Source: Leptospirales bacterium
Lineage (GTDB): Bacteria > Spirochaetota > Leptospiria > Leptospirales > Leptonemataceae
Length of the DNA stretch: 64,000 nucleotides
NCBI GenBank assembly: GCA_019694655.1
Contig: JAIBBN010000004.1
Span: 146,348-210,347 of the forward strand
Direction: 5' to 3'
Positions 1 through 64,000 of this stretch are shown in pieces. A model generated the notes under the pieces. The model had not been told where the DNA came from. It searched no databases and was given only the letters and a program-made list of their open reading frames with translations. A program made the position numbers and the translations under genes. The stretch's first letter is position 1. Every line of letters starts with the position of its first letter.

Positions 1-158
1 GGTACTGGCAATCGGCCCAGATTGTTTCGCTGGAGCTGACGCGCAGGCGCGCGCAGAGAATCCAGGCCTTGCAGCTGGAAATCGATCGAGCCATTCAGCG
101 CACAATTGAGGAGAAATCACGAGAACTGCGCAGCAGCGAGGGCCAGTCTTTACACTGA
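1..158 (+). CDS. 3' end of an unidentified CDS entering from upstream (charged, coiled-coil-like tail)
   Basis: Frame 3 is open from the window edge to TGA at 156-158. The translation ...LELTRRRAQRIQALQLEIDRAIQRTIEEKSRELRSSEGQSLH is heptad-like and charged. It is absent from the ORF track because it has no start in-window. No family recognised. Confidence 0.35.
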   Translation, partial: YWQSAQIVSLELTRRRAQRIQALQLEIDRAIQRTIEEKSRELRSSEGQSLH

Positions 159-257
159 CAGAAGGCTGAAGAAATCGTTGGCCGGTCCTTTGCTGGCAGC
201 GTGACAGTGCGAATTTCATGATTTCGCTGCCAGCCGGCTGCGTGGAGGCTGGTCCTC

Positions 258-971
258 GTGTCCGCTTTCCCTGCTGCGCTCCAGGCAGACTTCCCCGCAT
301 TTCGGGTATTGCTGCGTGCGCTGGGTGAAACCCGATTGATAGATTCAAAGAGCGAAGCCTCCCGCATCGAACCTGGTCAGGCTGCCCTGATGGCCTGCCG
401 CGGCTCAGTGCGGAGCTGGCGTTGTCTGTTTGTGACGGTACACGGCGCTGCCAGTCTGCCGCTGTCTGATTTTCTAGAATCCCTGCATTCCACGACAGTG
501 GCCGGCGATGCCCTTGCAGCGCTGGGGGAGAAGATCCGGCATCCAGGCGGAGAGGCCAGACTGGCCATGCTGGAGATTTCTGCGGAGGAGGCGGAGGAAG
601 AAGTCGATCAGGAAGAACTGCGCCGCATTATGGGCCGACGCTATCGGGCGGTGAAAGCCGATTCCGGGCGGCCGCTCCTGACGCTTGGCGCCTGCGTGGG
701 CGGTCTGCCGCCCTTGATACATCTTGGCGCCGAAGGTCTTACATTGCCGATTCGATCCTGGGTTCCGGCCGGTTTGACCGAACGCTGGCGACCGCTCTGC
801 CAGACGATCGAATGCCGACCTGGCGATCGTATGTTACTGCATAGCGAAGCGCGCGGCGAACACAGTCTGCGGTCTTTTCATGATTTGCTCAAGAAGAGCC
901 CGGAGGATTGGACGCTGCCGGAGGGCATTGCCGCGGGCATGGAACTGCGCTTCGAGGACGGCGCTACTTGA
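258..971 (+). CDS. hypothetical protein
   Basis: 237-aa ORF with a GTG start. Its stop overlaps the next gene's ATG (TGATG at 969-973), suggesting translational coupling. No motif recognised with confidence. Confidence 0.45.
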   Translation: MSAFPAALQADFPAFRVLLRALGETRLIDSKSEASRIEPGQAALMACRGSVRSWRCLFVTVHGAASLPLSDFLESLHSTTVAGDALAALGEKIRHPGGEARLAMLEISAEEAEEEVDQEELRRIMGRRYRAVKADSGRPLLTLGACVGGLPPLIHLGAEGLTLPIRSWVPAGLTERWRPLCQTIECRPGDRMLLHSEARGEHSLRSFHDLLKKSPEDWTLPEGIAAGMELRFEDGAT

Positions 972-1573
972 TGAGCTTTCGCCATCGCGCTTTGCTCCTG
1001 GCAGCGATCGTTGGCCAGCTTGCCTGCAAGCAGTTGCATGTTGATTCGCAGGTCCTGCCGCGCGATGCAAGCATTGCCGATCCACAGCAGGGGCCTGTAA
1101 TTCAACTGCAGTTTACGGGCCAGGAAGGCGTGCGAAGCGACTTTGCCTGGTCGCGTACACAGTACCGGGTGATCTCGTCGCGCATGGAGAACGTAAGCGG
1201 CAGCCTGAATGCACTGCTGGCCCCGGCTCTGGTTGAGGCCTTGCGCCGCCAGGGCTTGCGCAGCGGCGCGTCGGGGACTACAGTCCTGCGCGTCCATTTC
1301 CAGCGCTGGCTGTTGATCTGGACCCCGCCCCGGGAGTTCATTCAAACCCCGGCGCCGCTTCGTCGAGGAATCGTGGAAGCGGACCTGGAACTGCGCTTTT
1401 CCTTGAACGCCTTTGGCGAGGAGGGCCGCTGCCGCTGGCAACGCTCAGCGGAGGCCTACGATGGCGAAGAAACCTTTTATATGGAGCAATTTGCTGCGGA
1501 GGCTTTGCGTAGCTGTGCATTGCAGGCAGCCCGCTGGACCACACAGCGGCTGAATCGTGAGGCCCGGCCTTGA
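971..1573 (+). CDS. putative lipoprotein
   Basis: An internal ATG of ORF 908..1573 gives MSFRHRALLLAAIVGQLAC-K, a lipobox-like signal. It overlaps the upstream stop by 1 nt, and its own stop overlaps the next gene's start. Confidence 0.55.
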   Translation: MSFRHRALLLAAIVGQLACKQLHVDSQVLPRDASIADPQQGPVIQLQFTGQEGVRSDFAWSRTQYRVISSRMENVSGSLNALLAPALVEALRRQGLRSGASGTTVLRVHFQRWLLIWTPPREFIQTPAPLRRGIVEADLELRFSLNAFGEEGRCRWQRSAEAYDGEETFYMEQFAAEALRSCALQAARWTTQRLNREARP

Positions 1574-1950
1574 TTTACCTCTGGTTGATTGTATCCGCTT
1601 TGCTTGGATCGCTGGGGCAGATTCTGATGAAGATTGCCATGAATCGTGCTGGTCCCTCCCCGGAGTTCAGCAGCGGCGTTTCTGTGGCGGCGCTTTACTT
1701 TGCGCGGGCGCTATTCAGCTCGCCCATGATTGGGGCCGTAGCCGCCTACGCCCTGAGCTTCCTGCTGTGGCTGGCTGCCCTGAGCCGTACGGATTTGAGC
1801 CTCGCGCGGCCTTTTGTCTCCATCAGTTATTTGGTCGTGGCAGTCTATGGCTATTTTGCTGGCGAACGCCTGAGCTGGGAACGAGTACTGGGTATCGCCT
1901 TAATTACCGTGGGGCTGTTTTTTGTAGCCCGCAGCGGGCTGCGCACCTGA
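1570..1950 (+). CDS. small EamA/SMR-like (DMT superfamily) four-helix membrane protein
   Basis: 126 aa with a TTG start. Four hydrophobic segments. The N-terminus 'LIVSALLGSLGQILMKIAM' is typical of single-EamA-domain or ArnE/ArnF-like small transporters. Confidence 0.65.
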   Translation: MIYLWLIVSALLGSLGQILMKIAMNRAGPSPEFSSGVSVAALYFARALFSSPMIGAVAAYALSFLLWLAALSRTDLSLARPFVSISYLVVAVYGYFAGERLSWERVLGIALITVGLFFVARSGLRT

Positions 1951-2022
1951 TTTCTAGAACTGCTCGAATCGCCAGCTGGCCGATCAATAAAGCAGCGGCT
2001 GGCCGGGCTGCGGAGCGGAACC

Positions 2023-2253
2023 ATGATCGTGAAGTCCCATTCCTTGATGCTGGGTTACCGTCAGTTTGACGCCCAGTTTCGTCGCCACAATGGCAAGCTG
2101 GTCCTGAGCGTGGAGGACATCGGTCCCATCTCTCCTTCTGACTACATCAAGAATGGATTTCGCGTCCTGCGAGCTTCGACTGAAGAACTGCAGGCGCTGG
2201 TACAGGGCGGCTACGAGTCGCGCACGGCGCTCTTGCGTTTCTTTAGCGATTGA
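2023..2253 (+). CDS. hypothetical small protein (76 aa)
   Basis: ATG ORF with a protein-like composition. It is convergent with the XRE gene, 6 nt apart. No family recognised. Confidence 0.4.
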   Translation: MIVKSHSLMLGYRQFDAQFRRHNGKLVLSVEDIGPISPSDYIKNGFRVLRASTEELQALVQGGYESRTALLRFFSD

Positions 2254-2259
2254 CCTAGA

Positions 2260-2613
2260 TCAAGAGCTGGCGTTTTCCTTGAGTCGTTGGTAGGCCTGCA
2301 TCGTGGTTCGCGCCACTGGCTGCAGACGTCGCGGCAGGTTGTGATACATCAGCGCAACTTCCATCGCTTCATTGGAAAGCCGCCCTTGCGCCTGCTTGAT
2401 GAAGATCGGCTTTTTTCCGGAGAGAATCCATTCGGCGCTGATCCCGTAGGAGGCCTGGATAGCAAGGGCCACCACCTTTCGAATTCGATGGTGGCCGGTA
2501 AAGTACATGGCTACGGAGGAAAGGGAGATTCCAAGGGTGGCGCTCAATTCCTGTCGAGAGACATTGATCCGCTTCATAATGCGTTCGGTTCGTTGTTCTG
2601 CGGTCATTGCCAT
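2260..2613 (-). CDS. XRE-family helix-turn-helix transcriptional regulator
   Basis: 117 aa. 'INVSRQELSATLGISLSSVAMYFTG' is a classic HTH_3 (Cro/CI-type) helix-turn-helix. An AT-rich upstream region follows at 2614-2865. Confidence 0.75.
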   Translation of the reverse strand: MAMTAEQRTERIMKRINVSRQELSATLGISLSSVAMYFTGHHRIRKVVALAIQASYGISAEWILSGKKPIFIKQAQGRLSNEAMEVALMYHNLPRRLQPVARTTMQAYQRLKENASS

Positions 2614-2731
2614 TCAAGGAACTTCCTGTGCTCTTGCTGCCGCCCGGTAGTATTCATCGAGCGCAAACCAGCTGGAAAAGCCGTGAATCGATTTAGCATC
2701 AATCAAATATTTCTGAAAAATCAATTTGGTT

Positions 2732-2760
2732 GTTCAACTAATATTGGGCGTTCAAATATT
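2732..2760. promoter_or_regulatory. direct repeat GTTCAA(CTA)ATATT x2 in the AT-rich XRE upstream region (candidate operator or promoter element)
   Basis: GTTCAACTAATATT (2732-2745) and GTTCAAATATT (2750-2760) lie in the only strongly AT-rich intergenic stretch of this part of the window, about 120-150 nt upstream of the XRE start codon. Confidence 0.25.
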
Positions 2761-2865
2761 AGCGCTGACCATGATGATGCAGAGATATGGTCGATTGGCC
2801 CCTGGCAGTTCTGGTCAGGCCAGTACGTAGTTCTGCGAGCGGCAAGGCAAGGGAGCTCCGGCAAC

Positions 2866-2896
2866 AAAAAGCCCGGCCTTTTGGGCCGGGCTTTTT
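2866..2896 (-). terminator. Rho-independent (bidirectional-looking) terminator downstream of acnA
   Basis: AAAAA-GCCCGGCC-TTTTG-GGCCGGGC-TTTTT. An 8-bp GC stem is flanked by A and T runs, 29 nt past the acnA stop. Confidence 0.7.
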
Positions 2897-2924
2897 GTTG
2901 CCAATCTGTCTGGCCCGTTGCCAG

Positions 2925-5597
2925 TCAGCTCTGGCCTTTGATGAACTTGCGCAGAACGGCATGAAGGATACCGCCGTTCTGATAATACTCGATCTCCACC
3001 GGCGTATCCAGGCGACAGATCGCCTTGAATTTCTTGCCGTCTGCCTCCACTTCCAGCGTTTGCCGCGGCTTTAGCTGGGCGTTGATCCCACGAATGGTGA
3101 ATTGCTCCTTGCCGCTTAAGCTAAGGGATTCGTGGCTTTCGCCAGGCAGAAATTGCAGCGGCAACACGCCCATGCCTACCAGGTTGGAGCGATGAATCCG
3201 CTCATAGCTGGCAGCGATCACGGCGCGCACGCCAAGGGTGTAGGCGCCTTTGGCGGCCCAATCGCGCGAGGAGCCTGTACCGTATTCCTGACCGGCGAGC
3301 ACTACCAGCGGGGTGCGGTCTTTGCGATAGCGTTCACTGGCTTCGAAGATGGTCATCTTTTCGTCGCCGGGCTGAAAGTTGGTCCAACCGCCTTCGGTAC
3401 CTGGCGCCATCTGGTTGCGCAGCCTTATGTTGGCAAAGGTGCCGCGGGTCATGATGCGGTCGTTGCCGCGGCGCGCGCCGTAGGAGTTGAAGTCCTTTTT
3501 GGCTACGCCCTTTGATTTCAGATACTGGCCGGCGGGCGTTTCTTCGCTGAAAGAGCCGGCGGGGCTGATGTGGTCGGTCGTTACGGAGTCGGCGACCTTG
3601 ACCAGACAGCGTGCGCCCACAATATCGCTGAGCGCCGGCGGATCCAGCGGCATGTCCAGGAAGTAAGGCGGTTCCTGAATGTAGGTAGAATCCAGGTTCC
3701 ACTTGTAGACCTGGCCGCCAGAGGCTGGAATCTTATTCCAGCTTTCGTTCATCGTCGCCACATTACCGTAGCGTTGGCTGTACATTTCCGGCTTCAAATT
3801 TGCTTCAACCGCTGCCGCCAATTCTTGATGGGAGGGCCAGATATCCTTGAGGTAAACGTCCTTTCCGTCCTTGTCCTTGCCCAGCGGGTCATTCTGCAGA
3901 TCGATATCGACAGTTCCGGCAATGGCATAGGCCACCACCAGCGGCGGGCTGGCCAGATAGTTAGCCTTTACATTGGGACTGATGCGGCCCTCGAAGTTGC
4001 GATTGCCAGAGAGCACGGAAACTGCCACCAGATTGCCGTCGTTGATAGCCTTCACTACCGGATCGGGCAGCGGCCCCGAATTGCCAATGCAAGTTGTGCA
4101 ACCGTAGCCGACGGTGTGGAAGCCAAGCTGGTCCAGGTATTGAGACAGTCCGGCCTTGTCCAGGTAGTCGGTAACCACGCGCGATCCAGGGGCCAGGCTG
4201 GTCTTTACGAAGGGTTTCACCTTGAGACCGCGTTCCACTGCCTTGCGCGCCACCAGGCCAGCGCCGATCATTACGCCTGGGTTCGAAGTGTTGGTACAGG
4301 ACGTTATGGCTGCAATGACCACATTGCCGTGGGTGATTTCGGCCTGGTAGCCATTGTCAATGCGACCACTGGCTTTGAGTTGTGCATCGTTCAGTTCAAA
4401 TCCGCGCTCTTTGATCGGGGCCGTAAGACTCTTGCGCCACACGGATTTCATTTCTTTCAAGTTCACGCGATCTTGCGGCCGCTTAGGACCGGCAAGCGCC
4501 GGCTCGACCTCGCTCATGTCCAGGGACAGCGTGTCCGTGTACTCGGGGTCAGGGCTTTCGTCGCTGCGGAACAGTCCCTGCGCTTTGTAGTACTTTTCGA
4601 CCAGGTCGACCAGTTCTGCTTTGCGACCGGTGCGTTCCAGGAAGCGCAGCGTCTCTTGATCCACCGGAAAGAAGCCGCAGGTCGCGCCATATTCGGGCGC
4701 CATATTGGCGATGGTTGCGCGGTCGGCCAGCGCCAGATTGCTTAGGCCGCTTCCGTAGAACTCGACAAACTTGTTCACCACGCCTTTCTTGCGCAGCATT
4801 TCCGTCACGCGCAGCACCAGATCGGTGGCCGTGGCGCCCTCGCGCAATTTTCCGGACAGTTTGAAGCCGACCACCTGTGGGATCAGCATGTAGATTGGTT
4901 GGGCCAGCATCACCGCTTCGGCCTCGATGCCGCCCACGCCCCAGCCCAAAACGCCAAGACCATTGATCATCGTGGTATGCGAATCGGTTCCCACCAGAGA
5001 ATCCGGATAGGCAACGCCGTCTTTGACCAGAACAACTGAAGCCAGGTGCTCCAGATTGACCTGATGGACAATGCCGGCGCCAGGTGGTACAATGCCAAAA
5101 TTTTCAAAGGCCTGCTGGCCCCATTTCAAGAATTCATAACGTTCGCGGTTCCGTTCAAATTCCAGCTCCATATTTTTCTGAAGCGCATCGCTGCTGCCGA
5201 AATAGTCGACCTGGACGCTGTGATCAATCACCAGGTCTACGCGCACTTTAGGATTGATGCGCGCTGGATCGCCGCCGGCCTTTACCATTGCATTGCGCAT
5301 TGCCGCAAGGTCGACCACCGCCGGGACGCCAGTAAAATCCTGCATGATCACGCGGCCCGGCATGAAGGCGGTCTCTTCATCGGGTTCTTTGCGCGGGTCC
5401 CAGTTCAACAGCTTCTGGATGTCGGCTTCGGTGACAATGTAGTCATCGTAGTTGCGCAGGGCGGCTTCCAGCAGCACGCGCATCGAGTAAGGAAGACGCT
5501 GCAGGCGACTGGCGTCGCCAAGTGCGCCCAGCTTGAAGTATTTCAGCGTTCCCGCCTTGCTGTCCAGCGTCGCCTCGGCATTGAATTTTGCGGCCAT
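2925..5597 (-). CDS. acnA: aconitate hydratase A
   Basis: 890 aa. Aconitase hallmarks 'GTDSHTTM', '[10 protein letters not shown]', 'CTTCIGNSG' (Fe-S cysteines) and '[10 protein letters not shown]' are present. An AGAGGGAAG Shine-Dalgarno-like sequence lies upstream. Confidence 0.97.
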
Positions 5598-5729
5598 TCC
5601 TGTCTTCCCTCTTTGATGATCCGGATGGTATTGCTGACTGCAGGGCCAACGACCGGGACCGAATTAGAGTCGCAAACTCGGCCTTACAGTGCGCTCAGTC
5701 AATCCTGAATTGCAGGAAGCGTGCGGCTC

Positions 5730-5954
5730 TCAAGGATCGGGCGCACGTACGACCTTGTTGCGGCTGCCCTGGCCCCGCAGCAAATGCAACGAGGAAACCG
5801 GGACATCGAGTTCGGCGGCAATCGATTTGAGGATTGCCTGATTGGCTTTGCCATCAATGGCCCGTTCCCGGACGCGTACCACCCAGACGCCGTCGGGTCT
5901 GCGCTCGATGCCAGGTTTATGGACGCCGGCCTTGGCCACTACGTGAATATCCAT
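5730..5954 (-). CDS. DUF167 (YggU-like) family protein
   Basis: 74 aa. 'IDGKANQAILKSIAAELDVPVSSLHLLRGQGSRNKVV' matches the conserved DUF167 core (G-x-A-N ... G-x-x-S-R-x-K). Confidence 0.8.
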   Translation of the reverse strand: MDIHVVAKAGVHKPGIERRPDGVWVVRVRERAIDGKANQAILKSIAAELDVPVSSLHLLRGQGSRNKVVRAPDP

Positions 5955-5972
5955 GGTTCTGGGCCGCGCCGC

Positions 5973-6746
5973 TCAATGGACTACAATCGATTCCAGCTGT
6001 AAGCTGCGTAGCGGCGCGCTGTCATTCATTGAGGAGAGCACGTCAATCTGTCCGGGCAGAGTCAGCCCCTGTCCCCTGACCAGCCCGGCCAGGCGCAAGA
6101 TCGACCGCGAGCCGGCATAGAAGCCTCCGCCTGTAAAATCGACGTAGCGCGGCGAACCTCCGGCGGCATCCATCCACAGCACATACTCATTCTGGTCCTC
6201 CGTCCCATCCGGATTGGGACCGGCAAAGATGCGATTGCAGAGGCCTTCGCCGCATGGGCGCGCGTTCAAGCGCGCCGCACGCGGCCGGCGCGCCAATCGA
6301 TAGAGCACCTCGATATGATCGACCAGCGATTCCAGGTAGAGCCGAGTCAAGGGCTGACTGGAATAATGTGGTCTTCCGGCCTCAATCGTATAGCACTCGC
6401 CTTCATCGAGGCCGATGACCTGGCCTTGGCGTTCGCCATCCAGAAATTCCAGTTGAATTCGTGCGCCGCCTGGCGAGAAGCGCAGCGCCAGGCGCTGTTC
6501 GTTGGAGGGTAGCGGAGTTAGCCAGCGCAGCCACGTGGATTGCCAGCGGTCTGTCAGTTGCACGCTGAGCTCGGCGCTTCTCTCCCAGACCGCGCTGCCG
6601 TATAGAGCGGAAATTCGCTGGAGCTCAGCATCGCCGCTGGTGGTCCGCACCGGGTCTTCCAGAAGGGTCGCGCCGCCGCAGCTGATCAACAACGGTGCTG
6701 CAAGCATCGCTGCCAGCAAGCGCATGAACTTCCGGCCTGCGGACAT
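5973..6746 (-). CDS. putative lipoprotein
   Basis: An internal ATG of ORF 5973..6893 gives MSAGRKFMRLLAAMLAAPLLISC-GG (lipobox). The longer ORF would overlap epmA and starts with an Arg/Pro-rich non-signal sequence. Confidence 0.55.
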   Translation of the reverse strand: MSAGRKFMRLLAAMLAAPLLISCGGATLLEDPVRTTSGDAELQRISALYGSAVWERSAELSVQLTDRWQSTWLRWLTPLPSNEQRLALRFSPGGARIQLEFLDGERQGQVIGLDEGECYTIEAGRPHYSSQPLTRLYLESLVDHIEVLYRLARRPRAARLNARPCGEGLCNRIFAGPNPDGTEDQNEYVLWMDAAGGSPRYVDFTGGGFYAGSRSILRLAGLVRGQGLTLPGQIDVLSSMNDSAPLRSLQLESIVVH

Positions 6747-6805
6747 GGGCGCCAGGTCAGAACGCCGGCGCGGGCCGTCGAGGACAAGTCTATCGTCGGG
6801 TCCAA

Positions 6806-7783
6806 TCAAAGCAGGAGACCAAGTTGATCGAGTCGCTCGCCGCCCTGCAGCGCCAGAAAGGTACGATCCAGGCCCAGGGCGACGCCGCTGCACTCGGGCA
6901 ATCCGCGGTCCATGGCCCGCAGCAAACCGGCATCCGCCGCCATCTCGGGCTTGCCCAGCTTGATCCGACGCTGGTTTTGCTCGACCATTCGGCTGCGCAG
7001 CTCCGCAGCATTGGCAAGTTCCTGATAGCCATTAGCCAGCTCCAGCTTACCCCAGTAGAGTTCGAAACGCTGGGCACAGTCGCCCTCGACTACGGCCAGC
7101 GCTGCCAGGGCAGCGGGGTAGTCGTAGATAAAGAAGGGAGTCGCTGGCAACTGCGGTTCCACCAGGTTCAGGAACAACAGGAAGAACAAATCATCGTCGG
7201 CCAGATCATCGATGGCCGTCGTTGCGCTTCGCAATCCCGCGCCGGCAAGCGCGCTCTCCATCGAGGATCGTCGGAAATCGCACTGACAGTAGCGCTCCAG
7301 TAGTTCGCCGGCAGAAAAACGCGGGAAGGGCGTTTGCGGCAATCGTCGCGCGCTGCATTCGGAGTGGGCCAGGCGCCGTAGCAAGGCCTCGCATTCGTTC
7401 ATCAGTTGCCGGTAATCGGTCCCCACGCGGTACCATTCCAGCATCAGGAACTCTTCCGTATGATGCGCGCCGCTGTCGCCTTCGCGAAAGCAGTGCGCAA
7501 TTTGATACATATCGCAACGCAGTGTAGCCAGCGCCTCCTTCAGTCTGTACTCAGGACTGGTAATCAGATATCCTGCCGGCAAGCCGGGTGCAAAGCTCTC
7601 GGCTTCGGCGCTTTTGCGCACTCCGCTGCGGAGTACCAGAAAAGAGTCAAGCTGGGCTTCAAATGAACCGCTGGCGTTGAGCAGAGGGGTCTCCATTTCC
7701 AGCGCTGGAAACTCACGAAAGTACTGGCGAATTTCGCTCAGCAACGCGGCCCGTTTGCGAAATCGATCCAGCGAGAGTTCCAT
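6806..7783 (-). CDS. epmA: EF-P lysine aminoacylase (GenX/PoxA, truncated class II LysRS paralogue)
   Basis: 325 aa with no anticodon-binding domain. Class II motif 2-like 'CFREGDSGAHHTEEFLMLEWY' and motif 3-like 'CSGVALGLDRTFL' are present. Confidence 0.85.
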   Translation of the reverse strand: MELSLDRFRKRAALLSEIRQYFREFPALEMETPLLNASGSFEAQLDSFLVLRSGVRKSAEAESFAPGLPAGYLITSPEYRLKEALATLRCDMYQIAHCFREGDSGAHHTEEFLMLEWYRVGTDYRQLMNECEALLRRLAHSECSARRLPQTPFPRFSAGELLERYCQCDFRRSSMESALAGAGLRSATTAIDDLADDDLFFLLFLNLVEPQLPATPFFIYDYPAALAALAVVEGDCAQRFELYWGKLELANGYQELANAAELRSRMVEQNQRRIKLGKPEMAADAGLLRAMDRGLPECSGVALGLDRTFLALQGGERLDQLGLLL

Positions 7784-7792
7784 GCGAGTTCT

Positions 7793-9241
7793 TCAGCGCG
7801 AAACCGGGATGGCCGAGACGGTCGCAGGCAACGCGATCATTTTCCGCGAGCCAGATACAGTTCCTTCGGACACAATGAACGCCGCGCTCTGACCTTCGGC
7901 CAGCAGATCCGGTTGTCGAAAAAGCTCAATGACCCGCGCGTTGCGCTCGTACACACGACCCTCGCTGGACGCATCGCTGCGATTGATCGGCAACCAGCCG
8001 AGGCCGGGCAGGTAAGCCTCGACTGTATTCACCTGACGCGGAGTCTGCGCTGCGCCGCGCGGACCAAGCTCCAGCAGCCGCTGCCAGCGCGCAGCAGCGC
8101 CGGCTTGACGAATGGAAGGCTCGGTGGCGGCGCCGGCCTGCAGGCGCAAGCGTTCGAAGACTCCCGGATCATTGAAGGCGCTTTCTGTGCCGTCGTAATA
8201 ATAATAAGCCGGCCCATTGCGCAAGGCCTCAGCCTCCGGTCGGAAATCTGGCGGAATCAGATAGCGTATGTTGCGCACCGCCGCGTTAAATTCATACTCA
8301 AACTCCACGGCGCCGGTTGTCCGACGGCGCATTTCAAAGACGCGTTCACCGGAGGCTGTGAAATCGCGGTTTTCCCAACCAGGAGTTATGGCTCGCACGC
8401 CGCTGACCTGCTGGTTGCTGGTGTTTGGCGGCTGCAGTACAATGATTCGGCCCTGCACGCCGCTCTCTGGCGACTGAAAACGAAGGCGCACGCGAATGCG
8501 GTAGCGTTCTTCGCCGCTAAGGATGAAGTAGCGTTGTTCGGCAAAGGATACGCGTTGCAGCGTGTTTGTTCCACGAAAGACGACCCACAATTGCCCGTCT
8601 GCAAAGGTCAAGCCGCGGGGGCCGCTGGCCGGCGTTACCAGGCTCCCGGTCAGGGCGCCATCGCCCGGCGAGAGGCGCAGGACCAGGTCGCGTTCTGCGT
8701 CCGTTGCCCAGAGGCTCTCCCGATAGTAGGTGATATCGCGCAGTTCCGGTCGGCCGGTATGGAGTTGAGAGATTGTACGCTGTAACTGAGGATCATAGAG
8801 GTGGATGATGCCTTTGCCCTTTTCCAGCAGGTACCACAGGTCGGGCCCAAAGGCAATGCCGGCCACACGGCTGACAGGCAGGCGCAACCGGGCATCAATG
8901 CCTCCGGAAAGCGGAGAAATCCGAAGCGCTCCGTTTTCGACTCCGAGATACAGGCTCCCGTCCCATGGATTGAAGGCCATGCCGTAGAGGCGTCGGTCGC
9001 CCATCGAAACGCGCTGTGGCTGCGCGTTGGAGCCGGCAAGGGGGATACGGACGATTTGTTGCGCCCGAATATCCGAGTACCAGAAATTGCCGCCATCATA
9101 GGCCAGACCGTAGGGGGTAAAGGGGGCCGGGTACTCTTCTACGGCAGGGCGACGGGCAGCAAGGTCTACTGGAAGAAGGGCCTGGATCAGCAAAGAAGTA
9201 CTTGCAGCCATACAGAATTGACTTAGAATGGTTCTAAACAT
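7793..9241 (-). CDS. secreted beta-propeller protein with a C-terminal transglutaminase-like (apparently non-catalytic) region
   Basis: An internal ATG gives the signal peptide MFRTILSQFCMAASTSLLIQALLP. Five to six blade-like repeats are visible (GLAYDGGNFWY, GMAFNPWDGSLY, GIAFGPDLWY, DITYYRESLW, GLTFADGQLW). They are followed by a 'Bact_transglu_N'-like beta segment and 'VEAYLPGLGWLPINRSD', which resembles the TGase core 'HAW-E-Y----GW--FDPT'. Confidence 0.6.
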   Translation of the reverse strand: MFRTILSQFCMAASTSLLIQALLPVDLAARRPAVEEYPAPFTPYGLAYDGGNFWYSDIRAQQIVRIPLAGSNAQPQRVSMGDRRLYGMAFNPWDGSLYLGVENGALRISPLSGGIDARLRLPVSRVAGIAFGPDLWYLLEKGKGIIHLYDPQLQRTISQLHTGRPELRDITYYRESLWATDAERDLVLRLSPGDGALTGSLVTPASGPRGLTFADGQLWVVFRGTNTLQRVSFAEQRYFILSGEERYRIRVRLRFQSPESGVQGRIIVLQPPNTSNQQVSGVRAITPGWENRDFTASGERVFEMRRRTTGAVEFEYEFNAAVRNIRYLIPPDFRPEAEALRNGPAYYYYDGTESAFNDPGVFERLRLQAGAATEPSIRQAGAAARWQRLLELGPRGAAQTPRQVNTVEAYLPGLGWLPINRSDASSEGRVYERNARVIELFRQPDLLAEGQSAAFIVSEGTVSGSRKMIALPATVSAIPVSR

Positions 9242-9357
9242 CGCTTGATTCCGGGAATGAGGTGTCCTGAAACCGCGCCCTGATTCGTTCGTCTGATACG
9301 GAAGGCGCGGGGGCAAGGGGCGGCTCCCGGGGATCTGCTGACGAGGAGGGTGCGTCC

Positions 9358-10314
9358 ATGGATCAAGAATTACCAGAGGCAGCACAGAGCGCGGAGGTGG
9401 AAGAAATCCTCAGCGAATCCGTCGCCAGCGTTCCAGCTCCCCGTCCGGCCCGGAAGAGCCGCAGCAGCCGTCGTCGCGAGGGCGGCGACTCCGGCGAGTC
9501 GATTCTGAATTGGTACCTGAATGAAATCCATAAGATTCCGATGCTCAGCCGCGAGCAAGAGCTTGATGTAGCGCGTCGCGCCCGCGACGGCGAGCAAAGC
9601 GCTCGCGATCTTCTGGTGCGGTCCAATCTGCGCTTCGTCGTAACCGTCGCCCGTCGTTACCAGTCCTCCGGATTGACCATGATGGACTTGATCAATGAAG
9701 GCAATCTGGGATTGATCAAGGCTGCGGAAAAATTCAATCCAGATCGCGGCTTCCACTTCATTTCCTACGCCGTATGGTGGATCAAGCAATCGATTCTCTT
9801 TGCCATCCAGCAGAAGGCGCATCTGATCCGGCTGCCGCTGAATCGCACTGCTGAACTGCGTCGTCTGGAAGAAGCCGAGCGCTGGATCGAAAACCAGGAT
9901 AATATGGAGAGCAATCTGCACTCTCTGGCCCAGGTGCTCGATATGCGTCCCGAGGAACTCAGCCACCTTTTGACGATGAGTCGGGATCACCTCAGTCTGG
10001 ACGCACCGATGGCCGATGGCGAGGACTTCTCGCTGGGCGACAATATCGAAGACCGATCGATCGTCTATCCTGACCGGAAAATAGAGCAGGAGCAACTGAA
10101 ACGCGATATTGCTGATTGTCTGGAAGGGCTTACGGTCCGCGAAAAGCGGGTGCTTTCGCTCCGTTTCGGGCTCAATGGCAGCCCGGTACTGTCGCTGCAG
10201 AAGATCGGCAGCAAGATTGGGCTTTCCAAAGAGCGAATTCGGCAGATTGAGAAAAAGGCCATCCGCAAAATTCGAACCGGAAAGTGCGGACAGGATCTGA
10301 TCGCCTACCTTTGA
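9358..10314 (+). CDS. RNA polymerase sigma factor, sigma-70 (RpoD/RpoS-like, non-primary length)
   Basis: 318 aa. Region 2 'RFVVTVARRY...DLINEGNLGLIKAAEKFNPDRGFHFISYAVWWIKQSI' and the region 4.2 HTH 'LSLQKIGSKIGLSKERIRQIEKKAIRKIR' are present. A GAGGAGGG Shine-Dalgarno sequence lies upstream. Confidence 0.9.
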   Translation: MDQELPEAAQSAEVEEILSESVASVPAPRPARKSRSSRRREGGDSGESILNWYLNEIHKIPMLSREQELDVARRARDGEQSARDLLVRSNLRFVVTVARRYQSSGLTMMDLINEGNLGLIKAAEKFNPDRGFHFISYAVWWIKQSILFAIQQKAHLIRLPLNRTAELRRLEEAERWIENQDNMESNLHSLAQVLDMRPEELSHLLTMSRDHLSLDAPMADGEDFSLGDNIEDRSIVYPDRKIEQEQLKRDIADCLEGLTVREKRVLSLRFGLNGSPVLSLQKIGSKIGLSKERIRQIEKKAIRKIRTGKCGQDLIAYL

Positions 10315-10327
10315 TTTCTGAGGCAGC

Positions 10328-10356
10328 GGCCGGGCCTGCGCCCGGCCCCTTTTTTT
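10328..10356 (+). terminator. Rho-independent terminator of the sigma-factor gene
   Basis: GGCCGGGC-CTGC-GCCCGGCC followed by CC and T7, 14 nt after the stop codon. Confidence 0.75.
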
Positions 10357-10413
10357 GAGCCCAGCCGGGCGCACGAATCGTTGCCAGCGACGCGGGAGCA
10401 TTGCAACTGGCGT

Positions 10414-11502
10414 ATGCTTCGCATTCTGGCATTGACCTGGCTCTGCTCCGCAGCCTTGTTTGCGCTGATTCCGCGGAGCATCGTCGAATCGGCGCGCATC
10501 GCAAGTATCTGGCGCTTTCATCTTGATAGCGGCGATGCTTCGACGCCGCCGCGCTCGCTGGGCTCTCCGCCCTTCAACCTGGTTCGTTATCAAGAGGAGG
10601 AGGGATTCAGCCTGCGCGGGCCAGGCGTTGTGCCGCAACCATTGCAGCGCAGCGATCAGGCAACAGCTCCCTTCCTGGGTCGCGGTTTCTTTCTATACTC
10701 CCAGATCGGGCGCCAGATTGCTTTTTTCAGCCGCGAAGGCGAAGAACTCTGGCGAAAGCCCTTTTTCTCTTATCCGGTCAGCGACGAAAGCGGACAGTGT
10801 GTGCTGTTACTGGCCGGCGATGGCAATGTGGTGGAGCAAATTGACGCCAGCGGCAATTCCATCGGTCATCCGCTACAGGCCAATCTCATCGCCGACTATG
10901 CCTTTGCGGCGCGCAGGCCGATTGCAGCTGTGGCCTTTCTCAACGGTCGATCGATTGTCGTGAATCAAAAAGCTGAGCGCCTGGGAGATATTCAGCCTGA
11001 CGCCGACGAACCGATGGCCTTCAAGAGCGTGGCTCTTTCCAGCGACGGCCATTTGCTGGCCTTACATGCACGACGAGATCAAGAAGAACTGCTGCAAGTA
11101 TATCGTTTAGCGGAGGGCGAAGCGGAACTGCTGGATGAGTTTTCATTACCGCGCGAGTATGCGCATCCGATTTCCCTTGCCGTTTGGTCGGGGGGCGTGC
11201 TGGCAGTAGCCCCGGACGAAGCCTACTATTTTCCGCTGCAAAGCGGCGGGCAGTATTCGGCGCCGCTTGGTCCGCTCTCCCCGGCCTCTGGCATCTATCG
11301 CCCGGCCTACGCTGAAGACAGCTTCGCGGCCTATGGCGCCGGAACAACGCTAAGCGTTCTGTCCGCCGACGGCCGAAATCTGGCCGCGCTGGAGCTGCAA
11401 AATACGGAGGGCCATTGGCGCATCGTCGCCGCCCTGGCCCCGGATACCTTCGCCGTGCAATCGGCGAAAACCGTTGAGTTCTTTCATTTCTCTTCTTTTT
11501 GA
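10414..11502 (+). CDS. hypothetical secreted protein (possible beta-propeller-like)
   Basis: An internal ATG gives MLRILALTWLCSAALFALIP (signal or anchor). The composition is protein-like throughout. The 3' end overlaps the convergent response-regulator gene by 19 nt. Confidence 0.55.
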   Translation: MLRILALTWLCSAALFALIPRSIVESARIASIWRFHLDSGDASTPPRSLGSPPFNLVRYQEEEGFSLRGPGVVPQPLQRSDQATAPFLGRGFFLYSQIGRQIAFFSREGEELWRKPFFSYPVSDESGQCVLLLAGDGNVVEQIDASGNSIGHPLQANLIADYAFAARRPIAAVAFLNGRSIVVNQKAERLGDIQPDADEPMAFKSVALSSDGHLLALHARRDQEELLQVYRLAEGEAELLDEFSLPREYAHPISLAVWSGGVLAVAPDEAYYFPLQSGGQYSAPLGPLSPASGIYRPAYAEDSFAAYGAGTTLSVLSADGRNLAALELQNTEGHWRIVAALAPDTFAVQSAKTVEFFHFSSF

Positions 11503-12479
11503 AAGATGGAGATGGCGCGCGTCCGAATGCTGGCATCCACGGGGAAAAAGCCCAGAATCTCGGTGCGGCGACCGGGTTCGATGTTGAACACCAGATGATC
11601 GGCATTCTCGCGACTGATGTAGAGTCCGCGTCCATGGGCGTCGGTCAGCCCGACAGGCAGGCCGCTTTCTGAATCCAGAGTGGTATGTCGTTCCAGTCGT
11701 GAAAGAATTGCTTCGCGATCCAGCGAACCCTTATAGTCCGTGACGCCGACAACCGCGTTGCGCCCCAGCATTCCAAAGCAAATGTCAAAGGCATCCTCGC
11801 TGCGCATTGGATAGTTCTCTGGCGTCATAGCCGGATCGGGCCCGGGCCGATCGCCGCCTGGGGCATGGATCATAGCATTGGCTGCCAGCTCCTCCAGCAC
11901 CATGCGCACGACCGACGGTGCGCCCGATGCGGTCAGCAAATCGCCCGCCTTGTCGCACACCGAATTGCTTTCGCCCGCGCTGCTCACGCGGCAGATGTAA
12001 AAGACATCGTGCGCAAGGCCCTCTTCTGGAAGTTTACGGTGCATTCGATGAACATCGGCCAGCTGCGCTGTTTCGCTGCGCGCCTTTGGGAAGTACTGTT
12101 GCACTCCAAAAATTTCGTCGCCAAGCAACTTGTGCGCCATGGTGCGGATGTGATTCAAATCCAGTGCAGTGCTCTTTGGAATGATATTCCAGACTCGCTC
12201 TACCCGCGCAAAGCGGATGTAGTCATCCGGATTGTAGGCTGTCATCAGCGCAAACTTCATGTGCGGATACTCCGCAGAGAGACGTTTGATCAAAGCGAGG
12301 CCGCCCATGCCGGGCATACGAATATCGGTGATGACCAGGTCGACTTGCTTGCCGCTGCAAGCTTCCAGAGCGGCATAGCCGTCGGCCGCCTCCAGCGCGG
12401 AAAACTCGGCGCTCAAAAACTCGGCGATTGCAAATCGAATCGACTCGATGTCGTCTACGACCAAAACCGTCTTCTTCAT
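11484..12479 (-). CDS. response regulator receiver fused to an RsbW/SpoIIAB-like (HATPase_c_2) serine-kinase-type domain
   Basis: N-terminal REC domain: 'VLVVDDIESIR...DLVITDIRMPGMGGLALIKRL'. The C-terminus 'VVRMVLEELAANAMIHA ... VTDYKGSL ... GRGLYISR' resembles anti-sigma-factor kinase N/G boxes. The start overlaps the upstream HK stop by 4 nt. Confidence 0.85.
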   Translation of the reverse strand: MKKTVLVVDDIESIRFAIAEFLSAEFSALEAADGYAALEACSGKQVDLVITDIRMPGMGGLALIKRLSAEYPHMKFALMTAYNPDDYIRFARVERVWNIIPKSTALDLNHIRTMAHKLLGDEIFGVQQYFPKARSETAQLADVHRMHRKLPEEGLAHDVFYICRVSSAGESNSVCDKAGDLLTASGAPSVVRMVLEELAANAMIHAPGGDRPGPDPAMTPENYPMRSEDAFDICFGMLGRNAVVGVTDYKGSLDREAILSRLERHTTLDSESGLPVGLTDAHGRGLYISRENADHLVFNIEPGRRTEILGFFPVDASIRTRAISIFQKEEK

Positions 12480-13579
12480 GGCGGCTGTCCGGCGCTGTGT
12501 TGCATTGGCAGTGAAATATAAAAGCGCGTTTGACCGCTTTGAGACCGGGCGTGGATGCGACCGCTATGCTCGCGCACAATGCTGTGGCAGATAGTCAAGC
12601 CCAGTCCGCTGCCACGTCCATCGCGCGAGTTCGAAAAAAATGGCTTAAAGATGTGCTTGAGTTGATCAGCGGGGATGCCGCCGGCATTGTCCTGGATTAT
12701 CAGTTGCACGCTGCGGCGCGTCTGGCGGACGGCAGTACGAATGTAGCCGGGCGCATAGTCCATGGCCTGCAGCGAATTGCGGTAAAGATTGATCAACAGC
12801 CGTTCGATTTTCTCAGGATCAAATGGAAAGGCGACGCCTTCGCCCTCGTTTTGCCATTCCGTCTGTCGGGAGAGCACTGGATAGAGGCGGCGGGTCTTGG
12901 CCTGCGCCTGCTCCACGGCCTCGCGAATATCCGCCACCGCCAGTCGCAAGTTGCCGGGCCTGCTGAAGCTCAGAATATCGGATACGATACGCGCCGCTTG
13001 CTGCAGGTCCTTTCTAAGTATAGAAAGACGCTTGGCAATTTCGTCAGGCGCCATTGCCGCCAGGTTGGCCGCCAGATTCTGCAAATTGAGGCCCATGCCG
13101 GTCAGCGGATTGTTCAGCTCGTGAGCGATCCCGCTGATCATAATGCCCAGTGAGGCGAGGTTCTCTTTGCGCAGGGTCTCCTCCTGACTTTGTTGCTGGG
13201 CAGTGATGTCCTCAACTGCCTCCATGAGACCTTCGCTGTCCGCTCGCGGCGAGAACAGCAGTCGCAGCGATTTCTCTTCGCGCCGCGTATTGCGCCAGGA
13301 TATTAGCTTTTCCAGAACTCGTTCGCCCAGCTGCTTGCGCTCGGTTTCCTGCAGCAGCGGACAGTAAGGGCACACCTGTGTCCGTCCGTACAGTGCATGG
13401 TAACAGCGCTCTGTATTGCCGGCGCCATTGGGCTGCAAGCGTTCGCGGCCGGCGCGGTTGATGGCCTGCAGTCGGTAGCTGGCGTCAATCGCATACAGGG
13501 CGAGGGGCGCGTCTTCAAAAAGCGCTGTGGCGCCGCCGGCTATGCCGGGTCCGACCTCTGACCAGGGGCCTGGCTCCAT
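12476..13579 (-). CDS. cytoplasmic PAS-domain sensor histidine kinase
   Basis: 367 aa with no TM segment. H-box 'SGIAHELNNPLTG', N-box 'LINLYRNSLQAM', G1 'QDNAGGIP' and G2 'GSGLGLTICHSI' are present. The PAS-like N-terminus carries C-x10-C-x2-C ('CYHALYGRTQVCPYC'). Confidence 0.9.
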   Translation of the reverse strand: MEPGPWSEVGPGIAGGATALFEDAPLALYAIDASYRLQAINRAGRERLQPNGAGNTERCYHALYGRTQVCPYCPLLQETERKQLGERVLEKLISWRNTRREEKSLRLLFSPRADSEGLMEAVEDITAQQQSQEETLRKENLASLGIMISGIAHELNNPLTGMGLNLQNLAANLAAMAPDEIAKRLSILRKDLQQAARIVSDILSFSRPGNLRLAVADIREAVEQAQAKTRRLYPVLSRQTEWQNEGEGVAFPFDPEKIERLLINLYRNSLQAMDYAPGYIRTAVRQTRRSVQLIIQDNAGGIPADQLKHIFKPFFSNSRDGRGSGLGLTICHSIVREHSGRIHARSQSGQTRFYISLPMQHSAGQPP

Positions 13580-13615
13580 GTTTGCAATGCGGAGCTGGCG
13601 TCAAAGGCCGGCAAT

Positions 13616-13641
13616 AAAAAAGCCGCCCCCGGAAGGGCGGC
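13616..13641 (-). terminator. Rho-independent terminator downstream of the 304-aa gene
   Basis: On the minus strand: GCCGCCC-TTCCGG-GGGCGGC followed by TTTTTTATT. It lies 29 nt after the stop at 13670. Confidence 0.7.
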
Positions 13642-13669
13642 CGCAGCAAAACCAAGTTAGGCGAGTGAC

Positions 13670-14584
13670 TCAGTAGTCCATGCTGTGTTCGAGACGCTGC
13701 AGGACCTCATCATTGTAATCGTTATCATCTTTGCTGGCGTAGTTTGCCACCATAGAATACAAACGATAAAAGTGATCGAGCATGCGCGAATAGTAGCGCT
13801 GCTTGAAAATCATTCGGTGCGGGTTGGTCGTTGTGTTGGACATCATGCCGAGCACGGTGATATTCGTGGGCTTCATGTTGTAGCGATCCAGAATGATCAC
13901 GTCATCCATCTTTTCGTCCTGGGGACTGGGATCGATGATCAACTGAACATTGCGCACGCCCTGGCGGAAGTTGTCTTCCACGATCCGTGAGACGACCAGC
14001 GAGAGGTTGAATTGTTGCTCGGCGTCGGGCTGCTGATTGGTTTGCGTAAAGAAAAGCGTCAGCGACTTGCGCCGCGAACCAATTGCCCGCCGCTGGTCCG
14101 GATCGTTAGCGTAGATGAAGTCGAACTGAGTCAGTTCAATGCCATCGCGGGTCTGAAACTGGATGTCCGTTGCGCCTGTGACCCCGGCGCTCTTTGCCGC
14201 CTGGACCTTGTTCGCAATAGCGCCCCGAATCTGATCCACGGCGCCAAAAGAGTTCAATAGAAATTGAGGCTCTTCCTTTACGTAGCGAATGTAGGTGTTT
14301 CTGGGGGTGTACTTGATAAAACGAAAGGTGTACTCAAAGTTCAGCGGGTCCTGGGCTTCTTGAAAGCCGGTGGCGCGGTCCGCCTGCGCCATCTGTACCA
14401 GCCAGCCGACAGTTGCCAGTCGCTTGTAAGCTTCAAAAATGTTCTTCTGGTGCTGGTTTTCTGTCGCTTGCAGATCGGGGTAGTCAGCCGCTTCCTGCGT
14501 CCGGTTCACGGTGCGCGGTTGGGCGCTCAAAGAACCAATCAAAAGCGCGATCAGGCCAGCTGTTATCAGCGCGATGCGTTTCAT
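13670..14584 (-). CDS. secreted hypothetical protein (monocistronic, lower-GC gene)
   Basis: 304 aa. Sec signal MKRIALITAGLIALLIGSLSA-Q. The gene is flanked on both sides by intrinsic terminators and is visibly more AT-rich than its neighbours. No family recognised. Confidence 0.7.
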   Translation of the reverse strand: MKRIALITAGLIALLIGSLSAQPRTVNRTQEAADYPDLQATENQHQKNIFEAYKRLATVGWLVQMAQADRATGFQEAQDPLNFEYTFRFIKYTPRNTYIRYVKEEPQFLLNSFGAVDQIRGAIANKVQAAKSAGVTGATDIQFQTRDGIELTQFDFIYANDPDQRRAIGSRRKSLTLFFTQTNQQPDAEQQFNLSLVVSRIVEDNFRQGVRNVQLIIDPSPQDEKMDDVIILDRYNMKPTNITVLGMMSNTTTNPHRMIFKQRYYSRMLDHFYRLYSMVANYASKDDNDYNDEVLQRLEHSMDY

Positions 14585-14694
14585 AGTGTCCGCCGTCCTT
14601 GGTTACATTCCAGAGCAGGGCGCGGCGCCGCCACGTCCTGGTATGGATCTCTATCATTATTGGCTGGAAGGCTGCTCGAAATTAAGGGCGCCCC

Positions 14695-14723
14695 AAAAAA
14701 AAGCGGGCCGAGCCCGCTCTTTT
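14695..14723. terminator. bidirectional-looking Rho-independent terminator downstream of secG
   Basis: A8-AGCGGGC-CGA-GCCCGCT-CTTTT. On the minus strand the hairpin is followed by T8, 21 nt after the secG stop. Confidence 0.7.
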
Positions 14724-14738
14724 GACGAAGATTCGCCG

Positions 14739-15098
14739 CTAGGGGTTGAGCGGCGCTGCCGGCGGATTGGATGGAATGCTGCCGCCGCCCGGCGAATTCG
14801 CTGCCGGTGCGCCAGGAACCTGGCCAGGAATCTGGGCGCCTGGCTGCTGATTCAGACGGGGGCCAGTGTCGGCGAAGACAATGGCAGCCAGTATGGCCAG
14901 AGCAAAGAACAGACCGCCGGCCCACCACGTTGCCTTGGTCACGACGTCGACCGTGCTCGATCCGAAGGGTGTATTGGAACCGCCCCCGCCAAAAATAGCG
15001 ACGCTTCCGCCGCGACCGGATTGAATCAGAATGAACAGTAACAGCGCCGCACAGCAAATGAGAAAGAGTACAACAACAATGGTCTGCCAGATTTCCAT
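14739..15098 (-). CDS. secG: preprotein translocase subunit SecG
   Basis: An internal ATG gives MEIWQTIVVVLFLICCAALLLFILIQSGRGGSVAIFGGGGSNTPFGSS, the canonical SecG TM1 plus Gly-rich loop. A Pro/Gly-rich tail follows. Confidence 0.85.
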   Translation of the reverse strand: MEIWQTIVVVLFLICCAALLLFILIQSGRGGSVAIFGGGGSNTPFGSSTVDVVTKATWWAGGLFFALAILAAIVFADTGPRLNQQPGAQIPGQVPGAPAANSPGGGSIPSNPPAAPLNP

Positions 15099-15159
15099 CC
15101 GGGCCAGCTTCGGCCTGGATGGCGACGCGGCAAGCAGGAAAGATTGCTGGAGCAGCAGG

Positions 15160-16338
15160 TCACTCCGCGTCGTCTTCGGCGGCCGGAGCAAGGGCCGCCA
15201 ACCCGGGCAGCGTCACTCCACTTAGAAAGTCCAGCACCGTGTCGCTATCCAGCGAAACCAGGTCGACGGACCGGTCGAGCTTCCAGGCGCTCATCGATGC
15301 GGCGGTCAGTGCGCCGACGGCGACGCGCAGACCCCTGGCCTTGGCCATAGCCTGGCCGATCGCCCGGGTTCCCTTTTGAAAGGGCTCCAGTTCTACGGCG
15401 CCCAGCGGCCCGATCCAGAGCGTAGCGCCCGCTGACTTAATCGACTTCTCCATGCGGCTTGCCGTCTTCGGTCCAATGTCCAGCGCCATCCAGCGGTCCG
15501 GGATCTGGTTGGCCGCGCAAACTTTGGTCCTGGCGTCCCGCGCAAATCGATCAGCAACGACAAAATCCTGGGGCAAAAAGAACTCAGTGTCCGCCAGTTC
15601 CGACTTCTCGATGAGCTGAAATGCCCCGACCTCCAGATCGCGTTCGACAAAGCTCGCGCCCACCGGCAAGGCGCGCGATTTTAGAAACGTTGCAGCTATG
15701 CCGCCGCCGACGTGAACCTCGTCAGCCTTCTCCATGATCCTGGCCAGCATCTTGATTTTCCGTTCGAGACGCATCCCGCCCACAATGATAACCAGCGGCT
15801 TACGATCGCGGGATAGTAGAGCGCCCAGTGTGCTGTACTCTTGATAGAGCGCGGGGCCCGCGAAACGTGGAAGCAGTCGCGGAAGTGCAGTGATCGACGC
15901 CAGTTTCTTGCGGCAAACGCCGAAGGCATCATTCACATAAAGATCGCCGAGCTCTGCCAGTTGTCGTGCAAAGGCGGCGTCGCATTTTGCTTCGCCCGAA
16001 TGGATAAGCAAGTTTTCCAGCAGTACGACTTCGCCAGGCCTGGCCTGCGCGCTGCTCAATGGCGCATAGCGGACCGGCCGTCCCAGTATCTGCGTTAGAC
16101 TTTCCGCTGCCGGCGCCAGCGAGATCGATCCGCTATTGGGGTCTTCAACCTTCCCGGCGTGAGCCAGAATGATTGGCGCCGCGCCGCGCGCCAGCAGCAA
16201 CTCCACCGCTCCGCGCAGCGCTTGCAACGGCGCCTCGGATACGATTCGCCCCGAGGAGTCGATGGCCGATTCGAGATCAGCGCGTAGCAGGACGCGCTGA
16301 TCGGCAACATTGGCATTTTCCAATCTGGCGAAGACCAT
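15160..16338 (-). CDS. pgk: phosphoglycerate kinase family protein, highly divergent (several catalytic and substrate-binding motifs substituted)
   Basis: Collinear with PGK: 'QRVLLRADL', 'VVLLENL', 'YVNDAFG', 'VIIVGG', 'VGGGIAATF', 'LDIGPKT', 'LWIGPLGAVE'. The ATG at 16338 aligns with the PGK N-terminus; the ORF-track start at 16377 is a TTG. See findings for the motif losses. Confidence 0.8.
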   Translation of the reverse strand: MVFARLENANVADQRVLLRADLESAIDSSGRIVSEAPLQALRGAVELLLARGAAPIILAHAGKVEDPNSGSISLAPAAESLTQILGRPVRYAPLSSAQARPGEVVLLENLLIHSGEAKCDAAFARQLAELGDLYVNDAFGVCRKKLASITALPRLLPRFAGPALYQEYSTLGALLSRDRKPLVIIVGGMRLERKIKMLARIMEKADEVHVGGGIAATFLKSRALPVGASFVERDLEVGAFQLIEKSELADTEFFLPQDFVVADRFARDARTKVCAANQIPDRWMALDIGPKTASRMEKSIKSAGATLWIGPLGAVELEPFQKGTRAIGQAMAKARGLRVAVGALTAASMSAWKLDRSVDLVSLDSDTVLDFLSGVTLPGLAALAPAAEDDAE

Positions 16339-16405
16339 AGGCAAAGTCAGGGCGCTCCGACCGGCGCTTTCCGGCAAATGCTTTTTAGCATCCTGCCTGG
16401 TGCGA

Positions 16406-19400
16406 TCAATCTTCGCTGATCTTTATTCCAAGGATGCGTTGACTGGTGCGCCCCTGGTATTGCGTGCGCGAATAGAGAAACTTGAGTATCGAAAATTTGC
16501 GAAAATCTGTGGCCGATTCTTCCTCGTAGTTCCACAGAATCCCCCATAGAGATCCGCGACTGCGATAGCCGTTCTCTGGATCCTGAATTTGCAGGTAGGC
16601 GGCGCCGAGCAAGAGATGCGTTGTGGATTGAGCAATGCGATCATCATAGCCGCGATAATAGAGTGCGCCGAGGCCCAGAGCAGTCCAGCCTTCATCGCGG
16701 CTGTAGCTCCCGCCGCTCAAGGCCGGCAACAGAAACCAATCAAGCGAATCGCCGTCGCGATCATAGTGCCAGAAGGGCGCGAAGCTGCTCATTCGTCGTT
16801 GTTGCGAGAAGATCTCGCGCCACCATAGCAGATTCATTTGTGTTCGATCCATGTCACTCTGGTATCCGGCCAGCAAGCCGTAGCCCAGGCGAAAATCAGA
16901 GCTTCGATCATCGCCCTCGTAGGAAACAAAGTGGAATGCCAGGCTCCATTCCAGCGAGTTCGCCCGAGCCTCGCGATCAAAAAGGTACAGGAAATTCTGG
17001 CGCGAATAGCCCGGCTCGTTGCGCAAGTAGAGCCCCGCAAGGAAGGCGGTGAAGCGATCCTGTTCGCGCCAGGTCCAGAACAGCGGCATCAAATGCAGCG
17101 ATGTCTCCCTGCTAACATCATTCCAGCCATAGTATACCGGGATAACATAGGCCCAGCCGTCTTCGCCGCTGCGGCCGCCAAAGAGCGGGAAGAGCAAAAA
17201 GCGACGATAGTCCGAAGGGTCGCCGTCGACAGACGACTCATAGTCGGCCAGCAGCAGCGCGTTCCAGCTAACGCTCTTCGGCCGCGAATCCAGATAGAAG
17301 CCGGGCACAAGCAAGGTCCAGTCTTCCGACTGCTGCCCGCTGGCATCAAGCGTGGTCTCGCGATTGGAGTAGTAGAGCCAGGAAATCGTCTGGCGACTGC
17401 TCTGTGTTGGCGTCTCCCGCCCGGACGTGTAGAAGAGCGGGGTCAGAAGCGAGCTCTCGTAGAGTTCGCTTTCACGGCGGCTGTTCCAGGAATACAACGG
17501 AAATAGGCTGTGTTGACCTTTGTCGTCGCCGCCCTCGAAATAGAACGGGCCTAGCCACAGATAGGCGTCCTTTCCGCGGCGCCAGCTGAACAGCGGCAAC
17601 AGCGCAAAGCGCGATCCATCCGGATCGCTTTCGTAGTCCGCAATGATCAAACCGTTCCAGTGGAAGCGACCTCCGTCCCAGGAACAGTAAAGTCCGGGCA
17701 CAAGCAGCCAGGCATCTTCTCCCTGGTCTCTGCTTGCCGTGGCGTCGTCCAGCGATCGGTACTGGTAGGAGTAAAAGAAGAGAGGCAGCAAGAGGCTCCA
17801 GCCGCCATCGCGCGCTGATTGGCGAAAATACAACGGCGAAAGAAATAAGCTGGAGGCGGAGTCCTGTTCCCTGTCTTCCCTGTAATAATAGAACGGGAGA
17901 AAGCGCGATCCGCTGGCCTGCGGCGAATGATGCCAGTTGATCAGCGGCCACAAAATGGTGCCTTCGCTGCGCTGCTCATCGGCATCATACTCGTTCCAGT
18001 AAAGAGCTACGAGATAGGCCTCGGCGTAGGAATCGCCGCTGCGTTGCCGACCGTAGATGGGCAGAAAAAGCGGCGTCAAAGCAAAGTACTCGAGGTCCTT
18101 TTCCCTGTAAGAAAAGTAGGCGCCAAAGACGAAGGAGACCTGATCCTCGTTCGCTTCGCTCCAGCGAAACCACCACAGCGGCGCTGCGCGAAAGCTACGC
18201 TCGTCGTCGGCTCGTTCGTAGGCGATGAGACCGAAGAGCGCGGTGAGACCGAAGAAGTTGCGCGACTCCTCGCGGGAGAAGCCGGGATCGTCGGAGAGTT
18301 CGCCGCCTTCGTCTCCCTGACGACGGAAGGCAGAGCGGCGCGGCGGCGCATCCTCCGGCAACGTTTGAACAGTTTCAAAGTCCGGCGCCTCAAACTGTAC
18401 GCCCTCGATGGCGCTGCCGTCGGACGGGACGGCCGCCTGGCCATCGGCGGCGTTGGCGGCCGACTGCGATGCATTCGATGGCGCCGCCGGACGGAGAAAG
18501 CTGGTGCGCCAGGAGAGGCGAAACAGGTTGTAGAGCAGGCTGATATCCTGGTCGTAGCTGAACTCTTGCATGCCCGGCGGCGCAGCGGCCGCCTCCTGGA
18601 GACTGAGTTGTTGCGAGAAAGCAAGGCCGACGGCGTAGAGATTGACCAATTTGCTGCGGTCTTCGTAGCGCAAGCGCAGCGGAATCAAGAGATTCCCGGA
18701 ACTTTCCGGCGTTTGCCAGTCAAAGTAGAACGGAATAAAGCCGACGTAACTTTCGCCTTCCGCCGGGCGCTGCAGATCGTAGTAGTTTATGATCCAGACG
18801 GAACTCCGCGAGCCGTCGCGCGAGTAGTAGTGCAGGGGGCTGAAGGACAGTTGAGCGTCATCACTTGAGTCCGGCTGAAAATAGAACGGGAAAAAGTAAA
18901 GGTAGCTTCCTGGCGAGTAGTAAAAGAGCGGCAGCAACCAGAGGCGTTCAAGGTCGCCATCGCGATTGGTTTTCCAGTGGGCAAGCAATGCGGCGGTTGA
19001 GGTTCCTTCCTCCGAGTCAGCGCTTCGATACACCAGCGGCAAGAGCGGCGCGTGCCAGTGCGTATGGTATTGTAGCTGCGTGCCGTTTTGAATGATCGAG
19101 TCGGAATAATAGAACAGAGGATTGGCCTGCACAACGGCCTCGGAATTCCAGCCATGCTTCTGCCGGTGCGATTCGTGGGCGCCGTAGTGCAGCAGCATGA
19201 AGTAACTCAGTAACTTATCGTCCTCCCGCTCCCGTCTGTGCCAGTAGAGCAGGGGCGCCAGCCAGCTCAGCTCCGTTTCGCTGCGATCATAGTAGAATAG
19301 AGGAGCTACAATGCTGCGCTGCAATTGCACATCTCCGCGTTGCCGCGATCGGTAGTAGCCGAGCAGTGAAAGCATCGCAAAATCGTGCAGTTGCAGATCG

Positions 19401-20428
19401 GCGTTCTCCCGCGTGCGCCAGCCAAGCAAGGGTAAGAAGATCCACTGCGATCGGTGCTCGCTGATCGAGTGGTAAATAAGCGGCAGCAGCGCCTGGCTCG
19501 ATTGATGCGCCGCCGGATCGTCGCGCCAGTAGACCAGGCCGTACCAATTGGTTCGGCGCTGCTCGCCCTGGGCGTAGCGGTAAAACACTGGCGATGCCAG
19601 CGTGCTTTCATCGCTGGCATCCAGGCGATCGTAGTAGAACAGCCAGCTCAACAAGCTGAATTCCCCCGGTCGCCAGTCGCTCACAAACAGCGGAGTCAGC
19701 AGGAAGTTCCGTTCCGGAGTATCGCTTCCTTCGTGGTAGAAGAGCGGCGTGATCGTTGCACCGTAGCCATCCGCGTCGCGGGCGCTACGGTGCAGCAACG
19801 GGAATAGAGTAAAACTTCCGGAGGCGCCGTCGTGGCGCGAGCTTCGAAAAAGAATCGGCCAGAGCGCCCAGTAGCTGTCCTCAGCGCGCCGAACATGGTA
19901 GAAGAGCGGGAGTACATAGCTCCATGTTTCCGTCTGGTCTCTCCAGCGAAATCCAAGCGGAGTCATCAGGAAGGATTGCTCGGCGGCGCTTCTGTAATAG
20001 TAGAAGGGAAAGACAAAGTGCGATTGCCGATCATCGATCAGGCTGTGGCGCGCACCGTAAAAGGGCCAGAAGTAGAAGGAGCGAAATTCCGGATACCTGG
20101 TGTAACGCGTCTGGCCCCAGAAAACAGAGAGCGACCAGTGTTCGGGCCAGGACTCGGCCTGGACAATCAACATGTCCACGGCAATCTTCTCTTCCTTTTC
20201 GCTGCCCCGGTAGGTACGGGGCTCAAGATCATCCCAATCCCACAGCCTGGGCGCTGCCATCAGAGCGCTGGCTGGCAGACAGATCGTCAGCAGGCAGAAG
20301 AGCAGGCGCGCAAGTCCCGGCCCTGGCAAACGACGGCGGGAGCGCGCCCTAGCAGGCATGAACCTTTGGACGCCCAATCCAGCGCTCCGGTTCAGCCAGG
20401 TCTGCGCTGCCGACTCTTTGCGGGGCAT
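16406..20428 (-). CDS. very large secreted repeat protein (about 50 short 'hydrophobic-P-L-F-Y' repeats); family not recognised
   Basis: Long uninterrupted ORF. Signal-like 'RRRLPGPGLARLLFCLLTICLPASALMA'. Recurrent motifs include LPLFYH, TPLFYH, APLFYY, NPLFYY, LPLFYY, FPFYF, IPFYF, LPFYYY, LFPLYSW and LMPLFW. The start is uncertain (ATG at 20428 or 20359). Confidence 0.8.
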   Translation of the reverse strand: MPRKESAAQTWLNRSAGLGVQRFMPARARSRRRLPGPGLARLLFCLLTICLPASALMAAPRLWDWDDLEPRTYRGSEKEEKIAVDMLIVQAESWPEHWSLSVFWGQTRYTRYPEFRSFYFWPFYGARHSLIDDRQSHFVFPFYYYRSAAEQSFLMTPLGFRWRDQTETWSYVLPLFYHVRRAEDSYWALWPILFRSSRHDGASGSFTLFPLLHRSARDADGYGATITPLFYHEGSDTPERNFLLTPLFVSDWRPGEFSLLSWLFYYDRLDASDESTLASPVFYRYAQGEQRRTNWYGLVYWRDDPAAHQSSQALLPLIYHSISEHRSQWIFLPLLGWRTRENADLQLHDFAMLSLLGYYRSRQRGDVQLQRSIVAPLFYYDRSETELSWLAPLLYWHRREREDDKLLSYFMLLHYGAHESHRQKHGWNSEAVVQANPLFYYSDSIIQNGTQLQYHTHWHAPLLPLVYRSADSEEGTSTAALLAHWKTNRDGDLERLWLLPLFYYSPGSYLYFFPFYFQPDSSDDAQLSFSPLHYYSRDGSRSSVWIINYYDLQRPAEGESYVGFIPFYFDWQTPESSGNLLIPLRLRYEDRSKLVNLYAVGLAFSQQLSLQEAAAAPPGMQEFSYDQDISLLYNLFRLSWRTSFLRPAAPSNASQSAANAADGQAAVPSDGSAIEGVQFEAPDFETVQTLPEDAPPRRSAFRRQGDEGGELSDDPGFSREESRNFFGLTALFGLIAYERADDERSFRAAPLWWFRWSEANEDQVSFVFGAYFSYREKDLEYFALTPLFLPIYGRQRSGDSYAEAYLVALYWNEYDADEQRSEGTILWPLINWHHSPQASGSRFLPFYYYREDREQDSASSLFLSPLYFRQSARDGGWSLLLPLFFYSYQYRSLDDATASRDQGEDAWLLVPGLYCSWDGGRFHWNGLIIADYESDPDGSRFALLPLFSWRRGKDAYLWLGPFYFEGGDDKGQHSLFPLYSWNSRRESELYESSLLTPLFYTSGRETPTQSSRQTISWLYYSNRETTLDASGQQSEDWTLLVPGFYLDSRPKSVSWNALLLADYESSVDGDPSDYRRFLLFPLFGGRSGEDGWAYVIPVYYGWNDVSRETSLHLMPLFWTWREQDRFTAFLAGLYLRNEPGYSRQNFLYLFDREARANSLEWSLAFHFVSYEGDDRSSDFRLGYGLLAGYQSDMDRTQMNLLWWREIFSQQRRMSSFAPFWHYDRDGDSLDWFLLPALSGGSYSRDEGWTALGLGALYYRGYDDRIAQSTTHLLLGAAYLQIQDPENGYRSRGSLWGILWNYEEESATDFRKFSILKFLYSRTQYQGRTSQRILGIKISED

Positions 20429-20495
20429 CGCAGCATATTCGCCTTTTTTGCTTGTGCGGTGCATAAAGGGGGCTAAAGGGGTCACTGGACCGGGC

Positions 20496-21053
20496 ATGAA
20501 GCTCATCAAGCGATACGCAAACCGCAGGCTCTATGACTCGGAGACCAGCAAGACCATCACCCTGGATGACGTTGCCGACCTGATCAAGGCAGGCAATGAG
20601 GTGCGGGTAGTCGACAACATCAGCGGCGAGGACATTACTGCTCGGGTGCTGGGCCAGACATTTTTGAAGATCAGCACCGACCAGCAAAACCTTGAATTCA
20701 GCACCTTCCTTCTAACCGCATTGATCCGCGAGGTCTCCAGTAATGTTTCGCGGCTCTTCAGCCAGCTGGTGGAGGGGGGAATCGGGATCGGCCAGCTGAC
20801 ACTTGACCGCCTGGAGAAAATCGTTCAGGGCATGGTCGAACAGGGGGAGATCAATCTCTCGGAAAAGAACACCTACCTGGACCGCGTTTTGACCCAGATC
20901 AAGAATGCCAGCGAGCGCATGCTGCGCAGCGCGGCCGAAGGCCGCGATGTGCTGCGCTCCGAATTGCTCGATGTGCGCAACCGTCGGGTCGAAGAGCTTT
21001 CAGAAAAGCTGGACGAAATGGCCCGGATCATCAAAGAAATTCAAAGAAAATAG
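20496..21053 (+). CDS. phaR: polyhydroxyalkanoate synthesis repressor PhaR-like DNA-binding protein
   Basis: An internal ATG gives 'MKLIKRYANRRLYDSETSKTITLDDVADLIKAGNEVRVVD', the conserved PHB/PHA accumulation regulator N-terminal domain. Confidence 0.85.
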   Translation: MKLIKRYANRRLYDSETSKTITLDDVADLIKAGNEVRVVDNISGEDITARVLGQTFLKISTDQQNLEFSTFLLTALIREVSSNVSRLFSQLVEGGIGIGQLTLDRLEKIVQGMVEQGEINLSEKNTYLDRVLTQIKNASERMLRSAAEGRDVLRSELLDVRNRRVEELSEKLDEMARIIKEIQRK

Positions 21054-21148
21054 CAGCCGAAGCTTGATTCCGACCGATATTCTCTGCTTGCTCCTCAAGG
21101 GCGAGGGGGCCGCGGGCCGATCCGTGGTACCAAAGGAGCTTTGATCCT

Positions 21149-22249
21149 ATGACCCGCGCCCGCCTTTGCATTTATGTCGCCCTGGTTCTATGCCTCAGCG
21201 GCGCGGCCCCCGCTGCGCTCGTTGCCGGTTCCGACGATGACGCCCGCAATTACTGGCAGGCGCGCTACGACGAGGCGATGCGCAATCTGCAGACCGGCTC
21301 CGCCGAGGAGCGCGCACGCGCGGCTATGCTGCTTGGTGCGCACCGTCAATATGAGTTTGTGCGTCCGCTGGCCAACGAACTGCTGCGTGAACTGGATGAT
21401 CCGGCCAAGCGCAGCACTCCAATCAATGATCCATATGTAAAAACAGCCATGGCCTGGGCGCTGGGCGAAATCGCTCATCCAATCAGCGTCGGCCCTCTGG
21501 TCAAGGCCCTGGAAATCAGCCGCAAAATTGTTGGCGAACAGATCCAGCAGGCGACGGAACGCCAGACGCGCGAGCGCCAGCGCCTCGAACAACTGCATCA
21601 GGCCAATGCCAACGAATTCTTAGTCGGTACGGTGAATCTTTCTCCAGACCGGCCGGCGCCCTTTAATCAGCCTGGCTTCAGCTTTGGCTACAGCCCGGAT
21701 ATGATGTACAGCGTTTCGGACAGCTTCAAGTCGATGGATCCGGACGTTAACGATGAAGGCCATCGTCTTCGCTTGCAGAACTACAACTACCTCAACCTGA
21801 CGCGTCAGATCTTCCTGTCGCTTGGCAACATTGGATCGGAAGATTCGGTGCAGGCTCTTGCCGGATTCTTGAAGGATGAGATCCCCATGATACGCTACAT
21901 GGCGGCGGCGGCCCTTGGTCGTTCGCGCAGCCAGCGCGCTCTGGCCGAAATCAACGCACGTTTTAACGAAGAATCGGATCCCTATGTGAAAGTTGGTCTT
22001 TCCTATGGCGGCCTCACCATTGACAAGAGCCAGGCGCCGCTATTCATGAACCTGCTTGCCGCACTGAAAAGCGATGATACCTACGTGCGCTACCATGCAG
22101 CTGCGGCGCTGCGCGAATTGGGCCTGGGTGAGAGCGTCGAATCGCTGCGCGCCGCGCGTCTGATCGAATCGGAGCCTCAGATTCAGGGCATCCTGGACGA
22201 GGCCATAGTCAAGGCCGAGATTGATAACATCATCCCGGTAAATTATTGA
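21149..22249 (+). CDS. secreted HEAT-repeat protein
   Basis: Signal peptide MTRARLCIYVALVLCLSGAAPAAL. PBS-lyase/HEAT-like repeats: 'RARAAMLLGAHR', 'VKTAMAWALGEIAHPISVGPLVKAL', 'IRYMAAAALGRSRSQRAL', 'VRYHAAAALRELG'. An AAAGGAG Shine-Dalgarno sequence is present. Confidence 0.75.
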   Translation: MTRARLCIYVALVLCLSGAAPAALVAGSDDDARNYWQARYDEAMRNLQTGSAEERARAAMLLGAHRQYEFVRPLANELLRELDDPAKRSTPINDPYVKTAMAWALGEIAHPISVGPLVKALEISRKIVGEQIQQATERQTRERQRLEQLHQANANEFLVGTVNLSPDRPAPFNQPGFSFGYSPDMMYSVSDSFKSMDPDVNDEGHRLRLQNYNYLNLTRQIFLSLGNIGSEDSVQALAGFLKDEIPMIRYMAAAALGRSRSQRALAEINARFNEESDPYVKVGLSYGGLTIDKSQAPLFMNLLAALKSDDTYVRYHAAAALRELGLGESVESLRAARLIESEPQIQGILDEAIVKAEIDNIIPVNY

Positions 22250-22279
22250 TCCAGAGCTGCGGTCGCGGAGGCTGGCGGG

Positions 22280-23032
22280 ATGAGGCTCCTGCCTGCGCGC
22301 CAGCTTGCATCTTACACTGCGTCTCTTTTGATCGCTCTGGCCGGCTGCGGCAACCAGCCGCCGGATGAAGCTTCCAACCTGCATGCTGACGTCGTCAATG
22401 ATAAGGCCAGCTTGCGCATCGATCCTGTCACCAGCTCGTCGGAAATCGAATTTCTGAAGCGCGGCATTCGCGTACAGGTCCTCAATCGTACGCGCCAGAA
22501 GCAGGCCATAGGCGAGGCCAACGACTACTGGTATCGAATTCGTCTGGAAGACGGCGTGGAGGGATGGATCTACGGCGCCAACCTGAGTATCGGCGATTCG
22601 GCCGGCCGTGGCGCGGACAGCGGCATTGATGAGTTGTTGATTCGAGGTCTGGTTGGAAAATGGTGGGAGGTGCGCCGTGATGGTTCAACCGGTCTGCGCC
22701 GCCTCTATCTCTGGAATACAGGCGAGTACGCCTACGCCTACGGGCAGGGCGAGCAGATGCAGCGCGGCAAGTACAAAATCGATTCTCCAGAATTGCTGCT
22801 GCTCGATCCGCCATCCGGCGTTGGCGCTGAAATTTCGATTCGCAAATTGGGCAGCGAGCTGCGTTTGACCGGCCGCGCCGACGATCGCGAAATCTCCTTT
22901 CGCCGCGCCTTCATCGATCCGGATGCACCGGAACCAAACGAAGAGGCTGTCGGGGAAGATGGATTGCCGGTTGGTCCCGGTACGTCGACGGCGCCGGCTG
23001 CGGCCCCGCCGGCCGCTTCGACCACGCCCTGA
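22280..23032 (+). CDS. lipoprotein with bacterial SH3 domain
   Basis: Lipobox 'LLIALAGC-GN'. SH3b-like 'LRIDPVTSSSEIEFLKRGIRVQVL...DYWYRIRLEDGVEGWIYGANL'. Pro/Ala-rich tail. Confidence 0.7.
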   Translation: MRLLPARQLASYTASLLIALAGCGNQPPDEASNLHADVVNDKASLRIDPVTSSSEIEFLKRGIRVQVLNRTRQKQAIGEANDYWYRIRLEDGVEGWIYGANLSIGDSAGRGADSGIDELLIRGLVGKWWEVRRDGSTGLRRLYLWNTGEYAYAYGQGEQMQRGKYKIDSPELLLLDPPSGVGAEISIRKLGSELRLTGRADDREISFRRAFIDPDAPEPNEEAVGEDGLPVGPGTSTAPAAAPPAASTTP

Positions 23033-23036
23033 GCGA

Positions 23037-23735
23037 ATGAAGGACTGGCGGATCAACCGCTTCCTTGCTGCGGCGGGCCTCGGTTCGCGTCGCAGCGTCG
23101 AGCGCTTGGTGCGCGAAGGTCGCATACAAATCAATGATCGCGTTGTTTCCGGACTGGAGCAGCGTGTACAAACTGGCGATCGCGTATCGTGCAATGGCCA
23201 GGTTGTCGCCTGGCCGCAACAGAGTCGGTTGATCGCGTTGAACAAGCCGCCCGGTTATGTGGTTTCCAGACGGCCGCAGGGGGGCGATCGCAGCGTCTAT
23301 CTCTTGCTGCCCGAGAGCCTGCACTCTTTGGCCTACGGCGGCCGCCTGGACCGCGAGAGCCGCGGGCTGCTGCTCTTTTCCAATGATGGCGAACTGCTGC
23401 AGCGTAGCGCGCATCCATCGGGAGGCGTGGAAAAGCGTTATCTGGTGCGCGCCTCCCTGCCGCGCGGACTTTCGCCGGCCCAAATGCTGCGGCAGTTGCG
23501 CGATGGCGTCCGCGATCAAGGCGAGCTGCTGCAGGCCGCAAAGGTTGAGCTGTGCGAGGATGGCCGTTTTCGTCTGAGTCTGCATGGCGGTCGCAAGCGT
23601 CAGATCCGTCGCATGTTTGCAGCGGCGGGCGCGCCAGTTTTGGATCTCTACCGCTACGCGGTCGGCAATCTCTCGCTGGAAGAGCTTCGCCTTCCTGAAG
23701 GACGCTGGACTGACGCGGCAATCGATGCCATCTGA
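23037..23735 (+). CDS. pseudouridine synthase, RsuA/RluB/RluE family (S4 domain + catalytic domain)
   Basis: An internal ATG gives the S4 domain 'RINRFLAAAGLGSRRSVERLVREGRIQINDRVV'. Catalytic motif 'GRLDRESRGLLLFSNDGEL'. Confidence 0.85.
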   Translation: MKDWRINRFLAAAGLGSRRSVERLVREGRIQINDRVVSGLEQRVQTGDRVSCNGQVVAWPQQSRLIALNKPPGYVVSRRPQGGDRSVYLLLPESLHSLAYGGRLDRESRGLLLFSNDGELLQRSAHPSGGVEKRYLVRASLPRGLSPAQMLRQLRDGVRDQGELLQAAKVELCEDGRFRLSLHGGRKRQIRRMFAAAGAPVLDLYRYAVGNLSLEELRLPEGRWTDAAIDAI

Positions 23736-23773
23736 CTTGACGGGCGCCTTGCCGGAACGAGCCTGCACGCTAG

Positions 23774-25210
23774 ATGCTCTTTGTTACTGAAGAATTTCTA
23801 TTCTTCTTTCTGGCCGTTTTTGCGCTCTACTGGCTGCTGCCCGGGCGCTGGCGCTTTGGCCTCTTGCTTCTATCCAGTTTGTATTTTTATGCAACCTGGA
23901 GCCGTCCCTTTCTGGTTCACCTGCTGATCATCGTTTCGGTAAACTACGCCGTCATGGAGCTATGGCGAATCTATCGCCGCGCCTGGATTTTCTTTGCACT
24001 GCAGGCGGCCAATGTATTGAATCTGGCCTTCTTCAAATACTTCTACTTTCTTGCGGACATCCTGGCTCGACTGTTGTTCATCCCCGGCTGGCAGGCGGAG
24101 AGCCTGCGCGCCGCAATGCGCAGCAGCGGCGAAGAGATACTGCTGCCGCTGGCCATCAGCTTTTACACCTTTCAGGTGATGGCCTATGGCATCGATATCT
24201 ACCGCGGCGTCTATGAGCGCCGCCATAGCTTCTGGCAAGTCCTGCTTTTCAAGACCTACTTTCCGCAATTGATCGCCGGACCTATCATGCGCAGCAGCGA
24301 ATTGTTGCCGCAGCTTGAGAGCCTGGCGGAGGGTCAGGCGCCTCGCCCGGACGCGGCGATGGTACGCCGGGGGCTGGCGCTGATTTTTATCGGCCTCATA
24401 AAGAAAGTAGTCATTGCCGACCAGCTGCTGACACTTCTGGGGCCGGCGTTGAGCGGGGAACCGGGCCGACTGTCAGCGCCTGATGTCCTGCTGGTTTCTC
24501 TGAGTTCGCTGACGATGCTGTATGCCGATTTTTCCGCCTACTCCGATCTGGCTCGCGGCTTTGGCTACCTGATGGGCATTGAGATTCCAATCAATTTCAA
24601 GGCGCCCTTCCTGATGCGTTCCGTCTCCGATTTCTGGCGCCGCTGGCACCTGACTTTTTCGCGCTGGCTGCGCGATTATATCTATATCCCGCTGGGCGGG
24701 AGCCGCGTCAGCCAGGGGCGACTGTATCTGAACTTCTTTGTTACTTTCTTGCTCGGCGGTTTGTGGCACGGCGCCAGCTACAACTTTCTTGCCTGGGGCG
24801 CAGCGATGGGGGCGATGATTGCCCTGGAAAATGCCCTGGAGCGCGCTGGCATTGCCGAATGGCCATCGCGCTGGCCAGGCAAGATTCTACGCCTGGCAAC
24901 GACCTGGGCATTCATGCTGCTCAGCTCGTTGTTCTTTTTTGGAAAGCAGTTTGCCTGGTCGGCAGGCGCCATCGCCCAGGTGTTCCAACCGGCAGCCTGG
25001 ATCAAGGCCAGCGCTGTCGATGGCCTGGGGCAGGCCCTTGCATCGCTGGCGGCGGTGTTGTTCTTTCAGTGGATCGAAGAGAAGCCGGAGAGTTTCGCCT
25101 GGGTCGACCGCTACAGTCGCTGGCTGCTGCCTCTAGCGGCCCTGCTGGTAGTGTTGCTGTTGACGCAATTCGCCGGCGGTCCAAAAGATTTCTTTTATTT
25201 TCAGTTTTAA
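23774..25210 (+). CDS. MBOAT-family membrane O-acyltransferase (AlgI/DltB-like)
   Basis: 478 aa, polytopic. 'FYTFQVMAYGIDIYRG', 'FWRRWHLTFSRWLRDYIYIPLGG' and the conserved His in 'LGGLWHGASYNFLAWG' are present. Confidence 0.9.
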   Translation: MLFVTEEFLFFFLAVFALYWLLPGRWRFGLLLLSSLYFYATWSRPFLVHLLIIVSVNYAVMELWRIYRRAWIFFALQAANVLNLAFFKYFYFLADILARLLFIPGWQAESLRAAMRSSGEEILLPLAISFYTFQVMAYGIDIYRGVYERRHSFWQVLLFKTYFPQLIAGPIMRSSELLPQLESLAEGQAPRPDAAMVRRGLALIFIGLIKKVVIADQLLTLLGPALSGEPGRLSAPDVLLVSLSSLTMLYADFSAYSDLARGFGYLMGIEIPINFKAPFLMRSVSDFWRRWHLTFSRWLRDYIYIPLGGSRVSQGRLYLNFFVTFLLGGLWHGASYNFLAWGAAMGAMIALENALERAGIAEWPSRWPGKILRLATTWAFMLLSSLFFFGKQFAWSAGAIAQVFQPAAWIKASAVDGLGQALASLAAVLFFQWIEEKPESFAWVDRYSRWLLPLAALLVVLLLTQFAGGPKDFFYFQF

Positions 25211-25214
25211 AAAT

Positions 25215-26378
25215 ATGGACTACTTACGATCTCCCTATCTGCTCTACCCTCTCATGTTTTCGGCAGCGCTGTTGTTGCTGGATAAGCTATTCCTGCTGCC
25301 GGAGGTGCGCGATTGCTTTTTGCAGCCCGGCGGCATGGTCTACTACCGTCAGCGTCAGGGTATGCTTGAAACGCTGCCGGAAAAACTGCGCCCCTCCGCA
25401 GGCGCTGGCGTCGCCGTGGTTTTTGGCGACTCGCGATCTTTTGCTGTGAGCAATTGGAGTCTCTACGCGACCGGCGACCATCGTCTGTCCGTCTACAACT
25501 TCGCCGGTCCGCAGGCCAATCTAGCCTACCATGCCTACCTCGCGGAACGCATCTTTCAGGGGCCGCTGCGGCCGGAGATTCTCTGGCTTGGATTGTCGCC
25601 GGATGCCTTCAATCGCAATGGCTTCCTCTTCGGCGACCCGGTCTTGAAATTTGGCGTAGATTCCACATTTGTGGATCAATACCGCAGCGAAATTCCGGCG
25701 CCGGATCTCGAGGTATATGAGAGCAGTCGTCGCTTTGCATTGCCAGGAATGAATTTCTCCTTTCGGGCGCTGGTGCGACGTCTGCGCGGCGAGCTGCAGG
25801 GCGAAGCCCGCTATTCGCCGCTGGTGGCGCAAGCGCAAGCCGGGGCGCTGATGCAAGGCTGGCAAATTCCAGAAAGCCAGCGCGCAGCTTTTGCTGATGC
25901 AGTCTTTCGTCCGCAGCGCGACTCGCTGGAGGACTACTGTTATGCGACCAATCCTGAACGCATTCGGCTCGATGGCGCAAACGGCGCTCAATTCAACTGG
26001 TTTGGACAGGCCGACGACAAGAAGTTGCGCGAGGAATCAGAACGCTTGCGGAAGCTGTACCTCAACCATTTCCTTGTGTCCCAGGAACAGTTTTTCTATT
26101 TCAGTAAAGTATTGCGTCGCGCCCGTCAGTCGGGGGCTCGGATAGTAGTCTTCTGGCCGCGGGTCAATCCATACCTGCAGAAGGCCTACGCTGGCGAGCC
26201 GGCAATTGCCGCAGTCTGGCGACGCGTCGTGCAAATGACTGAAGCCGCAGGCGGCGCAGCGCTCAATCTGAATGAGACCGGCGCCATGCGCTGCAATCTG
26301 TTTTACGACGCCAGCCACATGTCCTATAGCTGCTTTCCAGAGGTCAGCGCCCTGCTGTTAGCCCACACGCCGCACTGA
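25215..26378 (+). CDS. putative SGNH/GDS-motif partner of the MBOAT acyltransferase (DUF1574-like)
   Basis: 387 aa, starting 4 nt after the MBOAT stop. N-terminal anchor, then 'VAVVFGDSRSF', which resembles SGNH block I (GDS). The DUF1574 assignment is from memory of the context and is not verified. Confidence 0.6.
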   Translation: MDYLRSPYLLYPLMFSAALLLLDKLFLLPEVRDCFLQPGGMVYYRQRQGMLETLPEKLRPSAGAGVAVVFGDSRSFAVSNWSLYATGDHRLSVYNFAGPQANLAYHAYLAERIFQGPLRPEILWLGLSPDAFNRNGFLFGDPVLKFGVDSTFVDQYRSEIPAPDLEVYESSRRFALPGMNFSFRALVRRLRGELQGEARYSPLVAQAQAGALMQGWQIPESQRAAFADAVFRPQRDSLEDYCYATNPERIRLDGANGAQFNWFGQADDKKLREESERLRKLYLNHFLVSQEQFFYFSKVLRRARQSGARIVVFWPRVNPYLQKAYAGEPAIAAVWRRVVQMTEAAGGAALNLNETGAMRCNLFYDASHMSYSCFPEVSALLLAHTPH

Positions 26379-26420
26379 AATCCTCTTGCCCAATGCTGTC
26401 AGGCGGGCGATACTACAGGC

Positions 26421-27086
26421 ATGAAGCGAGTGCTGGAGCTATTTGATCGCCTGACGGCGGGACTGCCGCCAGCAGCGCTGCAAATCATACGACTTGGCGC
26501 CCTGCTGCTGTGGCTGTTGGGCGCTGTGGTCGTATCTTATTTTGCCTGGAATCGCGGCGGTCAAAGCGCCCCGCAGCGTGGCCAGGACCTGTCGCTTTCT
26601 GAAATTCGGGAGCGCGTGGAGCGCGAGCAGAACCTGCATCGCACCGGCGACCTGAATATTCCTGATCTGAATGAGCTGGTTCCCGAGCAACGGCCCTACC
26701 GCAGTCCCTACGAACACGAAGACCAGCGCGCCGTCGATCTGGCCGGCGAGGATTCTCGATTGCAAGCGCCGGCGCCGCCGCAGGCAATGGAGGGCCGTAA
26801 TGAGAGTTTGCCCTTTGTCGGCGAAAACCGATTGAGTCCGGTGATGCCGCCGCCGGGGCGCAGCGTCGAACCGCCGCCGGTCTCTTCTGGAATGCTGCCC
26901 CTGCCCGAGGATCGTCGACCGCTGCCTGATGCTCGCCCCTCGAACCTGGAGCGAAGCGGCGACCGGTCGACGCCGACGCCATCGACTTCAGGCGCAAGGC
27001 CAGCGTTGTTGCCCTCTGCCGCAGAGGACAGCAACGGCGCAAGCGGCCGCGCCAACACGGACGATCTTCCCTTTCTTCCGGAGTAA
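26421..27086 (+). CDS. single-pass membrane protein with Pro-rich extracytoplasmic tail
   Basis: 221 aa. One TM segment, 'IIRLGALLLWLLGAVVVSYFAW'. The remainder is low-complexity and rich in P/E/R/S. Confidence 0.55.
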   Translation: MKRVLELFDRLTAGLPPAALQIIRLGALLLWLLGAVVVSYFAWNRGGQSAPQRGQDLSLSEIRERVEREQNLHRTGDLNIPDLNELVPEQRPYRSPYEHEDQRAVDLAGEDSRLQAPAPPQAMEGRNESLPFVGENRLSPVMPPPGRSVEPPPVSSGMLPLPEDRRPLPDARPSNLERSGDRSTPTPSTSGARPALLPSAAEDSNGASGRANTDDLPFLPE

Positions 27087-27092
27087 TCTGGG

Positions 27093-27845
27093 ATGACCGC
27101 GCGATGCAGTGTGAAACTCAGCGCAACGCTGGCTTTGCTTGCGGCGAGTTTGCTGCCGCTGGCGGCGCAGTCGCCTTCGGATTTGCCGGGCGACAATGCA
27201 AGGGTCAACTACGAGCTGGCTTACATTTATCTCTTACGGGACGACTCCGAAGGCGCCCGTCCTTATCTGGAGAGCGCCATCCAGAGCGGCGGACCGTACG
27301 CCGACCTTTCGCGCATTGAACTGTTGCGCATTGAAGCGCGGGCGGGCGAGGAGGATGCAGCGCTGGCTGCCGTGCGCAGTCGGACGTTGAGCATGGAAGA
27401 TCGCCGTTTGTTGCCGCGGGCCTGGCTGGCCGGCGCCCAGGCGCTGGCCGCCGCCGGTCGAAGAGCTCAGGCCTTTGCCTTTGCCTCCGAGCTTGCGCTC
27501 CGCTTTCCGGAAGCGGACGAGGCCCTGCGGGCCCTGCTGCTGTGCGCACGTTTGGCGCGCGAAGATGAGCGCACCGACGCCGCCGCTGAGCTGTTGTTGC
27601 GAGCAGTGCGGGACTACAGCCAGCTGTCCGGAGCGGATGAGGCTTACCTGTCAATTGCACGCCTCTACCTTGCGCCGGGACCGCGACTGAATCCTTTTCG
27701 CGCCTGTTCCTTCCTGACCAGGATGCTGCAGGCGCCACAATTTCGGGAATCGGCGCTGCGGCCGGATGCAACGACGTTATCCGTCGAATTCTGCGGCTAC
27801 GAGCCCCGCGACAGCCTGGAAGAGCCCCTCTCGCCGGCGGAATAG
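27093..27845 (+). CDS. secreted TPR-like repeat protein
   Basis: Signal peptide 'KLSATLALLAASLLPLAAQS'. Ala/Leu-rich helical repeats (for example 'NYELAYIYLLRDDSEGARPYLESAIQ'). Starts 6 nt after the upstream stop. Confidence 0.55.
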   Translation: MTARCSVKLSATLALLAASLLPLAAQSPSDLPGDNARVNYELAYIYLLRDDSEGARPYLESAIQSGGPYADLSRIELLRIEARAGEEDAALAAVRSRTLSMEDRRLLPRAWLAGAQALAAAGRRAQAFAFASELALRFPEADEALRALLLCARLAREDERTDAAAELLLRAVRDYSQLSGADEAYLSIARLYLAPGPRLNPFRACSFLTRMLQAPQFRESALRPDATTLSVEFCGYEPRDSLEEPLSPAE

Positions 27846-27893
27846 TTATTGATAGCCTCTCCCGCGCCCGGCACCCCGACGGGGAGGGGCGGC

Positions 27894-29498
27894 ATGCAAT
27901 TTCGCGCATTGATTGAGTATCCAGAGCTATCTTCAACAGAAACGACTTTGGCGCATCTGTTGTTGCAGATTGAAACGCCGCCGGTCTCCGATTCGCCCAA
28001 TCGGCGGCCGCTGGTTGTTGGCCTGGCGATTGACAAGAGCAAGTCGATGTATGGCGATAAGATCAGCGCAACGCTCGAAGCGGCTGCCTCGCTGGTCAAC
28101 TGGCTGACGCGACACGACAGTCTGGCGGTCATTGCATACGACAGCCAGGTGGAAGTGATCCAACCCCTGACTCCCCTGACAGACAAATTCTCCGTTATCA
28201 AGAAACTCGATAACATCCGCGTGGGCACCTCCACAAATCTCAGCGGCGGCTGGCTCCAGGCCTTGCGCTCGGTCGAGGAGGCGGAGGTTGAGAACGCTTA
28301 CCGTCGGGTCATTTTGCTGACAGATGGCATGGCCAACACCGGCGTGGTAAGCCAGTCCGAGCTGGTTCGCATCGCCGAGGATCACTACCAGCGCGGAATC
28401 AGCACCACCACCATCGGCTTTGGTCGCGACTTTTCAGAGTCCCTGTTGCGCGAAGTGGCCCGCGCCGGCGGCGGCAACTTTTACTTTATCGAAGGTCCGG
28501 AGCAAGCGCACGAAGTATTCTTCAAAGAGTTTGGCGATATCGCCGCCTTGTTTGGTCAGGGCCTCGAGATTCGCCTGCGGCCCTTGCCAGGGGTCACCGT
28601 CAAGGAGATCCTCAACGACGCGCCGCATACAACGGATGAGCAGGGCGACATCGTAATTCGACCGGGCGACTTACGTTCCGACGACTTGCGCAATATTGTT
28701 ATGGTTCTCGAAGTGCAGGGAGCGCAGGCTTCGGCTGCGTCCGGACCGCTGGTGGCCGCGGAGGCATCCTACTACAATATGCTGGAGGGCTCGCGGATGG
28801 AGCGCTTCAGCGCCGAGGCAATGGTCAATTTTAAGGCTCGCGCCTCTACCGGCTTCAACCGCCAGGTGCGACTGGAGTCGCTGCTGGCCGCCTCCGGTCG
28901 CGCAATGATCGAGGCTTCGCGCATCGCCAGCGAGAAAGACCTGTCCGCGGCGCGGGAAATCCTGGCGCAAATGGCGCGCCGGCTTGAAGAAAATGTCAGC
29001 GTCGAACCGGATACGATGAAGCGGATGATTCGTCGCCTGCAGGAGATGGAGCGCAATCTGGAGGAGAATTTGAATCTGGCGCGCAAGCACATGATGGCCG
29101 GCGGAGCGGAACTGAGTCTTCGCGGCGGCGGCGAGGTATTCTTTGGCGGCGCCACTCACGATCGCGTGCTTGAGCTGCCGCTGTCGGGGCAGCTGGATCT
29201 CTATCGTTGTCCAGATCTGAAAGGCGAAATCAAGAGCCAGATCGACAGCGGCTATCGCTATGTAATTTTTGATCTGACCGATCTTTCCTACATCGATTCA
29301 TCGGGGATTGGCGCCATGATCCAGATCTCAAACTGGATGAAGCATCGCGGCGGATTGATGGTGCTGGTCAACACGCAGGGTAGCGTCGAAAAGATATTCC
29401 AGATGAGCAAACTGGATGAATTCTTTGTGTTTAAGGACTCGCCCACAGAGGCGCGTATGTTTCTCGAGGAATTGATCGAGAACCGAAAGCGTAGCTGA
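27894..29498 (+). CDS. von Willebrand factor A domain protein fused to a C-terminal STAS (anti-sigma-factor antagonist) domain
   Basis: The ATG at 27894 is preceded by GGAGG. MIDAS motif 'AIDKSKSM' (DxSxS) and 'ILLTDGMANTG' are present. The C-terminus 'YVIFDLTDLSYIDSSGIGAMIQI...GGLMVLVNTQGSVEKIFQMSKLDEFF' is SpoIIAA/RsbV-like, with the phosphorylatable Ser in DSSG. Confidence 0.8.
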   Translation: MQFRALIEYPELSSTETTLAHLLLQIETPPVSDSPNRRPLVVGLAIDKSKSMYGDKISATLEAAASLVNWLTRHDSLAVIAYDSQVEVIQPLTPLTDKFSVIKKLDNIRVGTSTNLSGGWLQALRSVEEAEVENAYRRVILLTDGMANTGVVSQSELVRIAEDHYQRGISTTTIGFGRDFSESLLREVARAGGGNFYFIEGPEQAHEVFFKEFGDIAALFGQGLEIRLRPLPGVTVKEILNDAPHTTDEQGDIVIRPGDLRSDDLRNIVMVLEVQGAQASAASGPLVAAEASYYNMLEGSRMERFSAEAMVNFKARASTGFNRQVRLESLLAASGRAMIEASRIASEKDLSAAREILAQMARRLEENVSVEPDTMKRMIRRLQEMERNLEENLNLARKHMMAGGAELSLRGGGEVFFGGATHDRVLELPLSGQLDLYRCPDLKGEIKSQIDSGYRYVIFDLTDLSYIDSSGIGAMIQISNWMKHRGGLMVLVNTQGSVEKIFQMSKLDEFFVFKDSPTEARMFLEELIENRKRS

Positions 29499-29566
29499 GC
29501 GCCCGACTGTCCCGCCGGGAATTGGCTTTCCGCTGCAAAATGGCGGGGAGCGAGGCGTTATACGAT

Positions 29567-29578
29567 ACTGTATACAGT
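29567..29578. promoter_or_regulatory. perfect 12-bp palindrome ACTGTATACAGT upstream of the OMP gene (candidate operator)
   Basis: Seen directly in the 136-nt intergenic region, 57 nt upstream of the ATG at 29635. Confidence 0.3.
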
Positions 29579-29634
29579 GCGGTCCAGTCGGAACAATTTC
29601 CACAAATGGATCGTCTAAAGCGATACGCGCAGCC

Positions 29635-31524
29635 ATGCCCCGATTTCGAAGAGGAAATTGGAGCGCCAGCCAGAGGGCGGCGTTCATACTGTTCGCCGGC
29701 CTGGCGCTGATCGGCCCGGCGGAGTCGCTTTGGGCGGAGACCTCCAGCCTGCAAAACCTCTGGACGCCGGCAGGATACGGCTCCGGCGCCAACCTGGAGG
29801 GAACCGGCTTTGGCTTCAGTACTGGCTTCAAAGAGCTGAACAACGATTACTATCTGGAGGTTTCCCCCTTTCTGGAAATCCCGCTGGGCGGTTTTGCAAT
29901 TGGGCTGCAGATACCGCTGGAAGTCCTGGTTGTAGATCGCGATCCAAAGGAAGAAGGTAAGACGCCAAGCATCCGCGCCGGGACCTTTGATGACGCTTAC
30001 GACTATATCAAATTGATACAGTACGTCCGCTACGGCACGCACCTCTATTTTGATCCTGATGATAGTTTCAACTGGTCCTTTTTCTACGGAAAGATGACCG
30101 ATGGCTGGCTTGGTCACCGCACTGTAATATCGCAATACGTAAACAACTACGATGCTACCGTCTTTCGCGCCGGTTTGATGGCTGATATCAACAATACCTG
30201 GGGCGGCCTCGAGTATTTTAGCTCGGATGTGTGGCGACAAGAGGTGGTCGGTTATCGCGGCTACATTCGTCCGGTTGGAATATTTATCTCGGCCCGCAAT
30301 CTGCTTTTTGCCGATTCCGGGCGCCGGGCGCGGGCCATCGCGTTGCAGTCAATGCCGGAACTCAATCCGGAGCTGGCGCGCACCGGCGGCTACTTCTTAC
30401 AGCAGCATATCCCGGAGCAGGGGCGCGGCGGTCGACTGCAGCAGCATTTACATGGCCGGGTGCGTGAAGATTTGCGTTCGCGCGGCGTGGATCCTGATCA
30501 CCCCGATGGCAGCGGATCACAGGCCGGCGGCGCCAGCGGTCCGGGAGGAAACGGCGGAGCTGGACCGGCCAACGGCAGCCCGGGGACGCAACCGCGCTAC
30601 GAAGAAGTCATCGATCCGATCACGGGGGAACGCAGCGTGCGCGAGGTTGCGCCAGCGGCGGCGGACGAAGCCGCAGGCAGCGAGAGCGACTCGAACGCCT
30701 GGGATGCCTCCTTCTGGAGCAGGATCGCCATTGGCGCCTTTCGCATCAGTGATATCGATGCTCCATTGACGCTCGAATCAGACGGTTCGGGAAACCTGGT
30801 GGTTGATCCCGATACCTTGCGACCGCGCGGCCTGAGCGTCGAGACGCTGACCTTCGAAGGCTACGACGCAGAGTTTCGCCTTTCGCCGCTGCGCTGGATG
30901 GACCTCACGCCTTACGCCGACAGCATCCGGATCAAAGACCTCGATGGCAGCGAAGGCATCCACGCGGGGGTCAACTTTGAATTGAAACTTCCGCTGGATA
31001 TCAACCTGAGCATCAAGCCGGAGTACCGCGAACACAGCGCCAACTATATTCCAACTTACTTTGACCAATTCCACGTTATTGAACGCACCGTCTATGATCC
31101 GACGGCCTCCGGCGTGAGTATTACCAAGCTCAAGTACTTGCAGTCGCTGGACGCTGACGGAGAGCGGGTCAAGGGCTACTTCATTGACCTGCGCTTTGAT
31201 TGGCTGCACACGCTGGTCGTTCAAGGCAACTACCAGGACTATGATGGTCCGGACAACTCGCAGATCTTTATCGGCATCTACCTGCCTGGTCTTTGGCTGT
31301 TCTACTTCAATGGCTACTACACCAAGAAGGACTACGATGCACTGGCCGATTCGTTTGAGTTTGACGATCGATCGCTGGCGGCGGCTCAGCTTGGTCTCAA
31401 TCTGTTTGCTGGCTTTGCGGTTCAAGTGAACTTTCAGCGTACCTGGGAATGGGATGAAACGCAAAGCGCCTACATCGCGCAGGATGAAACTACCTACGGC
31501 TTTGGCTATTCCTCCAATTTTTGA
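29635..31524 (+). CDS. putative outer-membrane beta-barrel protein
   Basis: 629 aa. Signal 'AAFILFAGLALIGPAESLWA'. Alternating aromatic and polar beta-strand patterns. Internal Gly/Pro-rich insert. C-terminal '...YGFGYSSNF' ends in Phe, as is typical of OMPs. Confidence 0.65.
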   Translation: MPRFRRGNWSASQRAAFILFAGLALIGPAESLWAETSSLQNLWTPAGYGSGANLEGTGFGFSTGFKELNNDYYLEVSPFLEIPLGGFAIGLQIPLEVLVVDRDPKEEGKTPSIRAGTFDDAYDYIKLIQYVRYGTHLYFDPDDSFNWSFFYGKMTDGWLGHRTVISQYVNNYDATVFRAGLMADINNTWGGLEYFSSDVWRQEVVGYRGYIRPVGIFISARNLLFADSGRRARAIALQSMPELNPELARTGGYFLQQHIPEQGRGGRLQQHLHGRVREDLRSRGVDPDHPDGSGSQAGGASGPGGNGGAGPANGSPGTQPRYEEVIDPITGERSVREVAPAAADEAAGSESDSNAWDASFWSRIAIGAFRISDIDAPLTLESDGSGNLVVDPDTLRPRGLSVETLTFEGYDAEFRLSPLRWMDLTPYADSIRIKDLDGSEGIHAGVNFELKLPLDINLSIKPEYREHSANYIPTYFDQFHVIERTVYDPTASGVSITKLKYLQSLDADGERVKGYFIDLRFDWLHTLVVQGNYQDYDGPDNSQIFIGIYLPGLWLFYFNGYYTKKDYDALADSFEFDDRSLAAAQLGLNLFAGFAVQVNFQRTWEWDETQSAYIAQDETTYGFGYSSNF

Positions 31525-31644
31525 GGCCGGGCGTTTGGCGGGGTTCGCACCGGCCGGCAGACGGCGCTGCAATGCGCCGCGGTCGATTTGCTTCCGGCGG
31601 GAAAAAATGCAAACTCCGCTGCGCTTTCTGCCGATTTCTGTGCT

Positions 31645-32175
31645 ATGGAAATACGCGGTCTCAATCCTGAACTTTCGGCCATGGCCCTTCGCGGTCAGCT
31701 CAGCGGTCGCAAGCTGGCCGACCTGATTCGGCTGCGGGAAATCGTCGATCGCATTGCTACCAGCCGCTACGTGAGCGAAGAGGCGCTCCGCAAGTTGCAG
31801 GAGCGTTTTGGCGTAGGCCCTGATATTGTCAGCTGGGGCGACTACTTTCAGACTGAGCTGGCCAGCCTCTACCATGGCCTGAATGATACGGAATTCAGCG
31901 GCATCATTGATACTGTGCGTTTCGATCTAATTGCCGCGCATAAGGTCTTTCTGGGCAAGCCGCCGGAATTTCTGTCCAGCGTTGAAGCCGAGGGCCTTGC
32001 CGTCTACGGCAAGGATCGCAATGACTGGACGCCAGCCGACGAGGAAAGCGCGCACCTATATATCCTGATGCAATACTTTCGTGAATTGGGCCTGAACCAG
32101 GCGCGACTTGGCGCTGAAGACGAAGAGTGGTTCAATGGCTTCGTTTCTCAGGAACGGCGCCATGCTGCCGGCTAG
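31645..32175 (+). CDS. hypothetical cytoplasmic protein
   Basis: An internal ATG (MEIRGLNPELS...) of ORF 31588..32175. Protein-like composition. No family recognised. Confidence 0.5.
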   Translation: MEIRGLNPELSAMALRGQLSGRKLADLIRLREIVDRIATSRYVSEEALRKLQERFGVGPDIVSWGDYFQTELASLYHGLNDTEFSGIIDTVRFDLIAAHKVFLGKPPEFLSSVEAEGLAVYGKDRNDWTPADEESAHLYILMQYFRELGLNQARLGAEDEEWFNGFVSQERRHAAG

Positions 32176-33061
32176 ATTTCACGGTTCGCTTCTTGTTCTG
32201 CTGCTTGGCGCTCCGGCAATTCCGCTGGCGGCCCAAAACGCTCCCGCTCAAAATCAGAATGCCGCCGCCAATGCAGATGTGAGTACGCCAGCGACCCCGG
32301 CGTCAGGCGGCCAGAACGACTCGTCGCCCGGCGCTGCGGAATTGCCGACACAGGGCGAGCGCGTCCGCCGTCTGCGCCGCGAACAGATTCTGCGCGAAGG
32401 CGAGCAGAGTTATGGCTACGCGCGCGAACTGGCCGACGACGGCATGCAGACGCGCGCCATTGAAATTCTCCAGGATTTTCTCGATTTGCACGCTGATCAT
32501 CCGCGACGTGCAAGCGCACTGCAATTGCTGGCGCGCTTGCAAAGCGAAGCAGGTCATATCGAGCAAGCGGTCAGTGCGCTGGCGCGCGCCTACCGCGAGG
32601 CGCCGGCCGCTGAGACTGCGGCGCGCGCCTATCTTCAAGCCGGGCGTTTGCTGGCCGGGCAGGGCGAAACCGAACGCGCCCGCCGCATTTTTGTAGAGGT
32701 GCAAGCGCGGGACCCAGGTTCTCTGACCAGTCGGCTGGCCGAGCAGGAACTCCTGGCCCTGGACCTGCCGCCGGCGCAGCGGACGCCAGCCGCCAATGGC
32801 AACCGGGAGGCGCCAGCAGAAGCGGCTTCGACGCCCTTGTTCCCCGCGGAAAGGACCAGAGCGGACGACGCGGCGCAGCCGAGGGGGGCGCAGCCGATCC
32901 CCGCCAATCCGATGCCCATGTCAGCCGCAGACGGCGGCGAGGCGGCCGCCGGCCGCGCAGCGCAAGAGAGCGCAAACAATATGCGCTCTGCCGCGCTGGA
33001 CCGGATGGGCGAAGGCATAGAAGCTATGCCAGATGAGCAGAGGGCTGCCGACCAAAATTGA
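32162..33061 (+). CDS. secreted TPR-repeat protein
   Basis: An internal ATG gives the signal 'MLPARFHGSLLVLLLGAPAIPLAAQ'. TPR-like 'YGYARELADDGMQTRAIEILQDFL', 'ALQLLARLQSEAGHIEQAVSALARAY' and 'ARAYLQAGRLLAGQGETERARRIF'. Low-complexity tail. Confidence 0.6.
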   Translation: MLPARFHGSLLVLLLGAPAIPLAAQNAPAQNQNAAANADVSTPATPASGGQNDSSPGAAELPTQGERVRRLRREQILREGEQSYGYARELADDGMQTRAIEILQDFLDLHADHPRRASALQLLARLQSEAGHIEQAVSALARAYREAPAAETAARAYLQAGRLLAGQGETERARRIFVEVQARDPGSLTSRLAEQELLALDLPPAQRTPAANGNREAPAEAASTPLFPAERTRADDAAQPRGAQPIPANPMPMSAADGGEAAAGRAAQESANNMRSAALDRMGEGIEAMPDEQRAADQN

Positions 33062-33251
33062 TTTACGCTGCCGGGGCGCATAGTTTCCTTCCCGTCAGTC
33101 GGTAATCCGGACCCCCGTCTGGCGCCGATATAGATACGCAGCAAGCAGCAGGCGCCTCCGGTCCCGCGCTGCTTCAAGGGACGGACGAGCGAGGGATCGC
33201 TTGCGTCGTCTGGCCTTTGTAGTTGAGAGAGTGTGACGGTTTTAGAGAACT

Positions 33252-34466
33252 ATGGCCTTCCAGATGGTACAATTCAAGGCGAACTCCTACGCCATCATCG
33301 AAGGGAAAAAGGACGCCAACAAATTCTATATCATCATCCAGGGCAAGCTGCGCACGCAGAAGTCCGCTCCCGTTGTCGGCGAGGAGAGTTCGATTATCCT
33401 CGGGCCGGGCGACTTTTTTGGCGTAGAAAGCGCCATGTCCAACCACAGCCGCATTGAAACCGTGGTGGCCATGTCCGATTGCAATCTCATTGAAGTCGGT
33501 TCGGATCAATTTGGCCTGCTGATTCAAAAAAACGCCCCGGTGGCAATGAAGATCATTCGCAGCTTCTCGCAGAAGTTGCGCTCCTTCGATAATACTATTG
33601 CACGCATCTCTTTTCGAAACGTAGTGGAAGAAGATCCTTCGCACCTCTTCGACCTGGGCGAGTACTGGTTCAAAGAGCAGCGCTTCAACCATGCAGCGTA
33701 CGCATTCCAGCGCTATTTGCAATGGTGTCCCAAGGGCGAACACATCAGTGAAACGAAGATGCGTTTGCAGGGAATGAATAAGCCGCTGAAGGCCCCGCCC
33801 GTGGCAGAAGCCAGCATTAATCGTCATGTAAAATCAGAGGATATGATCTTCTGCGAAAACGAACCCGGCTATGAGCTCTACATCATTCAGGGCGGTCGCA
33901 TCAAGATCACCAAGATGGTGGATGGACAGGAAGTGATGCTGGCCGTCCTGCAGCCTGGCGATATCTTCGGCGAGATGGCGATCCTGGACAACAAGCCGCG
34001 CAGTGCGACTGCCAGTTGCGCGGAGGACGCAACGCTGCTGGCAATCAACAAGGCGAACTTCGAAGGCATGGTTAAGGCGCAGCCGCAGCTGGCGACCAAG
34101 CTGATCACGTTGTTATCAGAGCGGATCTGGACGGCTTACCGTCAGCTGGCTAACTTAATGATCAATGATCCAGCCGGCCGCCTCTACGATACGCTGTTAA
34201 CCCTTGCAGAGAAAAACCACGTAAGAATTGCGGCTAAAGCGGCGTACAATTTCGACATTGGCGGCAAAGACCTGCTGAAGATGGTGGGTCTCGATCCAAT
34301 CAAAGATGAGCGACTGTTGATGGAGCTGCTCAAGTCGCGCTGGCTAAAGCTTGATGCAGGCAAGCTGATCTGCATGGACCTGGGCGAGTTGGAAAAACAG
34401 GTTGCCTTCTACAAAAAGAAAGCCGCTATGGAGCGCAAGCGGGAGCAAACCGCGGCCGTCAAGTAG
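33252..34466 (+). CDS. protein with two cyclic-nucleotide-binding (cNMP/CAP-effector) domains
   Basis: 404 aa. cNMP phosphate-binding-cassette-like 'GDFFGVESAMSNHSRIETVVA' and 'GDIFGEMAILDNKPRSATASC'. The C-terminal ~80 aa could be a winged-helix domain (unverified). Confidence 0.85.
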   Translation: MAFQMVQFKANSYAIIEGKKDANKFYIIIQGKLRTQKSAPVVGEESSIILGPGDFFGVESAMSNHSRIETVVAMSDCNLIEVGSDQFGLLIQKNAPVAMKIIRSFSQKLRSFDNTIARISFRNVVEEDPSHLFDLGEYWFKEQRFNHAAYAFQRYLQWCPKGEHISETKMRLQGMNKPLKAPPVAEASINRHVKSEDMIFCENEPGYELYIIQGGRIKITKMVDGQEVMLAVLQPGDIFGEMAILDNKPRSATASCAEDATLLAINKANFEGMVKAQPQLATKLITLLSERIWTAYRQLANLMINDPAGRLYDTLLTLAEKNHVRIAAKAAYNFDIGGKDLLKMVGLDPIKDERLLMELLKSRWLKLDAGKLICMDLGELEKQVAFYKKKAAMERKREQTAAVK

Positions 34467-34512
34467 CGCACCGAGCGCCTGCTTTTTCCGTCGCTCGCTC
34501 CCCGGAGCCCAC

Positions 34513-36444
34513 ATGAGCGACACTGCCCGCAGCGCAGATTTGTTTTCCGAATTTACTGCTCTTAGCCGCGAACAATGGGAAGATCGCATTCGTAAGGATC
34601 TCAAGGGCGCCGACTTCGACAGGAAGATGATCTGGCAGAGCGAAGAGGGCTTCGCTGTGCGTCCCTTTTATACTCGCGCCGATCTTTTGGCAATGCCAGA
34701 GAGCTATCCAGGTATGCCTCCCTATTTGCGAGGTTACCGCGCTGGCGGCAACGCCTGGGAGCTTCGTCAGGATATCGTTGCCGAGAATGCCGGCCGCGCC
34801 AATGCTCTTGCGCTGGCGGCGCTGCAGCACGGCGCCGAAGCGGTAAGCTTCGTTGGCCGCACTCGATTCCTGAACGGAAGGCTTTCTGGCAGCGGCGCCC
34901 TGGCGGCCTCTGCGGCCGAACTTGGAGCGCTGCTGGACGGCATCTGGATCGATCGATGCGGCATTGAAATTGTCGCCGGCGAATTCTCGGCGCCGGCCTT
35001 TGATTGGTTGCTGGCCGAATTTGAGAAACGCAAGCTCTCCCCGCGCAATCCCGGACTGCGCCTGGCCTGCGATCCCGCTTCGGACCTGCTGACCAGCGGC
35101 GTTAGCGCACTGCCGTGGCCCCAGGCGCTGAAACAATGCGCCGACCTGATGCGTCGCTCTCATGAGTTGGGCCTTGGCTGGCGGACGCTGCGGTTGTCCA
35201 GCGACGCAGCCGGCGGCGCCGGCGCCAATCTCAGCCAGCAAACCGCCATTGTGCTTGCGGCGGGACACGAACTGTTGCTGGCGGCCTTGGACGGCGGACT
35301 CTCGGCGGAGCAATTTGCTGGCGCAGCCTACTTCCATCTTGGCGTGAGCTCCCAGTATTTCCCGGAAATTGCGCGCTTGCGCGCCTTGCGCGCACTCTGG
35401 AGCCGCATCGTTGGCGAGTACGCTGGCGAAAATGCCGCCGCCGGTCGACTATTTGTAAGCGCTGCATCAACTTTATCCAACAAGACAATCTATGATCGTC
35501 ACAACAATCTGCTGCGCAGCAATGTGGAAGCGATGGCAGCGCTGATTGGCGGTTGCGATAGCTTCAGCGCCATGCCATTTGATCTGGCACTGGGCAAGAG
35601 CGATGAATTCTCGCAGCGGCTGGCGATCAACACCCAACTTCTGTTGCGCCATGAGACGCACCTTGATAAGACCATCGATCCGGCCGCCGGCAGCTACTAT
35701 CTTGAGTCCCTGTCGGAAATGATCGCTGCTAACGCCTGGCTTCTTTTTCAGCAGATCGAAGCGCAGGGCGGTTTCTTCGCCGCCGCACAATCGGGTTGGA
35801 TAGCTGCAGAGTGCGCCAAATCAGCGGCGCAAACCGAAAAGGCCATTGCCACGCGACGGCGCTCGCTGATTGGCGTGAACCAGTATCCCAATCGAGAGGA
35901 GCAGGTTCTAGAACTCTTGCATCCGACCGCCGAACGTCTGCTGGACTCAGAAAATCGTTCCCTGGTCTGCGCGCCCTTGAAGGAATACCGACCGGGCGCA
36001 AGTTTCGAGGAGCTGCGTATGCAAACGGAACGCGCGGCCGCCTCCGGTCGCAGGGCGCCAGCCGTCTTCCCGCTGCTTTTTGGCGATCGAGCGCTGCGAA
36101 CGGCGCGGGCCAGCTTCTGCGCCAACTTCTTTGGCTGCGCCGGATTTACAGTACTCGATCAACCAGCGGCAGAATCGGCGGAGGCGGCCGCGGAAGCGGC
36201 TCGTCAGAGCGGCGCCGAAATCATTGTCCTCTGCGCCGGCGACGAGGATTATGCGGCGGAGGGCGTAGCCATCCTCCAGCTCTTGCTGCAAAAAGTCCCG
36301 GCCGCCTTGCGGGTAATTGCCGGAAATCCAGAGTCGGCAATAGAAGCGCTGAAGGCGGCAGGCGCTCAGCGCTTCGTTCACCTGCGAACGCCGCTGCTTT
36401 CTGAATTGAGCGAGTACCAGAGGATCCTGGGCATCAGCGCCTGA
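34513..36444 (+). CDS. mutA: methylmalonyl-CoA mutase small (beta) subunit
   Basis: An internal ATG gives '[58 protein letters not shown]', a typical MCM N-terminus. It sits immediately upstream of mutB. The C-terminal Rossmann-like domain lacks DxHxxG. Confidence 0.85.
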
Positions 36445-36479
36445 TTCTGCCAATACCGGAGACCCCACGGAGCATTGCA

Positions 36480-38684
36480 ATGGTGCGCAAAGATTTCAGC
36501 AAGATTCCATACCTTCCCGTGCATCAAAAGGCAAGCGAAGACGTCGCTGCCTGGAAGGCGGCGCTGTTACGTGAAGCGGGCGCCAGCAGCGAGCAGGAAT
36601 TGCTCTGGCGTACGGCGGAGCAAATTGACGTAAAGCCGGCTTATACGGCCGAGGAATTGGCGGGCCTCAGCCATCTTGAATTTGGCGCAGGAGCGCCGCC
36701 CTTTCTACGCGGCCCCTATGCGCCAATGTATGTCACGCGCCCCTGGACCGTACGCCAGTACGCCGGATTTTCTACGGCGGAAGAGTCGAATGCTTTTTAT
36801 CGCCGCAACCTGGCTGCCGGACAGACCGGTCTATCCGTTGCATTCGATCTGGCCACGCATCGCGGCTATGATTCGGACCACGAGCGAGTTGTAGGCGATG
36901 TGGGCAAGGCCGGCGTAGCGATCGATAGCATTGTCGACATGCAAACGCTTTTCGATCGCATCCCGTTGGATGCGGTCTCCGTTTCGATGACCATGAATGG
37001 CGCAGTCATTCCGGTGATGGCCTTCTTTATTGTCGCCGGTCTGGAGCAGGGCGTGCCGCTGGCGAAGCTCTCCGGCACCATCCAGAATGATATTCTCAAA
37101 GAGTTTATGGTGCGCAATACCTACATCTATCCGCCAGAGCCATCGATGCGCATCATTGCCGATATCTTTGCCTATACCGCGAAGAATATGCCAAAATTCA
37201 ATTCGATCAGTATTTCCGGCTACCACATGCAGGAAGCCGGCGCCACCAATGATCTGGAGCTGGCCTATACTCTGGCCGATGGCCTGGAATATCTGCGCAC
37301 CGGTATTCAGCGGGCTGGCTTGAAAATTGACGACTTTGCCCCGCGGCTTTCCTTCTTTTGGGCGATTGGCATGAACCACTTCATGGAGATTGCCAAGATG
37401 CGCGCCGGACGTATGCTCTGGTCGCGCATTGTGAATCAGTTCGCACCGGCCAACGCCAAATCGATGGCTCTCCGCACGCATTGCCAGACTTCCGGCTGGA
37501 GTCTGACCGAACAGGACCCCTTTAACAATGTGCAGCGTACCTGCGTCGAGGCTCTGGCTGCGGCCCTGGGACATACCCAATCGCTGCATACCAATGCCCT
37601 CGATGAAGCGATTGCACTGCCGACGGACTTCTCAGCGCGCATTGCCCGCAACACGCAGACCTTGCTCCAGGAGGAAACCGACATCTGTCGCGTCATTGAC
37701 CCCTGGGGAGGTTCATACTACGTAGAATCTTTGACGGCGCAGCTGGCCGAAAGGGCCTGGCGACTGATTGATGAGGTTGAACAGCTGGGCGGGATGGCGA
37801 AGGCTATTGAGCAGGGCTTGCCAAAAATGCGCATTGAAGAAGCAGCGGCGCGCAAGCAGGCGCGCATCGACTCCGGCCGCGAAGTGATTGTCGGGGTGAA
37901 TCGCTACCGTCCCAGAGAAGAAGCTCCGCTGAAAATCCTGGAGGTCGACAATACGGCTGTGCGTCGTTCGCAGATTGAACGACTCCAGAAACTGAAGGCG
38001 GAGCGCGACGCCAGCGCCGTGGAGTCGGCGCTGAATGCCATCACCCGGGCGGCCGAAGGCGGCCAGGGGAACCTGCTGGAACTGGCCGTCGAAGCGGCCC
38101 GCAAACGAGCTACTCTGGGCGAGATTTCCTACGCCATGGAAAAGGTTTACGGGCGCTACCAGGCTGTGATCCGCTCCATATCAGGCGTGTATTCCTCGGA
38201 GATTGCAGGCGATGCGGACTTTCAGAAGTCGCAGAAGCTGGCCAACGATTTTGCGGCGTTGGAGGGGCGGCGTCCGCGCATTATGATCGCCAAGATGGGT
38301 CAGGACGGTCACGATCGCGGCGCCAAGGTTATCGCTACCAGTTTTGCCGACATGGGTTTTGATGTTGATATCGGTCCGCTGTTTCAGACGCCCGAAGAGG
38401 CCGCCCGGCAGGCAATTGAAAACGATGTACATGTAGTCGGCGCCTCCTCGCTGGCCGCGGGTCACAAGACTCTGGTTCCACAATTGATCGCCGAACTAAA
38501 GCGACTTGGGCGGCCCGATATTCTGGTCACCTGCGGCGGCGTGATCCCGCAGCAGGACTACGAGTTTCTTTTTCAGGCTGGCGTGGCCGGCGTCTTTGGT
38601 CCGGGCACTGTTATTACCAGAGCAGCCATCCAGATCCTGGAGCTTTTGATCCGGCAGGCCCAGAAGGCAGGCAGCGCCAGTTGA
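36480..38684 (+). CDS. mutB: methylmalonyl-CoA mutase large (alpha) subunit
   Basis: 734 aa. '[47 protein letters not shown]' is present, as is the B12-binding motif '[13 protein letters not shown]' (DxHxxG). Confidence 0.97.
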
Positions 38685-38696
38685 GGCTCGCCCGCC

Positions 38697-39746
38697 ATGG
38701 CCACCTTTGATCCTGCTTTTTCGCCGGCATCGCGGCCCAGGCGCACTTGCACTGAGTTTGTCGAGGGAATTCTGGCTGGCGACCGAACCATTCTGGGCCA
38801 GAGCATTACGCTTCTGGAAAGTGCGCGCAGCGATCATCAGGAACTGGGCCAGCAGATAATTGAGGCAATTCTGCCGCACAGCGGAAAGAGCTTTCGCCTG
38901 GGCGTCACTGGAGTCCCCGGCGTTGGTAAGAGCACCTTCATCGAGGCTTTTGGAAAACTGCTGCTGCAACAGGCGCCGCTGAGCGGCGGCCGCGGCCGTC
39001 TTGCTGTGCTGGCGATTGATCCATCCAGTGCGCGCAGCGGCGGCAGCATCCTTGGCGACAAGACGCGGATGGTGGAGCTCTCGCGCGATGAGCGTGTCTT
39101 CATCCGTCCCTCGCCGGCGGCGGACAGCCTGGGCGGCGTGGCGCGGCGGACGCGCGAGTGCATCATGCTTTGCGAGGCGGCGGGCTATGACACGATCCTG
39201 GTAGAGACGGTAGGCGTGGGGCAAAGCGAAACAGCCGTGCATTCTATGACCGACTTCTTTCTGCTTCTAATGCTGTCCGGCGCCGGCGATGAGTTACAGG
39301 GTATCAAGCGCGGTATCATGGAGATGGCCGACGCCATTGCCATCACCAAAGCTGACGGCGACAATGTTCTGCGGGCCCGTGCGGCAGCGGCGGAGTATCG
39401 CGCCGCAGTGCATTTGTTTCCAAGGCATCCATCGGAACAGCGTATCGAAACGCTAACCTGCTCCGCGCAGAGCGGCGAAGGGCTGAACGAACTGGCGGCT
39501 CTGTTGCGACGGTATCGCGAATCGGCCATCGCCAGCGGCTATTTCCTGCGACGCCGCAGCGAGCAGACGCGCTACTGGTTTCAAGAAAGCGTGATGACGG
39601 AACTCAAATCAGCGCTGCTTCAAAAACCGCTGGCGGCTGGCGCCGTCGCGGAGATGGAGGAAGCGGCCCTTGCCGGTCGACTGAGTCCCTTTCGCGCCGC
39701 GCAGCAGGCCGTCGCAAGGGCGCTCAGCCTGGCGCCGCATGCATGA
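38697..39746 (+). CDS. meaB: methylmalonyl-CoA mutase-associated GTPase MeaB (ArgK)
   Basis: P-loop 'GVPGVGKST', 'ETVGVGQSE' and 'ITKADG' (NKxD-type) are present. It lies directly downstream of mutB. Confidence 0.93.
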   Translation: MATFDPAFSPASRPRRTCTEFVEGILAGDRTILGQSITLLESARSDHQELGQQIIEAILPHSGKSFRLGVTGVPGVGKSTFIEAFGKLLLQQAPLSGGRGRLAVLAIDPSSARSGGSILGDKTRMVELSRDERVFIRPSPAADSLGGVARRTRECIMLCEAAGYDTILVETVGVGQSETAVHSMTDFFLLLMLSGAGDELQGIKRGIMEMADAIAITKADGDNVLRARAAAAEYRAAVHLFPRHPSEQRIETLTCSAQSGEGLNELAALLRRYRESAIASGYFLRRRSEQTRYWFQESVMTELKSALLQKPLAAGAVAEMEEAALAGRLSPFRAAQQAVARALSLAPHA

Positions 39747-39752
39747 TTGCGT

Positions 39753-40319
39753 TCAGTCGGCGATGGCGCTGAATGCGCCGCGCAATTGCCCCATCGAATA
39801 ACCGGTAGCCTGGTCATCGGGATAGCTGGCCTGAATGACTCTTCTTGTCGCAAGGTCGATATCAGCCGGGCCGCCGTGGCAGCGCAGACAGAGGGCATTG
39901 CCAATCACAATCGGACTCATGATGCGCAAGCCTTCCGGCCGGCGCTGGTAGTGCAGGCGAGGCGCGCGGCCGGCAGCCAGATCGGCGCGCCAGCTATCCA
40001 GAATGGCGCGCTCATAGTCATCGGCCAGATGGGCGGGATTGCGCGGTCGATCGCTGATACGGCGCATAGCTATTCCACTCTCGTGCGATAGCCGTTGCTC
40101 GAGCTGTGGGGAGATGGAGGCGCAGACTCGAATCGCCGATTGCGGACCTCCCTGAGCGATGGCCTGCGCCAGTTGTTGTTGCAAATTGGTTTGCAATCTG
40201 GCAAAGAGTTCGGCGCTGCGCGCCGCTTGCGCCGCGTCGTCTGATGCACAGGAACTTGATGTGGCAGCAGCGCTCAAACAAGTCGCAAGGACGATGGGGA
40301 GCAGGGTTTTGCGGCTCAT
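39753..40319 (-). CDS. secreted c-type-heme protein, DUF3365 (Tll0287-like) domain
   Basis: Signal or lipobox-like 'LPIVLATCLSAAATSSSC'. CxxCH motif 'CLRCHG'. The overall size and 'IRVCASISPQ...ISDRPRNP' resemble DUF3365 sensor-like domains (from memory). Confidence 0.65.
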   Translation of the reverse strand: MSRKTLLPIVLATCLSAAATSSSCASDDAAQAARSAELFARLQTNLQQQLAQAIAQGGPQSAIRVCASISPQLEQRLSHESGIAMRRISDRPRNPAHLADDYERAILDSWRADLAAGRAPRLHYQRRPEGLRIMSPIVIGNALCLRCHGGPADIDLATRRVIQASYPDDQATGYSMGQLRGAFSAIAD

Positions 40320-40381
40320 CCGCCCAGAAGGCTAAGGGCAAGCGACATTGTCCAGAAAATCGCTGAAATCATCTTCGTCGC

Positions 40382-41020
40382 TCAATCCAATCGAGAGCTC
40401 TCCTTTTCCGCCGCCGCAATCCATTCCTGCAGGGCCGGCAGCTGCAGAATAGCCCGCGCATAGTTTGCCGGCTCATGATCCAGTTCGATTTCATAGGTCT
40501 GCAATCGACAGATTACCGGTGCGTACATTGCATCAGCAATGGAAAAAGCGCCAAACAGGAATGGGCCGCCCTTGCCAAAGCGCGCGCGGCAATCGCCCCA
40601 GAGTTCCAGGATACGGGCGATGTCAGCGGATACTTCCGGCGTAGGCGCCCGACGCAGGCGGGCGCGAATGTTCATAGGGAAGTGGGTGCGCAATGCTTGA
40701 AAGCCGGCATGCATCTCATTGGCAACGCTGCGCGCTACAGCGCGCGCCGAACGATCGCCCGGCCACATCGCTTTTTCTGGAAACAATTCCGCCAGGTACT
40801 CGCAAATTGCCAGGCTTTCCCAAATGCCCAGATCGCCATGCTTCAGCGCTGGTACGCGAGCGGTCGGCGAGTGGCGGAGCAACTGCTCTCTGGTTTGCGG
40901 CTGACGCAGCGGAATCAAGATTTCATCAAAGGGGATCTGAAAATAGCGCAACAGCAGCCAGGGTCGCAGCGACCAGGAGGAATAGTTCTTATCGCCAATG
41001 ACCAGTGTCAGAGCTTCCAT
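40382..41020 (-). CDS. glutathione S-transferase (YfcF-like)
   Basis: An internal ATG gives 'MEALTLVIGDKNYSSWSLRPWLLLRYFQIPFDEILIPL...VPALKHGDLGIWESLAICEYL', a thioredoxin-like GST N-domain. Confidence 0.85.
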   Translation of the reverse strand: MEALTLVIGDKNYSSWSLRPWLLLRYFQIPFDEILIPLRQPQTREQLLRHSPTARVPALKHGDLGIWESLAICEYLAELFPEKAMWPGDRSARAVARSVANEMHAGFQALRTHFPMNIRARLRRAPTPEVSADIARILELWGDCRARFGKGGPFLFGAFSIADAMYAPVICRLQTYEIELDHEPANYARAILQLPALQEWIAAAEKESSRLD

Positions 41021-41179
41021 AGACCAGAGCTGCTGTGCTGGTCGCGGCCGGCAAGCCCCTTGGCGCAGCCTGGCCAAAGACAGGGCGCCTCTGCAGGCAG
41101 CCGACAAGCGGATTGACGGCCCGCATTGCCGGTCGGCATCGTCCGGTGGCAGGAAGCAGTCGCCTGCGGAGTCGAATGG

Positions 41180-41890
41180 ATGAAAGATGCCAGCGCCAAT
41201 GCAGAGGGAAAGCGTGCAGCGGGTCTCGCCGCCGCCGCCCTGGTCGAAAATGGACAGTGGGTCGGTCTCGGCACCGGTTCCACGGCGGCCTTTGCCATTT
41301 CTGAATTGGGCCGGCGTGTGCAGGAGGAAGGGCTGCAGATCCAGTGCGTGGCCACGTCGCTACAATCGCGCAACCTTGCGCTGGAATCAGGCCTGCGGGT
41401 GATGCCGCTGGATCGCGTGGCGCGCATCGATTTGAGCATCGACGGCGCTGACGAAATTGATCCGCAATTGAATTTGATCAAAGGCGGCGGCGCAGCGCAT
41501 ACGATAGAAAAACTTGTCCATAGCATGGCGGATCGCTTTATAGTAGTCGCTGATCCCAGCAAGCTGTCGCCGCGGCTTGGCGATCGCTTTGCAGTGCCAG
41601 TGGAAGCGCTGCCTTCCGCCTGCGCTTTTGTGATACGTCGCCTGGAGCAATTGGGCGCAGCGGAAATCAAGCTACGCCATGGCAGCGGCAAAGACGGACC
41701 GGTGATCACCGACAACGGCAATCTGGTGCTGGACGCGCGCTTTCAGATCGAGGACCCCTTGCAACTGGAACGATCGATCAAATCCATTCCAGGAGTGGTA
41801 GAAAGCGGCATCTTCGCCGCCCGCAAGCCGCGCTCCGGCGACTGTTTGATTGGCGAAGAAGGCGGAGTGCGCCAACTACAATCCGTCTGA
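41180..41890 (+). CDS. rpiA: ribose-5-phosphate isomerase A
   Basis: 'VGLGTGSTAAFAI', 'SIDGADEID' and 'KGGGAAHTIEK' motifs are present. The internal ATG aligns with the RpiA N-terminus. Confidence 0.9.
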   Translation: MKDASANAEGKRAAGLAAAALVENGQWVGLGTGSTAAFAISELGRRVQEEGLQIQCVATSLQSRNLALESGLRVMPLDRVARIDLSIDGADEIDPQLNLIKGGGAAHTIEKLVHSMADRFIVVADPSKLSPRLGDRFAVPVEALPSACAFVIRRLEQLGAAEIKLRHGSGKDGPVITDNGNLVLDARFQIEDPLQLERSIKSIPGVVESGIFAARKPRSGDCLIGEEGGVRQLQSV

Positions 41891-41900
41891 CGCGGCAACT

Positions 41901-43094
41901 ATGTACTCCATCGATAGTATCAAGCGCATCTATATCGATAGCAGCCTGCAGGGCGGAATGCTTCTGGAACAAATGCTGCCGCGTTTGCCGGAAGGAATTG
42001 CCGTGGAGTACACCGACGAACCGCGAGCCATTCTGGATCGCTTCCTACATCAAGGTCGCCGCATTGAAAAAGAGGAGCTACTGCTCTATCGCTTTCCGGG
42101 TCGCTTTATTTCCAGCTGCCCTGGTTCGGACGGCATGGTATGTTGCGCCTATCATGTGATCAACTTTGGCATTGGCTGTCTGTACGATTGTCATTACTGC
42201 TATCTTCAAAGCTTCATGAACAACCCTTTGATGACGCTGTTTGGAAACATCGAGGATCTGTTTGCGGAGATTGATGAACGCACGCGCGGTAAGAACTTTC
42301 ATTTTCGCATCGGCACCGGCGAGTACACCGACTCGCTGGCCCTTGAACCGCTCACCGGCCTCTCCTCGCTGTTGGTACGCTACTTTGCCGACCACCCCAA
42401 CGCCAGCCTGGAATTAAAAACTAAATCGGCTAACGTTGAGGGTCTGCTGGAGCTGGAGCACCGCGGTAATACCGTCGTCAGCTGGTCGTTGAATCCCCAG
42501 GATTGGATCGATCAGATCGAGCCCGGTACGGCCAGCCTGGAACAGCGTCTGGCCGCCGCCGAAAAGGTGCAGAGCGCCGGCTATCGGCTGGCCTTTCACC
42601 TGGATCCGCTGGTCTATTTCCCGGACTGGGAGCGCCAGTACCATCGCCTGCTGGAGCAACTTTTTGATCGGATTCGGCCCGACCGCATCGCCTGGATTTC
42701 AACCGGCAGTTTCCGTTACACCAGGGAGTTGAAAGAGGTCATTCAGGCCCGATTTCCTGAGGATCGACTGACGCGCGAAGGGGAAATGGTTCAAGCGGCC
42801 GATGGCAAGAGCCGTTACTTTAAGACGATACGGCAAGAGATGTTTTCCTCCATAAAGAGGAAGATTGAGGCCGCTGACCCGCGCCTGTTTCTGTACCTCT
42901 GTATGGAGACGCGTCGCATGTGGCAGGATGTATTTGGTAGTGTTCCAGGCTCCGGCAAGAACCTTGATGCGCTCTTTGAAGGGCGGCGTCAGTACATGGA
43001 GACGCAGGCTGGCCGCGCGCCGGCTGGCGCAATGGACCATAGCAGCGATGCTGCTGCTGGCTCAGTGGCTGCCGGCTCAGCCAGCGGCGCATAA
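41901..43094 (+). CDS. splB: spore-photoproduct-lyase-like radical SAM DNA repair enzyme
   Basis: Radical SAM cluster motif 'CLYDCHYCYLQ', preceded by 'CPGSDGMVCC'. 'RIGTGEYTDSLALE' is typical of the SPL family. The low-complexity C-terminal tail overlaps the next gene. Confidence 0.85.
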   Translation: MYSIDSIKRIYIDSSLQGGMLLEQMLPRLPEGIAVEYTDEPRAILDRFLHQGRRIEKEELLLYRFPGRFISSCPGSDGMVCCAYHVINFGIGCLYDCHYCYLQSFMNNPLMTLFGNIEDLFAEIDERTRGKNFHFRIGTGEYTDSLALEPLTGLSSLLVRYFADHPNASLELKTKSANVEGLLELEHRGNTVVSWSLNPQDWIDQIEPGTASLEQRLAAAEKVQSAGYRLAFHLDPLVYFPDWERQYHRLLEQLFDRIRPDRIAWISTGSFRYTRELKEVIQARFPEDRLTREGEMVQAADGKSRYFKTIRQEMFSSIKRKIEAADPRLFLYLCMETRRMWQDVFGSVPGSGKNLDALFEGRRQYMETQAGRAPAGAMDHSSDAAAGSVAAGSASGA

Positions 43095-45099
43095 CCAGGA
43101 TCTGGCCGGCGCCCAGACGACCGCCGCTGAAGTCAATCCGGCGGCAGATTCGCCGTCCACGCGTTCGCCGCAAGATTCAGTCCTGGTGCAAAATCTGGAG
43201 CTGCCCAACTGGCAGGGCGACGATTACGCTCCACAGATCAGTCCCGACGGGCGCTTTCTGGTCTTTCAATCGGATCGCCCCGGCCGATTCGAGAATCACA
43301 ATCTCTGGTACTCCGAAAACAAGAACGCTGCCGATCGTCTGGGCCCCGCGGACTGGACCATCCCTGCGCCCCTGGCCCTGCCGCTGGAGGAACGTCCCTC
43401 GCCGACGATGCGCATAACAAGGCCCATTGGATCGCTGGAAGATCCGGCCGGCGCGTTTTCGCCCAACACCAACGGATTCGACGGTATGGCTTCGCTGGTC
43501 TATCGCAACGGCCAGCCGGTGGAGATCTATTTTACGGCAAGCGCCGACGGCCAGAACGGGCGAGTCGGCCAGGCCGGAATGAATCTCTATTTTTCGCGCT
43601 ATCGCGATCAACGATGGAGTGAAGTGCGCGAGATCCAGGAAGTCAGCAGCGATTTCGATGATCGCATGCCCTTTGTTTCGCAGGATGGGAAGCGGCTTTA
43701 CTTCAGCTCCAATCGACCCGGCGGGCAGGGCGGCTACGATCTGTGGTACAGCGAGCGAGATCTCAGCAGCGGCCTGTGGTCGCGTCCGGTGAATGCCGGA
43801 CCGGCGGTCAATACGCGCTTCCATGAAATTTCCCCGCAACTGGATCCGCAAGGTCGCCAGCTTTTCTTTTCTTCCGATCGGCCTGGCGGGCTTGGCAGTT
43901 ATGACCTTTACGTCAGTCGCTGGTCGGAGGATTCATGGGGCGCTCCACAGAATCTGGGCGAACCCTTCAACAGTAGCCGCGATGAGGAGTATTTCAGCAT
44001 TCCGGCGGACGGTCTCTGGGCCTATTTTGCCAGCGATCGTCGCTTTGATCGAGCGCGCGGTGAATTTGATCTGTATCGCGTGACCTTGCCGGAGTACTTG
44101 CGGACTCCGACGGCAGTCCTCTTCAGCGCGCAAATCCTGGATGGCGTCACGCGCCGCGCGCTTGGCGTAGCGGCAACTGTGCGAATCATCGGCGGCGCTC
44201 AAGAAATGGTGGAACGCAGTCGGATCATGCGACGCGACCCGGGCGATGAAGAAGTGAACAACTTCAGTCAGCGACTGGCCAGCGGCCGCATCTATCGTCT
44301 GGTTTTTTCGGCGCCCGGTTACGCTCCACAGGAACTCAGTCTGGACTACCGCGGCAACCTGCCAGCCGAGGCTCTGGACCGTCGCGTAATTCTGCTGCGA
44401 CCGCTTGAAACGCAAAATCCGGACGGCGGCGCAGAAACTCAACCGCCCGGCGCCGCCGAGGAGCAGCTGATCGAGGGGCGCGTGGTCGACGCCAGCAACA
44501 ACCTCCCGCTGCCCGGGGCCAGGGTCTTGCTGGCAATGGCCGGCAAGCCGCCCGCCGAAGTGCGCATTGGTCGCGAGGGCGAATTCAGACTGCGCATTGC
44601 GGCAGGGCAGCAGTTCCGCCTGGATGCAAGCGCTATCGACTTCAGGCCGCGCAGCGAGTCCTACCGTGCCACTCCCGATTTACGTCGCATCATTCTTGCG
44701 CTGCAACCGCTTGGCGGCGGCGGGCCGCCCTGTCCAGGCGAGGCGCCCGAGTGTCTCGATAATCTGCGCGTTTATTTTGACATCAACAGTAGCGCCCTTC
44801 GACCAGCCGAGCAGCGGGCGCTTGATGCGGTGGTGCGCATTATGAAGGCCCATCCGGAAGTGCGCATTGAGATTCGCGGCCATACCGACCATACCAACAC
44901 CCAGGAATACAACCAGCGCCTTTCGGAGAGCCGGGCGCGGAGCGTGCTGGAGTATTTGCTTCGTGCTGGACTGGCCCCGGAGCGGTTAGCGCAGACCGGC
45001 CGCAGTTTTCTGGAGCCGGCCGTCACGCCGGAGTCAGGAGTTCGCGAAAGATCGCAAAATCGCAGGGTAGAATTTCGTCGAATACTTGAGAATCCTTGA
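42967..45099 (+). CDS. OmpA-family protein with TolB-type PD40/WD40-like repeats
   Basis: PD40 repeats 'PQISPDGRFLVFQSDRPG..NLWYS', 'PFVSQDGKRLYFSSNRPGGQGGYDLWYS' and 'PQLDPQGRQLFFSSDRPGGLGSYDLYVS'. C-terminal OmpA-like 'VYFDINSSALRPAEQRALDAVVRIMKAHPEVRIEIRGHTDHTNTQEYNQRLSESRARSV'. The start is uncertain (42967, 42988 or 43048). Confidence 0.8.
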   Translation: MRSLKGGVSTWRRRLAARRLAQWTIAAMLLLAQWLPAQPAAHNQDLAGAQTTAAEVNPAADSPSTRSPQDSVLVQNLELPNWQGDDYAPQISPDGRFLVFQSDRPGRFENHNLWYSENKNAADRLGPADWTIPAPLALPLEERPSPTMRITRPIGSLEDPAGAFSPNTNGFDGMASLVYRNGQPVEIYFTASADGQNGRVGQAGMNLYFSRYRDQRWSEVREIQEVSSDFDDRMPFVSQDGKRLYFSSNRPGGQGGYDLWYSERDLSSGLWSRPVNAGPAVNTRFHEISPQLDPQGRQLFFSSDRPGGLGSYDLYVSRWSEDSWGAPQNLGEPFNSSRDEEYFSIPADGLWAYFASDRRFDRARGEFDLYRVTLPEYLRTPTAVLFSAQILDGVTRRALGVAATVRIIGGAQEMVERSRIMRRDPGDEEVNNFSQRLASGRIYRLVFSAPGYAPQELSLDYRGNLPAEALDRRVILLRPLETQNPDGGAETQPPGAAEEQLIEGRVVDASNNLPLPGARVLLAMAGKPPAEVRIGREGEFRLRIAAGQQFRLDASAIDFRPRSESYRATPDLRRIILALQPLGGGGPPCPGEAPECLDNLRVYFDINSSALRPAEQRALDAVVRIMKAHPEVRIEIRGHTDHTNTQEYNQRLSESRARSVLEYLLRAGLAPERLAQTGRSFLEPAVTPESGVRERSQNRRVEFRRILENP

Positions 45100-45241
45100 G
45101 GCTCCTCGCCGCCGGTCGGCCGGGCATCTACCGTAAAGGCTTGAAATTTTACGGGGGAAGCTCAGGCTAACTGGATTAGCGGGATCCGCGGTCCGGCCTG
45201 GCGGCTGACGCTGCGGGGGGAGTCTCGATCGAGGCTATTGA

Positions 45242-46417
45242 ATGGTCACAGCAGGCGCTAGCAAACTGGACGTGCTCCTGGAGAAGGATCGGGAGTGGGA
45301 CTTTGTCAAGGAGAAGGATCGCATATTGTTTGTACTGCGCGAGCGCCTGCAAGCGGCGCGCTTCTATCTGAAGCATACCGATCCGCCGGCCGAGTTTTAT
45401 CGCGGCGAGGCCTCGGGCGAAGGCTTCATCTTTCATTGTTCGCCGGAGCTTGAGCTGGATGGGCGTATTACGCTCTATACAACCCAGAAGCGTCAGATTG
45501 AGATCGACTTTGAAGTCGGCGCCAAGCCAGAACCAGGCGCCGTGGAGTTGACGCCAGTCGAGGCGCGGATCGGCAAGATCGAACGCTCTTATCCGCGCGC
45601 CTTGATTTCCAACGGCGCCATTCACGCCGCTAATTTCCAGATTTCCAAGAGTGAAATCACGGTCGATCCAACCCGGCCGCAGGTAGCCAACAAGGTAGTC
45701 TATGCTGAGTTTGAACGTCAGCTGGGCCAGCACATCCCGGGCATCAAGATCTATGAGTTTGCGCAGAAGGATCGCCCCGACGAAACTCTCTTGTTGAACA
45801 AGAAGACCGAGGGCATCTTCATAGCCGAGACAGGCGACACGGAAAGCTGGCGGGGACGGGCGCCGGGTTGCCTGGATTACTTTGCGTTGCTGGAAGATGA
45901 GGAAAAGGGCCTGGCCGATCGCAAACGGCGTCAGTATACAGACCGCTCCATCCAATCATTGTTAGCCCTTCCCATTCTTTACGAAATGCCCGACGGACGT
46001 CAGCAACCGATCGCCTTTTTCTACTGTGAGACGCGCCGCGGCCTGGCAGCGCTTACGCCGGCGGCCGTCAGTCGCCTGCAAGATGCTAACAAGGATATCA
46101 TCGATCGCATTGAAGACGCAAATCTGATTACGGTAAAGGACAAGCAGACGGTGGTAAACATCAGCGAGGGCGGCGTGGCCCTGGAACTGACCAATGCTGA
46201 ATTGCTGAAGTATTTGCCCCACCGCCGTACGGTTACCTTCGATCTTGTGTTTCGCATGCAGGCCCCGCTGCGTTTTCGCGGCGCCGTGTGCCATATCCAC
46301 CGCAGTACGCCGCAATCAATGGTGGTCGGCGTCAACCTCGAGGGATCCGGCCACAGCGACTTTCGCAAGGGGGTCCGCGAAAGACTGAAGAGCCTGGTCA
46401 GCATGCTCAAGGGCTAA
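45242..46417 (+). CDS. PilZ-domain (c-di-GMP receptor-type) protein
   Basis: 391 aa. C-terminal 'VVNISEGGVALELTN...VTFDLVFRMQAPLRFRGAVCHIHRS' contains the PilZ (D/N)xSxxG signature and a beta-barrel pattern. The N-terminal domain is not recognised (possibly DUF1577-like). Confidence 0.65.
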   Translation: MVTAGASKLDVLLEKDREWDFVKEKDRILFVLRERLQAARFYLKHTDPPAEFYRGEASGEGFIFHCSPELELDGRITLYTTQKRQIEIDFEVGAKPEPGAVELTPVEARIGKIERSYPRALISNGAIHAANFQISKSEITVDPTRPQVANKVVYAEFERQLGQHIPGIKIYEFAQKDRPDETLLLNKKTEGIFIAETGDTESWRGRAPGCLDYFALLEDEEKGLADRKRRQYTDRSIQSLLALPILYEMPDGRQQPIAFFYCETRRGLAALTPAAVSRLQDANKDIIDRIEDANLITVKDKQTVVNISEGGVALELTNAELLKYLPHRRTVTFDLVFRMQAPLRFRGAVCHIHRSTPQSMVVGVNLEGSGHSDFRKGVRERLKSLVSMLKG

Positions 46418-46470
46418 TCTGCCGGGCGCTGCCTGCGAATTGATTTGCCGGCAAATCGCGCGCAGACAGA

Positions 46471-47817
46471 TTGTCCGCGTTCATGGCGCTTTCCACCAAA
46501 CCCTACATTGGCTCGCGTGACTTTTACCCCGAGCAGATGGAGTTCCGCAACTGGATGTTCGGCGTACAGCGCCAGGTCTGTCGCAGCTACGGCTTCGAGG
46601 AGTATGCGGCGCCGTTGCTTGAACCGCTGGATCTCTACCGCGCCAAATCTTCGGAAGAAATCGTAAGCGAACAGCTCTACCGATTTGTGGATCGCGGCGA
46701 GCGCGAGGTGGCCATTCGGCCGGAGCTCACCCCCAGTCTGGCGCGTATGGTCGCCGCCAGGCTGCAGGAATTGCCGCGTCCGCTGCGCTGGTTCAACATT
46801 GGGAATTTCATGCGCTACGAGCGGCCTGGTCGGGGAAGGCTTCGCGAATTCTTCCAGTTGAATGTCGATTTGCTGGGTTCGACATCGCCGCTGGCCGATC
46901 TCGAGTTGATTACGCTGGCAGTGGATTTGCTGCGGGCCTATGGGGCCCAGCCACAAAGCTACCAATTGCGCTATAGCGACCGACGCCTGCTGGATAGCTG
47001 GCTCAGCACTGTTGATGTCGATATGCGGCGCGCCATAGGTCGACTGATCGACAAGCGCGACAAGATTGGCGGGCCAGCCTTTGAGGAGCAGCTGCAGGCG
47101 CTATGCAACGATCCCGGACTCTGCGAATCGGTGCAGCAACTGCTGGCGCTCAAGAGCGAGGAGCTGCCGGCGCTGGCCGCCGCCGGGCGCGTCGACGCTA
47201 AGGCCGCCGAGCTGCTGGCCTGGCTGCCAGGCGAGCTGCAGCGCCGCGGCTACGGCGACGAATGCCGCTTTGATCCGGCAATCGTGCGCGGTTTTGACTA
47301 CTACACCGGCTTCATCTTTGAACTCTACGACTTGCATCCCGACAACAATCGGGCGCTCTTTGGCGGCGGTCGCTACGACCGTCTGGTCGGCATGTTTGGC
47401 AAGGAGGAGCTGCCGGCGGTTGGGTTTGGCATGGGCGACGTTACCCTGGAGAATTTTCTGCGCAGCCGCCAGCTGGTTCCGGACTTCGCGCTGCGACGTC
47501 AGGGCGCTTATCTTGTGATGATGGGTTCGGAGCTGGCCGGCGAGCTTGGCCGCCTGGCCTTTGAATTGCGCAGCGCCGGTCTGGAGGCCGAGATTGCTCT
47601 GGAAAGCACAAAGAAGCTGGGCCGACAGCTGGAGACTGCCGATCGAAAGAAGCGTCGCTTTGCCTTGATCCTTGGCGAGGAAGAGCTGCAGAAGGATGTC
47701 GTTCGAGTGAAGGACTTCGACCGCGGCGATCAGGCCGACTGCCCGCGTTCCGGCCTGGTCGAATTCTTGCGGGAGCGACAGGCGCCGGGTGCGGCCAGAG
47801 TCGAACCGAAGTCCTGA
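46471..47817 (+). CDS. hisS: histidine--tRNA ligase
   Basis: Class II motif 2 'MRYERPGRGRLREFFQLNVDLLG' and motif 3 'AVGFGMGDVTLENFL' are present, as is a C-terminal anticodon-binding domain ('RFALILGEEELQKDVVRVKD'). An alternative start at 46483 is possible. Confidence 0.93.
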   Translation: MSAFMALSTKPYIGSRDFYPEQMEFRNWMFGVQRQVCRSYGFEEYAAPLLEPLDLYRAKSSEEIVSEQLYRFVDRGEREVAIRPELTPSLARMVAARLQELPRPLRWFNIGNFMRYERPGRGRLREFFQLNVDLLGSTSPLADLELITLAVDLLRAYGAQPQSYQLRYSDRRLLDSWLSTVDVDMRRAIGRLIDKRDKIGGPAFEEQLQALCNDPGLCESVQQLLALKSEELPALAAAGRVDAKAAELLAWLPGELQRRGYGDECRFDPAIVRGFDYYTGFIFELYDLHPDNNRALFGGGRYDRLVGMFGKEELPAVGFGMGDVTLENFLRSRQLVPDFALRRQGAYLVMMGSELAGELGRLAFELRSAGLEAEIALESTKKLGRQLETADRKKRRFALILGEEELQKDVVRVKDFDRGDQADCPRSGLVEFLRERQAPGAARVEPKS

Positions 47818-47876
47818 CCGGCGGACGACACAAATTGATTTGACCCGGCCAGGGCGGGGACTCGGCTCAGGCGCAA

Positions 47877-49445
47877 ATGTGGCGTCGCAATGTCGTCTTC
47901 TTCCTGGCAATCCTTTGCTTGCCAGGCGCCTTACTGGCCGAAGGAGGCGAGCATCCGCATACGCCGATTTCAGTTTTCTGGGTGGCGCCCTTTGCCTTGA
48001 TGCTTCTGGCAATTGCCGTTGTTCCGATGATCCACGCCCATTTCTGGGAGAAGAACCTGTGGTGGATCTCGCTGGGCATTTTTGCTGCGCCAATGGCTGC
48101 GGCCCTGGCCACGGTGCTGCGCGATCCGCTGGGCGAATTGGCCATTGAGAAAGCCGAAGAATACATATCTTTTATTCTGCTGCTTGGCAGTCTATTTGTG
48201 ATTTCTGGCGGCATCCTTGTAACAGGCAAGATTCGTGGAACGCCTTCGGTCAACACGCTCTTCCTGCTCTTTGGCACAGTGCTGGCCAGTTTTGTAGGCA
48301 CGACCGGCGCATCGATGCTCTTGATTCGACCGCTGTTGCGCGCCCTGCAGGAGCGGCGCAGAAAGGCGCATGTCATAGTATTCTTTATCTTTCTGGTAAG
48401 CAATGTCGGCGGGCTGCTGACCCCGCTGGGCGATCCGCCGCTGTTCCTGGGCTATCTGTCTGGCGTTCCGTTTGAATGGACTTTACGACTGTTCCCGCAA
48501 TGGGCGCTGGCCTCTGGCATTCTACTTACGCTTTTTTTCTTTCTCGATTTCTACATCTACCGGCGCGACGGCCATGCACATTTTGATACGGGACCATTGC
48601 TGGAAAGCGAGCTGGAAGTGCTGCGCAGCGAAGTCGATGATAGCATCGAGCGTCTGGACATTCCTAAATTGCGCGAAGGACCAGGCGTCAGCCTGAAGAT
48701 GTTGTTACGAGTTCGCGAGACGCTGCTGCGCACGCGCGAGGCCCTTGAGCACCTTGCTGCCGAACGGCGCGGCGGAGGATTGCGCATTCGCGGCGGCCTG
48801 CAATTCTTGCTGCTGGTCGGCGTGGTTGCCGGAATCTACGGGCAGGGTCTGCTAAAAAAGGCCTTCCCCGACTGGTGGCCGTCCTTTGGACCGCAGGAGT
48901 TGTGGATGCTGTTGCTGGCTGGCGTTTCGTTGTTGGTCGCTCCAGTGAAGGGCGATCTGCGTACGCGCAACGGTTTCAGCTTTGGTCCAATCAAGGAAGT
49001 GGCGCTGTTGTTTGCCGGAATCTTTGCCACAATGATTCCCTCGCTCTATATTCTGGAGAGCCATGGCGCGAGCCTGGGTTTAAAAAGCGAATGGCAATTC
49101 TTCTGGGTCACGGGAGCGCTTTCTTCTTTTCTGGACAACGCACCGACTTATCTGACCTTTCTGGCGGTGGCCAAGGGTCTGGCGGCAAGCGCCGGGCTGC
49201 CAAACGACCTTGGATTCGTGCTCAATGACGGCGGCCATTTGACGGCAGGCCTGCTGGCGGCCATCTCCACTGGCGCCGTATTCATGGGCGCCAATTCCTA
49301 TATTGGCAATGGACCCAACTTCATGGTACGTGCCATTGCCGAGCAGGAGGATGTCAAGATGCCAAGTTTCTTTGGCTATATGGCCTACTCCGGCGCCATA
49401 CTGATTCCGATCTTCATCCTGTTGACCTTTGTGTTCTTTATATGA
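47877..49445 (+). CDS. ArsB/NhaD-superfamily ion transporter (putative Na+/H+ antiporter or anion permease)
   Basis: 522 aa, about 12 TM segments. A central soluble loop of ~90 aa is present. 'FLVSNVGGLLTPLGDPPLFLGY' and 'SSFLDNAPTYLTFL' are typical of this permease family. Confidence 0.8.
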   Translation: MWRRNVVFFLAILCLPGALLAEGGEHPHTPISVFWVAPFALMLLAIAVVPMIHAHFWEKNLWWISLGIFAAPMAAALATVLRDPLGELAIEKAEEYISFILLLGSLFVISGGILVTGKIRGTPSVNTLFLLFGTVLASFVGTTGASMLLIRPLLRALQERRRKAHVIVFFIFLVSNVGGLLTPLGDPPLFLGYLSGVPFEWTLRLFPQWALASGILLTLFFFLDFYIYRRDGHAHFDTGPLLESELEVLRSEVDDSIERLDIPKLREGPGVSLKMLLRVRETLLRTREALEHLAAERRGGGLRIRGGLQFLLLVGVVAGIYGQGLLKKAFPDWWPSFGPQELWMLLLAGVSLLVAPVKGDLRTRNGFSFGPIKEVALLFAGIFATMIPSLYILESHGASLGLKSEWQFFWVTGALSSFLDNAPTYLTFLAVAKGLAASAGLPNDLGFVLNDGGHLTAGLLAAISTGAVFMGANSYIGNGPNFMVRAIAEQEDVKMPSFFGYMAYSGAILIPIFILLTFVFFI

Positions 49446-49558
49446 TGCGCCGTTCTCCCGGCGCAGCTCTTGCGTCGCAGTCTGCTGCCGCTGCGGCAAG
49501 CGCGCCCGATACCTAAAAAAGCGCTGGCCCCGTCGCGCATTTCATCGAATCTGCCAGC

Positions 49559-50350
49559 GTGCTGGCGGTGCGTATCATTCCCTGTCTGGATGTAAAGGAC
49601 GGCCGGGTGGTCAAAGGCGTGAACTTCGTCGATCTGCGCGATGCTGGCGATCCTGTTGAGAATGCGCGCTTTTACGCGGAGAGCGGCGCCGATGAGCTTT
49701 GTTTTCTGGACATCACTGCCAGCTCCGATCGGCGCGAAATCGTTCGCGATCTGGTGGAGCGCGTGGCGGAAGAAATCTTCATCCCGTTTACGGTGGGCGG
49801 CGGCATCCGCACAGTGGACGATTGTTACAGTATCCTGCATGCCGGCGCAGACAAGGTCTCGATCAATACGGCGGCTTTCCAGGACCCCCGCTTGCTGGAG
49901 CAGGCTGCCGGAAAATTCGGTTCGCAATGCATCGTTTGCGCCATTGATGTCCGGCGTCGGCAGGGTGCGGATGAGACCATGCAGTTCGAAGTATATTTGC
50001 ATGGCGGTCGCACCGCTACTGGCGTCGATGCCATCGTCTGGGCGCGCGAGGCGGAGCGCCGCGGGGCCGGCGAGATTCTTTTGACCAGCATGGACCGCGA
50101 TGGCGCTCGCAATGGCTACGATCTGGAACTACTGCGCGCCGTGCGCGGGGCGGTGTCCACGCCAGTCATTGCGTCGGGCGGCGCCGGCGAACCGCAGCAC
50201 CTGGTCGAAGCGATCGTCGAGGGCCGCGCCGACGCCGCGCTGGCCGCTTCCATTTTTCATTTTCGAGAGTACACTATTGATCAGGTAAAAGACCAGCTGG
50301 CGGCGCGCGATTTGCCAGTGCGGCGGAGAGAGAATGCAGTTTTTCATTGA
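49559..50350 (+). CDS. hisF: imidazole glycerol phosphate synthase, cyclase subunit
   Basis: GTG start. '[19 protein letters not shown]', 'TVGGGIR', '[15 protein letters not shown]' and 'IASGGAG' are present. Confidence 0.95.
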
Positions 50351-50618
50351 GCTCGAAAACTTGCTCCGTCGTCGTAAGGCGGAGCTGCCCGAAGGCTCCT
50401 ATACAGCGCGGCTGTTTCGCGAGGGATTGGATCGCATTCTCAAAAAGGTGGGCGAAGAAGCGGGCGAGGTTATTATCGCGGCAAAAAACAATGACCGTGA
50501 GGAATTGATCCACGAAACTGCAGACCTCGTTTTTCACCTGCAGGTAATGCTGGTGGAACGCGGCCTTTCAATCCAGGAGATCGAGGCGGCGTTGCGAAAA
50601 CGCCATGCAGGCGCTTGA
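50334..50618 (+). CDS. hisE: phosphoribosyl-ATP pyrophosphohydrolase
   Basis: 94 aa. '[31 protein letters not shown]...[17 protein letters not shown]' is present. It overlaps the hisF 3' end by 17 nt. Confidence 0.9.
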
Positions 50619-50728
50619 AAGCATCGGGGTCCGCAGATTCAGCTTGATCCTGCGGCAGCGCCGCCAAGCATGACCGCCACAAACTGCAAACGCGCTTTGG
50701 AGCGCGTATTTCCACTGGAGCAAGGCAT

Positions 50729-51712
50729 ATGACTCACCCCCGCGAGGCTCTTTTTCCGGGCGAGAAGGAATTTCCCGTAATTCCAAGCTGCGAGCACTTC
50801 GCCGGCAATGAAAAGATGATCCAAAAGGCGCTGGCGCTGCAGGATGAAAAGGGCCCGGTCTTTGATATCACGCAGGATTGCGAGGACGGAGCGCCTACCG
50901 GTCAGGAAAAAGAACACGCCGAGATGATTGTGCGCATCACTAACTCGGATGCCAACAAGTTCAAGATGGCCGGCGCACGCATCCATGATCCCAGCAGCAA
51001 GCACTGGAAGCAGGACGTCGAAATCCTGGTTAAGGGCGCTGGCGAACGACTGGCCTACCTCACCATCCCCAAGCCGACGGCCGCCGTTCAGGTGAAGGAG
51101 ATGATCGAATATATCCAGGCCACGGCCCAGAAGGCAGGCCTGAAGCGCAGCATACCAATTCACGTGCTTGTGGAAACCCATGGCGCCCTGCGCGAAGTGG
51201 ACCAGATTGCTTCGTTGCCCTGGATGCAGGTGCTGGATTTTGGTCTCATGGATTTTATCTCCGGTCACTTTGGCGCCATTCCGCTTATGAATATGAAAAG
51301 CCCGGGACAGTTCGAACATGAACTGTTGCGTCGAGCAAAAGCGGAAATGGTCTCCACCGCGCTGGCCCACGGGGTAATACCGGCGCACAACGTTACACTG
51401 GATCTGAAAAACTACGAGCAAACCAAAGCGGATGCGAGCCGCGCTCGCTACCAATTTGGCTTCCTGCGTATGTGGTCGATTTATCCGACGCAGATTGACG
51501 CCATAGTTGAGGCAATGAAGCCGGATCACAGCGAGGTAGAAAAGGGCGTGCAGGTCTTACTGAAGGCTCAGGACGCCAATTGGGGGCCCATTCAGCATGA
51601 CGGCGAGCTACACGATCGCGCCACCTACCGCGGCTTCTGGACCCTGGTGCAACGCGCCAAGCTTTCCGGCCAGCCCGTAGGCGCGGCGGCGGATCAGCGC
51701 TGGTTCAGTTAA
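50729..51712 (+). CDS. HpcH/HpaI aldolase / citrate-lyase beta (CitE)-like family protein
   Basis: 327 aa. TIM-barrel lyase pattern with 'DITQDCEDGAP', 'HVLVETHGAL' (metal Glu) and 'VLDFGLMDF' (metal Asp). Substrate is unknown. Confidence 0.8.
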   Translation: MTHPREALFPGEKEFPVIPSCEHFAGNEKMIQKALALQDEKGPVFDITQDCEDGAPTGQEKEHAEMIVRITNSDANKFKMAGARIHDPSSKHWKQDVEILVKGAGERLAYLTIPKPTAAVQVKEMIEYIQATAQKAGLKRSIPIHVLVETHGALREVDQIASLPWMQVLDFGLMDFISGHFGAIPLMNMKSPGQFEHELLRRAKAEMVSTALAHGVIPAHNVTLDLKNYEQTKADASRARYQFGFLRMWSIYPTQIDAIVEAMKPDHSEVEKGVQVLLKAQDANWGPIQHDGELHDRATYRGFWTLVQRAKLSGQPVGAAADQRWFS

Positions 51713-51748
51713 TCCCGCCGTAGACGGGCAATAGTCCCACACTTCGAA

Positions 51749-51795
51749 AAGGGGCGTTTGCTGACTTGACGTCGCAGGCGCCCCTTCCTTGTTTG
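51749..51795 (+). terminator. possible intrinsic terminator after the CitE-like gene
   Basis: AAGGGGCG ... CGCCCCTT (8-bp GC stem, extendable by imperfect pairs in the 22-nt spacer), followed by the T-rich CCTTGTTTG. Confidence 0.4.
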
Positions 51796-51800
51796 CGGGT

Positions 51801-52889
51801 ATGGGCGAGAATATTTTGCAATGGCCGGTCTTCAGCTGGGCCTTTGCCGCCCCGGGCCTCATTTTCATTTTCATTCTACTGGTGATCGTATTTATCAGCA
51901 GGCTGCGCTACTTGAAAGAGGGCCAGCGTAAAGCGCTGTGGCTGAGCCTGGCCAAATTTGCAGTAAAACGCAAGCTGACGCCAGGCGAACTTTCGTTGCT
52001 CAAGCATTTCTATGATCATTTGACGGAAGAAGAACAGGACGAAGCGATGCATAGCAAGCGCAAGCTGCATGCGCGCCTCCATGACTACCTTGCCCATCAC
52101 AGCCAGATTCCCGCGCGAGAACGCGTGCAGATGATGGACAAGCTTTTTCCCGAAATTGACTTTCACATGGAAGTGAAGTCGATCAACGATGTGCAGCTTG
52201 GCGAACTGTGCAGCGCCGAGTTTGAAGAGCACCGCATGCTTGGCGCAATCGTAAAGAAATCGGATGGCGCCTTATTTGTTTCGCTTCCAGATTGGCGTCC
52301 CCATCATGACTACGCTGGCGTAGCGGCGCGCCTCTATTTTTTCCGGCTGAACATTGGCGGATTCTTGATGGATGGGTCTCTGCAACGCGCCTCGCCCGGC
52401 GGCGTCGTTTTTGAACCCAGCGGCGCTGTAGAGTTCCTGGGCGAAAGGCATCTGATGATGCAGATCTCAATTCCGGCGCTCTTTACAGCGTGGTCCGTGG
52501 AGGCCCATGGGCCGGTGCAGGTTGCAGCGCCGCCGCAGGAATCGGGCAGCGCGGCCAGTGCAGCGGGCGCGGATGCGACGGCTGCCCCGCCCGCTGCCAG
52601 TTTGCCTTTGCAATTTCAAGGCGTCACCGATCGCGTTTCCGATCGGGCGCTGGTCTTTGTCATCAATCGTCCCTCTTCGGCAATTGAGCAGTTGCTCCAT
52701 CGCTATGAGGTGTGGGAAGGCGATCTGGAACTGCCTGGCGGCTTCCGATTGCGCTGCCTGGGAAAGATTACGCGCGCCCCCGGTCCGGACCGCTTTCTGT
52801 TTCGCTATCTGAATTTAAGCGAGGCGGCCAGGAACGTTCTCTGGCAGACCATCCAGACGCACAATCCGGAGCGTGAAAAGCTGCTCTGA
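51801..52889 (+). CDS. hypothetical membrane-anchored protein (possible PilZ-like C-terminal barrel, unverified)
   Basis: The ATG 12 nt inside ORF 51789..52889 (whose first codon is TTG) gives an N-terminal TM segment 'FAAPGLIFIFILLVIVFISRL'. An Ala/Pro-rich linker follows. No signature motif was confirmed. Confidence 0.5.
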   Translation: MGENILQWPVFSWAFAAPGLIFIFILLVIVFISRLRYLKEGQRKALWLSLAKFAVKRKLTPGELSLLKHFYDHLTEEEQDEAMHSKRKLHARLHDYLAHHSQIPARERVQMMDKLFPEIDFHMEVKSINDVQLGELCSAEFEEHRMLGAIVKKSDGALFVSLPDWRPHHDYAGVAARLYFFRLNIGGFLMDGSLQRASPGGVVFEPSGAVEFLGERHLMMQISIPALFTAWSVEAHGPVQVAAPPQESGSAASAAGADATAAPPAASLPLQFQGVTDRVSDRALVFVINRPSSAIEQLLHRYEVWEGDLELPGGFRLRCLGKITRAPGPDRFLFRYLNLSEAARNVLWQTIQTHNPEREKLL

Positions 52890-52927
52890 AAGGAACGTCG
52901 AATCGGACCCGGGCATGGCACAGGCAA

Positions 52928-55900
52928 TCAGGCAGCTCGACTCGACTCAAGACGCGCCAGCAGACTGTAGGCGGCCGGGGTAACAAAGAGCGTCAGCAGG
53001 GTTGAAAGCGCCATGCCTCCAATGACGGCGATGGCCATGGGAATGCGACTTTCGGCGCCCGGCCCCAGAGCCAGGGCCGGCGGAATTGCCGCTGCAATCG
53101 ATGTTAAAGAAGTCATAAGGATCGGGCGCAGGCGTACGCGGCCGGCCTCCAGCAGCGCGTCCGTGACGCTGGCGCCGCGCCTGCGCGCTTCATTGGCAAA
53201 TTCCACCAGCAAGATTGAATTCTTTTTGGCAATGCCCATCAACAGCACCAGTCCAATCAGGCTGTAGAGATTGATCGACTGTCCGCTCAAAAAGAGCGCC
53301 AGCATGGCGCCGCTGACGCTGAAGGGCAGGGCCAGCAGTACGGCAATGGGGTGCAGAAAACTGTTGAATTGGGCTGCCAGAATCATATAGGCGGCAAGCA
53401 CGCCCAGCCAGAGTGCAAAGTACAGACTGTCGAAGCTCTCGGCAAATCCGCGGCTGCCGCCGCCGGCATGGTAGGAGTAACCGCGCGGCAGTTCGCTGTG
53501 CGCTATTTGAGCGGCCAGAGCGATGGCTTCTGATTGCGAGGCCTGCGGCGGCAGATTGGAGCGTATGCTGATCGCCCGCTGGCGATCCACTCGCGTCAGC
53601 GTCGATAAGGCCGGGCCGCTGCTGAAGCGCGCCACGCTGGCCAGCGGAGTGAGTTCGCCAAAGTTATTGCGCACCAGAACATGATTCAGGTCGGAGGGTC
53701 GTTGCCATTCGTCAGGCCGCAGGCGCAGACGAATATCATAGCGTCGACCATCGTTGGTAAAGCGCCCGGCGCGAACTCCGCCCATGGCGGCGGCGACCGT
53801 GTTGACAATGGCGCTGATGCTTACGCCGCGAATGGCGGCCTGGTTGCGGTCTGGAATCACTCTGGTTTCAGGCATTCCCTGGCGGTAGTCGCTATCCAGA
53901 TCCAGATACTGTCCGCTGGCTTCCATTCGCTGGATGATGCGTTTTGAGGCCGACTCCAGCTCGCTCCATTGTGGTCCGCGAATTGAGAATTCCACCGGAA
54001 AGCCGCGCCGAGCCGTAAGTCCGCGCGTCGAAAAATCGAAAAGCGAAGCGCGCATGCCGGAAATCTGCAGGGCTTCCTTGCGCACCTGCTCCATAATTTG
54101 CTGCTGTCGTCGCTGCCGCTGTTCTGCAGGCTTGAGCGTCACAAACATGATGCCGCTCGATGATTCGCCTCCGCCCACGCCGCCGACGATTGACAGGTAG
54201 CGAGCGACTTCGGGGATCCGACTGAGTCGTTGCTCCAGCTCTTTGAATTTCTCCGACGTGTACTCCAGCGATGATCCAGTTGGCAGCAGCAATCGTACGC
54301 CAAACTGGCTTTGGTCCTGCGCCGGAACAAATTCCTTTCTCAGGAAGAAGGCGGCCAGCATCGAAAGGCAGAATACGGCAAGCGCCAGACCAAGCGTCCA
54401 GAGCCGGCGACGCAGTGCGCGTTGCAACCATCGCTCATAGAATATGCCGGCGGCGGCCGTCCAGCCTTGCACGACTCGCACGATGGCCGGCGGCCGTTCG
54501 TTGCGACTGAGCAATCGCGAGGCGCGCATTGGCGTCAGCGTTACAGCGTCCAGCAGGCTGAGCGCGACCGCCGCCGTTATTGTTACTCCGAACTGGAAAA
54601 AAAACTTACCGATGACGCCCTCCATGAAGGCTACTGGCAGGAAGATGGCAGCCACGGCTGTCGAAGCGGCCACTGCAGCGAAGTATATTTCGCGCGCCCC
54701 CTCGCGAGCAGCGCGCAGGCGATCTTTGCCCATATCAAAGTGACGGACAATGTTTTCCAGTACCATGATGTTATCGTCGACGACGATGCCGATGGCCAGC
54801 GAAAGCCCCAACAGGGTAAAGAGGTTGAGCGAAAAATCAAGAAAGTAGAGGACCAGGAATGAGCCCACGACGGAAGTCGGAATGGAAAGGACAACATTCA
54901 ATGTAGACTGAAAACTGCCGAGAAAGAGCCAGCATACTGCAGCGGTGAGTATCCCCGAAAGGATCAGCGTGAATTCCGTTTCCTGGATCGCTTCGCGTAC
55001 AAATCGCGTGCTGTCAAAGACCGTCTCCAGTTTCATGCCGGGCGGCAGTTCGGCCTGCAGCAGCGCAACCTCGGCCTTGACGCGCTCGCCAACCGCCACC
55101 GTGTTGGCGCCGATTTGCTTGCGAACGCCGATCGAAAGCGCGTTGCGCCCGTTGACGCGCGTGATGCGCCGATAATCGCTGAGTCCATCTTCTATTTGAG
55201 CTACATCGCGCACCCGAATATCGGCGAAATAGATTGGCGCGCCGGCGCGGCGCGTGATGCGCAGCGATCCGGCCTGTTCCGGGCTAAGCGCTTCGCCCAG
55301 AACACGCAGGTTGCGTTCCTCGCGTCGATCGTCCAGATAGCCGGCGGCGCCCTCGGCGTGCTCTAGCTGAAAGGCCTGCTGTAAGTCCAGGATCGTCAAC
55401 TGTCGCGCGTTCAGCGCGCTGCTGGAGGCCCAGATGCGCAAATTGCGTTCCGGCTGTCCGCCAGCAAAGACCTCGCCTACGCCAGGCAGCAATTGCAGTC
55501 GATCAACGATATTCTGATCGGCATATACGAACAACGCATGGGTATCCGCCTCTCCCGAAAGCCCGAGCCACAGGATCGGATCGTCCTCGGGATTGGACTT
55601 GCGCACCGTTGGCGGAAGCACGCCGACTGGCAGCTCCAGTCTACTGATAGCGGTTTGCACCTCCTGCAGCGCGACGTCAACGTTGCGGTTGATATCAAAC
55701 TCCAGATTGACTGTGGCCGATCCCTGGCGGACCGAGCTGGTCATCTCTTTCAGGCCTTCGACAGCAATCAAGCGTCGTTCCAACCGATCGACGATCTCCG
55801 ATTCCATGACCTCCGGCGCAGCTCCCTCCCAGCTAACGCTGACCGAAAGCAGCGGAAAATCGACATCAGGCATGTAACTGACGCCCAAGCGGCCCAGCGC

Positions 55901-55981
55901 CACCGCCCCAAAAACAATCAGCGCAAACATGATCATCCAGGCCAGCACCGGGCGAGCGATGGAGAGGTCGGAGAGCCTCAT
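52928..55981 (-). CDS. RND efflux transporter, AcrB/AcrD/AcrF (HAE/HME-type) inner-membrane subunit
   Basis: 1017 aa. N-terminus 'LSIARPVLAWMIMFALIVFGAVALGRLGVSYMPDVDFP'. 12-TM, two-large-loop architecture. 'GLSLAIGIVVDDNIMVLENI' and 'LMGIAKKNSILLVEFANE' motifs are present. Confidence 0.95.
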   Translation of the reverse strand: MRLSDLSIARPVLAWMIMFALIVFGAVALGRLGVSYMPDVDFPLLSVSVSWEGAAPEVMESEIVDRLERRLIAVEGLKEMTSSVRQGSATVNLEFDINRNVDVALQEVQTAISRLELPVGVLPPTVRKSNPEDDPILWLGLSGEADTHALFVYADQNIVDRLQLLPGVGEVFAGGQPERNLRIWASSSALNARQLTILDLQQAFQLEHAEGAAGYLDDRREERNLRVLGEALSPEQAGSLRITRRAGAPIYFADIRVRDVAQIEDGLSDYRRITRVNGRNALSIGVRKQIGANTVAVGERVKAEVALLQAELPPGMKLETVFDSTRFVREAIQETEFTLILSGILTAAVCWLFLGSFQSTLNVVLSIPTSVVGSFLVLYFLDFSLNLFTLLGLSLAIGIVVDDNIMVLENIVRHFDMGKDRLRAAREGAREIYFAAVAASTAVAAIFLPVAFMEGVIGKFFFQFGVTITAAVALSLLDAVTLTPMRASRLLSRNERPPAIVRVVQGWTAAAGIFYERWLQRALRRRLWTLGLALAVFCLSMLAAFFLRKEFVPAQDQSQFGVRLLLPTGSSLEYTSEKFKELEQRLSRIPEVARYLSIVGGVGGGESSSGIMFVTLKPAEQRQRRQQQIMEQVRKEALQISGMRASLFDFSTRGLTARRGFPVEFSIRGPQWSELESASKRIIQRMEASGQYLDLDSDYRQGMPETRVIPDRNQAAIRGVSISAIVNTVAAAMGGVRAGRFTNDGRRYDIRLRLRPDEWQRPSDLNHVLVRNNFGELTPLASVARFSSGPALSTLTRVDRQRAISIRSNLPPQASQSEAIALAAQIAHSELPRGYSYHAGGGSRGFAESFDSLYFALWLGVLAAYMILAAQFNSFLHPIAVLLALPFSVSGAMLALFLSGQSINLYSLIGLVLLMGIAKKNSILLVEFANEARRRGASVTDALLEAGRVRLRPILMTSLTSIAAAIPPALALGPGAESRIPMAIAVIGGMALSTLLTLFVTPAAYSLLARLESSRAA

Positions 55982-57375
55982 GGCGGCGACCGTCCGGCGG
56001 CGATTTGCAATCGAATCGATGCCAGCCTGGTTTGCATCTCGGTTTGAACAATGCTGCGCTCCAGAACAAAGACGCGCGTCAGGGCGCTCAGCGCCTCCAG
56101 GTTGGTAACGATTCCCAGGCGGTAGTCGCGAACCTGCACGTTGTAGTTGGCGCGCGCCAGCGCTGCCGCTTCGCGCAACAACAACAGTCTGGCCGCGGCG
56201 GAACTGAAATCGCTGTAAGAAGCGCGGACCTCGTAGTCGCTCAGTCGGCGCAGTCGATCAAGATCGAGTTCGCTGCCGCGCAGCCGGGCGGCGGCCTCAT
56301 CGACGCGCGCCGCCGTGGCGCCCCCGGAGAAGAGCGGCAGATCAATGCGCAGCGTGACGCGCCAGTCGCGACTGCTGTCGGGGCGCTGGCGCAAATAGTA
56401 TTCTCCCTGCAGGCTGGCCTGCGGCCAGTGTTCGCCGCTGGCGACCTCGCTGCGCTGGCGCGCGGCGCGCAAGGCGGCCGCCGCCTGCAAAAGATCGCTG
56501 CGTTCTCCTGTATGTTCCAGGTAGGCGGCAATGTTTTCCGGCGCCGGCGGATCGCTGGCCGGCGCCAGTCGCGTATCGGCTGGAGTGCGACCGATCAAAA
56601 ATCCAAGCAATTCCGTCGTGGCGCGCGCCAGGCCGCGCTGCAGTTCCGCCTCCACGCGGTTCTGGGCCAGATCGCTTTCAGCTTGCAGTAGATCGCCCTG
56701 CCGCGAGCGTCCAAGTCGCACCCGAGCGCGCAACTCCGCTATGCGCTCTTTCAGCGCAGTCTGTTCGCTATCCAGCGATGCCAGAATCTGCGCATACATC
56801 AGCGCCTGGTAGTAAACTTCGGCCAGATCCTGGTAGAGCAGCTCGCGAGATCGCTGTCGCTCAAATTCCAGGGCCTGCCGTTCCTGTTGCAAGGCGCGCG
56901 ATTCATGCAGGGTGCGAAAGCCGCTGAACAGGGGCCAGCTGAGCGCCACTCCGCCGACGTAGGGATTGGTTCCCTGTGCATCGCTTTCCCGCGCCGGCAG
57001 GAGCGCCAGCAGCTGCGACTGCTGGGCCGGCGCCAGCAGTCGAATGGCATCTTCGGCCTGCTGCCGCCGACGGTCCTGTTCGATGCGGTCCTGCCAGGTT
57101 GGGGCGGCAAAGAGACTGAATTGAGGAAAATAGGCGGCCAGACTCTGGCGGTACCTTGCCTCTGCAGCTTTCAGGTTCTCGGCGCGAATCTGATCTTGCT
57201 CGCTGAGTTCCAGCGCCAGGCGGTAACAGTCCTGAAGAGTAAGCCGCCGGCTGCCGCCGATGCCGTCCGCAGCCGCGGCCCGGGTTGCATCGCCCTCGGC
57301 CTGCAGCGAAGCGACGGCGATGGTTGCCGCCGTCAGAAATCGAAGGTTCAAGAGCCAGCGCGACAACTGCTCCAA
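55978..57375 (-). CDS. TolC-family outer-membrane efflux protein (OMF)
   Basis: 465 aa. Signal-like N-terminus. A duplicated helical-repeat pattern is typical of OEP ('LTLQDCYRLALELSEQ', 'LLQAESDLAQNRVEAELQ', 'NLEALSALT...'). The stop overlaps the RND start by 4 nt. Confidence 0.88.
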   Translation of the reverse strand: MEQLSRWLLNLRFLTAATIAVASLQAEGDATRAAAADGIGGSRRLTLQDCYRLALELSEQDQIRAENLKAAEARYRQSLAAYFPQFSLFAAPTWQDRIEQDRRRQQAEDAIRLLAPAQQSQLLALLPARESDAQGTNPYVGGVALSWPLFSGFRTLHESRALQQERQALEFERQRSRELLYQDLAEVYYQALMYAQILASLDSEQTALKERIAELRARVRLGRSRQGDLLQAESDLAQNRVEAELQRGLARATTELLGFLIGRTPADTRLAPASDPPAPENIAAYLEHTGERSDLLQAAAALRAARQRSEVASGEHWPQASLQGEYYLRQRPDSSRDWRVTLRIDLPLFSGGATAARVDEAAARLRGSELDLDRLRRLSDYEVRASYSDFSSAAARLLLLREAAALARANYNVQVRDYRLGIVTNLEALSALTRVFVLERSIVQTEMQTRLASIRLQIAAGRSPP

Positions 57376-57434
57376 CTTAGGCGCCGCATTGCGGACTGCC
57401 AGCCAAAAAAGCGGCGCGCTCTCACCGCTAAGCG

Positions 57435-59087
57435 TCAGCTGCCGTAGATATCGCCCGGATATTCAGCCGGCGCTCGCACGCGGTAATGCATGATCACTGT
57501 CTTTTTTTCGCCCGGCCGCAGCTCCACGTTCCAACGGTATACGCCGCTGCCGCGCTCGGTCTCCTCGGCGCCGGCAGTCGTTTCCGGGAGCAAATCTACT
57601 TTGACGCTGGCTACGTCGGAGACGGGCGCGCGTTCATAAAGCCGCATCCTTTGCGGCTGCTGGCTTTCGTTTTCCAGCGTCAGCTCCACGCGAGTGTAGA
57701 AGTAATGATCGCTGGTCAGCGGGCCTACGTCCTCCCGTCGGCGACTCAGGCTGCGCAAAGTTTTCACACTGCGGTCCGCGCCAAGGCCGGCGTTGAAGCT
57801 GGCCCCGGGCGCAGTATAGCGTACGGTGGAGCGGCCTACGAAACCGGAATTGCGGAAGGCCTCCGCCGGGCCGCTGAGCAGCGGAAAATTGCGTGAGTTG
57901 CGCAGCTTGAGCGCCAGCGCCGGCGTCAATTGCAGGGCGCCTGCATAGTGCAGGTAGCTCTCCGTTGGCGCCTCCGTAAATTCGGCAATCATCACCCGAC
58001 GGCTCTCGCGGCTGGAAGGCACATCACTGCGCCGTGGAATGCGAAATATTACCGATTCTCCGGAGCGCTCCAGCTCCGACAGGCCGCCGGTCTGCTGCTC
58101 CAGCGGCGCTTCGCCGCCGATGACGTTTTGTTCCTGGGCGCGCGCATCTTCCACTGCGGCAAATTCAGTCCGCGTCTGGACCTCGCGGGCCGAAATGTAA
58201 AGCGGTCGTAAGAAATCGCGACGCGCGCCGCGCGCTGGCTGCGCCGTAGAGAGCGAGAGCGAGACGTTGCGCCAGTCCTCGCCGGTTTCCTGTCGGATGA
58301 CGCCGTAGTATTCAATGCGCACTTTGCCGTCAGTTCCAAGGTGCAGGGCGTAGCTGACATTCCAGCTGGCGCCCGGTATTACATAGGAAAAGCCAAGGTT
58401 GCTATCCTCTGCGGCCAGGCTTTGCACCGTGATTTCAACCACGGAATAGTTTTGACCGGCCTGCGAGCGCAGCTGCTCAAGGTTGCCGCGCAAAATCCCC
58501 AGCTGATCCTCCAATCTGGCTGCCGTTTCGTCCGACTTCTGGATTTCGGTTTGGGCATTCATCCGCCGCTGCAAGAGGGTGCGATAGGCGCCGCCCCAGC
58601 GGCCCGGGTCCTCGCCTGCCGCCGGCGCCTGACGCGAAATCAGCGCATTCAAAAATTGTGCGTAGCGATCAATACTTCCCAGGTCCAGTCGCAGGCGCGC
58701 GGACTGTTCGCGCTGTTCGTCGCGCGAGCGTTCCAGCTTGCGAATCTGCTCTTGCAGGCGACGCACCTCTGGATTTTCCGCTTCGTTGCGTCGTTCCAGG
58801 CGCCGGCGAATTCCCTGTACGATCAATTTGTCGCTATCGGAGAAGGCGCGCAGCGAGTCGGCGTCCAATGCGGCTGGAGCGCCCGGGAAGAGCAGCGTGT
58901 GCTTGCCGGGATTCAGATGCAGGCGCGAAGAGCGCGTAACCAGCGCACGATCGGGGTAGACCAGCGCTTCGGTAATTGGCGCCTGATAGGCCGGCGTCGA
59001 AGGACGGCCTTGAGCTACAAGCAGGCCTGGCGTCGCCGCCGCCAGGAGAGTAGCAAGTAACAGGCAACTTGCAGTGCGATTTACCAT
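57435..59087 (-). CDS. secreted DUF4140/DUF4139 (MuiA-like) family protein, paralogue 2
   Basis: 550 aa. Signal 'CLLLATLLAAATPGLLVAQG'. Coiled coil 'VRRLQEQIRKLERSRDEQREQSARLRL'. Core 'FSYVIPGASWNVSYALHLG'. C-terminal 'FRNSGFVGRSTVRYTAPGASFNAGLGADRSV'. The start overlaps the upstream paralogue's stop by 7 nt. Confidence 0.8.
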   Translation of the reverse strand: MVNRTASCLLLATLLAAATPGLLVAQGRPSTPAYQAPITEALVYPDRALVTRSSRLHLNPGKHTLLFPGAPAALDADSLRAFSDSDKLIVQGIRRRLERRNEAENPEVRRLQEQIRKLERSRDEQREQSARLRLDLGSIDRYAQFLNALISRQAPAAGEDPGRWGGAYRTLLQRRMNAQTEIQKSDETAARLEDQLGILRGNLEQLRSQAGQNYSVVEITVQSLAAEDSNLGFSYVIPGASWNVSYALHLGTDGKVRIEYYGVIRQETGEDWRNVSLSLSTAQPARGARRDFLRPLYISAREVQTRTEFAAVEDARAQEQNVIGGEAPLEQQTGGLSELERSGESVIFRIPRRSDVPSSRESRRVMIAEFTEAPTESYLHYAGALQLTPALALKLRNSRNFPLLSGPAEAFRNSGFVGRSTVRYTAPGASFNAGLGADRSVKTLRSLSRRREDVGPLTSDHYFYTRVELTLENESQQPQRMRLYERAPVSDVASVKVDLLPETTAGAEETERGSGVYRWNVELRPGEKKTVIMHYRVRAPAEYPGDIYGS

Positions 59088-61189
59088 TGCGGGGCGCCTC
59101 CCTCGGCTTCGGCCGGCAGTACGTCGGCCGGATGACGAATTTCATATCGAATCGTGATTGTCTTTTGCTCGCCGGCGCGCAGCGAAAGTCGGTAACGGAT
59201 CAGTCCGTACTCTTCTTTGCGCTCCGCCGGGGCCTCGCTGAATTCTGGAGCGCTGATGCGAATCCTTTCATCCGAGGAAACGGGTAGTCGTTCAAACAAA
59301 TCGAGCTGAATATTGTTTCGCTTTTGATTGTGAATCTTGATCTGAACTTCGCGACGTAAAATGCGCTGCGTGCTGATCAATCCGCCGTCCTCGCGCTGAT
59401 CGGTCACGTGACGCTGGATGCGAATGTCATCCACAGCGCCAAGGTGCACCGGAAATTCAGCAGCGGGGCCCACTGTGGCAATGCTTGCTTCGCCCACATA
59501 GTCGCGGTTGTGGAAGATAGCGGCCGGGCCGGCCAGCAGCGGGCCGCCGGCGCTATTGGCAGCTCGCCCTACCAGAAAGGCCAGTTCGCGCCGCTCCGGC
59601 GCAGCCTCGTAGCTCAAAGTCAGCGGCAACTCGCGCGATTCCAGCAGGATGCGCGTAAAGCCGGGTTCGGAGGGTGCGCTGTCGCGTCCGGGCGCCTGGT
59701 AAGCGACATCAAAGCCGCGCGCCGAGCTGGAAGGCGGCGTCAGCGATCGCATCATGCCCTGCAGTTCCAGCATGTTCAAGGCCATGCGCCGCGTTTCCAG
59801 CGAACGGCGCAGGTCTTCGGCAAAGAGTCCCTGATAGCGCGGGTCCAGCGAACGAACACGTTCGATGATAGCTTCGCTTTGAACCAGTGCGCCCTGAAAG
59901 TCATCGCGAGTGACTGCCTGATCGCGCGCCTGGACAGAGCTCTGGATGCCGCGCAGTGCATTGCCAGCGGCTTCATTGCGCTGATTGGCCTGTTCTTCCT
60001 GTACCAGACGACGATTTTCCATAAAGTAAGCGTTGGAGCGATTGCGCTGCGACTGCAGACTGCCGTAGCCCCCGCCGCCGGGACCGTTGCCTGCCTGGCC
60101 GTCGGCAAAGCTATCGATGGCTTCGTCGGCGGCTGCTTCCGGCGCCGGCTGCATCGGCGCAGTACTGGCAACTGCGCCAGAAGACACGGCAGGGGAATCC
60201 TGACGTCGACCCGAGCGACCGCTTTCGCGCTCCAGGTCGTCAGCCACCACGCGTTGCTGGATGCGCCAGGTGGGCAGCTGCGCCAGATCGCCGGATTCGC
60301 GCGGGTCTGCCGCGGAGAATCGCAAGCGGACGTTGTCCCAATCCTCTCCGCTCTGATTCTTGAGAAGTGCATAGCTGCTGAGCTGCATGTGCGTCTGGCT
60401 GCCGGAACTATCGACGCGAGCAGTGTAGATGGGAAACCAGGCGACGCCGCCTACGGTGTAGCGTAGCTCCAGCTGAACGGGGCGCGAGGCATCGCAACGT
60501 TCCGGAGCGCACTCAATGGCAATGCTGACCTGCTTGCTTTCAATGTTGCGGGCATCATGATAGCGATCGGCGACAGCGATTGCCACCAGCAACTCCTCGC
60601 GCGCCAGATCGATAGACCCCAGCAACTCGCTGACCGCAGCCTGGTTTTCGCGCAGCGAATTCTGGATAAAATCGAGCGTGCGCGTCCAGCGGCCGGAATC
60701 GACGGGCGCGCGCCAGGCGGGGTCCTCTGGATCTTCTGGGACGCGCGCCACCTCCAGCTGCGAGAGTTGCTGGGCCTCTTTCTTGAGCGCCGCATAGCGG
60801 TCGGTCAGTCGACGCAGATTGCTCTCTGCGGTCTTCAATCGTTCCTCGGCCTGACGCGCCTCATCTGAGAGAAAACGTTCGCGGAAAGCGCTGCGCACGG
60901 CCACTTCCTGGATGCGGAGATCATTGCGATCAAAGGCAACGCGCACGCTGGAATCATCCAGCTGCGGCGTAAGTTCATTGATTCGCAGAACATTCTGGCC
61001 GGCGTGGATCCGCAATTGCACCCGGCGCGTGACAACGGCCTGATCGCTGTAGACCTGCACCGAGTCGATGCCGGCCGCTACTGCCTGTTGCTGTTCGCCC
61101 TGCGAGAGCAAGGGCGCTGCCAGTAGAAGGCCGAGTATGGATACAAAACGGGAGGGGCGCACAACCCTTCGACGCAGCGGTAGTTTCAT
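59081..61189 (-). CDS. secreted DUF4140/DUF4139 (MuiA-like) family protein, paralogue 1 (with a ~150-aa low-complexity/coiled insert)
   Basis: 702 aa. Signal 'FVSILGLLLAAPLLSQG'. Coiled coil 'EARQAEERLKTAESNLRRLTDRYAALKKEAQQLSQLE'. Core 'LRYTVGGVAWFPIYTARVD'. C-terminal 'FHNRDYVGEASIATVGPAAEFPVHLGAVDDIRI'. Confidence 0.8.
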   Translation of the reverse strand: MKLPLRRRVVRPSRFVSILGLLLAAPLLSQGEQQQAVAAGIDSVQVYSDQAVVTRRVQLRIHAGQNVLRINELTPQLDDSSVRVAFDRNDLRIQEVAVRSAFRERFLSDEARQAEERLKTAESNLRRLTDRYAALKKEAQQLSQLEVARVPEDPEDPAWRAPVDSGRWTRTLDFIQNSLRENQAAVSELLGSIDLAREELLVAIAVADRYHDARNIESKQVSIAIECAPERCDASRPVQLELRYTVGGVAWFPIYTARVDSSGSQTHMQLSSYALLKNQSGEDWDNVRLRFSAADPRESGDLAQLPTWRIQQRVVADDLERESGRSGRRQDSPAVSSGAVASTAPMQPAPEAAADEAIDSFADGQAGNGPGGGGYGSLQSQRNRSNAYFMENRRLVQEEQANQRNEAAGNALRGIQSSVQARDQAVTRDDFQGALVQSEAIIERVRSLDPRYQGLFAEDLRRSLETRRMALNMLELQGMMRSLTPPSSSARGFDVAYQAPGRDSAPSEPGFTRILLESRELPLTLSYEAAPERRELAFLVGRAANSAGGPLLAGPAAIFHNRDYVGEASIATVGPAAEFPVHLGAVDDIRIQRHVTDQREDGGLISTQRILRREVQIKIHNQKRNNIQLDLFERLPVSSDERIRISAPEFSEAPAERKEEYGLIRYRLSLRAGEQKTITIRYEIRHPADVLPAEAEGGAPQW

Positions 61190-61290
61190 GGTTCACACGA
61201 CCACGCCGCAGCCGCCAAAATCTGGCAAGTTTTCTGCAAAGCCCGCCAGGCGCGCTTTGCAGCACGGGATCGTCGGCTGCTTGAACGCGA

Positions 61291-61318
61291 CCCAAAACCC
61301 CATCCGTGGGGTTTTGGG
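61291..61318. other. perfect hairpin (11-bp stem, 6-nt loop) of unknown function
   Basis: CCCAAAACCCC-ATCCGT-GGGGTTTTGGG. No adjacent U/T tract on either strand. It lies 102-129 nt upstream of the DUF4139 operon start codon. Confidence 0.5.
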
Positions 61319-61342
61319 ACGAACGGAACGGTAATCAAAATT

Positions 61343-61425
61343 CATTGCATCGCCATCGGCAATGGCGAATTCCCTGGAGAATTCGCACGAATTTTTCAAC
61401 CGTTCCTCACATTCGCTTTGCGAAT
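61343..61425. promoter_or_regulatory. cluster of dyad symmetries built on GCGAAT/ATTCGC (candidate operator array) upstream of the DUF4139-TolC-RND operon
   Basis: CATTGC-N10-GCAATG (61343-61364), GCGAATTC-N6-GAATTCGC (61365-61386) and ATTCGC-TTT-GCGAAT (61411-61425). Four copies of the hexamer fall within 61 nt. Confidence 0.35.
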
Positions 61426-61442
61426 GGCGCGACCTCCTGTCG

Positions 61443-62762
61443 CTAAGAGCCGGTTTTGAGACCGGCGCTCAGGGCGCTGCCGGGCGTCGGAGCTCTGGGG
61501 CGCGAAAGCAGGCCAATCAAAAGAAAGAAGCCGGCGCTCAGCAGTCCCAGGACCATGAAGATGGCGCCTACCAGCGGTCCGGCGCGGCCCTCAAAGGAGT
61601 AGCTGTAGCCGCTTTCTGCGACCTCTTTCACATACACCGCCTGCGTCAGCTTCAGGTCGGGAAAGATATCCTGAATGTGTTTTTCCAGGTCTGAGGCTGG
61701 CGAAAAGCTCCCGACGCGAAGTAGCATCGATTCCTTCGTTTGTGCTTCCTGTGGAATCAAACCAACCATGGCAAAGCCGGCTGAAGACAACATCGCCACA
61801 CGCTTGTGGTCTACGCCCGGAAAGGCCAGATATTGGCCTTCTGGCGCATAGCGAAGCTCGCGACGCATGGTGCGCAGCCGCCAGGCGGGACCGGCAATCA
61901 GCGGCGTAAAGAGCTCCCTGAGTTTTGCATTGCCTTCAGCGCCTTGCTGCAGCGGCGCATTTTGCTTTGTCTCATAACGGTAGACAGAGAGCGGATAAAG
62001 CAGGGCAACATTGTTTACACGGTAGGTTTGGCCGCTCACCGGCGATTCCATCATCTGTTCGAAACTCACGGCCTCCGGCGGATGATCCCAGTCCCTACGA
62101 ATCTGCTGGTAACTCTCGCTGCTTACAATCAGCGCAGCGATTCCAACAACAGTAAGCAGCGCCAGTCCCCCCAGCGTAAGCATTGCAATCGAAAGAAAAC
62201 TGCTGCCCGAGCTGGCCGACGGCGAACGACTTGCTGCGCCGCCGCCCTGGCTCTGGTATCCAATCGCAGGCTGTGAGGAAGGCGGCATATTGCCGGAGGC
62301 TGTGGCCACGGGTTGCTTTTTCTGGAGCCGCGCCTGCAAGAATAAAAAGGCCTGTGCAGGTTGAACGCCGGCCGCTGCCGCAGTACGCTGGCAGGCATCT
62401 TCAATGCTGCCGCCGCCGTTTAGGACTTCCACCAGGATCGACTCCTGGGCGGCGATACGCTGGATTTCATCGGCGCTCAGCGTGGGCCGGCGCGCGCCTA
62501 CCGGCGGCGATTGCAGATCTCTGGTTCCAATGTAGCTGAACAGCGTGGCCAGCAGATAGAAGGGCGTGACGATGAAAGATATGACGCCCCACCAGCCAGC
62601 GAAGAGCGTTGTGAGAAAATAGCTGCTGAACAACGAATCCCGGCAGGGGCGACAGACCGCGCCCTCGAAAGTCTGGTACTGGCGCATCACCAACAGACCA
62701 ATGTTTTTCTTGTAGCTGACTTTCGCCAGAGGGGCCTCGATGCCACAATTGATGCAAAACAT
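61443..62762 (-). CDS. membrane protein with N-terminal zinc-ribbon-like CxxC...CxxC motif
   Basis: An internal ATG gives 'MFCINCGIEAP...GAVCRPCRDSL', followed by TM segments ('FAGWWGVISFIVTPFYLLATLF'), a mid-protein TM and a C-terminal TM. An alternative upstream start at 62831 is possible. Confidence 0.55.
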   Translation of the reverse strand: MFCINCGIEAPLAKVSYKKNIGLLVMRQYQTFEGAVCRPCRDSLFSSYFLTTLFAGWWGVISFIVTPFYLLATLFSYIGTRDLQSPPVGARRPTLSADEIQRIAAQESILVEVLNGGGSIEDACQRTAAAAGVQPAQAFLFLQARLQKKQPVATASGNMPPSSQPAIGYQSQGGGAASRSPSASSGSSFLSIAMLTLGGLALLTVVGIAALIVSSESYQQIRRDWDHPPEAVSFEQMMESPVSGQTYRVNNVALLYPLSVYRYETKQNAPLQQGAEGNAKLRELFTPLIAGPAWRLRTMRRELRYAPEGQYLAFPGVDHKRVAMLSSAGFAMVGLIPQEAQTKESMLLRVGSFSPASDLEKHIQDIFPDLKLTQAVYVKEVAESGYSYSFEGRAGPLVGAIFMVLGLLSAGFFLLIGLLSRPRAPTPGSALSAGLKTGS

Positions 62763-62878
62763 GGGCGCTAATGAGGTCGGCGCCTTCTTGCAGTCAATCG
62801 GCTTTTGGCGCTGCAAGTGTGAAATTCGCATCTACGTCGAGCGGCCGTTCGGCGAAGCCTGGAAGCGGAGGATGTAAC

Positions 62879-63364
62879 ATGATTCTCAGGTATTTTCATA
62901 CAGAACGAGTCGAGAGCCTGTTCTTCGTAGCGGCCGGCGCAATGGCAATCGCGCTGGCGCTCTGGTTCTGGTTTGGATTGCGCAAGCCCTTTGCTCAGGG
63001 CGCGGCGATCCCGCTGGCGCTCATCGCGTTGATTCAGCTGCTGGTGGGCGTTACCGTTTTTGTGCGAACGCCGGCGGATATCGCCCGGGCCGATCAAATC
63101 GTAAATCATGAGCGTGCGCGATTGGCCAGCGAGGAAATTCCGCGCATGGACAAGGTTATGCAGAATTTTGTCTATTACCGCTGGACTGAAGCGGCGCTGG
63201 CCGGCGTCGCACTGTTCTTGCTGCTTGGCCTTCGCGAATTTCCTTTCTGGAACGGACTGGGGGCCGGCCTGCTTGCACAATCAATTCTGATGCTCTTTCT
63301 TGACTTCTTTGCTGAGCGCCGCGGCGCAGCCTACCTGGAATGGCTGCAAGGGCTTGCCGGATAA
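62879..63364 (+). CDS. small integral membrane protein (4 predicted TM)
   Basis: An internal ATG gives 'MILRYFHTERVESLFFVAAGAMAIALALWFWFGL'. Further hydrophobic segments follow. It is divergent from the zinc-ribbon membrane protein gene. Confidence 0.5.
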   Translation: MILRYFHTERVESLFFVAAGAMAIALALWFWFGLRKPFAQGAAIPLALIALIQLLVGVTVFVRTPADIARADQIVNHERARLASEEIPRMDKVMQNFVYYRWTEAALAGVALFLLLGLREFPFWNGLGAGLLAQSILMLFLDFFAERRGAAYLEWLQGLAG

Positions 63365-63436
63365 TCGCCGTCTGCGCTGCAGGCGTAATAGAGTCGGATG
63401 ACGCGACGCAAGCGTCGATGTTTTGCAAGCCTGTCG

Positions 63437-64000
63437 ATGGCGGAACTGACGGCGCTGGCGCGAGCTATCAGCTACCACGAATGGCGACCGGAGCTGCGCT
63501 GCGCGGATTCGCTGGCGCATCGTTTTCTGCCCTGGCCATTGCGCGCGGCCATCGCCCTGCGGCCGCTGCGTCGCCTGATTCGACTCTATGGAAAACTATG
63601 CTATCCAGGCGCTTACGAATACGTTGCCGTTCGTACACAAATCTTTGACGAGGCCGTCGCTGCCAGCGAATTTCAGCAACTTGTGATTCTGGGCGCCGGG
63701 GCCGACAGCCGCGCCTGGCGATTGACTTTGCCGCCCGAATGCCGGGTCTTTGCGGCGGATCATCCGCAGGCCCTGCAGCGCCGCTGGCGGCAGCTGCAGT
63801 CGCTCTTTGCCGAGAATGCGCGACCGGTACGTACGGCGGCGATCGACCTTGACCAGGAAGATCCGGGCAGGGCGCTCGTTGAAGCCGGATTCGACGCGGA
63901 CAGGCGCAGCCTCTTCCTGCTGGAAGGAGTGACCATGTATCTGGACGCTGCAAGCGTATTGCGGCTGCTTGCTTTTGTCGGCAATCGCTGCGCCGCCGGC
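63437..64000 (+). CDS. class I SAM-dependent methyltransferase (leucine-carboxyl/O-methyltransferase-like), 5' part running off the window
   Basis: Not in the ORF track because there is no stop in-window. ATG at 63437. The translation MAELTALARAISYHEWRPE...QQLVILGAGADSRAWRL...LFLLEGVTMYL shows SAM motif I (GxGxD) and the 'EGV-MYL' motif of this family. Confidence 0.75.
   Translation, partial: MAELTALARAISYHEWRPELRCADSLAHRFLPWPLRAAIALRPLRRLIRLYGKLCYPGAYEYVAVRTQIFDEAVAASEFQQLVILGAGADSRAWRLTLPPECRVFAADHPQALQRRWRQLQSLFAENARPVRTAAIDLDQEDPGRALVEAGFDADRRSLFLLEGVTMYLDAASVLRLLAFVGNRCAAG

Follow-up and report, generated by a model that had tools for sequence, protein, structure and literature searches.

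The closest described relatives of the protein analysed here form the LA_1737 family, which takes its name from a Leptospira interrogans locus and is represented in NCBIfam by NF047486, a model of 158 positions with a curated cut-off of 60 bits. Family members consist of a signal peptide, a W-x-D-L cap, a hairpin array, a mid module, a further hairpin array and a C-terminal module, and the source protein, from the same taxonomic order, shows the same succession of parts. It matches NF047486 over the full length of the model (positions 1-158, against the last 152 residues of the protein) with 153.5 bits (E 4.3e-45), and a six-frame search of the source genome gave 117.9 bits. Leptonema illini, from the same family as the source genome, carries Lepil_2440 (WP_143464797.1), annotated as 'LA_1737 family protein'. 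We regard membership of the source-genome protein in this spirochaete family as strongly supported. The model matches 31 of 41 relatives and 107 of 401 sampled spirochaete genomes but none of 14 control genomes. It is found in 16 of 24 genomes of the source genome's own family and in nearly all of those sampled from the Leptospira sister family (72 of 75), to which the name-giving pathogen belongs; many environmental spirochaetes carry the family as well.

Sequence searches returned 38 relatives of 1036-1888 aa with query coverage of up to 98%, and 268 representative clusters at E ≤1e-3, 114 of which contain all three anchors (N-terminal cap, mid and C-terminal); overall, relatives range from 810 to 2524 aa. 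The same-genus orthologue is only 35% identical, against 52-82% for the neighbouring genes, a fast evolution of the sort usual in repeat proteins that are exposed or structural. The preliminary description had recognised neither a named family nor a known architecture. Profile comparison does place the protein in a named family, by its C-terminal module, but one for which no function has been characterised, and the architecture as a whole has no counterpart in Pfam, among PDB sequences or among Foldseek global folds. A Pfam search with the whole protein returned only a sub-threshold match to the Spt5 CTD, neither the single sequence nor the family profile matched any PDB sequence, and Foldseek against the PDB with both half-models found only local beta-meander likeness (TM ≤0.13). 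A literature search on the LA_1737 family and on Leptospira beta-hairpin repeats found nothing relevant, and neither a Pfam model nor a related solved structure came to light for the family. The absence of a catalytic or known binding domain from the protein is strongly supported.

In the window, that is, the whole 64-kb stretch of DNA analysed, the gene occupies a minus-strand ORF (16406..20509, at most 1367 aa, stop codon 16406-16408) and is a genuine gene, whose product is an exported protein of very large size. The length of about 1340 aa given initially corresponds to an ATG at 20428, while the database start at 20359 gives 1317 aa; further in-frame starts lie at 20464 and 20509. Start 20359 is the most plausible, since it is preceded by AAAGG 3 nt upstream and yields a normal Arg-rich n-region and an h-region ending ASALMA/AP. 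The gene is single-copy, with no paralogues in the source genome, and a consensus scan of 14500-21200, which includes its upstream region, revealed no promoter-like site. DNA-level tandem repeats were not found in the gene either, so the repeats in the protein must be old and degenerate. Coordinates of all features are collected in the table.

Features of the LA_1737-family locus, in positions of the window
Feature	Position	Strand	Basis or remark
LA_1737-family gene	16406..20359	-	public database call, 1317 aa + stop
Predicted Sec signal peptide MPARARSRRRLPGPGLARLLFCLLTICLPASALMA, SPase-I type	20258..20359	-	sequence itself and family N-termini
N-terminal cap W-D-W-D-D-L-E...GSEKEEK...W-x-x-H-W...Y-P-x-F-R-S	20024..20257	-	consensus of family alignments
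Arm 1 hairpin array, residues ~88-646 (1340-aa numbering)	18491..20167	-	49 predicted strands
Disordered Ala/Pro/Ser/Asp-rich linker, residues ~647-722	18263..18490	-	pLDDT <50 in both models
Mid module FGL..YER.D..F....PL.W..., start of arm 2	17789..18262	-	conserved; homologue of the N-cap region
Arm 2 hairpin array, residues 723-1184	16877..18262	-	model
LA_1737_Cterm module, residues 1185-1336	16421..16876	-	NCBIfam NF047486, E 4e-45
PGK-family paralogue, downstream	15160-16377	-	neighbour
secG, downstream	14739-15191	-	neighbour
phaR, divergent neighbour	20496..21053	+	Pfam PHB_acc_N, E 8e-23
Conserved element CTTGTGCGGTGCATAA with TGC-N3-GCA	20451..20466	.	30 nt upstream of phaR start

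The signal peptide proposed earlier is borne out by comparison within the family. N-termini of relatives are classical signal peptides that end right before the W-x-D-L cap, and in 94 relatives the median start of the conserved mature N-terminus (W-x-D-L...GSEKEEK) is residue 29; only 30 of these relatives have any Cys ahead of the cap. Sec export with a cleavable SPase-I signal peptide is thereby strongly supported at the level of sequence, and the cut would fall directly before the conserved mature N-terminus. The cap runs into the first hairpins, and an HMM built on it recognises 122 relatives.

The repeat itself, described before as two hydrophobic residues followed by Pro-Leu-Phe-Tyr or similar, stands up to statistics: the strict pattern xxP[LFIVM][FLYIVWH][YHFWSGRV] occurs 31 times in the protein, as compared with a mean of 3.1 (sd 1.7, maximum 10) in 2000 composition-preserving shuffles. 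A repeat HMM recovers 32 units with Pro, spaced 16-20 aa apart or multiples thereof, with a period of 17-18 aa; family-wide, the spacing peaks at 17, about 36 and about 53 aa. The original count of 50-57 units holds only if Pro-less degenerate units are included (~57 predicted hairpins), and not for the Pro-containing ones alone. Across 2667 family units, in which positions -2..+3 were preset by the search pattern while the flanking positions were free, hydrophobicity is maximal at -2..+1, aromatics make up 45-100% at +2..+4, and charge reaches 30-43% from +5 to +11. Prolines are the sole invariant or near-invariant columns of the family alignments, and in the AlphaFold2 model they sit at a 3-residue turn in 25 of the 31 motifs. 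The unit is, with strong support, a 17-18-aa hairpin with a hydrophobic-Pro-hydrophobic turn flanked by an aromatic collar (F/Y/W/H), followed by Arg/Lys and then, at the opposite turn, by Asp/Glu/Ser/Gly. Owing to this polarity, each arm forms an extended antiparallel sheet in which one edge is hydrophobic and studded with prolines and the other is charged.

AlphaFold2, run on the two halves separately (pTM 0.35-0.44), predicts almost no helix and 114 strands, 49 in arm 1 and 65 in arm 2 with the C-terminal module, or about 57 hairpins. The median is 6 aa for strands and 3 aa for turns; no more than 9 of the 114 strands are 9 aa or longer. The C half is modelled with a pLDDT of 78, with 184 residues at ≥90 and long stretches above 90, whereas the N half is patchy (pLDDT 60). 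An all-beta protein of stacked hairpins, as had been suspected, is supported by these models, in contrast to the two folds suggested for it: strands of this length are too short for a very large barrel and do not close into one, and all the Foldseek matches (YD shells, WD40, the ApoB belt) are antiparallel meanders and not parallel beta-solenoids. A beta-propeller of the WD40 or a similar kind was considered and rejected, as the WD40/DDB1 matches have TM 0.07-0.11 and rmsd 25-45 Å and Pfam finds no such repeat. The division into two blocks was seen correctly, although the linker was put at ~110 aa and its disordered part amounts to about 75 aa. BLASTP aligns arm 1 and arm 2 collinearly at 24% identity (E 7e-11), and residues 813-892 also match NF047486 weakly. 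That the blocks are homologous arms, each of about 600 aa with about 28-33 beta-hairpins, is strongly supported. Their lengths co-vary (r = 0.67, mean N/C ratio 1.00) among 114 relatives, a few of which are fragments or were mis-anchored, and among 36 independent sister pairs the arm-length changes are correlated as well (Spearman 0.55, p 5e-4), with the same direction in 18 of 22 pairs. Selection on total size, instead of pairing of the arms, could also produce such co-variation.

The source protein ends in ...FSILKFLYSRTQYQGRTSQRILGIKI, with ILGIKI followed by the short tail SED. Among 75 relatives, 40 end exactly at ...LG[IV]-x-[F/L/I/V], with Phe at the last conserved position in 26. This ending gives a hint, by analogy, of an outer-membrane beta-signal. 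The C-terminus of the source protein is not a canonical one, as it has Ile where most relatives carry Phe, plus the 4-residue tail.

How is the hydrophobic edge covered then? A continuous edge of this kind would have to be buried. The reading that we prefer, with about even confidence, is a Sec-exported structural component of the envelope, acting neither as an enzyme nor as a channel, with the edge sunk into a membrane leaflet or covered by the sister arm. The likeliest arrangement would be edge-on insertion into one leaflet, probably of the outer membrane; alternatively, the edge may pack onto its equally long counterpart in the sister arm, which would explain why equal arm length has been kept in evolution. 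Against this reading, strands of six residues cannot span a bilayer, and no gene context ties the protein to an envelope pathway, the neighbours varying between lineages. A bolder version, in which the arms meet tip to tip via their proline-capped turns inside the outer membrane, appears very unlikely to us. There, two half-height hairpin arrays would combine into a wall some 40 Å in height, closed as a fence or as a ring of great width. A hydrophobic band would run through its middle, bordered by aromatic collars and, further out, by Arg/Lys and acidic rims; the wall of a transmembrane beta-barrel has this same chemical profile. It would explain both the co-variation of arm lengths and the beta-signal-like C-terminus and, if true, would represent a new way to build membrane-spanning beta structure.

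A BAM-assembled integral outer-membrane beta-barrel (or several barrels strung together), with the hairpins as transmembrane strands, would agree with the signal peptide, the all-beta fold, an aromatic content of 17%, the terminal Phe after an alternating hydrophobic strand in most relatives and the G/A-alternating strands of the C-terminal module (e.g. TALGLGALYY). We consider it improbable nonetheless, in view of the short strands and of turns that have 2-3 residues on both sides, hence without long extracellular loops. In addition, hydrophobicity along the strands of the 2667 family units is graded from tip to base and not face-alternating, the source protein lacks the terminal Phe, and there is no outer-membrane-protein family match in Pfam or NCBIfam, nor any barrel in Foldseek, where the sole BAM match has E 0.14 and TM 0.08. 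A soluble periplasmic or secreted scaffold (an adhesin or a glycan or peptidoglycan binder) that uses aromatic hairpins as ligand sites, similarly to choline-binding or other hairpin-repeat proteins, is unlikely, although the protein is exported, highly repetitive and aromatic-rich, evolves fast and differs widely in copy number between relatives, as their length range attests, and its gene follows murJ in one Leptospira genus. This linkage is limited to that genus, however, no CW_binding, SLH, LysM, SH3 or other binding-repeat model in Pfam or NCBIfam matches, and an edge with aliphatic L/I/V/F at four consecutive positions exceeds the needs of a ligand pocket.

Teneurin YD shells are among the best Foldseek E-values (first with the C half, second to fourth with the N half; teneurin-3 with E 3e-7, TM 0.10 and rmsd 45 Å), as is the Salmonella bongori Rhs core, and the units, often F-Y-Y-D-R-x-x, recall Y-x-Y-D. 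A divergent YD/Rhs-type shell around a cargo or toxin domain is hardly credible all the same, since TM values of only 0.10-0.12 with rmsd above 30 Å indicate just local beta-meander likeness, no RHS_repeat or Rhs-core model is found at E ≤1 in Pfam or NCBIfam, and there is no C-terminal toxin, autoproteolysis motif or immunity gene, the C-terminus being instead the most conserved module of the family. A lipid conduit across the periplasm, in the manner of the TamB/AsmA (repeating beta-groove) proteins, would account for the great length, the all-beta build and the large hydrophobic surface of this envelope protein, and the lipid-binding belt of ApoB100 is among the Foldseek matches. The strands are too short for a groove, though, the aromatics near the tip lie on both sheet faces, leaving no single hydrophobic face, family comparison indicates a cleavable signal peptide and not an inner-membrane anchor, and no AsmA, DUF490 or TamB model in Pfam or NCBIfam matches; we hold this conduit to be very improbable.

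The surroundings of the gene are as first described, with the PGK-family gene and secG downstream on the same strand and phaR divergent, across a gap of 67-136 nt. The LA_1737-family gene, the PGK-family gene and secG are probably co-transcribed, as there is no terminator-like site before ~14700. The TIGR01848 match of phaR is below the cut-off of that model. In the shared control region, the core of CTTGTGCGGTGCATAA is identical in two other genera and the element has one site within the window; judged by its letters, it would fit a PhaR box, GC-N3-GC (PMC10888616). This gene order is conserved in 3 genera of the source family and not in Leptospira, so the synteny is lineage-specific and gives little information on function. 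Across 13 Leptospirales loci no conserved partner gene was found beyond the synteny block of close relatives, and no homologue could be detected in the source genome for the 193-aa upstream partner that occurs in a distant branch.

With roughly 150 kDa and a continuous hydrophobic edge along about 57 modelled hairpins, the exported protein probably makes up a considerable structural part of the spirochaete envelope. Knowing where it lies and what shields its edge might bring to light a new kind of envelope architecture, along with a conserved antigen of the surface or periplasm. With the YD/Rhs shells of teneurins and T6SS Rhs cores it shares long runs of roughly 20-aa antiparallel beta-hairpins, Tyr/Asp-rich motifs and the best local 3Di similarity, but not a sequence-model match or a TM above 0.12; it is without plug, cargo or autoproteolysis elements, its strands are shorter, and its Pro-bearing hydrophobic turn is absent from YD repeats. 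The beta-belt of ApoB100 is likewise a very long antiparallel meander with a hydrophobic surface that must be covered by lipid; there, however, it is a face of the sheet and here an edge, and the two are not homologous (TM 0.12-0.13). Outer-membrane beta-barrel proteins have in common with it a Sec signal peptide, an all-beta, aromatic-rich chain and, in most relatives, the final hydrophobic strand with its terminal Phe, and differ in that the strands here are half the membrane-crossing length, no barrel is predicted and the source protein lacks this Phe. To the LA_1737 family it is related over all of its parts, although it is only 21-51% identical to any relative found and its clade has Ile/Val in place of the terminal Phe, followed by a tail of 3-4 residues. 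The source gene is one further LA_1737-family orthologue and not a new kind of system.

The big gene adds a new and fairly divergent member to the LA_1737 family. A Pfam scan of its protein gave no match; residues 1185-1336 give a full-length match to NCBIfam NF047486 'LA_1737_Cterm' (E 4e-45, 153.5 bits, with a cut-off of 60 bits). A word-indexed protein search returned 38 relatives of 1036-1888 aa, all 38 unnamed or 'hypothetical' and none with a Pfam domain, and phmmer with the C half, exhaustive over 1.84 billion cluster representatives, gave 268 matches at E ≤1e-3, 119 of them at E ≤1e-30. NF047486 is above cut-off in 31/41 relatives and is matched in 107 of the 401 sampled genomes of the phylum. 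In the sister family, home of the Leptospira-like genera, 72/75 genomes match, and in the window's own family 16/24; no match came from three further well-sampled families (0/38, 0/50 and 0/17 genomes) or from 14 control genomes. Within the window's family, Leptonema illini DSM 21528 carries Lepil_2440 (WP_143464797.1), annotated 'LA_1737 family protein'. The window's genome has one copy; some genomes have two or three, and Leptonema illini has two in tandem. A literature search found no paper on the family, which is a database name only, with neither a described function nor a related solved structure.

The mature protein is identical whichever start codon is taken (numbering here follows the 1340-aa form), and the GC content of the gene resembles its surroundings. 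With the start at 20359 the signal peptide is a normal one, MPARARSRRRLPGPGLARLLFCLLTICLPASALMA|AP. A further in-frame ATG matches the codon at which the same-genus orthologue (MRRTSKKF...) probably begins, but the n-region made from it would be unusually long at 48 aa, so the start in the window has probably moved downstream to 20359. Across the family the N-termini are ordinary SPase-I signal peptides, which end directly ahead of a conserved cap, W-x-D-L-x-E...GSEKEEK, beginning at median residue 29. Only 30/94 relatives have a Cys anywhere before the cap, so the family proteins are not generally lipoproteins.

Coordinates of the features discussed (window positions, or own locus numbering where a locus from a relative's genome is named)
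Feature	Position	Strand	Details
Gene for 304-aa secreted protein, downstream of secG	13670-14584	-	
PGK-family gene, directly downstream of big gene	15160-16377	-	Pfam PGK, E 4e-90; 286 bits vs NCBIfam equivalog cut-off 883
Big gene, single long ORF	16406-20509	-	1367 aa from TTG
Start in public gene call	ATG 20359	-	1317 aa; AAAGG 3 nt upstream
Start in preliminary description	ATG 20428	-	1340 aa
Conserved 16-nt element	20451-20466		CTTGTGCGGTGCATAA; 30 nt upstream of phaR
In-frame ATG inside the element	20462-20464	-	reads MHRTSKKG...
murJ-orthologue adjacency, one Leptospira genus	L024 6413-13589		
Tandem paralogues, Leptonema illini	L018 1696-12417		2266 and 1284 aa
Upstream partner gene, distant family branch	L027 5438-6019		193 aa, exported

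The repeat content of the protein is far above chance expectation: the strict motif xxP[LFIVM][FLYIVWH][YHFWSGRV] occurs 31 times, against 3.1±1.7 (maximum 10) in 2000 shuffles. A repeat HMM found 32 Pro-containing units spaced by 16-20 aa or multiples; the iterated family-wide consensus unit is YFGLLPLFYYSRDPDSSL, with spacing peaks over the family at 17, about 36 and about 53 aa. No tandem repeat was found in the gene at the DNA level, and the array is therefore old and degenerate. AlphaFold2 models with family alignments were made for two halves, residues 58-700 (mean pLDDT 60, pTM 0.35, 49 strands) and 700-1340 (mean pLDDT 78, 184 residues ≥90, pTM 0.44, 65 strands). Both are nearly pure beta, with a median strand of 6 aa and a median turn of 3 aa, and the strand counts amount to about 57 hairpins, in agreement with the 50-57 units counted in the preliminary description. 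That description had also placed a linker of ~110 aa between two blocks of repeats; a disordered linker is indeed there, but it is shorter, as pLDDT <50 covers only residues ~647-722.

When the motif is mapped onto the model, its Pro sits in the 3-residue turn between strands A and B. Strand A ends hydrophobic-hydrophobic, strand B reads F-Y-Y-x-R and the opposite turn is rich in D/G/S/E. A tip-to-base gradient runs through 2667 family units, from an aliphatic tip to an aromatic collar (Y/F/W/H make up 45% even at +4, and 29-33% from -3 to -5, positions outside those fixed by the search pattern) and then a charged zone with 30-43% charged residues, and the only invariant or near-invariant columns in the family alignments are prolines. 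The prolines in the turns and this gradient argue that each arm of the protein, before and after the linker, is an antiparallel sheet with two unlike edges, one hydrophobic and Pro-studded and the other charged. The hydrophobicity thus belongs to an edge, not to a face of the sheet.

The two arms align collinearly with 24% identity (E 7e-11), and the C-terminal HMM also matches residues 813-892, weakly; the protein therefore goes back to an ancient event in which 'cap + array' was duplicated in tandem. In 114 relatives, 810-2524 aa long and made noisy by a few fragments or mis-anchored proteins, we measured arm lengths with HMM anchors at N-cap, mid module and C-terminal end and found r = 0.67, Spearman 0.72 and a mean ratio of 1.00. 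In 36 sister pairs, taken as independent comparisons from a tree of the anchor regions only, changes in the length of one arm go with changes in the other (Spearman 0.55, p 5e-4), and where both arms shift by at least one hairpin they do so in the same direction in 18 of 22 pairs (p 0.004). That the arms are kept equal in length is the clearest functional constraint found. The chain end was compared in 75 relatives with the terminal motif: it lies at most one residue from the motif in 53/75, and 40/75 end exactly at ...LG[IV]-x-[F/L/I/V], 26 of those 40 with Phe. This terminal motif resembles the beta-signal of outer-membrane proteins; unlike most relatives, the window's clade ends in ...ILGIKI plus SED. 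The arm homology, the co-variation of arm lengths and the terminal-residue statistics are new contributions of this analysis.

The gene block (FcpB-like 304-aa gene, secG, PGK paralogue and big gene, followed on the divergent side by phaR, a HEAT-repeat gene, an SH3 gene and a pseudouridine synthase gene) is kept within the genus and in one further genus of the window's family; Leptonema, Leptospira and the others sampled lack it. The position of the PGK-family gene between the big gene and secG is kept in three genera. Residues 143-304 of the 304-aa protein match NCBIfam FcpB (flagellar-coiling protein B), LIC_12096 and LenA, all below cut-offs, and its orthologue in another genus carries a Pfam FcpB flag; the protein is possibly of flagellar-sheath or Len-like type. 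In one Leptospira genus murJ is followed, ~76 nt downstream and on its own strand, by the orthologue of the big gene (1810-1990 aa), an adjacency not seen in two other genera of Leptospira's family. In a distant family branch (about 21% identity) the partner gene and the beginning of the big gene overlap, and no homologue of this partner was detected in the window's genome. No neighbour is common to all 13 loci compared, and therefore context gives no functional link. The same-genus orthologue of the big protein is 35% identical, versus 52-82% for the neighbours, so the big gene evolves fast. The 16-nt element lies in the gap between the big gene and the divergent phaR; its core, CTTGTGCGGYGCATAA, is conserved in all three syntenic genomes (the window's, the same-genus one and that of another genus), though the reading frame relative to the big gene differs between them. 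Because its TGC-N3-GCA fits the published PhaR box, GC-N3-GC and TGC-rich (PMC10888616), the element is, on the simplest reading, probably the phaR auto-operator.

What could be the role of such a protein? It is exported and all-beta, with two homologous equal arms, edge polarity and conserved Pro turns. No catalytic or known binding domain was found in it; we judge a soluble binding scaffold unlikely, and an unbroken hydrophobic edge along about 57 hairpins would need burial. The residues run aliphatic, Tyr/Trp, Arg/Lys, Asp/Glu, which is how they would be expected to follow one another outwards from a lipid core. This order and the beta-signal-like end of most relatives point to a membrane leaflet, probably one of the outer membrane, in which the sheet would be buried edge-on. 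From the equal-arm constraint one would rather, or also, expect the hydrophobic edges of the two arms to cover each other. With middling confidence, we favour a structural protein of the envelope whose hydrophobic edge lies buried in membrane or in the sister arm.

Foldseek comparison with the PDB returned, with E-values as low as 3e-7, teneurin YD shells, an Rhs core, the ApoB100 belt and multi-propeller WD40 proteins, all with TM-scores ≤0.13 and rmsd of 23-55 Å, and we give an Rhs-like shell hardly any credence. No propeller, barrel, cocoon or parallel solenoid was matched in this search, and the solenoid or very large barrel suggested in the preliminary description thus found no counterpart there. 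A true outer-membrane barrel, which the beta-signal-like termini might recall, seems quite improbable, and a TamB-like lipid conduit very improbable. For the favoured envelope protein, the low pTM beside high local confidence suits an extended, flexible sheet, and the likeness to the known structures is that of a local antiparallel meander only.
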